Shown here: piece by piece, positions 1 to 64,000 of the stretch | How positions within the stretch are numbered: position 1 is the stretch's first letter | Layout: each line of letters opens with the position of its first letter | DNA from: Octopus sinensis | Lineage: Eukaryota | Length of the DNA stretch: 64,000 bases | Assembly (NCBI RefSeq): GCF_006345805.1 | Contig: NC_043007.1 | Coordinates: forward strand, 19,096,001 to 19,160,000 | Direction of reading: 5' to 3' | Notes under the pieces: generated by a model | Databases searched by the model: none | Seen by the model: only the letters and a program-made list of their open reading frames with translations | Told to the model about the DNA's origin: nothing | Translations under genes and position numbers: made by a program

Positions 1-315
1 CCTCGAGTATATTCCGCATTTCCCCCCAAAATTTAAAGGTCAAAATCCTTAGTGCGTACTATATACGAAGTTAAAAATGAAAAATATTTTCTAAGCAATG
101 TCCGAGTTTCTATTTGCTCGGGCGCAAAAATACCTTAAGCTAAGCCTGAAAGCGACGAAATCATAAAAGAATCATCCATAACTTGCAGTAAGCAACATTT
201 ATTAAACGTTATTACTGTTATTTCTTTATCTTCTGCAAACAAAATGCACAAAAAAGCTACACGTTTGCATTATGTTATATATACAATAATAATAAAGGAC
301 GTTACTGTATACATT
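1..315 (+). mobile_element. Partial Tc2/pogo-type MITE (short subfamily), cut by the window edge and truncated at about 315
   Basis: Near-identical to 3026-3777 and to the reverse complement of 30207-30719. It lacks the same internal segment as the 30207 copy. Confidence 0.8.
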
Positions 316-537
316 CCTGTAACTTAGCAGTTTGGCAAAAGGGACTGATAGAATTAGTACTATGCTTAATAAATAAGTAATGGGGTCGATGCATCCGACT
401 AAAAACTCAAGGCAGTGCCCCAGCATGGTCGCAGTCTAATGACTGAAACGGGTAAAAAATAAAAGATAAAAAATACCACACAGTCTAAAGAAGAAGCAGA
501 GCCTATGGTCATTGTATGTTGTCCAACACTTAAGAAA

Positions 538-1015
538 TGGATACAACGCCTTACTTCCCTGGGCATGGATACATTGAAACTCCGACGTCTGGCAGCTGAG
601 TTGGCAGACACCCATAAAATTATTAACCATCTTACTAACAATAACTCTGAGCACCTTTTCAAACTCCACCTGTCTAACACCTGTGGACATGTTTACAAAG
701 TCAGGAAACAGCACACCTCCCATGACTTTCGGAAACATTTTTTTACACTTAGAGTTGCTGAAGTATGGAACAAATTGCCGGCATCAGTTGTTAGTTGTCG
801 GAGCACTGCATCCTTCAAAACTTCCATGCTTTCTGAGATTCGCCAACACTACACCTGATTTTCTCCCCTCCATACACACGCAAGCATGTATCTGACTCAT
901 ACACTGTTCAATTCACATACATTTGTACATTACTGCATATGCTTTATACGCACTTTCTGACAAGTTGTGGTGCACCTGAGCACTGTATACAGTAATTTCA
1001 TTATTATTATTATTA
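538..1015 (+). mobile_element. CR1-clade LINE 3' end (ORF2 C-terminus, 3' UTR, (ATT)n tail)
   Basis: Translation LKLRRL...TCGHVYKVRKQ...RKHFFTLRVAEVWNKLPASVV...SFK is the typical CR1-like ORF2 C-terminal motif. It ends in an (ATT)n tail at about 1000-1015. Confidence 0.85.
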
Positions 1016-1511
1016 TATTTATAAGTTGACAAGTTCAAATAAAAACTTGGATAGGATGGAGTATTTTAAAGGTTTGGTGGTATGGGAGGGAAAAGATCAG
1101 GTAAGGTTCTTTTTGTTTTTTTGGAATTTTTTTTAATTGCTTGGAATTTGATGAGAGTTGGTGACAAATTCCATCTGACCTCTGAAAACATGAAAAATTG
1201 GAAATATCTCAAAAATATTCTTCAGGTGCAACTCACATATCAGAATTGCATTACCTAGTTTCACAAACACAAAATGAAAAAACACATTTAATACAGAATA
1301 CTGAGGTGACCAAAGTTGGTAGTTGTTGGGTGGGGTGAGGCTGAAGTATTTCCTAGCTCTGATAAAAAAAAAAAAAATGAAGGGACCAATCTTTGAGAGG
1401 TAGTTTTAGTATGTTGAGGGTGATAATATGTCCAAAAAGATTCCCAATAATAATAAAACCTAGCATTTGAAGCACTTGTTAGAGCTGTAGTTGTATAATA
1501 TTCATGTTTAA

Positions 1512-1726
1512 CCCTTCTGTTACCGTATTCCTGTTGAGATGCTCTGTGTTACTTTCAATTAATTTTAAATATAACAAAGAATTTAGTAAAATAACTTAGT
1601 TATCATTCAGCTAGTGTTAGGAACATAAATTGTGACTAAGGTTTGGTGGAAGATATTAATTCAAAACTTATGTAAACAAGACATTTGTACTCAGAGCCAG
1701 TTTCAGCCGGGTTGGTATTGAAAGGG
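1512..1726. mobile_element. piggyBac-like MITE
   Basis: Ends read TTAA|CCCTT ... AAGGG|CTAA (degenerate TTAA TSD). A second, truncated copy lies at about 36447-36665. Confidence 0.65.
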
Positions 1727-1844
1727 CTAAAGGGTGAAATGCAATAATGTTTTCATTGTTCGTTCTCAACCAAGGTCCATATGACCATCAGCGGGGTCCA
1801 TTAAGGTCTTGTTGAAATTCATCTGTAATAAACTGGTCATTTTA

Positions 1845-2132
1845 GAGATGAGGAATTATGTACAATATTTACATTGGACGGATAGATGTCCTTACCTTGT
1901 TTGTTGTTACCACAATGTTTCGGCTGGTGTACTCTCCAGCCTTCATCAGGTGTCCTGGTGGAATTTCAAACCCAACCCTTTATTTGACTAATGGGGTACA
2001 CTGTTCTTATTCCTAAGGTATTTTTTGCTGATGTTATTTTTATTATCTATTCAAGTCACTGACTGAGATTGAACCTGGAATCTTGGGGCTAGTAGCCCAC
2101 ACTCTTAACCACTACGCTATATGCCTGTGGGC
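1845..2132 (-). mobile_element. tRNA-headed non-autonomous retroelement with a hammerhead-like 3' module
   Basis: Minus strand shows A box TAGCGTAGTGG, B box GGTTCAATCTC, a short (AAT) tract, then GACAC-CTGATGA-A-GGCTGG(AGAGTACA)CCAGCC-GAAA-CATT-GTG. Homologous copies at 2146-2585 and 20322-20531, and a fragment at 37195-37312. Confidence 0.75.
1910..1954 (-). ncRNA. Minimal type I hammerhead ribozyme motif (PLE-type), probably decayed
   Basis: CUGAUGA core, 6-bp stem II, GAAA, and stem I CAC/GUG. Copies read GAAACATT, GAAATGTT and GAAACGCT, consistent with decay of a palindromic GAAACGTT. Confidence 0.6.
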
Positions 2133-2145
2133 AATTATAGAGTGA

Positions 2146-2585
<440 letters not shown>

Positions 2586-3025
2586 TTTTAACAGTTATTT
2601 TTATACAATTTCTTATATTTAATTATGAAAATATAAGCGGATCTTTTTTAAAAACATTCAATGTGTATGAGGGTCCAGAGAAGTAAAATAGGAACCATAG
2701 GGGAAAAAAATGGCTGAGCCACTGATATGCATGTAGTGTTTGTTTTTGGCAGTTTTATTTATTTATTTATATATTTATTTATTTATTTATTTATTGTTAC
2801 TATAATTCACAAGATTTACAAAGAGAATACCTTCAAGGAAGCTGTTTATATTTGGCGTGTAAGTGGGTACCAGTGGATATTTGGTATGAAGCAGGTATCA
2901 GCAGGTACAGACGGTTAGAGATAAATAAAGGGCTGCTACCGTCAATGAAGGAATGGATGCTGCTAGATGTGATGAAAGGGGCAGAGCGCTGATGCTTAGG
3001 AGGTTGTGATTATTGTGATACGATA

Positions 3026-3777
3026 CCGTAAATCCTCAAGTATAATCTGCATTTTTTTCCAAAAATTTAAAGGTCAAAATCCCAAGTGCGTACTATATAC
3101 GAGGTTAAAAATGAAAAATATTTTCTAAGCAATGTCCGAGTCTCTATTTACTATCCAGCAATGTTTTTATTCAGATGCATTTTGTGATGTTGGGCGCGAA
3201 AATACCTTAAAGCTAAGCCTGAAAGCAATGAAGTCATAAAAGAATCATCCATAACTTGCAATAAGCAACATTTATTAAAGTAAAAGCATTCAGAAATAAA
3301 TGAAAGCGAATCTTGTGATGTTGACGATGAATCTGACGATGACGGAGATTTATATACTACAATGATGCTGACATGTTTACGGAGGAACAAATGGAACAGT
3401 TATTTGATGCTGAAAGTGACGTTGAATTTGCAGGATTCGAATAAATATTTTTGCTTTTGCTTTTGTAACTGATAGTGATAAATATGTAACGGCAATTTAC
3501 ATTTATTTTTCACTGACATTATTACTGTTATTTCTTTATTTTCTGCAAACAAAATGCACAAAAAAGCTGCACGTTTGCATTATTTTATATATACAATAAC
3601 AATAAAGGATGTTACTGTATACGTTTTTACAAACCAAGGATGTTAAATAGACCTCCTTGACTCAAGTTAGAGAAGGGGTGCGTATTATACACAAGGTTTA
3701 GGTTTTTCAGAGGTACAACCTCCAAAAAATCCCCTGCATATTATACTCAAGGGTGGACTATACTCGAGGATTTATGG
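3026..3777 (+). mobile_element. Tc1/mariner superfamily (Tc2/pogo-type) non-autonomous DNA transposon
   Basis: TIRs CCGTAAATCCTCAAGTATA ... TATACTCGAGGATTTATGG, flanked by TA on both sides. An internal acidic peptide remnant ends ESDVEFAGFE* (3361-3444). Confidence 0.85.
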
Positions 3778-4574
3778 TATTTCGTAATCGAGATGCAGTA
3801 GGAATGATGAAAGAGAAGAGGAAATGGCTGAATCAGGGGATTCTAAGTGATGGTAGTAGAGATGAAGAACTAACTGGAACAGAAGCTATTGCAGAAGTAA
3901 TAGAAGAGATCAGGGTTCCAAATGTGTTCATGAGTCTTTGCCAAACAAACAAAATTTTTGGGGATAAGGAAACATTTTCAGTGACACAATTCACTGGAAA
4001 ATACGAAGAGTTTCATCCATATTCAAAAGGTTGCCATAAATTTACTTGATGTTGGCATAATTCAGGCATTTTTTAAAGAGTTCTTATAAGATTAACAGAC
4101 AATCTGAAGAGTTACAGAGGAGTATTTAATGTAACATATGAAAGAGTCAACTCTGCAAGCATTCCTTATTCATGTCTGTTGTCATTTTCCAAGAAAGTTC
4201 TTCACAACATTCAGCAATTTTATTGAGGTTTTTCTTCTTCAGAGGCTGGAGAATATAAGAATGGAATTTTTTACCAATTAAATATCGTTTTAACTAAACA
4301 GGAAATAAAATTCAAAGAATTTTAAAACGACAAAATATGTCTTCAGACAGTTATGAACGTTGACATTTGAAAAATAAATGTAAAATATTCTATGTAACAA
4401 ATACACACATACACAAACACACATAACACACATATCTGGATATGTTCATACATACATACATACATATATATATACATACATACATACATACATGCATGCA
4501 TACATACATACATACATGCATACATACATACATACATACACACATGCATACATACATACATACGTATATATATA

Positions 4575-4760
4575 TCATCATCATCATCATCATCATCATC
4601 TTTTAACGTCAGCTTTCCGTGCTGGCATGGGTTGGACGGTTTGACTGAGGGCCGGCGAGCCAGATGGCTGTACCAGTCTCCAATCTGATCTGGCAAAGTT
4701 TTTACAGCTGGATGCCTTTCCTAATGCCAACCACTCCGAGTGTGTAGTGGGTGCTTTTAC
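4575..4760 (-). mobile_element. RTE LINE 3' UTR fragment with (GAT)n tail
   Basis: Homologous to the 3' end of 41441-42107. Further copies at about 23490-23750, 26630-26770, 26900-27090, 36290-36390 and 39510-39660. Confidence 0.7.
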
Positions 4761-4901
4761 GAAGTAGGATTTAACGTTTTGAGCGAAGCTCTTCATCAGA
4801 AACATAGAAAAAGGAAAGGTCCAAGGAAGGAAGACGGAGAAAGAAAATCACCAACGACACACACGCAGGTGTGTGTATGTATATACATATATCTATATAT
4901 A

Positions 4902-4948
<47 letters not shown>

Positions 4949-4984
4949 ATATATATATATATATCGTATGTATATACTTAATAT

Positions 4985-5850
4985 GGAAATGAAATGTATG
5001 CAGTTGGAAGATGTAGCACAAAAGGTGGAACATGTGGGAAGCAACAAAATTAAGGTAAAGGAGTACGTCTACCTTGGACACACAGTGAATATGTTCTAGC
5101 AGGGTGGAAGGCATTTAACTCAGTAAAGGATGTGATCCAAACCAATCTAGACAATGTTATACGTGCCAGACTCTTCGATAGCACCGTCCTAGCTGCACTC
5201 TTATACCCAAGTGAGACGTGGGCTATTACGAAGAGGATAGAACATTCGCTTGGGTGTAATGCAAAGGGCCGTGGAATGACCCCTTGATAGGAATATCACT
5301 AAGAGACCATGTTTGGAATGAGATGATTCAGGAAGGGAGCAGAGTGAACAATGTGGTTGCAGAGTACCAAAAGCACAAGTTCTGCTGTGTTGGACATTTC
5401 GTAAGGTTCACAGACAACAGGTGGACCCATGCATTTGCTGTATGGTATCCTAGTGATACCATACCATACAAGGTGGCAAGCTGGCAGAATCGTTATCACG
5501 CCAGGCGAAATGCTTAGCAGTATTTCGTCTGCCGTTACGTTCTGGGTTCAAATTCTGCCGAGGTCGACTGCCTTTCATCCTTTCTGGGTCGATTAAATAA
5601 GTACCAGTTACACACTGGGTTCGATGTAATCGACTTAATCCGTTTGTCTGTCTTCTCTGTGTTTAGCCCCTTGTGGGTTGTAAAGAAATAGGTATCCTAG
5701 TGATCAGAAAAAGCCATTTGGAAGGCCTCCACAATGATGGGAACATGATTTAGCTAAGCAATTTGGGTCAAGACAGAAAAGAATGGTACAATCGAGACAA
5801 TTGGAAGTGCACTGTGACCAGCGGTGTGTAACAACATCTGATGATATATG
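4985..5850 (+). mobile_element. Degenerate RTE-clade LINE reverse transcriptase C-terminal fragment, interrupted by a SINE
   Basis: Frame-broken motifs EYVYLG, WKAF...RARLFDSTVL..LLYPSETW, IGISLRDHVWNE.I, KFCCVGHFVRFTDNRWT..WYP and GRPP. Confidence 0.8.
5458..5690 (+). mobile_element. Single-unit tRNA-derived SINE (family A here) with a 14-bp TSD
   Basis: TSD GGTATCCTAGTGAT at 5444-5457 and 5691-5704. tRNA-like head with B box GGTTCAAATTC, and core GTCGACT..GCCTTTCATCCTTTC..GGTCGAT. Confidence 0.9.
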
Positions 5851-6067
5851 GTCAATATTTATCAGTTATTTGGTAACAGTTCGTACACAGACCAGATGAC
5901 AAGTATTTCCCCTGATGAGATTCAAGAGGACCTAACAACAAAAGATCCAATTGCTGAGGCATGGCACATGCTTGGATGGGTCAGAGGGAATTTGTTGAGG
6001 TAGATGCTCTTCCTGTCACCAACCCTTACCTTGTTTCCAAGGAAGACGATATTTCCCCATGGCCAGA

Positions 6068-6282
6068 CATGGAGAGGAGGCTTTCTCCGTCCGGGTTGCG
6101 GATCTGTGGAATAAGCTGCCAAACGAAATAGTGAAGATGCCGACAACCGCTCGGTTCAAAGTCTCTCTTGACCAGAAATGGCCTGAACTCTTTGCATGAC
6201 CACCCTCCCTGTACATAACTCCATGTCCCCCTACATGGCCTTGCTTTTTGCTTTTTGAGCTAAAAAATTAACTTAACTTAAC
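6068..6282 (+). mobile_element. CR1-like LINE 3' end
   Basis: Translates as REEAFSVRVADLWNKLPNEIVKMPTTARFKVSLD, followed by a short 3' UTR and an (AACTT)-like tail. Confidence 0.7.
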
Positions 6283-7475
6283 AATACAAGACTGGAAATG
6301 AAAATCATTGATGGTATGATGGTGACACTTGGCTACAATCATCACACGGTGTCAAGATAAGGGTGCACACACAGACTCATACATACAGATGTATGTGTAT
6401 GCTGTATACACACACACATCTACGGTGGACTTCTTTTAGTTTCCATCTACCAAAATCCACTCACAAGGCTTTGGTTAGCCTGGGACTACATTAGCAGACA
6501 CTTTACCATGGCACCACACAGCGGGACTGAACCTGGGATGTCATGGTTGGGACGAAAATCTGTTAACCACCTGGCTGCACCTAGACTCATCATCAATAAA
6601 CATAGAAATAAATGGGAAGGTAGCCACCTCTAGATTGGGTTAGGGTTAGGGTTAGAGTAGCCACCTCTAGGTTGGGTTAGGGTTAAGGTAGCCACCTCTA
6701 GGTTGGGTGGCCACCACTGGACCACATGGTGAACCACAAAGAAATAAACCATACCAAACTTTCTTGAAGATAATAAATACGGATTGTGTAGGGTGGCCCA
6801 AAAGTCACAAAGGTGGTAATAATTCATTTATGTTCTGTTTTAAATTCATGGGGCCTTAGCACCACATACAGTTCATAGATGATGCTTAAGGCATTGGAAT
6901 GAAGGGAAAAGAGTGAAGGGTGGCCATGCACAGGGTGAGAGAGGCAGCAGGGAGGGCCTCTCGCTGGGTATGGAGCAAGAGAGAGGAGTTAAGGCTGAAA
7001 ACCAGGAGGGGATGATGGGCAGTGATTCGGCCACCCCTACTGACCTACCAATATTGGGTACCATTTGATGAGATCAGTTCCACCCGGCCAAAGCTTTAAT
7101 CACTTTGGTCACTGGAAAAGAAACATCTTCATCGGAAATATGTTAGGGGTGGAAACATCACGTTTTCTAAATTACAAATACAAAAAAAGTAATTAAAACA
7201 AATTTATGAAAATTTCAGACCCATTTGTGACTTTTGAGTTACCCTGTACATGTGTGAAAGTAAATACCTTACTTTATGTTGTTGTTGCTGTAACTGTTGT
7301 TATTGTTCTTTTTAGTGTCGATGCCTTTACTATGGTATACGTCTTGCTGGTTATTCCTTTTCTTTGGTCTTCAAAACAACCATTAAAATTTGGTCAGTTT
7401 TCTTATTCTGCAGCAGAAATTCTTGTTTTCATTGTCAAATCCTCTATTTTGCTACTTGTTTTGTTATTTACAAAT

Positions 7476-7726
7476 CTTCTTCTTCTTCTTCTTTAGGGGC
7501 CATGTCCAGAATGTAGGACAGAGGGCAAAATCTTTTCCTGCCGTAATTCTCTATTCTTTGTTTTCAGAAATGGTTCCACTTCCTGACGTTTAATGCTTCT
7601 TTCTTCCAACCAATTCATTAAGCTTGATATCCGTATCTCCCTTCTCCATCATCTGCTTCTTCTCCCTTCAACCAATTTCTTATTTACCATATTTTCTCTG
7701 TCCATGCTGTCCTTAATATTCTCCTT
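7476..7726 (-). mobile_element. RTE-like LINE 3' end with (GAA)n tail
   Basis: Minus strand gives a degenerate ...VEGRRSR.. motif and ends in (GAA)n at about 7476-7494. Confidence 0.5.
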
Positions 7727-8932
7727 AAAATAATCAAGGTATTTCACAGGTGTGCATGCATGAAAAGAGATTGGACCCAAGACAATGTGTCATAAACATT
7801 TTTTTTTTTTTTCAAAAAATTTAATTATAACTCTTTCATTTTCAGATTTACTCTGTCAAAATTAAGCCTTATTTATTCAATTTTGAATTAATCATGTATT
7901 ATCTTGTAGCTTCAAGATTTCAATGATGTGACTGTTTATTTTTAGAATGACATTGTAGAGTAGGTGTGAGAAGCCGGATATAAGCAGGCTTGAATACAAA
8001 ATAAATAACATATTTGGACCGGATATGATAGGGTTGAGTGTCAAAAAATTAAAACAACTGTTTTTGTTTTCTTTTGTTATTTTTCTTTTAAATTTTCCAT
8101 GCAATTGTAATTTTATTTTTATTTTTTTAAATTTATTTTATCTCCAGTGTCATCATTAAGTCAGAAAGATTTGAGGACTTCAAATGAAAATGGTGACTTA
8201 CTTCATGTTGCTATTGTCGTTGTGGTGATGTTTTAATTCTTACATGATAACAGTTCCTCATGTTTAGACCTATGTCAGTTCTGATTCTACAGTTCTATGA
8301 TCAAAGGCATTCCAGCCATGACCATCATGACTTTTTCTGGACATGAAGTAAACCAACAGCAACATTATCTCATATGTACATTTTTCAAAAATATAATTAG
8401 GTGTGATATGATGAAAATTTAGCTGCTATTTCTAGTAGGTCGAGCATTTATTTAGATGAACTGACTAGATTTGTTGTTTAAAGCCAGGTCAACCCTAACA
8501 GGACAGTTCTAAGTTTAAAGACATTCCAGCCATGACCATCAGCATGATGTAAATGAACCAGCACCAGTTGTCAGAGGGTGGGAGAATAAACACAACAACA
8601 AAGAGACATATATGAATATATATGCATGTATGTATGAACAGTATGTAGAATGGGTTTTCACAACCAAATTCACTCCCAGGGCATTGGTCAGCCCAGGGCT
8701 AAAAGCAGGAAACACTTGTCCAAGGTGCCACGCAGTAGAACTGAACTCAAAGCCATGTGATTGCAAACGAGCTACTTAACCGCACAATGAATTTAAGACA
8801 AAAAGTAAATACCCTCAATATATTAGGAAGCAACCCCATAAGCATTTTGCAACCACAAACCCTAGATTCAGTAAGACTGCCTTTAACATCTTATCAAATT
8901 GGGGAGACAAAAATCATAACTTGATAAACAAT

Positions 8933-9719
8933 CCCTATTTCTTTATTGCCCACAAGGGGCTAAACATAAAGGGGACAAACAAGGACAGACAAGGGGATTA
9001 AGTCGATTACATTAACCCCAGTGTGTAACTGGTACTTAATTTATCGACCCGGAAAGGATGAAAGGCAAAGTCGACCTTGGCGGAATTTGAACTCAGAACG
9101 TAGCGGCAGGTGAAGTACCTATTTCTTTACTACCCACAAGGGGCTAAACACAGAGAGGACAAACAAGGACAGACAAGGGAATTAAATCGATTACATTAAC
9201 CCCAGTGCGTAACTGGTACTTAATTTATCGACCCCGAAAGGATGAAAGGCAAAGTCAACCTCAGCGGAATTTGAACTCAGAACGTAATGACAGGCGAAAT
9301 ACCAATTTCTTTATTACCCACAAGGGGCTAAACATAAAGGGGACAAACAAGGACAGACAAACGGATTTAGTCGATTACATCGACCCCAGTGCGTAACTGG
9401 TACTTAATTTATCGACCCCGAAAGGATGAAAGGCAAAGTCGACCTCAGCGGAATTTGAACTCAGAACGTAATGACAGGCAATATACCAATTTCTTTACTA
9501 CCCACAAGGGGCTAAACATAAAGGGGACAAACAAGGACAGACAAACGGATTTAGTCGATTACATCGACCCCAGTGCGTAACTGGTACTTAATTTATCGAC
9601 CCTGAAAGGATGAAAGGCAAAGTCGACCTCGGCGGAATTTGAACTCAGAACGTAACGGCAGATGAAATACGGCTATGCATTTCGCCCGGCGCGCTGACGT
9701 TTCTACCAGCTCCTCGCCG
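8933..9719 (-). mobile_element. Family A SINE concatemer: one tRNA head plus four 184-bp bodies
   Basis: Unit starts at 8934, 9118, 9302 and 9486 (period 184). The head GCTGG.AGAAACGT.AGC.CGCCGGGCGAAATGC occurs only once, at about 9665-9719. Confidence 0.9.
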
Positions 9720-9739
9720 ATTCAGCACCAAATGACTCA

Positions 9740-10357
9740 GTTCCGTTGAACCTCGCTGTACGAGTGACCCATTGTACCAGTAATTTGCTGTACGAACCAA
9801 GACTCATGCAAATTTTTGTCTTGAAGTATGAGCAAACAAATCATCCCATCTTCAAGGTAATCCAGTTAATAAAACCAGTTTACATATTTATTCTGCATTC
9901 TCTTTTTTAATTATATGTCTTGCAAACAACTTGCACATGCAAAAGCTACCAGTCAAAAACTCCACATACCGGAAGCCAGCAAGTGCATGGTGTCATCAGG
10001 AGAGAATACGCGCCATTTTGGGGCCTACCTCTCGACAGCATCAATGTGCACCGGATCCCCTCACTGATATGAGGCCCCACTTGCTAAATCAGCTAAATCA
10101 AATAAAGCTCAATATCCTTCTAGCCATCGCTCATCGTCTCTTTTTAACCAAACCCAGTGGCTGGCCTTCTCCACTAAACCTTTACTTCTAACTAAACCTT
10201 TTCTGTTTTAAAACCCATAAAAAGTTGTTTTTGAATGGTTTTTTGAGGGTCTGGAACGATTAATTATATTTTAGTTAATTTCAATTAGGGAAATTTGATT
10301 TGTAAGACAAGCTCGGTCGTGGAATGAATTAAACTCATACTGCGAGGTATCACTGTA
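9740..10357. mobile_element. Old Tigger/pogo-like DNA element
   Basis: Right end CGAGGTATCACTG|TA is Tigger-like. The left end AACCTCGCTGTACGAG is degenerate. Confidence 0.45.
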
Positions 10358-10666
10358 ATTCCATTAGGCTATACAAATTACAAGCAAGAACTTGAAATTC
10401 TTGTGAGCTGGCTGACCTATTTAGTGAATGGCCCACAGGTGGCAGTGAGTACAGCTGTGCATTTAAACATTTTTTCATACAACACTTGTGTAAGTGATAT
10501 CTTGATTTTGTGACCTCCTTAGCTTATTTTACTCAAATTTCATCCTGGCAACGGTGTCTAAGAAAGATGCGAGTCTCACTGATGTCTTAAAGTGAAAGTT
10601 AAATTCACAATTTCGTTTTGTCTGGGAAATGACAACAAGCACATATGAAATGGTATTTGATAGGAA

Positions 10667-11083
10667 AGGCGGCAAACTGGCAGAATCGTTGGCACGCCGG
10701 GCGAAAAGCTTAGCGTTATTTCGTCTGCCGTTACATTCTGAGTTCAAATTCTGCCGAGGTCGACTTTGCCTTTCGTCCTTTCGGGGTCGATTAAATAAGT
10801 ACCAGTTATGCAATGGGGTCGATGTAATCGACTTAATTCGTGTGTCTGTCCTTATTTGTCCTGTCTATGTATTGGCCCCTTGTGGGTAGTAAAGAAATAG
10901 GCATTTCATCTGCTGCTACGTTCTGAGTTCAAATTCCGCCAAGGTCGACTTTGCCTTTCGTCCTTTCGGGGTCGATTAAATAAGTACCAGTTATGCACTG
11001 GGGTCGATGTAATCGACTTAATCCGTGTGTCTGTCCTTGTTTGTCCTGTCTATGTTTAGCCCCTTGTGGGTAGTAAAGAAATA
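10667..11083 (+). mobile_element. Family A SINE dimer (head plus two bodies) with a 15-bp TSD
   Basis: TSD GGTATTTGAT(A/G)GGAA at 10652-10666 and 11084-11098. Internal junction AAATAGGCATTTC at about 10895-10907. Confidence 0.9.
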
Positions 11084-11506
11084 GGTATTTGATGGGAATT
11101 ATGTCAATTTAGATTTATTTTTGTCAGTACATTTTCTGATGACAAAGAAAAAAAAGACAGCAGGAGAAAAAAGAGAGAAATTCCATTTTATTCCTGACAG
11201 CTATTTTGAATGACCATTAAAAAACCAATGGAATATGGTAAGAGTACCAGTGTAATTCAAGAATGATGAAATGGTTTTGATACTGTCAAATTCATGGAAT
11301 GGAATTCGTCAAGTAGCTTCATAATGGAGCAGGCTCAATTGTTCCATAAAGAACTTAAATTGGAGCATAATTTGTAACTTAAAGGGCATGGATAGGTGGC
11401 CACCACTGATCAGCAAAATGGTCAATACAGGAAGGTTTTGAAACCAATGGCACTGGAAATTTAGAGTTGCATCTGCTGCACATATAATGAACTAATATAT
11501 ATTTAA

Positions 11507-11832
11507 CTAGCACTATGACCCGGCATTGCCGGGTCATAGTGCTAGTGCAAGTACTGTCCAAATCTCCAACCAATTACATACAGCTAGCTGGCATTCAATT
11601 GGCGTATCAAGTTTCAGGCATTTTGATTGGGTTTTGGATAGAAAATTCACAAAAAAATCACTTCTATTGACTTTTTAATGGCTTTGCGGGGTGACTGGGG
11701 AAATGTAAAGATGTGCACGACCATCCTTGGACGGTTTTGAATGACCATAGAAAGTGCGAGCCCTCTAACTGAAAAATTGTGGATTTGTATAAAGGACACA
11801 CACAGACATTTTGCCGTTTATATATAGAGAGA
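11507..11832 (-). mobile_element. Non-autonomous Helitron-like element
   Basis: Minus strand begins A|TCTCTCTATATATAAA and ends in a GC hairpin followed by CTAG|T. No TSD. The terminal region is a perfect 41-bp palindrome (11506-11546). Confidence 0.7.
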
Positions 11833-11944
11833 TTGGTAAAAGTTGCAGAGTTACTCAAAGGCTGAGAGTTTCATGTAATTGCACTACCCAATACAGGAAA
11901 CTCTAAGCCTTTGAATCACTTTCTAATTTCAACCAATTACATAT

Positions 11945-12195
11945 TGAGGGAGACCCAGGAAGACATAGGATGAGGTGGTCAAGCAGGACCTTCGAACATT
12001 GGGCCTCACAGAGGCAATGACAAAAGACCGAGACCTCTGGAGATATGCTATGACAGAGAAGACCCAGCAAATAAAGGGAGTTCACAGCTGTAGCCTGCAC
12101 CAGTGTCGCATAACCAGCCCACTCAAAAGTACCTTGGATCGTAGGGCGATGTGTCGTGCCTGAGGAGACCTATTGAGTCAAGTACATCAACTTTA
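11945..12195 (+). mobile_element. RTE (BovB-like) LINE ORF C-terminus plus start of 3' UTR
   Basis: Translates as GRPRKT*DEVVKQDLRTLGLTEAMTKDRDLWRYAM. The downstream UTR matches 41500-41585. Confidence 0.8.
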
Positions 12196-12763
12196 AAAAG
12201 AAAAAAAAAAAATTCAAAACCTTTGTTTCAGGTGATGTAGAATATGATTAAGTTGGAATTTAATGTGGAAAGGAATAAAATAATTGGGGTGGGTAATGGA
12301 TAATTCCATTGATACACCTCATCAAAACGAATGAGGAAACAAAGTCGAGATTTGAGATTTATCCAAACCCCAACGTCTCAATTTTTTTTCACATCAAATT
12401 CCGACATCTGGAATGTATTTGTAAAAAATATTATTGAGAGATATCCAGTATTCAGAAAGTTATGAGGAAACAAATGACGTGGATGAATTATCCGAAACTC
12501 CTTTCCACTGCCTCTGATATCTTTTTTCGCAACGAATTCCAATACAATCTTAATTTACATCATTTAAAATGTATCCAGGGAAAATTTCATTAAAAATATG
12601 TATTTTTCAGAAAGTTATAAAGTATCAGTCAAATGTGGGCACATATCTGTAGTTATGACCATAAAATGTCAGTATTCTTTCGGTATAACCCTCAGAACTG
12701 TCAAAATTCGATCATATGAGACCATATGATTGTTCATTAATTTCCGTGAAGAATATTTATTTA

Positions 12764-13002
12764 CAGCGTGGAAGGTGTTTATAATCCATTTAAGAAACAT
12801 ACAAAAACCGTTAGATTCACTTCAACATTTAAATTTAATTTGTCGAAATATTTTCGTCTCTTTGAGACCGCGACGATGCAGCACGAAGTTTTGTCAGTCT
12901 CAAAGCGACGAAAATATTTTGACAAATTAAATTTAAATGTTGAAGTGAATCTAACGGTTTTTGTGTGTTTTTTTAAATGGCTTACAAACACCTTCCACGC
13001 TG
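12764..13002. repeat. Fold-back inverted repeat (about 105-bp arms), PLE-terminus-like
   Basis: 12764-12868 is the near reverse complement of 12896-13002. Confidence 0.85.
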
Positions 13003-13070
13003 CAATTGTTTTCGTTCCAGCACACGATCTCAGATCAAATCACTTGCTATGCAAGTACATCTCCGTAATA

Positions 13071-13322
13071 TTTATTTACTTTTGCTTTAAAGTGAAAGAG
13101 GCGAAAGTGAAAGATGTATGGACGTGTATATGGAATGGACGTGTGTGTGAGAGAGAGAGAGAGAGAGTGAAGGGATGTGCTGTCATGTATACGTAGAGAG
13201 AGAGAGAGTGTGCCACATAGACATCTCTTTTTCTTTCTCTCTCTCTCTCTCTCACACACACACACGTCCATTTCATATACACGTACATACATCTTTCGCT
13301 TTAAAACAAAAGTAAATAAATA
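13071..13322. repeat. Imperfect inverted repeat around (GA)n/(CT)n tracts
   Basis: TTTATTTACTTTTG.TTTAAAG..AAAGATGTATG.ACGTGTATATG.AATGGACGTGTGTGTGAGAG is mirrored at 13235-13322. Confidence 0.7.
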
Positions 13323-13339
13323 AATAAATAAAATCAAAA

Positions 13340-13610
13340 CGAAGATCGCCAAAATGTCGATGCAATGGAGTCACCTTTTCGCAAATCTGACTAAAAGAAA
13401 CTTTTCATAATTTGTTGACGAGTCGACAGAATCGTTAAAGCGGTACTACTTAAGAAGAGTGGTCCTGGTGCGCGCACTCGCATAGTCGCGCATCCGCGCT
13501 AGCTAGTCGTTCCTACAACGACTACCTAGCAAAGTAAATAAAACTCAAAATAAATATTTTTTTTTTAAACAAAGTGATGGAAACGGCGGGTTTGTAGGGC
13601 CAGGCTGGGT
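13340..13610. promoter_or_regulatory. CpG-rich, non-repetitive patch; candidate promoter or first exon
   Basis: Dense CpG (GTGCGCGCACTCGCATAGTCGCGCATCCGCGC) in a CpG-poor background. Possible minus-strand splice donor AAG|GTGACT near 13375. No ORF. Confidence 0.35.
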
Positions 13611-13647
13611 TTTTCCCCCCTAATTCACGGAGATAAGTAGCTTATGG

Positions 13648-14066
13648 GGATCTTTTCGGTTTGAACGGCAGTTTTTAACAAAATTTCTAGGTAACTAAAC
13701 ACTTTTAAACTTCGTATATTGATAGAATGTGTTTATAAAACATCTTTTTCTCTTGGCTTTATTGAGAATATTCTATAGTTTGTAAGATATTTGTTGTTTA
13801 TTTTTTCTTCAATTTATGCAATTTCAACCAATCAGTGACGTCTATTGGGGTAAAAAAAAACATTCTGTGCCGTATGAATATGTCCCTCGTTTAAGAAACA
13901 GATTGGGTTTATTTACATTTGTGAAGAAGAAAAAAAGATACCCTTCCCCCCACCCCTAACCCTGAAACAGATTGAAATGCAATAGATCGATACTAGGGTC
14001 ATAATTATGGGTGACAATTTCATATGACATCACTAGAAAAAACTGCCGTTCAAACCGAAAAGATCC
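13648..14066. mobile_element. Intact MITE with 29-bp TIRs and an 8-bp TSD (Merlin/MULE-like)
   Basis: TIR GGATCTTTTCGGTTTGAACGGCAGTTTTT at both ends. TSD GCTTATGG at 13640-13647 and 14067-14074. Confidence 0.9.
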
Positions 14067-14989
14067 GCTTATGGTATCTAGTCCCATTTTCTCTTGGACC
14101 TTAGCGAACCCCTTAGATACTAATACTTATCTTCGTCGCTGAAGAGGTTCGTTCTCGGTGTCAGTTCGACCGCCTAAAAATAGCAACCAAATCTCCTTCA
14201 AGTAATATCCTGCCGTCTTAAAGGAAAAAGAAAGAGCAACTTAGGTGAAGTTAAAGATAACGCTGTGCCTGAATAACCGACGGGATGGTCGATACTGGAA
14301 CATCTTTGATCATTTATGCTCTACTGAAATTGACCTGAGGTTAGCACTTACAATAACCAGCGAAAGTAAAGAATACGTATACCCGGTGTTTAAGGTTAGG
14401 GTTTAGGATTTAGAATTAGGGTTAGGGTTTGGGCTTTTGTTACACCGAAAACGGAAGGTGTGCGCATTCTTTACCTCCGCCCAATAACCCCCTAAATAAG
14501 ATCGTTGTTTCTTGTTACTTTCTATTTTGGCAGTTTCAATAATTTATTATGTTGTGTCTGGGGAGAGTCATTTTCTTTTTGTGCCTTATAATGCTTCAAC
14601 ACACGAACTCACATAAAGAATCTTGCAAACCAAATCCAAAAACGAAAAATAATTTATTAGATTCGTTAACATGATGTGAAAAAAAAACAGAATAAATAAT
14701 AATAAAAACAAAGTTTTAAAAAAACAGTTGTAATTTACACGGACGAAAAGCATTAAGTTCACGAATTCGGAAAATGCAGATATCGAACGGGATTCGAACA
14801 AAAAGCTCTTCGTATGATTAAATATCTTAATTTAACAACAGAAATTAAAGTTATGGTTAACAGCTGAAAATCAGATTTAGATTAATCCTTAAACGGCGCG
14901 AAATGGTTGCAATGAACGTGTGCCAAACGGGGAAAAAAATTTTTTTTAATATATTTCTCGAGGGGAATTTTCAGGTACTAGTCACTAGT

Positions 14990-15290
14990 AACTAGTAGGA
15001 TACATGGGCCCCGAAATATTTCTACTCTTGGCACAAGGCCCCGATCCCAGTACGCCGAATGCAAAGTCGACCTCGGCGGAATTTTAACACAGAACGTAAC
15101 GGCAGACGAAACGTTCTGAGTTCAAATTCTGCCGAGGTCGACTTTGCCTTTCATCTTTTCAGGGTTGATAAATTAAGTACCAGTTGCGTACTGGAGTCGA
15201 TCTAATCGACTGACCCCCTCCCCCAAAATTTCGGGGGCCTTGTACCTAGAGTTGAAAAGAATATTTCGGGACCCTTGTATCCCCTAGTAC
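14990..15290. mobile_element. Head-to-head pair of headless SINE bodies (tail type B) with inverted flanks
   Basis: A minus body at about 15015-15110 abuts a plus body at about 15111-15263. The flank ACTAG..GGATACA.GGG.CCCGAAATATT is present inverted on both sides. Confidence 0.75.
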
Positions 15291-15617
15291 CAATTCTTAT
15301 ACTTATTTTCTCATTAAATAACTACAAAAACTATTATGATTGTTGTTTTCTCATACAATAAAATTCACAATCTCATGACTGAAAAGTGCTACGAAACATC
15401 CACTTTCCTTTGATGAAGGTCGTCGTATCCATGTAAAATTTTTAGAAACATCGGTTCATGATCTGCCGTTTAAGTGTTATGGTATTTAACCGTAAGGGAC
15501 AGGCCAGAGACCTCTAGAGATTAAGAGATAATCTGACATGGGAATGCTAAACCAAAGTATTCCAAATTATCTACTGAAAGAAAAAAACTTTCAATTACTA
15601 TACGTAGATATATAGAC

Positions 15618-15692
<75 letters not shown>

Positions 15693-15695
<3 letters not shown>

Positions 15696-15990
15696 GACCC
15701 CCTTCGGTCAGACACTGACCATGGGCTTGCACCTAGAGAGTTACCCTCTGAGGCACAAGTCTGGGCAAGGTTGTTTTTATGGAAGACCAGCAGTCGCCCA
15801 TGCATACCGGTCTCCCCTCTCCACGTCACCGATGTTGTCCAAGGGAAAGGCGAAGGGGCCGATACAGCTTGGCACCTGTGACGTCGCAACTCATTTCTAC
15901 AGCTGAGTGAACTGGAGCAACGTGAAATAAAGTGTCTTGCTCAAGAACACAACACGCAGCCCGGTCCTGGATTCGAGCTCACAACCTCAT
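15693..15990 (-). mobile_element. tRNA-derived SINE (partial head, CORE/V-like centre)
   Basis: Minus strand has B-box-like GAGCTCGAATCC, then TCTTGAGCAAGACACTTTATTTCACGTTGCTCCAG, which is shared with 32360-32420 and 54670-54720. Confidence 0.7.
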
Positions 15991-16683
15991 ATATAACGAT
16001 GTGCTAAACTCTTCTGCCATCTTCTGATTTGGATCGCACACACGCTACACACACACATACGGCTATCTTTGCCTTCAAAGCATCACTTTCACTTTGTATA
16101 CAAGGTATAACGAAAGTGAAACTGATGTTCTATATACAATGACAGCTTTCTCATTCTCTCTGGCACATATGTAGTAGTTGTATTAAAGAGTCGAAACTAT
16201 TGAAAAGGTTGCAAGACGCAACGAAAAATTTTAGGAAATTTTACCGGTGCGTGTGTTAAATTATAAAGCACTCAAAGAGAATGACTCTCCCCAGACACAA
16301 CAAAATATGCTTCAACACACGAACTCACATAAAGAATCTTGCAAATCAAATCCAAAAACGTATTAAATATATTTATGGCTAAAAGAAGCGCTTTTATTTC
16401 AACGTTAACCTGGTTAAAGTATATTTAGTTTTTTTCTTTCCTCCCTTTTGAAAATATTACTAAAGACCTTACAGTACCTGTAGCCTCCAAAACCTTATTT
16501 AATTCTTGGAGACAGTTTGAATTATTAATTAAAAGATTTTAACATTTTGATTCTTTTTGATTGAAAAAAAATCTCATGAGTTTTTTTAAGTCATAAATAT
16601 TTGCAATAAATAAGTTGATAGCAAGTTGCTTTAATTTCGATTTCATAAGATATTCAATTCTGTGTGTGTTACCATTGGCTCAC

Positions 16684-17328
16684 TTAAATAACAAATGGAT
16701 AGGAACTGACATAGTCTTTGAGAAAAGGTGGAAGTGGTAATTTTCGTATGGAATAATGAAGAGGGGTCTCTGCCTCCGTTTTCTCAACTGACACATTGAT
16801 AACGAGCCTGCAGAGATGTTTTAATGTTGGAACTGAGTGTCTTAATGGAATTTCCAGAATGATTGGTATGTGCTTGTTGACAGAGCTATCGAACCAACAC
16901 CAATGGTTTTGAATCCCTCTTTCATGCCGGGGTCCTTTTGAACAACGATTGGAATAAAATTGTACAAGTTCAATAACAGTTTGAAAAAGAGGTATTTTAT
17001 TTTGGGCTTCTTTGACACAATCTAAATGGAAGAAATTGTAGCGGGAAATTATTTTGGTACTGATCACTTTGTCGAAGGTTTTCACCGACAATGCAAACAC
17101 ATTCTCTGAATTAAAACTGTTCCGTAAGAGAAAGGTTCCATTTTCGGTATTTAATAGAATGTGGTGTGCCTTCTCTTTGCTCATTTCGGCATAGTACCAT
17201 TTTCCTTCGTTTAAATATTGTTTGTTGATTAAAATAATTCGTAGAAATTTCATTTTTGTATCTGTCAGTGGTGATGACGCTGGAGCCAAGTGATGGTTCA
17301 CCCCGGGTTGATTAGGGGATCGTTTCAT
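16684..17328 (-). CDS. Suppressor of cytokine signaling 2 / CIS-like protein (SH2 domain + SOCS box), single coding exon, 214 aa
   Basis: SH2 WYYAEMSKEKAHHILLNTENGTFLLRNS...FALSVKT...LVQFY. C-terminal SOCS box SVPTLKHLCRLVIN...IRKLPLPPFLKDYVSSYPF. AAAATG start context, with an in-frame stop upstream at 17455-17457 and no earlier ATG. Candidate AATAAA at 16393-16398 (-). Confidence 0.92.
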   Translation of the reverse strand: MKRSPNQPGVNHHLAPASSPLTDTKMKFLRIILINKQYLNEGKWYYAEMSKEKAHHILLNTENGTFLLRNSFNSENVFALSVKTFDKVISTKIISRYNFFHLDCVKEAQNKIPLFQTVIELVQFYSNRCSKGPRHERGIQNHWCWFDSSVNKHIPIILEIPLRHSVPTLKHLCRLVINVSVEKTEAETPLHYSIRKLPLPPFLKDYVSSYPFVI

Positions 17329-18696
17329 TTTGAACGAATACGAAACAAAGGGATTTGAGTCAGTTTTACTTATCGTTGGAATTTCTTTAAAAATCCAGAC
17401 AATTGCGTTATAATTCCTTATGTAGACATGTAAGTAATCAGGGATTACTTTTGTTTAATTATTTTCTTTCCGAGAGAAAATGAAATTGTGCCACAATCCA
17501 TGTAAGAGAAATGAAATAGTTCCGAAGTTTCGAGCAGGGATTTATAAGGACGAGAAACCAACAAATATTGATTTCTTCTTAAACCAAGTCCGAGACCCCA
17601 TTGTGTGAATTGAGTAATGGAAATTGTGAGGTTTTATACTTTTTCCAAGAAATACTCCTCCTGTAAGTAAAAAGATGCGGAGTTATGTCATAAATGTTGG
17701 ATGTGAAACCTGAAAGTTGATAAGTGAAAAACATAATTTATTTGCAAAATGTTGGTGAGTAAACGACAATTTTTTTCTTTTCATTCATTCAATTATATAA
17801 CATATCTTTGACTGTAACGAGTTCGTTGTGTTTCTCTTTACTATGGGTTGACTGAATAATTATGTAATAATTGATAATATGATTACGAAAAATATTAATC
17901 AATAATTTTAAGTGATGATATTTTTTAAAAAAAGGCTTTTATTCCTTTTTTCTTTTTACAAACAAAATTTCGGCTTTTATCGGAGATTAAAAAATCGTGT
18001 GTGTGTGCTTGTGTGTGTGTGTAGACAATGTGAATGAGAACAGGGTACTGTCAGAGAAAGATGGTAAGAGAATTGACAGAGAAGTAATAAAAAAAACAAC
18101 AAGAAAACAATAGTTGCAAAAGTTGCTTGCCTAGAGTGAAGCTGTGCCGTTGTTGTGATCCGGGGTTGAGTCTCTCAACTGGGCCCCTGTTGTGTATCTC
18201 TGAATCCTGATGCTGCGAATGTTCCATAAAACTGTTCAACAAAGTTCCAAAGCTGTGTTACCCTGTGTTAAAATCGCACCGCTTCTATGACCCATCTCGG
18301 AGCTGTGTTCCCACAAAGCCATTCTCTTTGTACTCCACCGGGATTCAGTACGCTCCCTCGTAGCTGGTCCTCTAACAAACCCCATCACTTTTAGAGTTGT
18401 GCTTCTTAGACCAACAAACTCTCGGTTGTGTATCTCAAGTAAAATAGAACATCTAAAAGAAAATAATCTAAAACTTGTCGCAGACGTCATCAATCGTCTC
18501 GGGTTTTCTCTTCTGCTGCTTCTCTCTTCGAAACTTTCACAGCGATGGCTAAGAAAAGATAGAGTATTTGCTGTTCCAATTTATTAGAACTATGTCGCCA
18601 TTAACTTACGGTTGTGCCGACGCCCCGTCGAGACAGAGCAGCCTGTTCTCTGCTTTAAAATTTAGATTTGTGCTGCCGTTAACATTTTTGGGGGCC

Positions 18697-18863
18697 AGGC
18701 GCATGAGTGGCTGTGTGGTAAGTAGTTTGCTTACCAACCACATGGTTCCAGGTTCAGTTATTAGACTGCGTGGTACCTTGGGCAAGTGTCTTCTACTATA
18801 GCCTCAGGCCGACCAAAGCCTTGTGAGTAGATTTGGTAGACGGAAACTGAAAGAAGCCTGTTG

Positions 18864-18900
<37 letters not shown>

Positions 18901-19075
18901 TTGTCCCCCAACATCGCTTGACAACCGATGCTGGTGTGTTTACATCCTCGTAACTTGGCGGTTCGGCAAAAGAGACAGATAGAATAAGTACTAGGCTTAC
19001 AAAGAATAAGTCCCGGGGTTGATTTCTTCGACTAAAGGCGGTGCTCCAGCATGGCCACAGTCAAATGACTGAAAC
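18697..19075 (+). mobile_element. About 400-bp tRNA-derived SINE with an internal (TA/TG)n tract (family C here)
   Basis: Head GGCTGTGTGGTAAG...GGTTCAGT, then CCTTGGGCAAGTGTCTTCT, and tail GCTCCAGCATGGCC.CAGTCAAATGACTGAAAC. Other copies at about 19726-20090, 21108-21490, 29495-29865(-), 42605-43010, 43285-43940(-), 46860-47460, 51366-51840(-), 58752-59120 and 60620-61005(-). Confidence 0.9.
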
Positions 19076-19465
19076 ATTTGTCTAGAGTTTTAATCCAGCA
19101 CAGCTTTTCGGCAAAGTACCGCTCCGAGGTCAGAACATGGGCCAGAACCGAGTGGGAAGAATTTGCGTATTTGTCTGTAATACCTCCGGCTGTTAGAACC
19201 GGTTCTCCGTCTCTAACCAACTTCAGTTAGCCATCACAGTCGTCATCAAAAAGAAGAAACAAGGTGCGAGATTTCAACTTAACATAGCATTATTACCACG
19301 GCCGCAATTGTATCCCAGGGCTGAATGCAGGTCCCGGCAGGTAAAGAAGAGCCGTCATCACCGGTGATGATGCCACTGCTAATGTCGCCAGGTATTCGCT
19401 GACAGTAACACCGATTCGTAAATAAAGAACTGTCAAAAGAAAGAGAAAGTGAAAGAATTCTGTAT

Positions 19466-19492
19466 TTCCAAGAATTTCTCTATTTCTAGGAA
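19466..19492. promoter_or_regulatory. Tandem STAT (GAS) motifs upstream of the SOCS gene
   Basis: TTCCAAGAA (19466-19474) and TTCTAGGAA (19484-19492) both fit TTCYNRGAA and are 9 bp apart. A further TTCCAAGAA lies at 17643-17651. Confidence 0.5.
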
Positions 19493-19541
19493 AATGAAGC
19501 TTAAATCAATATTCAGAAACGTAAATATTTTACTTTTATGA

Positions 19542-19604
<63 letters not shown>

Positions 19605-20321
19605 TATTATTATTATTATTATTACTATTATTATTATATTATTATTATTATTATTATTATTACTATTATTATTACTATTATTATTATTATTATTATTATT
19701 AAAATTATTATTATTATTACTATTATGTGGCTGTGTGGTAAGTAGCTAGCTAACCAACCACATTTTTCCGGGTTCAGTCCCACTGCGTGGCATCTTGGGC
19801 AAGTGTCTTCTGCTATAGCCCCGGGCCGACCAAAGCCTTGTGAGTGGATTTGGTAGACAGAAACTGAAAGAAGCCTGTCGTATATATGTATATGTATGTG
19901 TTTGTCCCCCTAGCATTGCTTGACAACCGATGCTGGTGTGTTTACGTCCCCGTCACTTAGCGGTTCGGCAAAAGAGACCGATAGAATAAGTACTGGGCTT
20001 ACAAAAAATAAGTCCCGGGGTCGATTTTCTCGACTAAAGGCGGTGCTCCAGCATGGCCGCAGTCAAATGACTGAAACAAGTAAAAGAGAGAGTATTATCA
20101 TTATTATTGTTGTTGTTGTTGTAAACCTCCATACTTTATGTCTGTCTTTGTATTGACCCCTCATCCTTCGCCCTGGGGGCAAATAAAAGAAACCGGCAAA
20201 TAAAAGAATGTGGGCTTCACCCCCCCCCCTTTTTTTTTTTACAGACTCCCCCATTTTCGAGTACGGAGATTCTGGTACAGTTCTGTATCTAAGAAGTTTT
20301 CAACCAGCGCATGAAGTTAAC

Positions 20322-20398
20322 GCCCACGGGCATATGGCGTAGTGGTTAAGAGCGCAGGCTACTAAACCCAAGATTCTGAGTTCGATTCCAGGCAGTGA

Positions 20399-20431
<33 letters not shown>

Positions 20432-20531
20432 GGAATGAGAACTTAGGTTCGAAATTTCCCTCAAGACACCTGATTAAAGCTATGGAGGGTATATCAACCG
20501 AAATGTGTTAACAACAAAGATGAGGACAAAT
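20322..20531 (+). mobile_element. tRNA-headed element with (AAT)n and a degenerate hammerhead module
   Basis: A box TGGCGTAGTGG, B box GAGTTCGATTCC, (AAT)n, then GACACCTGATTAAAGCT..GG...TCAACCGAAATGTGTTAACAACAAAGATGAGGACAAA. Homologous to 1845-2132. Confidence 0.75.
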
Positions 20532-20741
20532 TCTTCAATTTTCACTTTTTCCAGAAATTTTATTCTGCGAAATACGTAGAAAAATACGGAGATTATGATT
20601 GTAAAAAAAATTGGGTTTTTTTTTTTTTTTTTTCAGAATGAGAATCTCCGTACTCGAAAATGGGAGATTCTGTAAAAAAAAAAAAAATAATAATAATAAC
20701 GAAAGGGGGTACAGTCCACATTCTTTGCATCCGCCAAGAAA

Positions 20742-20797
<56 letters not shown>

Positions 20798-20968
20798 TAT
20801 GGGTTTTTCTTCTTCTTTCAAATTTGCTTCCATTTCTCGCCGAGTGTCTTCCCGACTCCTAGGGCAAAGAAACTTATAGTATACATTGGTAGGCCATTAA
20901 ACTAAATTAACTAGTTCGTTCATTTTTTTTTTTTTGATAGAAATAAAGTTAAATTTGATAGAAATAAA

Positions 20969-21054
<86 letters not shown>

Positions 21055-21571
21055 TATTATTATATTATTATTATTATTATTATTATTATTTGCTTTTAAA
21101 CATACACGGAGTGGCTGTGTGGTAAGTAGCTTGCTAACCAGCCACGGTTCCGGGTTCAGTCCCACTGCATGGCATCTTGGGCAAGTGTCTTCTGCTATAG
21201 CCCGGGCCGACCAATGCCTTGTGAGTGGATTTGGTAGACAGAAACTGAAAGAAGCCTGTCGTATATATGTATATATATATATATGTATGTTTGTGTGTCT
21301 GTGTTTGTCCCCCTAGCATTGCTTGACAACCGATGCTGGTGTGTTTACGTCCCCATCACTTAGCGGTTTGGCAAAAGAGGCCGATAGAATAAGTACTGAG
21401 CTTACAAAGTATAAGTCCCAGGGTCGATTTGCTCGACTAAAGGCGGTGCTCCAGCATGGCCGCAGTCAAATGACTGAAACAAGTAAAAAAAAAAAAAAAA
21501 GCGTCTACGATTACATTCACTGCTATTAATTCTAACAAATTTTTCGTTCTGTGCAGTTGTGTGTTTATAAC

Positions 21572-22276
21572 GGGGTCCGGACAAAAGCCCCTTAGTTAAA
21601 GTGTGAAAGTGGACAAAAGCCCCACGGTTATATTTTACGGTAATTTTAATTCCTTTTCACCTTCCACTTGTTTCAGTCATTAGGCTGTGGCCATGCTGCG
21701 GCACTGCCTTGCAGAATTTTAAAATTTTTTACTTGTTGCAGTTATTAGACAGCGGTCGCCCAGGCTGGGGCACTACCTACAAGAAATTTTAGATGGCTGC
21801 ATGGAACCCAGAATTTTTTTTAAACCTGATCTGTGATATATTTCTTTTTTTTTTTCGTTTTACTTATTGCAGTCATTAGACTGGGGCCACGCTGGGGCAC
21901 CACCTGGAAGATTTTCAGAAAATCAAAAAATCAATCAAAGGGGTTATAAAAAATTTCAAGAGATTTGGCTGTTGTTTCTAGCATGTGGAGATACCTTCTA
22001 GGCTTAACTTCACGCTCTGTTGAAAATCATAAAAAAAAATTCTGGGGTCGTTACATTCAACTAGGAAATCTTCAAGTAGTGCCCCAGCATGGCCACAGTC
22101 TAATAACTGCAACAAGTAAAAAGGAAAAAGAAATTCTGGGGGTCAATATGTTCAACTAAAATTTCTTCGAGGCAGTGCCCCAGCATGGCCACAGTCTAGT
22201 CACTGAAACAAATAAAAGGTGAAAAAAAACAAAAAAATAATTGGAAAATATAACTATGGGGCTTTTGTCCTACCCT
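21572..22276. mobile_element. MULE-like fold-back element filled with SINE tail fragments
   Basis: Ends GGGGTCCGGACAAAAGCCCC / GGGGCTTTTGTCCTACCCT. TSD TGTTTATAAC at 21562-21571 and 22277-22286. Confidence 0.7.
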
Positions 22277-22334
22277 TGTTTATAACACACCTGCATTCAC
22301 GACCCCATCTACATTTCTTTGTGTTTGTATGTGT

Positions 22335-22720
22335 GTGGAGGCACAATGGCCCAGTGGTTAGGGTAGCGGACTCGCGGTCATAGGATCGCGGTTTCGATTC
22401 CCAGACCGGGCGTTGTGAGTGTTTATTGAGTGAAAACACCTAAAGCTCCACGAGGCTCCGGCAGGGGATGGTAGTGATCCCTGCTTTACTCTTTCACCAC
22501 AACTTTCTCTCACTCTTACTTCCTGTTTCTGTTGTACCTGTATTTCAAAGGGCCGGCCTTGTCACTCTCTGTGTCACGCTGAATATCCCCGAGAACTACG
22601 TTAAGGGTACACGTGTCTGTGGAGTGCTCAGCCACTTACACGTTAATTTCACGAGCAGGCTGTTCCGTTGATTCGGATCAACTGGAACCCTCGTCGTCGT
22701 AACCGACGGAGTGCTTCCAA
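22335..22720 (+). mobile_element. tRNA-derived SINE (family D head, tail type 1)
   Basis: Head GGAGGCACAATGGCCCAGTGGTTAGGG...GGTTTCGATTCC. Related heads at 22985, 28735, 57157-57528(-) and 61980-62325(-) carry different 3' tails. Confidence 0.85.
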
Positions 22721-25700
22721 AAAAAAGTATATATATGTGTGTCTATACATATGTGTTCATAAGGGAATCTTACATTGCTTTTAAACTCTATATTTGGAAG
22801 GACTCATTTTAAACTCTGTTAGACTTTTGGACTTTACTCATAAGATATTGGAATACTGCATATACACCATTATGCCTAAAAAATGGATTTACGAATTCAA
22901 CACCCAAACATATCTTGCATCTATTTTCTTTCCTCCACCTCACTCTCTATTTTGTATCAATCTTTGTCCATTGAACCCAAAACTGTGGAGGCGCATGGCC
23001 TAGTGGTTAGAGCAGCAGACTTGCGGTCGAGGGGTCACAGGTTCCAATCTCAGACTGGGCGATGTCTGTGTTTATGAGCGAAACACCTGAGCTCCACGTG
23101 GCTCCAGCAGAAGGTAATGGCGAACTTCTGCTGACTCTTTCGCCTCAACTTTCTCTCACTCTTTCCTCCTGCATCTTGCAGCTCACCTGCAACAGACCGG
23201 TGTCCTGTCCAGGTGGGGAACCTATATGCCAAGGAAACCGGGAAACCGGCCCTTATGAGCGAGGCATGGCTTGAGAAGGAAGGAGCCCAAAACTGCTCCA
23301 GTTTATCCAAGTCTTTTTTAAAGACTTGCAGCTGTTTTGAATCTCATTGCTGAGAGAAAGAAATAAAGCAGTCAACAGCTTCAACATTCTTGCCCTCAAC
23401 AGAACCAGATAAAGATGACTTCTTGGAGGATTCTACAGGAATAGATAAACTTAGTATTTAACCCTTTGGCATTGAAATTTCTTTGTGAAATCATCATCAT
23501 CATCATCATCATCATTTAACGTCCGCTTTCCATGCTAGCATGGGTTGGACGATTTGACTGAGGGCTGGCGAACCAGATGGCTGCACCAGGCTCCAATCTT
23601 GATCTGGCAGAGTTTCTACAGCTGGATGCCCTTCCTAATGCCAACCACTCCGAGAATGTAGCGGGTGCTTTTTACGTGCCAGTCAGGCGGTACTGGCATT
23701 GACCTCGCTCGAATCTTTTTACACATGCCACCGGCACAGGTGCCAGTGAAGCGATGTGAAATATAATGTGAAGGTGAAATATAATGCTTATTTATTCTCG
23801 TTGTTTGGAATTAATTCTGCATTGTCTTGTAGTTTTAAGATTTCAATCTTGTGATTGTATATTTATAGAATGACATTGTAGGGTAGGTGTAAGAGGTTGG
23901 ATCTAGTCAGTTTTAGCATACAACACAATTTAAATAGTAAAAAGTTAAATTCAAGAAAATACTAATTTTAACACTATTTCCATTGTGTAGATCAAATTAC
24001 AGATAGACACTCCAGCCATGCCATTCCCATTCTCTTGGATTTGAATATACCGTATATTCATTCATTTATCTTAGGCTATACCATGACATTTAGCTGCTAT
24101 TTCTAGTAGGTCAGATGATCCATCACAAGAGGCTCCTTTGCTAGCTCAGACATTAGAGAAGACTTCGGCTGCCATTTCTAGCAAGTGCTTCCACAGTATA
24201 GAGGCTCACTTATAATCTGAGATGCTAAGTAGAGAAAAACTTTGGCTGCTGTTTCTAGCAAGTTAATCTGCCATGTAGAGCAGGCATGGACAACCACTTT
24301 TGAGAAGTGGGTCACATGATACACGGCTTGTCATCAATCCAATGGGCCACACTACTAAAAAAAATTCAAGACAGTTTCTCTTTAACCATGCCATTCAGGT
24401 CTCATATGCTGCAGTTGGCCCCTGACTCATATAGAAGATCCCTCATATGCTCAGATTGTAAGGGAAGGTTTTTGTACAGATTTAGCTCCTATTTCTAGTT
24501 GGTCACTCTGAGGCTTCTTGTTGGCTCAGAGTGTAAAGAAAATTTTTGGCTGCTATTTCTAGCAATTTAATTACTTATGAGCTGAGAATGGAAAAGATTT
24601 TTTGGGGGAAGATTTAACTGCTATTTCTAGCATGTGAAGTTGCTTCCAAGAGGCTCAACTGTTTTGGCTACATAAGCAATGAGTTATTGCTTCCTTGTCC
24701 TGGCTATTTCCATCAAAATCGTTTGGTTGGGTCATTTGAGGTTTGACCACAGGCTGGACACCAGGAGCCTCAGTGTGATAACTTGATATGTTAGAAATAA
24801 CAGCCAGATTTCCCCTCAGATGAAAACTTTGAAAAACAAAGGACCACATTAAATAATGTAGGCTTATTTATACTATGTCTGAGAGAATGGTTAGATGGTC
24901 ATATCTGGATTGTCTATGAAAGCCCAGGTCTGTTCAGTTGGGTGTTAAACCATAACAACATTGACAAAACAAGCCAATGAAGATGCCACTACATGGTTAC
25001 ATGACCAGCTAGAAATAACAGTCAAATCTCCCTCAAATCACATCCTAGTCTTACAAAAACATTAGGACATATTAAATGGTAATTCTAGATATACAAAATG
25101 GTGAGATGGTCATGGCTGGAGTACCTGTGATCATATATCTTCCCATTCAGGGTTTCACAATCACAGTTGCATGATATCCACAAAACCGACCCAAAACACT
25201 TGGACGGTAGCTTTTATTTTTTTTATACAAGGACAGACTCAATATTTCCCACCAGGTAAAGAAATCAAATATCAGAACTTAGTCGACAAGACCCTTGTCG
25301 AGGGCTGGCATGCATTGAAGTAGGCTGCTACGGCTTTCCCATCAAGATGAGTACACTATTTCCTGCAGAAGACAGGCCTGAAACCCAGACAGCTGAAGAA
25401 AGCCATCAAGGAATTAAGCAAAGCATCTGAAACTAGCTCAAGATGGCTATGGTTGATAAGAAACTCAAGCAGAGCCCTTCCACAGGTGAAGACCAGCTCA
25501 ATCCTTGCTGCCCCTCTCAGGTGAAGTGTACAGGCTAAGGGGCAAAACGCTTGTGACTGAGTATCTCCAGCAGTTTTTGCATGGGACAAAGCATCTCTCC
25601 TGTTTATTTCACCAAATAAATTTAATTTTTTTTTTTTTTTAATCTTTTGAGGCTCATTATATTATGTTAGCTTCTGCTTAACTATGTGTTCTTTATGTAG

Positions 25701-26204
25701 AGAGTGCCCCTGAGAAACACTTCCCAAACGACTAACAAAAGTATTTTATTTATCAACAGTGTGCTAGATTTTGTTATCAGTGTTGATAGGTGGCTTAATT
25801 ACAAGGAAATATAAAATTAACTCAAACGATTTTCCAGGAATTACCTCAACACAGACAGATAACACTTTATTATCTAAATAGCCAACTACACAATTTGATA
25901 ACTGAGATAGCAAATGAGCCTGCTAGAAATAGCAGCCAAATAAATCACAAAATTTGTCTTACTTAAAAAAAATGACACAACAGCTTCTCATGCAAAAATG
26001 CATATGTATATATGTATGTATATGCACAGACATAAGCACGGCTGTGTGGTTAAGAAGCTTGCTTCTCAACCATGTGGTTTCAGGTTCAGTCCCACTATGA
26101 GCCAACTTGGCCAAGTGTATTTTACTATACTCCTGGGCCAACCAAATCCTTGTGAATAAATTTGGTAGACATAAACTGAAAAAAAGCCCATCATTAGCAC
26201 TCAC

Positions 26205-26640
26205 GCTGGTCCTAGGTAAAAAGCACCCAATTTGGTGCCATAGAAGTACTGCACTAGTGTTGCATAAAAGCACCCAATCTGGTTCCACAGAGGCACTGCA
26301 CAGGTGTCACATAAAAAGCACCCAATCTGGTGCCACAGAGGTACTGCACAGGTGTCGCATAAAAAGCACCCAATCTGGTGCCACATAAGCACTGCACTGG
26401 TGTCGCATAAAAAGCACCCAATCTGGTGCCATATAAGCACTGCACTGGTTTCGCATAAAAAGCACCCAATCTGGTGCCATAGGAGCACTGCACTGGTGTC
26501 GCATAAAAAGCACCCAATCTGGTGCAATATAAGCACTGCACTAGTGTCTCATAAAATGCCCCAATCTAGTGCCATAGGAGCACTTCACTGGTGTTGCATA
26601 AAAAGCACTGAGGCTGGTACCACATAAAAAACACCCGGTA
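26205..26640 (+). repeat. 48-bp minisatellite (about 9 units) within an RTE 3' UTR-type element
   Basis: Unit CTGGTGTCGCATAAAAAGCACCCAATCTGGTGCCATATAAGCACTGCA gives the 16-aa periodicity in the ORF track. It continues into the RTE UTR tail. Confidence 0.9.
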
Positions 26641-27738
26641 CACTGTAAAGTGGTTGGTATTAAGAAGGGCATCCATCAATAGAAACCCTGCTAAAACAGA
26701 CAACGGTGCCGTTCTCCAGCTTGCCAGCTCCTGTCAAACCATCAAACCCATGCCAGGATGAAAAACAGATGTAAATATACATCTTTCCCAACTGGCACAA
26801 AGACACCCCCTCAATACTACTCCCTACTTCCAGTAGAGGGGATTTTGTCTTGCAGGTTACTTGGTTACCCTGTCTTTACTACTGACATACAAAAAGCCCT
26901 GGTGTTGGTGCCCTCTATAAAACACCCTGTACACTCTGTAAAATGATTGGCATTAGAAAGGGCATCCAGCTGCAGAGACCAAACCAAAACAGACAAACGG
27001 GTCTGGTGTGGTGCCTGGTCTTGCAAGCTCCTTATCAAACCGACCAACCCATACCAGCATGGAAAACAGACGTTGAATGATGATGATGATAATGTGTGTG
27101 TGTAAATAAATCAACATGACAACCATTATTACCAACCCTCTCACTCCTTAATGACCAACAACAACAGAAATAGTAGTCTGAACATGACAAGGGATTCCAG
27201 CTGAATGAAATGTCTTTGATCTAAAATCAATGAGGACTGACTTGAGACTAAACAATAGCAACAATACAATTTACAATAACAATGTGACCACCACTACCAA
27301 CAACAACAACAAGGCACTCGCCATCATAAAAAAATATAGCATTACCATTACTTTTAAATTACTGGCTGGTGACAATAATAAAAGTATCACTATGTAAGTA
27401 ATGTCTGTAGCTACATATGTTGTATGTCAACACAACAATGGGAGAGGCGAAAGAGAAAGAGAATAGCGAGTGGAGTTTTTGACTCGAGTCAAGTGTGCAA
27501 GGGGTGAAGCATCCATCTTCCATGCTGGTATGGGTTGGACGGTCTGACAGGAAATCCAATGTCTGCTTTGGCATGATTTTTACAGCTGCATGCCCTTCCT
27601 AACGCCATATATATATATATATAGTTTGATAGAGATGTGTAGAAATATTCGTGTGTGTGTATACATATATGTGTGTATGTGAGTGAATATATGTGCGTCT
27701 ATGTATAATAATGTGTATATAAGCATAAATACATTCAT

Positions 27739-27815
<77 letters not shown>

Positions 27816-27844
27816 ATAAGGGTGGAAAGGAACACACGAGTTGA

Positions 27845-28085
27845 TATATATGAAAAAACAAGTCAAAAATAGAAAATGCTAAGGTAATTTTATAGTGAAT
27901 CTTTCAGTACCGGTTTCGGTCATTTTGAGACCTTTTCAACTGTAACGATTAAATAATTTTTCTAAATTTAATTATTTAATCGTTACAGTTGAAAAGGTCT
28001 CAAAATGACCGAAACCGGTACTGAAAGATTCACTATAAAATTATCTTAGCATTTTCTATTTTTGACTTGTTTTTTCATATATATA
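27845..28085. repeat. Near-perfect fold-back (about 115-bp arms) of a PLE-like terminus, each arm carrying a hammerhead motif
   Basis: 27845-27958 mirrors 27969-28085, inside (TA)n. A longer one-armed copy lies at about 48810-49050. Confidence 0.9.
27986..28023 (+). ncRNA. Minimal type I hammerhead motif, U3-A8 variant
   Basis: CAG-TTGAAAA-GGTC(TCAAAAT)GACC-GAAA-CCGG-TA-CTG. Mirror copy at 27905-27942 (-). Confidence 0.65.
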
Positions 28086-30206
28086 TATATATATATATAT
28101 ACGTGCACACTTGCATTTTTTTTTCAATCTAATGACATTCTCCGCTATGATATAGACCTAAGCATATAAGGCAACAAGCTGGCTGACTGTTAACAAAATG
28201 CTTAGCGGTATATGGTTCGTCCTTACAATCTTGGTCCAAATTCTATGAAGGACAAATTTACCGTTCATCTTTACGGGAAACTATAGAAATAAACTCTGGG
28301 AGCGATGTAATCGACCTATCTTTTCTCTCGAAATTGTTGGCCTTGGCCCAATACAAGAAACGTCGCATTTAAAAAATAACTCGTGTTTTGATACCTTCGC
28401 GCATCCATACATCCACAAGTGAGTCGGATTTGTTTCCTAATTATACATTTTTAATTTCAGACTTTAAATTACAAGATACGTGGATAGAAATTTTATTTTC
28501 AGTACACAACTCTTTCACAATCCGCAAAGAAACTAACATTTGCTTCACGAAGTCTAAAAGAAAACGTAGATATTCTTTTGCGGCCGCTAAACTAACGACA
28601 ATTAGATAAAAAATTATAATCAAAAGTCTTTTAATTATTAAATGGTGACATCGACGATAACAGCACATTTATCGAAAGTCAGTTTTCTCTCAAAGAAAAA
28701 TGGAAAACTTATTCCAAATATATCCATCCATATCCGCAATGGCCTAGTGGTTAGGGCAGCGGACTCGCGGTCGCAGGATCGCGGTTTCGATTCTCAGACC
28801 GGGCGTTGTGTGTGTTTATTGAGCGAAAACACCTAAAAGCTCTACGAGGCTCCGGCAGGGGGTGGTGATCCCTGCTGTACTCTTTCACCACAATGGCGGT
28901 GCCCCAGCATGGCCACAGCTCAAGAGCTGAAACTGGAAAAACAAAAAACAAACAAACAAATATAATTCAAAAGATTCTGCGTCGTTGGCATAAGACTGTT
29001 GACGTAGCAAAAATAATGCAATATATTTGGGACATACGTAGATATATTTCATACGTGTATCATTTTACACACACACATAAATACAATGTGTGTGTAGGTA
29101 TATATGCGTGTGTATAGTGTGTGTGTGTGTTATTCTTCAACAAGAATATTAGAATATTATTTACAGTGGCTTACAAAGAATAAGTCCTGGGGTCGATTTG
29201 CTCGACTAAAGGCGGTGCTCCAGCATGGCCACAGTCAAATGACTGAATCAAGTGAAAGAGTAAAAGACATACATAGGCATGCATGCATGAGGAGAGCTGG
29301 CAGAATCGTTAGCCCGCTGGACGGAATGCTTAGCGGTATTTCGCTCGTCGCTACGTTCTGAGTTCAAATTCCGCCGAGGCCGACTTTGCATTTCATCCTT
29401 TCGGGGTCGATACACTAAGAACCAGTGAAACATTGGCGTCGATGTAATCGGCTATCCCACTCCCTTTGTGCCTATAGCAGAAAGGATTATATACTCTTTT
29501 ACTTGTTTCAGTCATTTGACTGCGGCCATGCTGGAGCACCGCCTTTAATCGAGCAACTCGACCCCAGGACTTATTCTTTTGTATGCCCAGTGCCGAACCG
29601 CTAAGTAACGGGGACATAAACACACCAGCATCGGTTGTCAAGCAATGCTAGGGGGAAAAACACAGACACACAAACACACACATGCATATATATATATATA
29701 TATATACATATATACATATATACGACGGGCTTCTTTTCAGTTTCCGTCTACCAAATCCACTCACAAGGCTTTGGTCGGCCCGAGGCTATAGCAGAAGACA
29801 CTTGCCCAAGATGCCACGCATGTGGTTGGTAAACAAGCTACTTACCACACAGCCACTCCTGCACCTATATGTTTATATATGTATATATAAACTAAAGATG
29901 TATCCCCCACTCTGACTTTGTTTCCTCATAACATTTTGAAAAAATGGATATGCTTCAAAAAGTTTTCCGTAGATACATTTTAGGCGGCACATTTGGGTTA
30001 TTACGGAAATTGTTGTTAAAAACTTTTCAGGATGGATTGTAGGATAATTCACACGAATCGACTTTATTTCCTCCTAACTTACAGAAAAAAAGAGGTATTT
30101 TCTATTGAAATTTTCTACAAATACTTCTCAGATACTGTACATTCCGATTACATCAGAATTTGATATGACTGACATTACATTTGAATGTGGTGTGTCATTC
30201 TGCTTA

Positions 30207-30719
30207 CTGTAAATCCTCGAGTATAGTCCGCCCTTGAGTTTAATACGCAGGGGATTTTTAGACGGGCTGTATCTCTGAAAAACCTAAACCTTGTGTATAA
30301 TACGCACCCCTTCTCTAACTTGAGTCAAGGAGGTCTATATAACGTCCTTGGTTTGTAAAAATGTATACAGTAACGTCCTTTATTATTATTGTATATATAA
30401 CATAATGCAAACGTGTAGCTTTTTTGTGCATTTTGTTTGCAGAAGATAAAGAAATAACAGTAATAACGTTTAATAAATGTTGCTTATTGCAAGTTATGGA
30501 TGATTCTTTTATGACTTCATTGCTTTCAGGCTTAGCTTAAGGTAGTTTCGCGCCCGACATCACAAAATGCGTCTGAATAAACATTGCCGGACAGCAAATA
30601 GAGACTCGGACATTGCTTAGAAAATATTTTTCATTTTTAACCTCTTATATAGTACGCACTAGGGATTTTGACCTTTAAATTTTGGGGGGAAAATGCGGAT
30701 TTTACTCGAGGATTTACGG
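30207..30719 (-). mobile_element. Complete short-subfamily Tc2/pogo-type MITE
   Basis: TA|CTGTAAATCCTCGAGTATA ... TTTACTCGAGGATTTACGG|TA. Reverse-complement match to 3026-3777 without the internal ~240 bp. Confidence 0.88.
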
Positions 30720-31463
30720 TATGTGAACAACAACCAATGTTTTTCGGGAGGGGGGGTCCCGCTCTTTAAATTCCGATTTAATCGTAAACGAAATCATCTG
30801 AAAATCTCACAGCAAGATATCCAAGTTTTGACTTAATTAGTCAGAGGTGGTGGTGAGGGTACCCTTAGGTAGGTACCCTGACATCAGATGATGCAACAAT
30901 TTTGTTTAGCAAAACTGTTGCATCATTTGAACCAGCATTTATGTATATAGGCATAAATTTAGACGTTCCCCCCCCTCTCGAATTTGTTTCCTCATAGCAT
31001 TCTGAAAACTGGATATATTGTTGTTTTTTAATAAAAATCTTCTACAAGTAAGAAATACGTTCCACGTGGCGTAGATTAAAATTATATCGGAATTTGATGA
31101 GAAAAACAAAAAAAGGAAAACAAACTTTTTATTGGGATCGAATAATTCACACAACTCGACTTTATTTCCTCATACGTTCTGAGTAGGTGCATAAATTATT
31201 CATTCCACCCTCTTAACAAATTTTAATATAATCCTAATCCCAATACATATCATTCCAAATGCATCTCTGGTCGATTTCTTCTCAAAATATGCATTTTTCG
31301 TGTGGGGCGATCACATATCTGTTGTTATGCTTATGTGTGTGATAAATTCGAACGCACGAATCTCTCGGTCCTAGAGAAACTCCGTTAGTTCTGCCAAATA
31401 TTAAATATATATATACATATACTCATAATTTGAGTTCTATTTTTCCTGTTTGCATTACGAAAC

Positions 31464-31546
<83 letters not shown>

Positions 31547-31547
31547 C

Positions 31548-31594
<47 letters not shown>

Positions 31595-31599
31595 TACAC

Positions 31600-31845
31600 A
31601 TAAATATTTCGTTTTGGGATTTGGTTTGCAAGATTCTTTATTTGAGTTCGTGTGTTGAAGCATATTCTGTTGTGTCTGGGGAGAGTCATTCACTTTTAGT
31701 GCCTTATAATTTAACACACTCACCGGTAAAATTTCCCTCTCAATTTCCATAGAAAAATAAATAAATAAATGAGTGGAAATGTTACCGGTGTGTGTGTTAA
31801 ATTATAAGGTATTAAAAGAGAATGACTCTCCCCAGACACAACAGC
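31600..31845. repeat. Partially inverted dispersed repeat, PLE-terminus-like
   Basis: GTTGTGTCTGGGGAGAGTCATT...ACACAC.CACCGGTAA is mirrored within the interval. Related rearranged copies at about 14545-14650, 16235-16360 and 49350-49445. Confidence 0.75.
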
Positions 31846-31959
31846 ATATACATACATACATATATATATATAGTATATATATATATATATATAATATATA
31901 TATATTATATATATATATATATGTATATATATATAGTTAGTTAATCCAAACAAGAAAGC

Positions 31960-32000
<41 letters not shown>

Positions 32001-32064
32001 ATCCAAACAAGAAAGCACAAAAAAAACAGATATAGTATTGTTGGACGCTCAGGAAAGAAGGAGG

Positions 32065-32099
32065 GTTTAACGTTTCGAGCGGAGCTCTTCGTCGGAAAC
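32065..32099 (-). ncRNA. Minimal hammerhead-like motif in a PLE-like fragment (31990-32180)
   Basis: GTTT-CCGACGA-A-GAGC(TCC)GCTC-GAAA-CG-TT-AAAC. The homologue at about 4768-4803 has the canonical CTGATGA core. Relatives at about 32605-32640 and 61101-61136. Confidence 0.5.
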
Positions 32100-32682
32100 A
32101 TAGGAGAAGGAAAGATCCAGAGAAGGGAAGACAGAGGAAAAAAATCGCCAACGGTACACACGCGGTCACATTTTGAAATGTATATATATATATATATATA
32201 TAAGCACTCCGTCGCTTACGATGACGAGGGTTCCAGCTGATCTAATCAACGGAACGGCCTGCTCGTGAGATTAACGTGCACCCCTTCACATACTTCTCAG
32301 GGAGATTCAGCGTGACACAGAGTGTGACAAGGCTGGCCCCTTTGAAATACAGGTACTACTCATTTTTGCCAGCTGAGTGGACTGGAGCAACGGGAAATGA
32401 AGTGTCTTGCTCGAGGACACAACGCGCCGCCGGGAATTGAACTCACGGCTCTACGATCGTTAGCCGAACACCCTAACCACTAAGAGAAAGAGAGACAGAC
32501 AAAAAAGAGAGAGAGTTGACATTTACAGAAAAAACAGAAGACGAAGACAGGTGTATAAACAACAAACAGGTGTTTTAGTTTGATGCTTGGGAAGCTGAGA
32601 AAGTGTTTTATGTTTCGAGCCTACGCTCCTCAACAGAGAGGAATGAAAGAAAACAAAGAGAGAATAAAACTTGTGGATTTAG

Positions 32683-33155
<473 letters not shown>

Positions 33156-33404
33156 TCAGTGTTAGAGCATTCGTTTCGCATATGAAAGACCGCGGGTTCA
33201 CTCCCTGGTATCTCCAGGACTCTTGTTTTCCAAGGTAGTGTTCCAGCATGGCCGCAGTCAAATGACTGAAACAAGAGATAGAATAAAAAGAAGCTTGCTT
33301 CCCAACCATATGGTTCCGAGTTCAGTCCCGCTGCGTTGCACCTTAAGCAAGTGTCTTCTGAGTGACTTTGGTAGATGGAAACTGAAGGAAGCCCGTCGTA
33401 TATT

Positions 33405-33452
<48 letters not shown>

Positions 33453-34104
33453 TCTGCCCCACCGGTGTTGGTGTGTTTACGTCATCTAACGGTTCGGCAA
33501 AAGAAATGGATAGAATAAGTACTCGGCTTAAGAAATAAATCCTGGGGGTCGATTTCTTCGACTAAAGCCGTTCGAGGCAGTGCTCCAGCAAGGCCGCAGT
33601 CGAATGACTGATACATGTATAAGAACAAAAGAATACACACACATAACACACACACACACACACACACACTCACACACACACACACACACCACACACACAC
33701 ACACACGGGCGTGATAGGGGTGAGAAGTTAGCTTCTCAAATGCACGATTCCGTTGCGTATATGTGTGTGTGTGTGTTGTTTGTCCCTACCACACCGCTTG
33801 GCCACCGATGTTGTTTTGTTTGCGTCCCCGTGACGTATGCCGTTCAGCAAAAGCACTAGACAGAACGAGCACCTTACTTAAAAAAAAAAAAAAGCAAAAA
33901 CAAACAAACACCGGAGATTATCTGTTTGACAAAAACATTCGACAGTGGTGCCCCAGCATGACCGCAATCCAATGGTTTTAATACGTAAAGGATTAACTCA
34001 CGACCCTGGCTGTCCGAAATATTTAGTCTATAGCAAAATATCGGGTAATTTCTTCAGTTTAATCTAAAATTGTCCTTACTATAATTCGACATAAAAACAA
34101 ACAT

Positions 34105-34277
<173 letters not shown>

Positions 34278-36046
34278 TATTTAGCCGTGGTGAGCTGGCA
34301 GAAACGTTAGCACGCCGGGCGAAATGCTTAGCGGTATTTCGTCTGTGTTTACGTTCTGAGTTCAAATTCCGTCGAGATCGATTTCGCCTGTCATCCTTTC
34401 GAGGTCGATAAATTGAATACCAGTTGCGTACTGGGGAGGATCTAATCGACTGGCCCCCTACCTACTCCCCCGCAAAAATTCAGGCGTTGTGCCTAGAATA
34501 GAAAAAAAAATGTGGTACTCCAGCATGGCATTTGTCAAATGGCTATAAGAATATATATATATGTGTGTGTGTGTTTGTGTATGTATATATATATATGTAA
34601 GTATGTATGTATGTATGTTGTGAACCTTCCATGCATGAAGTGGATTCGATCCACTATAGCCAACTTTAAATTAGCACTGCTACAGAACTGTTCCTACGGT
34701 GGAACAATGGTTTTTCCACGTATATATATATGTGTGTGTATGTATGTATATATATATCAGATGCATGGTGAGTTTTTTCCGAAATGTTAGTAATTTTTAG
34801 TCAGATATTTTTTGTGTGTGATCAAAACAAACGTATTGATAAAAAAAAAAGACAGCTACTTACGAATGTGACACAAATCTATTTACATATAAAGCTACGA
34901 ACTGTCAGATTTTTTTCGGGAAAGCGACGTTTATTTCTTAGAATAGGCCAAAGTGAAAGCGCTTCGTACGCCTGCGCGTCTTTGCGATACGTTTGCGCCA
35001 AGTCGTAGAAAACGTGAGATTGAAAAAAAAGCCCGTGGGGGGGAATCGAGAGGAATTGGTACGGCCTGTGTGTGTGTGTGGTGTGTGTGTGTGCGTGTAC
35101 ATATTTGTGTACGTATATGTATATGTTATTGCGTATGTGTTTTGGAATGTTTGTGTGTGTATGCACACAATATACTGGTGTACAGACAGTTACACACACA
35201 CACACACACACACACATATAAGGCGGTACTCCAGCATGGCCGCAGTTGAAAGACCGAAACAAATAAAAGAATAGAAGATATATACTCATTATCTACTTAT
35301 ACATTTTGTATAATTTCTCCATTATATATACATACATATATATATACATATATGTGTGTGTGTGTGTGTTGTGTGTGTATAAGAGCGAGCGAGAGAGAGT
35401 GAGAGGGGGAGAGACAGAGGAAGGTATATACGTATGTCCGTATCTGTGTGTCTCTCTGTCTTTATCTCTCCCCCTCTCTCTCTCTCTTTCTCTCTCTCCC
35501 CCTCTCTCTCTCTCTCTCTTTTTCTCTCTCTCTCCCCCTCTCTCTCTCTTTCTCTCTCTCTCCCCCTCTCTCTCTCTTTCTCTCTGTATGTATATAGATA
35601 TAGTTGGGGGTGTGTGTGTGTGCGTGCGCATGTTCTCGATTGCGTCCGTATCTAGGGAGTGGCCGCGTTACGCCGATGCATTTGTGTGGTACTTAGATTC
35701 GTGGGAGAAGGCAGAGGCACAGTCTACTAATACACACACCGCATGTAGAGTACAGGCGCCACCAAACTACTGCTGCTGCTACTACTACTAACTTGCTATT
35801 GCTTGGGAAATATGAGTAACGATATGAGGATACCCAGAGAACCAATGCCATGAATCTGGGGATATCGTAGGTGTGCCTCTGTGATAAGTTCGTTTCTCAA
35901 CCGCATGGATTTGAGTTCAATTCTGCTGCATGGCACCATGGGCTCACTGAAGTTTTTTGTTTGTGGATTTGGTAGGCAGAAACTGTGTGGAAGCCTGCCG
36001 TGTGTGTGTGTGTGTGTGTGTGTATCATCATTATTATCATTTAACG

Positions 36047-36285
36047 CATGCATGGGCAACCTGCGGCCCGTGGGCAATCTGCGGCCCTCGGCGAATTTCT
36101 AGGTTGCTAATTTCATACTGGGACACATAAAATAAAGAAGAACTGCAGAAAATTCAGTGTAAAAGGGACAAATAATATTTCATGTAATATTTCATGCATA
36201 TCTGTTTTATCATGTGGCCCTTTCACACTTGGAAATGGTATGATGCGCCCCCCCCCCCCAGTTGATGCAAAGTTGCCTATCCCTG
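36047..36285. mobile_element. hAT (Charlie-like) MITE
   Basis: Ends CATGCATGGGCAAC...GTTGCCTATCCCTG. 8-bp TSD (A/G)TTTAACG at 36039-36046 and 36286-36293. Confidence 0.7.
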
Positions 36286-37571
36286 GTTTAACGCCTGTTT
36301 TTCAATGCTGGCATGGGTTGGACAGTTACACAGGAGCTGGCCAGATTCCAAGTGTCTGTTGTGGTATGGTTTCTCAGGCTGGATGGCCATCCTTTTATTT
36401 CAAATTCTAGCACAAGGTCAGTTATTTTATATAGGTAGGGCTGGATTAACCCTTTCATTACTGTATTTATTTTGAGATGCTCTGTGTTTCTTTCAATTAC
36501 TTTAAATATAACAAAGAATTTAGTAAAATAACTTGATTATCATTCAGCTAGTGTTAGGAACATTAATTGTGACTAAGGTTTGGTGGAAGATTTTAATTCA
36601 AAACTTATGAAAACAAGACATTTGTACTACAGAACCAGAGCTGGTTTCAGGTGGGTTGGTAACAAAATAATATTCGGGATGCCTTTATCCCTACTAAGTA
36701 TAGATGCAGATGTGTTACCTAAGATTAATTTTGAGGATCTGATCAAAGACTTAGCAATTCAAAAAAGTAGGAGGAAACTTTTCAAATATAAATAAAGTGG
36801 AAGTAGACAAAAATATACATTATTTTCCCTTTTACTGTTTTGTTTCATTTTGAAGAATAAAAATTTATTTCATGGTTTGTTATTATTTATATTTTGTATT
36901 ACATAATCTTTTATGGGGGCACCAAAATCTTTTAAGTGCTTAGGGCCTCAATGAGTTAAGACCCATAATCTTGTGCCTAAAATGTCAACTTATTATATAA
37001 GTCGGTGAGCTGGCAGAATTGTTAGCACACTGGACGAAATACTTAGCATTATTTCAATCACGTTCTGAGTTCAAATTCCACCGAAGTCAACTTTGCCTTT
37101 CATCCTTTCAGGTTCGATGAAACAAGTACCAGTTGAACACTGGGGTCCATACATTCGACTAATTCCTTCCGCCCCAAAATTTCAGCAATTTCAATTCACA
37201 TTATTTACATTTGACGGATATTTGCCCTCATCTTGTTACATAAGGCTGGACAGTATATCAGCCGAAACGCTGTGTTGAGGACAAATATCCATCAAATGTA
37301 AATAATGTAAGTAACTCCTCAGGTACATACTGCCATTTCAAAGTGACTCAGGTATGTGATGCTAATGAGCTGCAGTAACAGTGGAATATCGATATTCATC
37401 ATTCTTGTTTATCAATCAGGTAAGCTGCCTCACCTGGTTTAAGCTATTTACTCAGCGCTTTTCATCTCTTTATCTTGTTAAAGGGTCTTTTCCTCTGGCC
37501 ACATTCCCATGGTTACTAAGCGCATAAACAAAATACAAACATACAATATGCTACACCAGTAATTATATATG

Positions 37572-37640
<69 letters not shown>

Positions 37641-37667
37641 TATATATATATATACACACACACACAC

Positions 37668-37706
<39 letters not shown>

Positions 37707-37760
37707 TATATATATATATATATATACACACACACTATATTATATATATATACATACACA

Positions 37761-37797
<37 letters not shown>

Positions 37798-37871
37798 CAC
37801 TATATATACACTATATACATGTACACACTATTTATATATGTATGTATATATATACACTATATATATATACA

Positions 37872-37919
<48 letters not shown>

Positions 37920-38279
37920 CACACTATATATATACATATATATATGTATGTATATACACTATATATATATACACACTATATATATATATACACGCTAAAT
38001 ATAAATACACTATATATTATATACTCTCTAGATGTATATATATATGTATATTTATATACACACACACATATATAGTGTATGAGAGGTATTGGTGTGAAGA
38101 AGACCCCCCAAAGGTGTCAGGTAATGCTGAGCAAGTGCTATGGACAGACCATAGTTAAGCTCCAGGTTTGATAATGATACGAATGAGGAGTCCAATGTAG
38201 GTCGTGTACAAAAATTAACAGAGCGAGATAAAAAAAATCCAAGGCTGTGAATAGTTTTCAGAACATTTATAAAGAAAAG

Positions 38280-38327
38280 GTCTAACAGCTGTTTCCGGGA
38301 TATTTTATATATCCCTTCTTCAGAGAC
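38280..38327 (-). ncRNA. Type I hammerhead ribozyme motif (PLE-type)
   Basis: GTCT-CTGAAGA-A-GGGATAT(ATAAA)ATATCCC-G-GAAAC-AGCT-GTT-AGAC: stem I GTCT/AGAC, 7-bp stem II and a palindromic loop III. Confidence 0.7.
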
Positions 38328-38494
38328 GATGCGAGAAAATGTCTAAGTAATAGTTATTATAGAGAAGATATGAAATAGAGAGTGAAGTGGAGGAATGAAA
38401 CCAGATGCGAGATATGTAAGGATATTGTATCTGCAGTTCCATTATTTAAGCAGAATGGTGTATATATATAAGTTTCCTGTACCTTGTGTACCGG

Positions 38495-39161
38495 AAGGGA
38501 TGAAGGGTAAGGTTGACCTCAGTGGAATTTGAACTCAGAACGTAGCGGCAGGTGAAATACCCATTTCTTTATTGTCCACAAGGGGCTAAACACAGAGGGG
38601 ACAAACAAGGACAGACAAATGGATTAAGTCGATTATATAGACCCCAGTGCGTAACTGGTACTTATTTAATCGACCCTGAAAGGATGAAAGGCAAAGTCGA
38701 CCTCGGTGGAATTTGAACTCAGAATGTAACGGCAGACGAAATACCCATTTCTTTATTGTCCACAAGGGGCTAAACACAGAGGGGACAAACAAGGACAGAC
38801 AAACTGATTAAGTCGATTATATCAACTCCAGTGTGTAACTGGTACTTATTTAATCGACCCTGAATGGATGAAAGGCAAAGTCAACCTCGGTAGAATTTGA
38901 ACTCAGAATGTAACGGCAGACGAAATACCCATTTCTTTACTACCCACAAGGGGCTAAACACAGAGAGGACAGACAAGGACAGACAAAGGGATTAAGTCAA
39001 TTATATCGACCTCAGTGCGTAACGAGTACTTATTTAATTGACCCCGAAAGGATGAAAGGTAAAGTCGACCACGGCGGAATTTTAACTCAGAACGTAGCAG
39101 CAGACGAAATACGGATATGCATTCCTCTGGCATGCTAACGATTCTGCTAGATCACCGCCTT
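38495..39161 (-). mobile_element. Family A SINE concatemer: head plus three bodies, joined to an older SINE core
   Basis: GAAATACCCATTTC junctions at about 38555, 38739 and 38923 (period 184). Confidence 0.9.
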
Positions 39162-39677
39162 GAAACATAAAAAATAATGAAAATAATATGAGAGCATTAA
39201 CAGTGTTTCACTTTCTATTTCTCCGATAATTATATTTTGTGGTGAACATTCTAGACATGAAAAGACTTTATTTCATACATGCTTCTACTGCTAATTACTG
39301 AAATTACCTAATTAATTATATAAATTTGTGGGGGTTTTTTGGTGGGGGGTGGGGTTGTGTGTAATTATCAAAAAAAATGAAAATGTTAATATTATGATAC
39401 TATGCAACACAGAAATATGTCAAATAAGCACATAACTTTTATTTTCTTCTTTCTTTTCTTTTTTCCTTTTTTTTCCCACATTTTTGCCTCCCAAAAATAT
39501 TTGTTCACAGAGCATCCAGCTGTAGAAATTCTGCCAGATCAAGATTGGAGCCTGGTGCATCCATCTGGTTCACCATTCCTCTGTCAAATCATCCAGCCCA
39601 AGCTAGCATGGAAAGCGGATGTTAAACGATGGTGATGATGATGATGATGATGATGATGATAATGATATATATATATA

Positions 39678-41391
39678 GTAGGTACGTACATATATGTTTG
39701 TATGTATGCATATATTTTTATTTATCTCCTTATTGTCTGACAGCGCCCCGCATCAGGTTCGTTCCGATTCGTCGTTTCGATCCACTTCTTGGTCCCCTTT
39801 TTTTTTATATTAATATTATTATATTGAAGATGCGGTACTCTCTCCCTTTGCTTTAACCTCTTCAATCTTTCTCTCCCCCTCCCTCTTCGCCGCGTGTCCC
39901 CCTCCTCCTTCCCTCCCTTGCCTATAAAACAAAATTCCTTTACACGTGGTTACCACTATTGAAAAGACTGCCTCCACGCGCTGCCACTACACTTTCGTCC
40001 TTGCCAGCAAAAAGGCTTCTTCGTTCGTCCCCTTGTGTGGTCAATTTCCTGTATTAGTATTCTTGTTATTTTCTCGTTTTGTAACTAATTGTACTTTTTG
40101 TACATGTATTTTTATTTTTGCAGTTTTATTGTTTGTCTATGCCAGAAAAAAGGCTTTTTCGTTCGTCCTCTTTGTTTGTTTTTGTACATGTATTTTAATT
40201 TTGCAGTCTTATTGTTACGTTGTTTGTGTTCGTACTCATTGTGCCCCGCTGCTTGAAATTTTATTTTAATTCTCTCGCAGGAAGGCCTATTGGATTAGTG
40301 TTCTGTTATGCCTTCGAAACATGCCTGACTCCTCTAGCGACAGCTGATGATGGGGGTTTTGTCCTTGTGTAACCTGTCCTGTATTTGGTTTTCGTTTCCT
40401 TTCTTGTTTTTTGTTTTTTGGCTTTTTCTGTTTCTACGTCTTATTGTGATGTCCTGTACTTCCGTATAATTATTTATATATGCATGTATATTACATGTAG
40501 ATGTAGGTACGTACATATATGTTTGTATGTATGCATATATTTTTATTTATCTCCTTATGTCTGACAGCGCCCCGCATCAGGTTCGTTCCGATTCGTCGTT
40601 TCGATCCACTTCTTGGTCCCCTTTTTTTTTTATATTAATATTATTATATTGAAGATGCGGGCGGTACTCTCTCCCTTTGCTTTAACCTCTTCAATCTTTC
40701 TCCCTCCCCCCCCTCTTCGCCGCGTGTCCCCCTTCCTTCCCTCTTCCTTGCCTATAAAACAAAATTCCTTTACACGTGGTTACTACTATTGAAAAGACTG
40801 CCTCCACGCGCTGCCACTACACTTTCGTCCTTGCCAGCAAAAAGGCTTCTTCATTCGTCCCCTTGTGTGGTCAATTTCCTGTATAGTATTCTTGTTATTT
40901 TCTCGTTTTGTAACTAATTGTACTTTTTGTACATGTATTTTTATTTTTGCAGTTTTATTGTTTGTCTATGCCAGAGAAAAAGGCTTTTTCGTTCGTCCTC
41001 TTGTGTTGTTTTTGTACATGTATTTTAATTTTGCAGTCTTATTGTTACGTCTTGTTTGTGTTCGTACTCATTGTGCCCCGCTGCTTGAAATTTTATTTTA
41101 ATTCTCTCGCAGGAAGGCCTATTGGATTAGTGTTCTGTTATGCCTTCGAAACATGCCTGACTCCTCTAGCGACAGCTGATGACGGGGGTTTTGTCCTTGT
41201 GTAACCTGTCCTGTATTTGGTTTTCGTTTTCCGTTTTCTTGTTTTTTGTTTTTTGGCTTTTTCTGTTTCTACGTCTTATTGTGATGTCCTGTACTTCCGT
41301 ATAATTATTTATATATGCATGTATATATACATGTAGATGTAGGTACGTACATATATGTTTGTATGTATGCATATATTTTTATTTATCTCCT
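39678..41391. repeat. Tandem duplication of an ~830-bp unit (two units plus ~52 bp of a third), inserted in (TA)n
   Basis: GTAGGTACGTACATATATG recurs at 39678, 40503 and 41339. The units are nearly identical and each contains CTATAAAA after a C-rich tract. Confidence 0.92.
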
Positions 41392-41410
41392 ATATATATA
41401 TATATATTAT

Positions 41411-41440
<30 letters not shown>

Positions 41441-41442
<2 letters not shown>

Positions 41443-42107
41443 GCTGTGAGATATGCTGTGACTGCAAAGACCCGGGCTGCTTCCTGCACCAGTTCCGCAT
41501 AGCCCCTGCCCATTCAAAGTACCTTGGATTCCAGAACATCCCGCTGTGCTTGAGGAGACCTGTTGAGTCAAGTACATGAACATCGAAATAAATATCAATG
41601 GAAATAGTAGTTGTGATACCTGTAGGAAATAGTAGTTGTGATACCTGTGCCAGTGGCACATAAAAAGCACCATCCGAACGTGGCCGATGCCAGCGCTGCC
41701 TCAACTGGCTCCAGTGCTGGTGGCACATAAAAAGCACCATCTGAATGTGGCCGATGCCAGCGCTGCCCTGACTGGCTTCTGTGCCGGTGGCACATAAAAA
41801 GCACCATCCAAACGTGGCCGATGCCAGCGCCGCCTTGGCTGGCTTATGTGCCGGTGGCACGTTAAAAGCACCAACCGATCATGGCCGATGCCGGACCCCC
41901 CCTGGCACCTGTGCAGGTGGCACGTAAAAAGCACCCACTACACTCTCAGAGTTGTTGGCATTAGGAAGGGCATCCAGCTGTAGAAACTCTGCCAGATTAG
42001 ATTAGAGCCTGGTGCAGCCATCTAGTTTGCCAGTCCTCAGTCAAATCATCCAACCCATGCTAGCTTGGAAAGCGGATGTTAAACAATGGTGATGATGATG
42101 ATGATGA
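41441..42107 (+). mobile_element. RTE LINE 3' end with a 67-bp tandem repeat in the 3' UTR and a (GAT)n tail
   Basis: The start matches the ORF end/UTR of 11945-12195. TAAAAAGCACC recurs at about 41661, 41728, 41795, 41862 and 41925. Confidence 0.8.
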
Positions 42108-44439
42108 TTCCAATCTTTTCAACAAGGAAGTTTATGATTTTGCAAAAAAAAAAAAATCTTTTAAACCCCTAAATCCTTATTTATTGCAATTTCTTATTTC
42201 AAACTTTTCTGATTTTATTCTTAAATGCTGATTGCTTCTCATAATTTTTCAGTTTCATCTTCTGATCATAAACTGAAAAAATACTTAATTTTTCATGATT
42301 TCCCCCAGTATTGAGCCCTACATATTTTGGCAAGTAGGTGTACTTTAATTAATATTTTGTGGTGGTGGTGGTGGTGGTGGGGGAGGTAATTTAGTCCAAT
42401 TCTCTTCTCTGATTGAGAAGCCTTGTGGTGAAACGTGTTTCAACCATGACCACCCCGTCTTTTTACAGTCACAGTGTATATCAAGACTGTCCAGTATGTG
42501 GGTGTGTGGACGTCCACCTGTTTCTATTAAGACTGTAGCATCAGAACCATTTTCAGGTGGCCATCAGCTCGGGTACTATATCAATGACACAAACCCACGC
42601 ATATAGGCGTAGGAGTGGCTGTGTGGTAAGTAGCTTGCTTACCAACCACATTGTTCCGGGTTCAGTCCCACTGCATGGCACCTTGGGCAAGTGTCTTCTA
42701 CTATAGCCTTGGGCCGACCAAAGCCTTGTGAGTGGATTTGGTAGACGGAAACTGAAAGAAGCCCGTCATATATATGTATATATATATATGTGTGTATATG
42801 TTTGTATGTCTGTGTTTGTCCCCCCAACATTGCTTGACAACCGATGCTGGTATGTTTATGTTCCCGTCACTTAGCGGTTCAGCAAAAGAGACCGATAGAA
42901 TAAGTACTGGGCTTACAAAGAATAAGTCTCGGGATCGAGTTGCTTGATTAAAGGCGGTGCTCCAGCATGGCCGTAGTCAAATGACTAAAACAAGTAAAAG
43001 AGTAAAAGAGAGAGAATATACCAAAGACGTGCTCCCCAGGATTTCTTGGACACATAGACCTTCTGGACATCTCCGCTGCAGCACCAGAGTAGGATCTGTG
43101 ATTCGAGGGTGATTTAGTTATTTTGCTGGACAGGTCAAACTGCCACTGAACTGAAGTACCTTCATATGCTAGTCCTAGCAGCTTTTACAAACAGCAATTA
43201 TTTATTTTTTTTCAATTTTTTTCTGTTCGAGATAACACATTCAGTATTTTAAAGGCCCAGTACATCACTGGTATTCTTTCATTACTTTACTCTTTTACTT
43301 GTTTCAGTCATTTGACTGCAGTCATGCTGGAGCACCCACTGCCTTTAGCCAAAGAAATCAGCCCCAGGACTTAATCCCTGTATGCCTAGTACTTAATCTA
43401 TCAGTCTCTTTTGCCGAACTGCCAAGGTACGTGGACATAAACACACCTACATCGATGTCAAGTGATGGTGGAGGCACAAACACACACAAACACACACATC
43501 TATATATATATACATATTTCTTTACTGCCCACAAGGGGCTGAACATAGAGGGGACAAACAAGGACAGACAAACGGATTAAGCCGATTACATCAAACCTAG
43601 TGCGAAACTGGTTCTTTATTTATCGACCCCGAAAGGATGAAATGCAAAGTCGACCTCGGCGGAATTTGAACTCAGAACGTAGCGGCAGACGAAATGCCAC
43701 AAAGCATTTCGCCAGGCATGCTAACGTTTCTGCCAGCTTGCTGCATATATATATATACACACACACACACATATATGATGGGCTTCTTTCAGTTTCTGTC
43801 AACCAAATCCACTCACAAGGCTTTGATTGGCCCAAGGCTGTAGTAGAAGACACTTATCCAAGGTGCCACTCAGAGGGTACTGAACCCGGAACCATGTGGT
43901 TGGGAAGCAAGCTTCTAACCACACAGCCACTCCTGCACCTAGAAGTCAACAGAATATTTATGTCTATATTTACTGAGCTGTGTCTTCTTTTAGAATTCTA
44001 CTCATATACCTAAGATGTCCCTACATGTATGGCTCATCACATTGGACCCAAAGTGTTTACCTAAGTCATCTTCTTGTTGTCTTCGAGGTTTTCCAAGTAG
44101 TCTCTTCCAATCTACAGGATATCAATTGGTTTCAAATTTTGGTACAAGGCCAGCAATTTCAATGGCATCTGTAAGTCGATTACATTGACCCCAGAGTCCA
44201 ACTGGAACTTATTTTATCGAACCCCCCACCACCACCACCAAGCGGATAAGTCAACCTTGGCAGAATTTGAACTCAGATTGTTAAGTTGGAAGAAATAGCC
44301 ACTAACCATTTTCCTGGCATGGTAATGATTCTGCTAGCTCACTGCCTTTCTTTGGATACCAGTTGATTCGAGGGATATTTAGCTATTTTGCTGGACAGGT
44401 CAAACTACCACTGAACTGAAGTACCCTGAAGTACATGGG

Positions 44440-44930
44440 TCCACCCACTATCTGTGAACCTTGCAATAAGTTTGGCCCAGTGGAATTTGTGTTTTCAGAA
44501 TTCCATAATTGCACCATTTACTCCACCTTATTCTCAAATTGCCTCGTTCCAGGTATATCCCCACAGTGATACCCCTAACATGGATCTTTCCATGGCCACC
44601 TTTGTCATAGTTAGTCCCTAGTCTATATTCTTCACAGAAATCCTCTTTTTACTTGGATATATTAACATAGGCGCCAGTGTAGCTAGAGCATATACCGCCA
44701 AGGGCGGCCCTTCCTTTTGTCACCCCTGCATCCCACAAAAAATACATATTGCTTACAGCAGACCCAAAAGTGCCACCCCTTTAAAAGTGCCCCCTCACTC
44801 CAGCTACACTAGTGAGCACAGGTAGGATGGCGTTATTGAAGAGATTGACAGACAGGGTCTTGTCCAGCTGCACCTCGAGCACAGCTTTAACCATGGCAAA
44901 AGCCTTCTGTCTTATTCTCACTCTGTGTGA
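44440..44930 (-). mobile_element. Degenerate RTE-clade LINE RT fragment (same family as 4985-5850)
   Basis: Minus strand reads QKAFAMVKAVLEVQLDKTLSVNLFNNAILP ... AMERSMLGVSL...WNEAI...KHKFHWA...RFTD, interrupted at about 44665-44820. Confidence 0.7.
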
Positions 44931-44954
44931 GATTTCAGGGTTTGTGTCTTAGCA

Positions 44955-45243
44955 TATATTTCCTATCTGCATCTTTACGTTCTGAGTTCAAATTCCGCCG
45001 AGGTCGACTTTGCTTTTATCCTTTCGGGGTTGATAAATTAAGTACCAGTTGTGTGCTAGGGTCGATCTAATCGACTGGACCCCCTCCCCCAAAATTTCGG
45101 GCCTTGTGTCGAGAGTTGAAAAGAATATATTTCCTATCTGCGTCTTTATATTCTGAGTTCAAATTCTGCCGAGGTCGACTTTGCCTTTTATCCTTTCAGG
45201 ATCGATAAATTAAGTACCAGTTGAAAAGAATGTATTTCCTATG
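44955..45243 (+). mobile_element. Two headless type B SINE bodies separated and flanked by three copies of the target sequence
   Basis: AT(A/G)TATTTCCTAT occurs at about 44955, 45125 and 45229. Confidence 0.8.
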
Positions 45244-46283
45244 TGAGATGCTTTATAGGTTTATTAAATCAACCCAATGGTTTTATAATGACTTAATCAG
45301 AGGAAGAAGGAGAGCTCTTACGATGATTTTCAGGATTCCTAAGAATGGTGCAAAAAGGGTCAATTACGAAGAGGCTGCACCGCCCTGGGTCGTCTTCAAT
45401 ATTGTAGCATCTGTGTGTCATCCGATAACACTTGTTGCAGTCAGACCATCAAATTGATGCTAATATTTATCTTCTTCCTTTGAGTGTCTCTAGCAGATCT
45501 GTTGCAAGTATTCAGGTCAGCTTTCCAGAATAAACATAGCCTCCTTTTACTGTTTACCATTTTGAGAGGCCCTTGAAACTGATGAGAACCATTGTTTGTC
45601 TATAGATTAAGCTAAAAACAGGCACGCGCAAGCATTTGTAACGAAGAGTACTCAACAATTGAAAGGTGGCTAATTCATTTCTTACTCTTCCGGTACCCAA
45701 GGTTTCCTGTTTGTAGAGATCGGCAATTTTTCCGAATATGATTCAAAATACATACGACACTCTGCCATTAGGGTTAACGAAACTATTTATATAATTTTTT
45801 ACTTGTTTCAGTCATTGGATTGCGCCCGTGCTGGAGCGCCGCCATGAAGGGCTTAGTGGAACAAATCGATCCTACTACTTATTTTTAAAAGCCTGATATT
45901 TGTTCTATCGGTCATTTTCGCTGAACCACTAACTTATGGGGACGTAAACAAACCATCTCTGATTGTCAAGCGGTGAGGGATGATAAATACAAAGATACAT
46001 ACGCATATACAATGAAATTCCACAGTTTCCGTCTACCAAACTCCCTCACAAGACATTGTCCAGGATGTCGTGCAGTGGCACCGAACCCAAAACCATTTGG
46101 TTACAAAACGCGCTTTTTAACCACTCAGCCAAGATCAGGGCCAGCGGGGGGTGGGGCACCAAGGAGGGAGTGACAAAGACAAAGAAATTTCCACGACCGT
46201 CAGCTTGTCCAGGCGCCAGTAATCCTAGAGCCGGCCCTGCCAAAATTCGGGTTGAATGCAAGGCGAAAACCCAAGGCGTCGGC

Positions 46284-46334
<51 letters not shown>

Positions 46335-46419
46335 GCGTGCGTGTGCTCAAGACTAACAATTGTTACAGAGCAGCCTTGTTCTATTGCAATTTCTGGGTTT
46401 ACAACCTCTAGGGATTACA

Positions 46420-46647
46420 CAGTGGTTCCCAAAGTGAGTGGTATTGACCCCTTCGGGGCGGTGGAAAGTTGAAGAAAAGTGGTGCGATTCATCTAAAAAG
46501 TGGGGCGATAATGGGGGTAGCGATTCATGTAAAAACAACAAAATTATGGGTTCATTAAGTTTTATTTGTGAAACACAATTGCTTTGAATTTGCTTGTGGC
46601 CCTGGGTCTCAAGGGGACGGTAGCCCGAAAAAGTTTGGGAACCACTG
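46420..46647. mobile_element. hAT-like MITE
   Basis: TIRs CAGTGGTTCCCAAA / TTTGGGAACCACTG. No clear TSD. Confidence 0.7.
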
Positions 46648-47919
46648 CATTAGGAGACAACTTTAATATATAATACAAAAACACATCGCAGACTGCGATA
46701 GTCAATAAAATATTTAAAACCCTTATTTTCTCTTTGGAATCCGACACGGAATGTTTCGTGGCCTGGTAGTTGGGGGCCCTGGTTTAATGCACTAAAAACT
46801 ACTTTATAAATCTTACTGCAAATAGTACTAGTTGGTGGCACAAGGTCTTATATATATATCCCACTGCGTGGCACCTTGGGCAAGTGTCTTCTACTATAGC
46901 CTCGGGTCGACCAAAGCCTTGTGGGTGGATTTGGTAGACGGAAACTGAAAGAAGCCCATCGTATATATATATGTATGCGTGCATATATGTTTGTGTGTGT
47001 TTGCCCCCTCCCCATCAACATCGCTTGACAACCGATGCTGGTGTGTTTACGTCCCCGTAACTTAGCGGTTTGGCAAAAGAGACTGATAGAATAAGTACTA
47101 GGCTTACAAAGAATAAGTCCTGGAGTTGATTTGCTCGACTAAACGCGGTGCTCCAGCATGGCCGCAGTCAAATGACTGAAACAAGTAAAAGATTATATAT
47201 ATATAGGCGCAGGAGCTGCCGTGTAGTAAGTAGCTTGCTTCCCAACCACATGGTTCCGGGTTCAGTCTCATTGCGTGGCATCTTGGGCAAATATCTTCTA
47301 CTACAACCTCGGGCCGACCAAAGCCTTGTGAGTGGATTTGGTAGGCGGAAACTGAAAGAAGTCCGTCGTATATATATGTGTGTGTGTGTTTTTTTGTCCC
47401 CGCCCCACAACATCGCTTGACAACCGATGCTGGTGTGTTTACGTCCCCGTAACTTGGCTGTTTTTTGAAATACTATATTTCCATAGTTTTCAAACGCAAG
47501 GGACATTTTCCTTTTTTTTCCTCTGCCTGTCTCCGTCTCTCTTTTTTTACGCACTCGCACACACACACACATTTATACAACCCCCCACACACACACACAC
47601 ACACACATACACCCTCTAATTAATGCTACTTCACTTGACATCCGTATTCCATGGCAGTAAAGTTCTGCTTGAATAAACAGAATTTAATCCATGTTCTTAA
47701 CCAGGTCAACAGACGCTGTTTAATGATAATAATAATAATAATAAACTAGGTCATTTCTCTTATCTCTTTCTTTCCCGCTTTCTGTATGTATATATATATA
47801 TATATTATGTGTATATATATATATATAAAATTGAATAAGGGTAGAAATTGATATTAATCAATTAAAACCAGTGTCCCAGCATATTAAAAAAATCCGAAGA
47901 TTAAAATATTTTTAACATA

Positions 47920-48051
47920 CAAAATTTAAAGGACTGACCACTAAAAGTGGACGGTCAACATGCTAGATTATAGCATGTGGAAAATAGCGATTTCACGTCT
48001 ATATCTAGCATGTTGACCGTCCACTTTTAGTGGTCAGTCCTTTAAATTTTG
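47920..48051. repeat. Perfect inverted repeat with 49-bp arms and a 34-bp spacer
   Basis: 47920-47968 equals the reverse complement of 48003-48051. Confidence 0.9.
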
Positions 48052-48162
48052 CATATACATATATATTATATATTATATATATATATATATTATATATATA
48101 TATATAAAAGGTTCGTATGCACGCACTCTGGGATTTCCCAACCAACTATTCAAAGAAGAATT

Positions 48163-48242
<80 letters not shown>

Positions 48243-50073
48243 TGTGTGTTTCAGCACTGCGACATCGATTTAGTTTCACTATCGATTTAGTTTCACTATC
48301 GAAAAGTTTCACTTTGGTTTTATTCTAAAACTCAGAAACCCTTCTTTAATCTTTAATCCTTTAAACAAGAGACAGTATTTACGTTCACAAAATCATTCTT
48401 TGGTAGGCGTAAACCCAAAAATCGGACATAATCCATAAAAAGCTATCTTCTCTGATCGATCTTCTTCAATAGATGTTCGTTGATTAATTGATAAGTTGCG
48501 AGGCCGTCGATGTTTATTAAGTTTGCTCCTGAAAGTTTTCTGTAAAGGAAATTGAGCACTCCCTTAAATTCAGCAGTTGTTGCTGTTGCTATTGTTGTTG
48601 AGTCCCTGTTAGAGCCCAGCGCAGATTTTTTTATATGGTATACAGTAACGAGAAACCGGATTTTCATATTACAATATTTCAAGGTCATATCTCTATTCGA
48701 AAACGAAAGTAAAAATACGGCGTCATACTGCGTTACCTATTTAGTTGTATTTGTTTGTGTCACTCTGTCTATTCATACAGATTCAATATATATGTATAAA
48801 TATATATGTATATGAAAAAACAATTAAAGATAGAAGATGCTAAAATAATTTTATAAAGAACATTTCAGTCCCGGTTTCGGTCATTTTGAGACCTTTTCAA
48901 CTGTAACGATTAAATAATTAAATTTAGAAAAATTAAAAGAAAAGTTTTTTTAAAGGAATATTTGTATAGTGTTCAAATATAAGTGGCATTTTCCTTGTTT
49001 CTGCCTTTCTCTGTCTCTCTTGTTTGCACTTGTGGGTTCGAGGTTGTTGTGTATATATATATATGTATATATACACGCACAACAACAACGACAGAATTAA
49101 ATAACACGCTTGATCTTCTTTAGGTTATAATAAATCTATTTTTACATAAAACTTTCACAAGAAAACTTATTCATATTCAAGTGCGCGGCGCCTGTATTTA
49201 ATGTGAAGTTCGACCGCGTAAGAAAGTAACTTTTATGGATTAGGTTGGGTTTTATTTTACGCCAAGAATGATTTTGTTAATGGTAAATACCGTCTTTTGT
49301 TTAAAGGGATACCATCAAAAAGGTTTTCTGGATATTATAGTATCTTAATTTCGTTTTTGGATTTGGTTCGCAAGGTTCTTTATATGAGTTCGTGTGTTAC
49401 ATTATAAGGCACAAAAAGAAAATGACTCTCCCCAGACACAATAGTATCTTAAATAAAATTAAAATGTAGTTTTTCAATAGCGAACCTAAATCGATGGCAC
49501 ATCCATCCATCCATCCATCCATCCATCCATACATACATACATCCATACATACATACATACATACATACATACATACATACATACATACATACATACATAC
49601 ATACATACATACATACATACATACATACATACATACATAAATTGGTCGAGTTCGTCTTTCGCTATTCCAGGTTTCGCCCGTGGGTGCACCGCGGGGTCTT
49701 TGCAGTGGCGAAACTCAAAAGTAGTAGGAGATTGACTCGAATAAAATAAAAATATTCATCTCTATTCTGGTATCGAAAACTCTTTCTTCCTCCAACAGTC
49801 AGTACTAAAAGCCCACGTATGTATGTATGTATGTACGTATGTATGTATGTATGCATGCATGCATGTATGTATGCATGTATGTATGCATGTATGTATGCAT
49901 GTATGCATGCATGTATGCATGCATGTATGTATGCATGTATGTATGCATGCATGTATGCATGCATGTATGTATGCATGTATGTATGCATGCATGCATGTAT
50001 GTATGTATGTATGCATGCATGCATGTATGCACGCACGTATGTATGTATGTATATATGTATGTATGTGTGTGTG

Positions 50074-50119
<46 letters not shown>

Positions 50120-50197
50120 TATGTGTATGTATATATATGAATGTATGTATATATATATATATATTTATGTAGGTATATATGTATGTATATAGATATG

Positions 50198-50229
<32 letters not shown>

Positions 50230-50263
50230 CACACACACATACATACATACATACATACATACA

Positions 50264-50299
<36 letters not shown>

Positions 50300-52628
50300 C
50301 ATACATACATACATATATATAGATACATGCACAGACATCGCTTGTAAAAAAAAACAAAGTAGGACCTATAGCAAAAATGGCTGGTCATAGCCTGAGTTTG
50401 CAGTCATTATCATCATCATCATTATCACACACACACACGCACACAGAGATGACCAATTCTTCGATATTGGTACACGGCGTGATTCACTCACACAACATTC
50501 TCTCTCGAGTCAGGTAAAGAGACTAGGCTTGAAAAGGTGAGTGACTGATGTCGCCTCCTCATACTGACAGCCTCTAAGAGATCAATACCGAAAGAACGAC
50601 AACATGTCACGTCGATAAGTCAAATACGAATAGACAGACAGACAGACAGACAAACAGACACTCAGCAGGCAGACGACTAGTTGCAGACGTTTTGGATGAA
50701 TCCAAACTATTGTGTCGGTGATGTAAACTTCAACGACTTTACGCCGAAGTATTTTACCGGTAACCCGACATCCCGATGACATTTTCGACTATTTCACTAT
50801 TTACGAACAGGTATTAACTCAAAACGTGAATAAAAAATAAACTTACGGGTGTCGTCGAAGTCTAATCTAGAAGGTACTTGTCTGTTCTACTGTTAACACC
50901 TGAAACTAACTCGCATTATTTATACAAAAACTGAAAGCGAAAGTAAAAGTAAATTTAAATGCGCATGTCATTTTCTTGGGAATGTGGCTCTTATCGAAAT
51001 TCCTGGTATTTGGGGAGATGATTGAGGAGTGCTGCATAGAATTTAGAACTAATTTTGGTTAATGTTTACTTTAACACCCGACCACCAAAACAAACAAATA
51101 AAAAGTGAATTAGGTGTAAAAAAAAATGTGTATTAAACGAAGATACGAACAAAAAATTGCACCAACGAACCATTAATGAAGAAATTTGTGGGGAAGAATT
51201 TGTTTCCGAGGGCTTGGGGAGAGGACTTCCGAAGAGAAAGGAATTCATAAATAATTTTTTTGCGTCAGTGAAATGGAAAAAAGTTTGAAAAGGAAACTTT
51301 TAGATTCATTTATATTTCGTTTAAGTAATAAAAAAAAAAAGATCCCGTGTATCATGGTGTATCATTAGTCGAGCAAATCGACCCCGGGACTTATTCTTTG
51401 TAGGCCCAGTACTTATCCTATCTGTCTCTTTTGCCGAACCGCTAGGTGACGGGGACGTAAACACACCAGCATCGGTTGTCAAGCAATGCTAGGGGGACAA
51501 ACACAGACACACAAACACACACACGCACATACATATATATATATGTCCGATGAACGGCAACGGGAAACTCAGAGTAAAAGGTTTTGTTGAATTTTCTGCT
51601 GCTTTAAATAAAGTATATATAATATATATATATATATATAATATATATATATATATACATATATATATACATATATACGACAGGCTTCTTTCAGTTTCCG
51701 TCTATCAAATCCACTCACAAGGCATTGGTCGGCTCGGGGCTATAGCAGAAGACACTTGCCCAGATGCCACGCAGTGGGACTGAACTCGGAAGCATGTGGT
51801 TGGTTAGCAAGCTACTTACCACACAGCCACTCCTGCGCCTATCAAATCATACCAGGACTATTGAGGAGGCCAAAAGTCAATAACGAAGTATTTAATCAAA
51901 AGGATCTAACCCTTTTAATCCAATCTCTTGTCCCTACATCAACTCGATTTTTTAGAGGGGAGATAACCCAGTTTTTTAATGGCAATTTTTTAATGGGGGT
52001 GAGATAACCAAAAAGTACCCTTCTTTTTTCTATTACACTAAAACAAAAAAAAAATTATGAATCACTTTACTCAAAATGACTCACAACACTTTAAGAGCGA
52101 ATTTGGTTGACGGAAACTTTGTGGAAGCCCATTATGTGTGTATGTTGGCTTTTTCCACCCGCCCCCGCCACTGCTTGAAAACCAGTGTTGGTTTATTTAC
52201 GTCCCCATAACTTCGTAGTTTTGGCTAAAGAGTTCCCATAGAATAAATACTAGCCTTAAAATAAGTACTGGGCCTCGATTTTTGTTTTCAAATAACCCGG
52301 CAAAGCGGTGCTCCAGCATGGCCACAGTCCAATGAGTGAATCAAGCAAAAGAGTTGTAATACCTCAACAGGTACCAGTAATTACAGAGCCAACCAGAGCA
52401 GTCCCTGTGCAATCAATTGTCTTTCAAATCTTAAAGAAATGAAGGCTCGTGTTCCACTAGTTCGGCCCCTAACCACCTGACCGTGGGCCTTCGTTGTCAT
52501 AAAATCGTCAGTTCAGTTACTGGACTGGGACGCAGATTGTGCCTTTGAGCAAGGCCCTTCAGTTCACGTTGCCCCTGTCCACCTAGCTGTAAACGGGAAT
52601 CAGCCAGATGCTCGTTTATCACACACAC

Positions 52629-52670
<42 letters not shown>

Positions 52671-52844
52671 CTCTCACCTCCTGAATGTGCCGCAGAGTGA
52701 AGAGTGTGGAAGCCAAGGAGCCGCGCTTGTCTGTTCGTGACTGCGCAGGCACTTAAAGCAGTTATTGAAAGCACGGCACAAGTTTCCGAGCCATACCTGC
52801 TCACGACGACTGGCCGTTGTACTGTATAATAATAATAACATATT

Positions 52845-53755
52845 ATTTTCCACTCTAGGTAGAAGGCCCGAAATTTTGAGGGAGAGAGGGGGCCAGTCGA
52901 TTAGATCGCACCAGAACGCAACTGGTACTTAATTTATCGACCCCGAAAGGATGAAAGGCAAATTTGAACTCAGAACATAAAATCAGAGGAAATACCTATT
53001 TCTTTACTACCCACAAGGGGCTAAACACAGAGGGGACAAACAAGGACAGACAAACGGATTAAGGCGATTATATCGACCTCAGTGCGTAACTGGTACTTAA
53101 TTTATCGACCCCGAAAGGATGAAAGGCAAAGTCAACCTCGGCGGAACTTGAACTCAGAACGTAAAGACATACGAAATACCTATCTCTTTACTACCCACTA
53201 AACACAGAGAGGACAAACGGATTAAGTCGATTATATCGACCCCAATGCGTAACCGGGGTCGACCTCAAAATGATGAAAGGTAAAGTCGACCTCGGCGAAA
53301 TTTGAACTCAGAACGTATAGACAGACGAAATACCTATTTCTATTTCTTTCCTACGCACAAGGGGCTAAACACAGAGAGGACAAACAAGGACAGACAAACG
53401 GATTAAGTCGATTATATCGACCCCAGTGCATAAATAGTACTTAATTTATCGACTTCAAAATGATGAAAGGCAAAAACGATCTCGGCGGAATTTGAACTCA
53501 GAACGTAACGGCAGACGAAATACCTATTTCTATTTCTTTACTACCCACAGGGGGCTAAACACAGAGAGGACAAACAAAGACAGACAAACGGATTAAGTCG
53601 ATTACATCGACCCCAGTGCGTCACTGGTACTTAATTTATCGACCCCGAAAGGATGAAAGGCAAAGTCGACCTCGGCGGAATTTGAACTCAGAACAGACGA
53701 AATACGGCTACGCATTTCGTCCGGCGTGCTAACGTTTCTGCCAGCTCGCCGCCTT
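52845..53755 (-). mobile_element. Chimeric SINE concatemer: head, four type A bodies and one terminal type B body
   Basis: GAAATACCTAT junctions at about 52990, 53174, 53327 and 53517. TSD ATAACATATT at 52835-52844 and 53756-53765. Confidence 0.88.
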
Positions 53756-53788
53756 ATAACATATTGCATATCGGACAATGTAGTAGTC

Positions 53789-53827
<39 letters not shown>

Positions 53828-54230
53828 TGTTTTAATTTACTCGACGTCCCGAGGCTGTAAATATGCGTAACATTAATTTTAAACTTCCTGCAAAGAAATC
53901 TGGGTCATAAAGCCTCAAAACTGAGCCGAGTGACAGAACAGTAAATAATGGCTACGAGAATCATATTTCACTTTCACTTTCCCCGAGTCATTAAAGAAAT
54001 AAGCTGAAAGGATTTTGTTGGTATTCATAGATTTGTGTGCGCTTCGAAATCCATTCACGTTCTCACAAAAGTTTATAAAATTCCTGTGACGTCACACATA
54101 CCCATTCACCTTTTTGTTTTTAAATTGTTCTATCGGTCAAATGACCTGCGGCTATCCTGGTGCGCCGTCTTGGAGAGTTTAGTCGGTCAAATCAACGTCA
54201 GAACTTGTTTGTCGCTTTCTTATTGCCAAA

Positions 54231-54470
54231 GAGGCGGCAAGGAGCTGGCAGAATTGTTAGCACACCGGGCGAAATGCGTAGCCGTATTTCGTCTGCCGTT
54301 ACGTTCTGAGTTCAAATTCCGCCGAGGTCGACTTTGCCTTTCATCCTTTCGGGGTCGATTAAATAAGTACCTATTTCTTTACTACCAACAAGGGGCTAAG
54401 CACAGAGAGGACAAACAAGGACAGACAAACGGATTAAGTCGATTATATCGACCCCCAGTGCGTAACTGGT
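54231..54470. mobile_element. Family A SINE with its 3' half inverted
   Basis: Plus-strand head and core run to AAATAAGTACC (about 54371), followed by the reverse complement of the 3' half from TACCTATTTC to AACTGGT. Confidence 0.85.
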
Positions 54471-55158
54471 CCTTCATAGAATTACTGTGGTTACGTTAAA
54501 CGAATTTGCATATTGTTACCTATTAATTCATGCAATGGACTCCTATTCGGAATAAACCGTGCTGTTTGAAACACTTGTAGTGAGGATCTGTGAAGGCGCT
54601 TGGCTTAGTGGTTAGGGCATTCAGCTCACGATCGCAAGGTCGTGAGTTCGATTTCCGGCGGCGCATTGCGTCCTTGAGCAAGATACTTTATTTCACGTTG
54701 CTCCTGTCCACTCAGTTGACCAAAATGAGTAGTACCTGTAATTCAAAGGGGGCCAGCCTTGTCACATTCTGTGTCACACTGAATCTACGTTAAGGGCACA
54801 CGTGTTTGTGGAGTGCTCAGCCCCTTGCACATTGATCGGATCAAGTGGAACACTCTTCATTGTAACCGACGGAGGACCTTAGTGATGCTCTGTAGTAGCT
54901 ATTCGTTTTATTCACAGGTATTGCACCGTGTAAAATATATCAGTTATTCATTGGTACAAACATGGATCCGTGAGTTACTCGAGAGCAGTTGCATCTGTTT
55001 GGCTCTCTACAGACTGTTCATTTGACCAGTGGAATGGCCAGGAATATTTCTTTGGAGATATCTGTAATAATGCGCAGAGGTGCTTCTGGGTTGACTTGTC
55101 AATAGCCAATAGTTTCATGTCGCATAAGAAGAGGTAAAATTAGCAATCATCAGATATG

Positions 55159-55574
55159 CAGTGATCCCTCGCTACTTCGCGGTTCAACTATCGCGGATCC
55201 ACGACTTCACGGATTTTAAAATATATATATATAGTGAGGGAAGAAAAGCTTGCTGCGCATTTGTTTGGAGATTTAAGTTCCTGGATTTTCCTGAAGAGAA
55301 AGCTGCAAAATGGTCTCCTTATTCAATCCGAATTAGGGACTTTGCAGCCTTTGAAACATATGTAGAAAATAATAAAAAGGAATTTTGTAAAATCTTCGTT
55401 CAGCTCCATTTCTTCCCTCACTAAATATATAAAACTTCAATTATCCGCACTAAGGCACGGTTGCGATACCCCATGGTCGTAACCTCAACCGTGATTTTTC
55501 TGTTGTGATTTTTGCTACCCAGGTATCGGTTATAATTTGAATAATCCGTAACAAGATAATTCATTTATCCATTT

Positions 55575-55621
<47 letters not shown>

Positions 55622-56004
55622 CGCCTAAAATTTTTAATTAAATCCATTAAAATATTATGTCCTTGTCTAGGAACAACAGAACAAGCGTAAAATAGCAAAA
55701 AAGCATATACAGGGGTATTTGAACTTTAGACGGGCTGTGATCGGTGCAATGGAGAGAGAGACGACGAATCTCAGCTTTCTGTTTTGTAATCTGGCCTGTG
55801 TAACAGTAACAATCTTTATTTTTTTAAATCTAAGGTGTCATTGCTTAACTGTTTGTCCTTGTTATTAATAGACTACTGTAATGGGCGGCTTGTTAATAGT
55901 ACACGTTAACTAAATCCTGTAAATATGGTGTCCTTACTTCGCGGAAATTCAGTTATCGCGGCCGGCCTCGGAACCAATCTACCGTGATAAACGAGGGATC
56001 ACTG
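55159..56004. mobile_element. Tigger/pogo-like non-autonomous DNA transposon with a nested PLE-like insertion (about 55233-55578)
   Basis: TIRs CAGTGATCCCTCG / CGAGGGATCACTG. The insert sits within a (TA)n tract. Confidence 0.8.
55285..55370 (+). ncRNA. Canonical type I hammerhead ribozyme
   Basis: ATTTTC-CTGAAGA-[long stem II GAAAGCTGCAAA...TTTGCAGCCTTT]-GAAAC-ATAT-GTA^GAAAAT: 6-bp stem I, intact core and GUA triplet, with predicted cleavage after 55364. Confidence 0.82.
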
Positions 56005-56869
56005 TCGTTGAATAGAAAAGTATGGCCTTCGCCCTACATGCATATACACGATCACATGTATTTAAAAATAACCCTCCCTCTTAACCCGCTCCTCGGTGTC
56101 TCTCTTGCTTCTTCTCCACCCCACAGTAAAATATATAAAATCGGGGTGGATTTTCTACCACTTTGGCTAAATAGGACCAATCCAAGAAGCATAACTCCGA
56201 TGGGTCAAATGAGATAACTTTGGTCTTTTTCGTTTTTGTTCTTTCAGCCATGAACTTCATTCTGTTCTTTTTTGACCGCTATTCTAAAACTCATAAACCG
56301 GATGTCACGTGTTCAGGGCTCCAGTAATGAAAAGCTAAGACCATACTTTTCTTTTCAGCCATCTCTGATGATTGCTGAACTTGTCTTTCCATTTTTGGCA
56401 TGAAACCATTTGGCAAAAAAAATAAAAATTAGCTATTATAAGGCTTTAATATTATTTCAATATAAAAAGAGGCGTACTGGTAGAATAGTTTGCACGCCGG
56501 GCAAAATACTTAGCGGGCATTTCGCCTGTCTTTGTGCTCTGAGCTCAAATTCCTCCGAGGTCGACTTTGCCTTTCATCCTTGCATAAGTCGATAAAATAA
56601 GTATCAATCAAGCACTGGAATCGATGTAGTCGATTATCCCACTGCCCAGAAATTGCCGGCCTTGTGCCAAAATTTGAAATCAATGTTATTTCAGTAAAAT
56701 GCGTATTAATACATACGTACATGAATCCATCTTCTACAATACACAAGACATATTCTTTGTAAGCCTAGTATTTATTGTAACAGCCCCCTTTGCCGAACCA
56801 TTCAGTTACTGGGACGTAAACACAACAGCATTGGTTGTCGAGCGATCTTGAGCGAGGAGACAAACACAG

Positions 56870-56910
<41 letters not shown>

Positions 56911-57156
56911 CATATATACGACGAGCTTCTTTCAGTTTCCGTCTACCAAATCCACTCACAAGGCTTCAGTCGGCTAAGGCTTATAATAGAAGATAAGGTG
57001 CCACACAGTGGGACCGGACCTGGAAACGTCGTAAAGATGATCAATTGCAGGAATGCTTTCGATCATATCTTCCCCATCAGGGACGACCTTGGGCTAAAAA
57101 ACAATAACGACCTCTTCAGTGTTTTTCCTGTTGTTGTTCTGGGTGCTGTTGCTGTT

Positions 57157-57528
57157 GAGCGAACGGTCTTCGTCCCTGAGCTCGCAAGATGGGAGAAGTC
57201 CGAAACATGGTACTTCGCTATTCGTAAGATCCGCAGAAGAGAAAGCAGGTCAACCCCCGACACTGAGAGCATCGACGGATGGATGAATGCGCATCCAGGC
57301 TCAGCGATTGTGTAGGAAGTCGGGGGACAAGAAACAGGAAGAAAGAGTGAAAGAAAGTTGGAGCGAAAGAGTACAACAGGAGTCGCCACCACCCTTCTGC
57401 CGGGGCCTCGTAGAGCTTTTTAGGTGTTTTCGCTCAATAAACACTCACAACGCCCGGTCTGGGTATCGAAACCGCGATCCTCCGATCGCGCGTCCGCTGC
57501 CCTAACCACTGGGCCATTGCGCCTCCAC
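57157..57528 (-). mobile_element. tRNA-derived SINE (family D head, tail type 2)
   Basis: Same head as 22335. The 3' part is shared with 61980-62160 but not with 22540-22720. Confidence 0.85.
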
Positions 57529-57949
57529 TTGCTTCTGTTGATGGTGATAGTGATGATGATGATGATGATAAGCCGTATTTGGTGCGTGTTTATTAAAGTA
57601 AATGGTGGTGGTGGTAGTGGTGGTGGTGGTGGTGGTGGGGGCGGTGACGCTTTCCTGTTGTTTGCGGTAATGATGTCAGCAAAGTTGCCATTACACTTTC
57701 GTTATTGTTGATGTTGCTGCTGCTGCTACTGCTTCCGTTGTTATTGTTGTTATTGTTGTTGTTGTTCTGGTGGTGGTGGTGGTGGTGGTGGGTTGCGTTG
57801 TTGCTGTCCGATGCGGTTATTAGTTTTTAATCGACATTCAATAACGCGTTAAATGCAAACGATGAGACTTGGCTGGAATTGGTTGGGGGGTGGGGGTGGA
57901 CGGGTTGGAAGGAGGGGGGAGCGGCATGGCGGGAACGAGCTAAGAAATA

Positions 57950-58345
57950 ATAACACCACCACTACCACCACCACCGCCGCCACTACCACCACCACCGCCG
58001 CCACCACCACCACCACCGCCGCCAACACCACTACCACCGCCGCCAACACCACTACCACCGCCGCCACCACCACCACTACCAACACCACCACCAACACCAC
58101 TACCACCGCTGCCACCACCACTACCACCACCACCACCGCCACCACCAACACCGCCACTAACACCACTACCACCGCCGCCACTACCACCGCTGCCACCACC
58201 ACTACCACCACCACCGCCACTACCGCCGCCACCACCACCACCGCCACCAACACCACCACCACCAACACCACTACCACCGCCGCCACTACCGCCACTACTA
58301 CCACCACCACCACCACCGCTGCCACCACCACTACCACCACCACCG
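57950..58345. repeat. Degenerate (ACC/GCC/ACT)n trinucleotide array
   Basis: Read directly. It explains the poly-Thr/Val/Gly ORFs. Confidence 0.95.
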
Positions 58346-58653
58346 CAAAAAAAATACAAAAAAGAACAACATGATAATTACAACTTTTACCGCGCGAATC
58401 ACTTTTGCACAGACGACTACCACATTGGCTTTCATCACATCGACATCTCGCAACCACAGCCACTAACACCCATACTACAGCACGCACACATCAACATTAT
58501 ATAAATGCAAGCGCAGCCATCTCCGTCGCCGTCACCGAGCGAACGAAGGAACTTCGGGATGATCGCTGAAATTGTTAGAAATAGCAGCCAAATGTCCTTT
58601 GAGTCACACCTGCTCCGCTTTTGTGGATATCAAAATTATACTCTGCTCTAGAT

Positions 58654-59213
58654 GAGCGGTTCCCAACCTTTTCCCTACCAAGGACCCCTTTTATTTAAAT
58701 GAGTTTTTTTCCACGGACCCCTTTTAATATGCTTTCCCTCATATATATATTTTAGGAGCAGGCGTAGCTGTGAGGTAAGAAGCTTGCTTATCAAACCACA
58801 TGGTTCTGGGTTCGGTCCCAAGACGCGACACCTTGGCCACGTGTCTTCTGCTATAGCCTCGGGCCAACCAAAGCTTTGTGAGTGGATTTGGTTGACGGAA
58901 ACTGAAAGAAACCCGTCGTATATATATGTGTATGTGTGTGTCTCCATCGCTTGACAACCGATGTTGGTGTGTTTAAGACCCCATAACTTGGCGGTTCGGC
59001 AAAAGAGACCGATAGAATAAATACTAGGTTTACAAAGAATAAGTCCTGAGGTCGATTTCTTCGACTAAAGGCGGTGCTCCAGCATGGCCGCAGTCAAATG
59101 ACTGAAACAAGTAAAGGAATACGAAATTTTGAATTTAGTTCACGTACTCCCAGTTCTACCTTTGTGCACCCCTGACACAGGGGCTCCGCGGACCCCCAGT
59201 TTGGGAACTACTG
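58654..59213. mobile_element. hAT MITE with a nested family C SINE
   Basis: Ends GAGCGGTTCCCAA / TTGGGAACTACTG. 8-bp TSD CTCTAGAT at 58646-58653 and 59214-59221. Confidence 0.8.
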
Positions 59214-59368
59214 CTCTAGATTATGCGATATTGATTTCCTTTATCACAGGAACGACAGGATGGTCACGGCCGGAATATTTTCGACTATCTCATAGGTATT
59301 CTTGATTAGAGTTTTATCTACAGCGAAACAGTCTCACACTAACTCCTCAACATTACAACTAACATACC

Positions 59369-60135
59369 TATTTCTTTATTACCCACAAGGGGCTAAACAC
59401 AGAGGGAACAATCAAGGACAAATGGATTAAGTCGATTAACTGGTACTTAATTTATCGACCCCGAAAGGATGAAAGGCAAAGTCGACCTCGGCGGAATTTG
59501 AACTGAGAACGTAACGGCAGACGAAATACCTATTTCTTTACTACCCACAAGGGGCTAAACACAGAGAGGACAAACAAGGACAGACAAACAGATTAAGTCG
59601 ATTACATCGACCCAGTGCGTAACTAGTATTTAATTTATCGACCCCGAAAGGATGAAAGGCAAAGTCGACCTCGGCGGAATTTGAACCCAGAACGTGGCGG
59701 CAGACGAAATACCTATTTCTTTACTGCCCACAAGGGGCTAAACACAGAGGGGACAAACAAGGACAGACAAGCGGATTAAATCGATTATATCGACCCCAGT
59801 GCGTAACTGGTACTTATTTAATCGATCCCGAAAGGATGAACGGCAAAGTCGACCTCGGCGGAATTTGAACTAAGAACGTAGCGGCAGACGAAATACCTAT
59901 TTCTTTATTACCCACAAGGGGTTAAACACAGAGGGGACAAACAAGGACAGACATAGGTATTAAGTCGATTACATCGACCCCAGTGCGGAACTGGTATTTA
60001 ATTTATCGACCCCGAAAGGATGAAAGGCAAAGTCGACCTCGGCGGAATTTGAACTCAGAACGTAACGGCAGACGAAATACTGCTAAGCATTTCGCCCGGC
60101 GTGCTAACGATTCTGCCAGCTCCTCGCCGCCTTTT
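59369..60135 (-). mobile_element. Family A SINE concatemer: head plus four bodies with a perfect 17-bp TSD
   Basis: TSD ATTACAACTAACATACC at 59352-59368 and 60136-60152 (GGTATGTT... on the SINE strand). Junctions at about 59523, 59705 and 59890. Confidence 0.92.
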
Positions 60136-63100
60136 ATTACAACTAACATACCACTACTCTTACAACCACCGCCACCACCACCACCACCACCACCACCGTA
60201 ACCAATGCTATCTCATCACTAAAGCACAACAACAACCACAACAGCACAAACAATACTTGACTGATAACAACAGACATTTTCTTGTGGCAGCATTTTTCTC
60301 ATTTGGTACCAGGAAGCTTTTCACTCTGTAACGCTCGACATTTCATAAGTAGCAGCAGAGTGTGAAGCCAGTGATATCGCCTGTTTGTGTGAGTGGCGAC
60401 TCAAGTATGCGTTTCGTTTTATCTTGGAAGCCAATGTTTACAAAAGCAGCCTTGTTATGTGTGCGCGTGTGAGGGGGCAGAGGGCGTCCTTCGCAAAAGT
60501 GTTTTTTTTATCGTAGGCGCAGGCGCAGTTGCGTGATAAAAGGTTTGTTTTGCAACCAACCACATGGTTTCGGGTTCAATACCTCTGTGTGGGACCCTGG
60601 GCAAGTATCTTCTACTATACTCTTTTACTTGTTTCAGTCATTTGACTGCGGCCATGCTGGAGCACCGCCTTTAATCGAGCAACTCGACCCCGGGACTTAT
60701 TCTTTTGTAAGCCCAGTACTTATTCTATCGGTCTCTTTTGCCGAACCGCTAAGTTACGGGGACATAAACAACACCAGCATCGGTTGTCAAGCAATGCTAG
60801 GGGGAAAGGGGGACAACACAGACAACACAACACACACACACATATATATATACATATATACGACGGGCTTCTTTCAGTTTCCTACTACTAAATCCACTCA
60901 CAAGGCTTTGGTCGGCCCGAGGCTATAGTAGAAGACACTTGCCAAGGTGCCACGCAGTGGGACTGAACCCGGAACCATGTGGTTGGTAAACAAGCTACTT
61001 ACCACGGGAGAGTTTACGAAAAAAAAAACCCAAAAGATGAAGACAGGTGGTGTAGAAAACAAACAGATGTATTAGTATAACGCTCAGGAATAGAAAAAGT
61101 CTTTTACGTTTCGAGCCTAAGCTCTTCTACAGAAAGGGACACAGAAAAAAAACAAGGAGAGAAAAAAATGTGTGTAGTGGCTAACGATCTATCATGACTT
61201 CTACTATAGTCTTGGGCCAGCCAAAGCTTTGTGACTGGATCTGGTAGACGGAAACTGAAAGAAGCCTGTCGTGTGTGTGCGCGCACCTGTCATTTTTTTT
61301 GTGCTGTTTGTCTTTAACGACTGTTGTTGGTTTGTTTACGTCCCTGTAACTTAGCGGTTCAGCATTATAAGAGGCGAGCCTTCTGATGGCCACCCCAAGG
61401 GAGACAGAAGCATGGCAGTCCAAAAACATGGAGAACTTCCACAGAACTGGCAGGTAGCGACACCAGGGGACAACTGCAATCCCTTGTTGAAGATCAAGAC
61501 AAATGGAGACGTCTTGTTCGTACTCTGGGTTCTATATGGAATGAAGAAGAGTATGATTTAACAGCTGTTTCTAGCAGATAGGATGACCAAGTACAGGCTC
61601 CTGACAGTGAGGACAGCAAAAACTGAAGCGGTATACATGGGTGTGTCATAAAATGAATAAATTGGGGTGCAGGGGCTCAAGTTGTGGCCCTTGTCAAAGA
61701 GGGGCTGATTTCATATTACATCAAAACACATGGCCCCTATTTTTTCCTTGTCAAATCTGATCAACATTACCCCCACTCACTGTGGTCTTTCATTGAATTA
61801 AAAACTTCACAATAGTTTCTAGAGATAGCCTAGGTCTTCGTTCACTGAGCCATCAATATCTCTCACAGTAAATAGGTACCATGAGGTGGTGCAATGTTGA
61901 GGCAAAGAGGTGCAGAAACGGCTGCAGTGTGTAACTCAAGGTAGGTGTTTTCTTCAGCTTGGTGACAATGACTATTGACTGTTGAGCGAACAGTCTTCGT
62001 CCCGGAGCTCGCAAGATGGGAGAAGTCCGAAACGTGGTCCTTTGCTATTCGTAAGATCCGCAGAAGAGAAAGCAGGTCAACCCCGACACCGAGAGCATCG
62101 ACGGATGGATGAATGCGCATCCAGGCTCAGCAGTTGCGTAGGAAATCGGGGACAAGAAACAGGAAGAAAGAGTGAGAGAAAGCTGGGGCGAAAGAGTACA
62201 GCAGGGGTCGCCACCACCCCCTGCCGGAGCCTCGTGGAACGTTAGGGTTTTCGCTCAATAAACACACACAACGCCCGGTCTGGGAATCGAAACTGCGAGT
62301 CTGCTGCCCTAACCATTGGGCCTCCTGGTGACGATGATGAAAAACCAGCCAAATTTCCTTCAAATTACTTGGATAAAGTATTCATTATTACTTTAGAATG
62401 ATGGAATGGTCGAGGATGGAAGGCTTTAAATAGGTTTGCTCTATCACAGCTGACCTAAAGTTAAATAATATCAACCTAATGTAAAATGTAAATTATACCT
62501 CCCCATGGTACCTATTAATATTGAGGTGAACATTGAGCACAACAAAGTCTACAACATCACACATTTCACCCTCAAACCAATGAGGGAACTTCTATAAGGT
62601 TGCTTGACCTGCCAGAAATAGCAGCCAAATTTCTCTTTGAACCCATTCTTGATAAAGGGCACTGGATGGTCATGAATGGAAAGCTTTTGATCACAGGTTA
62701 GCTCATTCAGGACTGACCCAGGGTTAAACAACACTAAATCTATTATTGACACTACTCTATCACCAACACCACAACCACCACTACAACCAATACTACCAAC
62801 AATAAAAACATCACAACTACCACCAACTTACACTCACCATTACCCACCTACTACCACCACCACCACCACCACCACCACCACCACTACTACTACCAATACC
62901 ACCACTACTACTACTACTACTACTACCAACAACAACATTAATGGCATTACCACCACTGCTACAACCAAAGTTAACTACCACCACCACGACCACCACCAGC
63001 TAACGCCAATCTCACGTCTCTCACTGCCAATTTCACACTGACCGCGTTTTACAGTTCAACTAATCAACTCCACTGATTGTTGTCTTCTCCACAGCCTCTC

Positions 63101-63304
63101 TCTGTCTCTCTCTCTCACTCACTGACAATCATCTCAGAGGTGGTATGGGTGGTAGTGTACTGTAGAAAGGTGGTATGGGTGGTAGTAACGGTGTATCTGT
63201 GGATGTAGCTCTTGTTGTAGTGATTCTGTGGTGATTAGTGTCAGCGTTGTAGTAATGATGGTAGTATAGGAGCTGGTTGTAGTGTCATTATTGTGATAGA
63301 TGTA

Positions 63305-64000
63305 TTTGTTGTAGTGTTGTGGTAGTTGTGCCGGTAGTGTGATTGTGGTTGTGGTAGTTGTGTGGTTGCTGTTATGGTAGTTGTGACGGTAGCATGATTG
63401 CTGTTGTGGTAGTTGTGACAGTGGTGTGATTGCTGTTGTGGTAGTTGTGACGGTGGTGTGATTGTGTTGTGGTAGTTGTGACGGTGGTGTGATTGCTGTT
63501 GTGGTAGTTGTGACGGTGGTGTGATTGCTGTTGTGGTAGTTGTGACGGTAGTGTGATTACTGTTGTGGTAGTTGTGATGGTGGTGTGATTACTGTTGTGG
63601 TAGTTGTGACGGTAGTGTTATTGTGGTTGTGGTAGTTGTGACGGTAGTGTGATTACTGTTGTGGTAGTTGTGATGGTAGTGTGATTGTGGTAGTGGTAGT
63701 TGTGACGGTAGTGTGATTACTGTTGTGGTAGTTGTGACGGTAGTGTGATTGTGGTAGTTGTGACGGTAGTGTGATTACTGTTGTGGTAGTTGTGATGGTA
63801 GTGTGATTGTGGTTGTGGTAGTTGTGACGGTAGTGTGATTGTGGTTGTGGTAGTTGTGACGGTAGTGTGGTTGCTGTTGTGGTAGTTGTGACGGTAGTGT
63901 GATTGCTGTTGTGGTAGTCGTGACGGTGGTGTGATTGCTGTTGTGGTAGTTGTGACGGTAGCATGATTGCTGTTGTGGTAGTTGTGACGGTAGTGTGATT
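63305..64000. repeat. About 33-bp GT-rich minisatellite running off the window
   Basis: Unit GTTGTGGTAGTTGTGACGGTAGTGTGATT(A/G)CT, repeated about 20 times. Confidence 0.92.

Follow-up and report, generated by a model that had tools for sequence, protein, structure and literature searches.

The conversion of dispersed retroposons into tandem repeats is an open question. Double insertion of transposable elements, as set out by McGurk and Barbash (2018, PMC5932611), is a source of satellites that grow later by unequal exchange. In the available text of that work, whose main text does not contain the word SINE, each insertion restores a preferred site at which the next can occur, and tail-to-internal junctions are described for non-LTR elements; the target lies outside the element, the junction retains the target-site duplication (TSD) and the extent of 5′ truncation varies. 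The available account of the squamate sSat satellites, for example snake sSat3 (Vassetzky et al. 2023, PMC10702118), traces them to a fixed-register part of a tRNA-type SINE. Their homogenised units fall short of the full SINE, one of its ends being retained in most; the arrays are subtelomeric, reach about 1000 units and are explained mainly by unequal recombination. In the mollusc Scapharca broughtonii, TSD-(SINE)n-TSD arrays combine one complete head with head-truncated inner units within one TSD pair (PMC11481361). In that species the inner units lack part of the 3′ tail as well, about 3% of SINEs are involved and unequal recombination is suggested; the accessible part of the paper describes no analysis of target, age or intermediates. 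As far as the available sections of these reports go, published SINE cases describe end products without a tested mechanism.

Target choice has been treated in other elements. For R2Ol, R1Bm and SART1, the available texts describe read-through RNA that pairs with the target (PMC6530143, PMC7265360), and for RTE-type SINEs a correlation between tail and TSD is described in the accessible text, with RNA-target pairing suggested (PMC6007223). The octopus SINE family analysed here makes a mechanism testable, since its events number in the tens of thousands, intermediates survive, ages are ordered within arrays and two lineages differ in register. It was noticed in the window (the whole stretch of 64,000 nucleotides that was analysed) as five arrays in which one head is followed by several bodies.

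The SINE family and its tails

The element is 233 nt long, non-coding, dispersed and present in high copy number. Positions 1-168 are common to all family members, and at least four kinds of tail, named A, B1, B2 and C, occur. An A-box-like motif lies at position 13 (pattern match) and a B-box-like motif at about 76-87 (by eye), the latter one base longer than the strict pattern, which was itself unmatched. In the predicted fold an acceptor-like stem forms between the 5′ end and 86-90, and a long head hairpin has its loop at 45-48 and position 50 at its top. ARAGORN and Rfam gave no tRNA match for the head, and the label tRNA-like refers to the A- and B-box-like motifs and the predicted fold. 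A folded dimer is not unusually stable (z -0.6). The lack of a hammerhead core noted in the preliminary description was borne out on both strands, and no Rfam ribozyme matched. Tail A contains no run of four T, and the TSDs of tail-A monomers, present in 41 of 84, vary from 8 to 20 bp. We take the head and central domain to resemble the octopus CORE-SINE OR2 of Ohshima and Okada (1994). OR2 is cited in the accessible text of PMC4758252.

The last ~55 nt of tail A are also found in a separate, variably 5′-truncated family, longer copies of which carry a zf-CCHC ORF. This family is large (13,919 candidate places) and its frame is ORF1-like (loci L261-L272 and L274-L277); in L271 and L274, zf-CCHC copies run straight into a tail-A-like 3′ end without a reverse transcriptase (RT). 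A search of five loci of this family for an autonomous partner found no RT-bearing copy with a tail-A 3′ end, and the family is possibly a tail donor or an ORF1-only non-autonomous LINE. At L273 (C9:56706500-56714500) a frame with a Penelope-like RT and GIY-YIG directly follows a truncated zf-CCHC ORF, and three places in the assembly match the ORF with equal scores. This frame interrupts the shared sequence and lacks the shared tail; the locus was rejected as the partner, and the frame is read as an unrelated Penelope-like insertion.

Five arrays in the window

All five arrays are real, each with one head and 2-5 bodies, and all 14 of their junctions resume at position 50 of the 233-nt element, which bears out the claim that they share one fixed site. 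Other parts of the first reading needed adjustment. The period, given as a fixed 184 bp, holds at most junctions, but two junctions in the fourth array have six extra bases and the period there is 190. AAATA, said to close every 3′ end, closes most of them, with AAATT or AAATG at five. A single TSD pair, said to bracket the whole array wherever TSDs can be read, is found in three of the five.

Array 1 (8936-9718, minus strand, TRF period 184) comprises a head and four tail-A bodies at 9489-9718, 9305-9487, 9120-9303 and 8936-9119. Units 1 and 3 appear to be combined as a mosaic in unit 2, which would mean local duplication. Array 2 (10666-11083, plus strand, period 185) has a head and two tail-A bodies that differ by 4.2% and have three rare variants in common, a probable local copy; its 15-bp TSD begins GGTATTT in the 5′ copy at 10652-10666 and has one mismatch in the 3′ copy at 11084-11098. 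Array 3 (38491-39161, minus strand, period 184) has a head and three tail-A bodies, of which unit 1 differs by 11-15% from units 2 and 3, followed by a fourth, last body that ends early at position 120. The TSD search at arrays 1 and 3 found none. Array 4 (52846-53755, minus strand) has a head, four tail-A bodies and a B1-tailed last body, presumed to be the original host; one of its bodies carries deletions, and the AT-rich TSD copies lie at 53756-53765 (5′) and 52835-52844 (3′). Array 5 (59369-60133, minus strand, period 184) has a head and four tail-A bodies from different subfamilies, 5.6-9.6% apart. Its 17-bp TSD copies lie at 60136-60152 (5′) and 59352-59368 (3′), the latter beginning GGTAT.

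The window also holds a tail-A monomer at 5470-5690 (plus strand) with a 14-bp duplication starting GGTAT (5444-5457 and 5691-5704), and a tail-A monomer of variant C, a tail variant treated below, at 43515-43744 (minus strand), with a TA-rich target and a 14-bp TSD. At 54232-54477 a family member (positions 1-138, plus strand) abuts an opposite-strand, 5′-truncated tail-A copy. Judged from the sequence, this is an antisense insertion into a family member, with the tail-A 3′ end at a GGTAC site (54372). Here and at 15019-15260, oppositely oriented family members are joined into palindromes. A B1-type tandem at 44948-45240 has its 3′ end joined to a TATTTC site in the same head region and carries an extra partial repeat. 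The position-50 junction itself (for example at 10894-10907) is a short palindrome of GAAATA, two bases and TATTTC that mimics an arm of the head hairpin. Unrelated minisatellites lie at 26217-26608 (48 bp), 41644-41935 (67 bp) and 63315-64000 (32 bp).

Genome-wide scale of the junction

Exact matches were counted over the 2.72-Gb assembly, in which the window belongs to contig C11. There are 124,457 exact tail-A 3′ ends, and a tail-A end followed by the 13-base position-50 sequence has 23,860 exact matches, as against 0 for the reversed-pattern control, so the junction is not due to chance. Chains with one head and many bodies, linked at a single fixed point, number in the tens of thousands in this genome, and the idea of a built-in route of multimerisation that acts genome-wide is supported by these counts.

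The frequency and fixity of the junction were assessed in an unselected sample of 1.464 Mb, made up of the window and 14 blocks of 100 kb, each either adjacent to it or placed at a round coordinate. Family sequence follows 69 of the 149 tail-A ends in this sample, resuming at position 50 in 54 cases, at 49 or 51 in three, with six extra bases in two, at position 17 in six and elsewhere in four. One junction position across loci, as first proposed, describes the 57 of 69 that resume at 49-51, but there is a second register at position 17. With the window left out, 46 of 130 tail-A ends are position-50 junctions, or about 33 per Mb, a density that would extrapolate to near 89,000 genome-wide. 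Head-bearing A elements with one, two, three and four units number 54, 17, 10 and 5 (with array 4 split by the parser). B1-type bodies that retain the site intact have 2,625 matches, and a tail-A end precedes 66 of the first 100 listed. Junction matches are spread along the interior of C1, and arrays of 2-4 units occur in mid-contig blocks.

That the arrays are an assembly artefact is hardly credible. Unit number per locus is known from this assembly alone, which would leave room for such an error, but the units differ by 2-15% and carry TSDs, and in contigs from the independent runs X2, X12 and X13 body sequence again follows a tail-A end, which means that the junction also exists outside this assembly. 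Loose ends at 11090 that continue into the body number 116 in X2, 86 in X12 and 112 in X13, and the flanks of the insertion at 10666 run into the element on the left and right in organisms B and C and on the right in organism D.

Position 50 as a DNA target

The site followed by a new full head within 12 bases has 104 matches. Five repeat loci were dropped from the first 30, and the other 25 were read by eye. At 17 of these 25 loci a nested insertion has duplicated the site, nine times in a host head and eight times at an existing junction, and the structure runs from host head through target-site duplication, full new copy and second duplication to host body. In L201 and L202 a full young A copy splits a diverged C-type host, and in L210 a deletion private to the host is present in both copies of the target-site duplication. 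Position 50 is a real DNA target, and the site is present again after each insertion. Where arrays are seamless, the shared sequence hides the 5′ copy of this duplication. Fewer than 0.5% of junctions are still visible as nested intermediates, which makes it necessary to assume that joining is seamless in nearly all cases or that the head is lost later.

One further locus among the 25 is unclassified, and seven have extra head fragments or no 3′ copy; these seven could be template jumps, a process that may account for a minority of junctions. Extra head fragments would also suit an origin of whole arrays in a single event, either by an RT that jumps from the head to the 3′ end of another RNA or by the copying of multi-unit masters. 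Such an origin agrees with the lack of a T4 terminator, from which multimer RNAs are expected, and with a head-bearing dimer that lies inside another SINE with its own TSD (C3 block 73157), but cutting of the site in DNA is evident from the nested intermediates. Together with the age evidence below, this makes a one-event origin quite improbable.

Several other structures were seen around the site. Mirror arrays of many heads and one body, with a 65-bp period, occur at L184 (C1:194222256), L186 (C1:195358953) and other site-plus-head matches, and up to five identical head repeats lie within one TSD pair. L182 and L194 have a short extra head piece (~31-70) at the 5′ junction ahead of the full element. 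In L259 a diverged duplication of ~85 bp (4350-4435 and 5352-5437) flanks an array and an upstream repeat.

Age order, heads and outer duplications

Divergence was computed without the subfamily-diagnostic columns. In 19 arrays that end in a B1 body, the head (53/655, 0.081) and the last core (140/1752, 0.080) are diverged to about the same degree, as against 0.038 (67/1767) for the first core, and CpG sites give the same order (0.155, 0.153 and 0.072). In monomers the head stands at 0.051 and the core at 0.039, and the excess of head over core is greater in arrays than in monomers (p=0.011). Over 62 arrays, head divergence correlates more closely with that of the last unit (rho 0.37, p=0.003) than with that of the first (rho 0.26, p=0.044). 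By these divergences, the first body is on average younger than both the head before it and the last body, which gives an old-young-old order. An array made in one event should have a head as young as its first body, whereas the head has about double the divergence of the first body and follows the last one.

A single outer TSD, which is what one event would leave, was found in 20 of 37 A-ended arrays, 16 of 26 B- or C-ended arrays and 41 of 84 monomers, with at most two in shuffled controls. Mismatches within these TSDs, however, number 12/242 in B- or C-ended arrays and 10/263 in A-ended arrays as against 10/552 in monomers (p=0.018 for B- or C-ended arrays versus monomers), so that array TSDs are older than monomer TSDs, contrary to the one-event view.

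The heads themselves are of mixed descent. Head variant and body haplotype are linked in 16 of 25 monomers versus 4 of 19 arrays (p=0.006), and a head variant almost confined to tail A occurs in 3 of 25 B- or C-ended arrays. In B2- or C-ended arrays the head is diverged by 0.094, versus 0.155-0.193 in B2 or C monomers, and position 21 is A in six of seven such arrays and T in 88 of 100 B2 or C monomers. These donor-type features argue against a strict host-head model and would also suit a one-event origin; the remaining head of an array is therefore better described as a likely mixture of host and donor. Mixed heads are expected if cDNA invades the host head or if two heads recombine, and also if some arrays are copied whole.

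Relatedness of units

The comparison of units covered 84 A monomers and 80 arrays, some of them from loci that had been picked for their junctions. Divergence between neighbouring A units is 0.083, compared with 0.096 between arrays, and 67 of 79 adjacent pairs have fewer than two rare variants in common; in these pairs the units are as far apart as unrelated ones (0.090 vs 0.096, p=0.20). Nine of the 79 pairs are less than 0.03 (3%) apart, and the nearest neighbour lies within the same array for 28 of 133 units, so the constant clustering by array that the preliminary description expected of ordinary unequal crossover is not seen. By their last body, 26 of the 80 arrays end in B or C and 17 in a truncated or unclassified body. 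Judging from these comparisons, the units of an array are mostly of independent origin and of mixed subfamilies. The independence is not complete, since adjacent units have the same haplotype in 18 cases versus 11.5 expected (p=0.014), an excess that a one-event origin would also produce. In contrast to what copies of one dimer master would show, unit number is not fixed and there are no clear recurrent pairs of unit 1 and unit 2 across the 80 arrays (20 weak recurrences vs ~7 expected, confounded by B-type variants), which again tells against arrays made in one event.

Two further explanations are weighed by the same data. Local tandem duplication, in which microhomology of position 50 with a TSD downstream that begins GGTAT would set off unequal crossover or slippage, has left clear traces: at least 15 of 122 junctions link units with two or more rare variants in common, in the window arrays 8936 and 10666 among others, and long, evenly spaced arrays exist, such as that of ten C-type units at C1:30.02 Mb. 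Yet GGTAT follows only 7 of 37 A-ended arrays, and duplication cannot produce the different tail family in which 26 of 80 arrays end. Unit independence and these foreign-tailed ends lead us to reject it as the main cause, and as a general account it is very improbable. For rolling-circle reverse transcription of a circular 184-nt RNA, one of the routes first considered, the fixed junction and period speak, as does a predicted fold in which the unit ends can pair. A circle would give identical units and no head, however, whereas the units are of mixed subfamily and age and a head is present; there is no hammerhead core and a second register exists. With units mostly independent and last bodies foreign-tailed, circle copying is rejected, there being next to no likelihood left for it, and unequal crossover is secondary. 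Array 8936-9718, the leading case of the preliminary description, is itself among those that are locally homogenised.

Two long arrays stand apart. Ten variant-C junctions are spaced at ~185 bp in C1:30020861-30022550, an array that has probably been amplified locally, and about ten homogeneous B2-tail bodies with a period of ~168 bp are joined near head position 52 in C23:15029850-15031740 (L083-L084).

Two registers and two tail variants

One tail position splits tail A into variant T (92,685 exact ends) and variant C (31,772). GGTAT comes after 50,720 of the T ends (55%) and 3,401 of the C ends (11%). The junction at position 17, which gives a period of 217 bp, has 2,128 exact matches genome-wide; variant C makes up 89 of the first 100 listed of these, as against 3 of the first 100 listed for position 50. 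Outside the SINE, targets of variant T start with GGT in 34 of 67 cases and with AGA in two, and those of variant C in none and nine of 37, respectively, while TAT-type targets are used by both. The earlier statement that the junction motif equals the target motif of the family fits variant T but fails for variant C in this form; the genomic targets of each variant appear to resemble that variant's own junction. A second head is kept in two of seven position-17 cases, as compared with fewer than 0.5% at position 50, although these cases are few and differently sampled. Upstream homology at the position-17 junction is only 16 bases.

The simplest reading of the two registers is that the 3′ flank of the RNA pairs with the nicked target. 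Such pairing would lead variant T to position 50 and to GGTAT-type sites, and variant C to position 17 and to AGA- or TAT-type sites. Alternatively, insertion may be stepwise in the same way with the site picked by the endonuclease of a partner, the second head being lost through recombination between 65-bp repeats, and no RNA guide. This would fit all the nested and age evidence as well as the mixed heads; the multi-head arrays at L184 and L186 show that head repeats recombine or slip, and position 50, at the top of the predicted hairpin, could be prone to nicking. RNA templating itself gave a weak result, with B1 host bodies starting in donor-type bases in 27 of 66 versus 8 of 34 cases (p=0.12). 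Occupancy is harder to accommodate, as 39 of 86 exact copies of the position-50 site come after a tail-A end, compared with roughly 1% (a rough estimate) of 2,268 genomic GGTAT sites, so a short motif alone is insufficient for the hit rate. The likeness between each variant's genomic targets and its own junction also stands against it. We regard an endonuclease without an RNA guide as the less likely but still a serious alternative, and the same holds for the version in which variants T and C, whose monomers look similarly diverged by eye, relied on separate partners or periods.

A stepwise model

Repeated self-targeted insertion with homologous 5′ resolution, one of the routes named at the outset, fits best with the nested intermediates and their TSDs, the age order and the mixed subfamilies. 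Arrays would grow one unit at a time, a new tail-A copy retro-inserting at position 50 of an older member and, by re-creating the site, allowing the next insertion at the same position. The cut top strand and the host head might then pair with the cDNA's own head and yield a seamless step of 184 bp; alternatively, two heads could recombine soon after insertion. Either would leave a head that is a mixture of host and donor. As tail A has no T4, Pol III may read into the next body, and the read-through 3′ extension could pair with the nicked target, so that copies made from arrays would aim at the same site in relatives. Local duplication would afterwards lengthen some arrays, as is shown for a minority. 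Stepwise self-insertion, by either targeting route, is in our view very likely. The whole chain, with a 5′ join made by homology and a target probably found through read-through RNA, is favoured with more reserve.

More tentatively, the SINE RNA may serve as its own guide, its read-through part pairing with family copies and its head annealing upstream, with base-precise homing as the result. It is equally conjectural that the junction register, 50 or 17, is heritable and self-reinforcing by way of the RNA flank. If targeting is RNA-guided in this manner, target choice would be inherited through flanking sequence and not through an enzyme, and much of the insertion load of an abundant SINE would fall on copies of itself; the self-guide would amount to mass production of satellite seeds. 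Self-insertion, if true, is a direct route from mobile elements to satellite DNA. Repeat annotation and dating are also affected, as the heads and bodies of arrays differ in age.

Comparison with known systems

The openly accessible article texts searched contained no account of these arrays or of SINE self-targeting with seamless joins. Retrozymes have a partial-tandem organisation, and reverse transcription can start inside an RNA. Penelope-like partial tandems are a looser parallel in these same two respects, according to the available text (PMC11167929).

In the elements with read-through pairing, as in the reading preferred here, the 3′ end or flank of the RNA forms pairs with the nicked target, by which insertion is biased or improved. 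As far as the accessible accounts go, R1, R2 and SART1 are autonomous and site-specific with a targeting endonuclease, and RTE-SINEs have simple-repeat tails. In contrast, the octopus family is non-autonomous, has no repeat tail and would use its own next unit as the flank.

The likeness to Scapharca broughtonii lies in the single complete head, the head-truncated inner units and the one TSD pair, again in a mollusc. With sSat, on the evidence of its accessible description, the arrays have in common a start in mid-head, the retention of box B and the presence at many loci. Differently from sSat, their units reach the 3′ end, are heterogeneous and dispersed, and mostly number 2-4. Homogenisation within loci, typical of sSat, is confined to a minority (the nine of 79 close pairs), and its subtelomeric position and long arrays are not matched in the places sampled, where junction matches are spread along the interior of C1 and mid-contig blocks contain arrays of 2-4 units. 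Double insertion is matched in the duplicated target site (the 17 of 25 nested loci) and the independent origin of units. What is new relative to double insertion, as it is presented in the available text, and to SINE satellites is that the target lies inside the element's own head and that the join is seamless at one position, in more than a third of tail-A ends.
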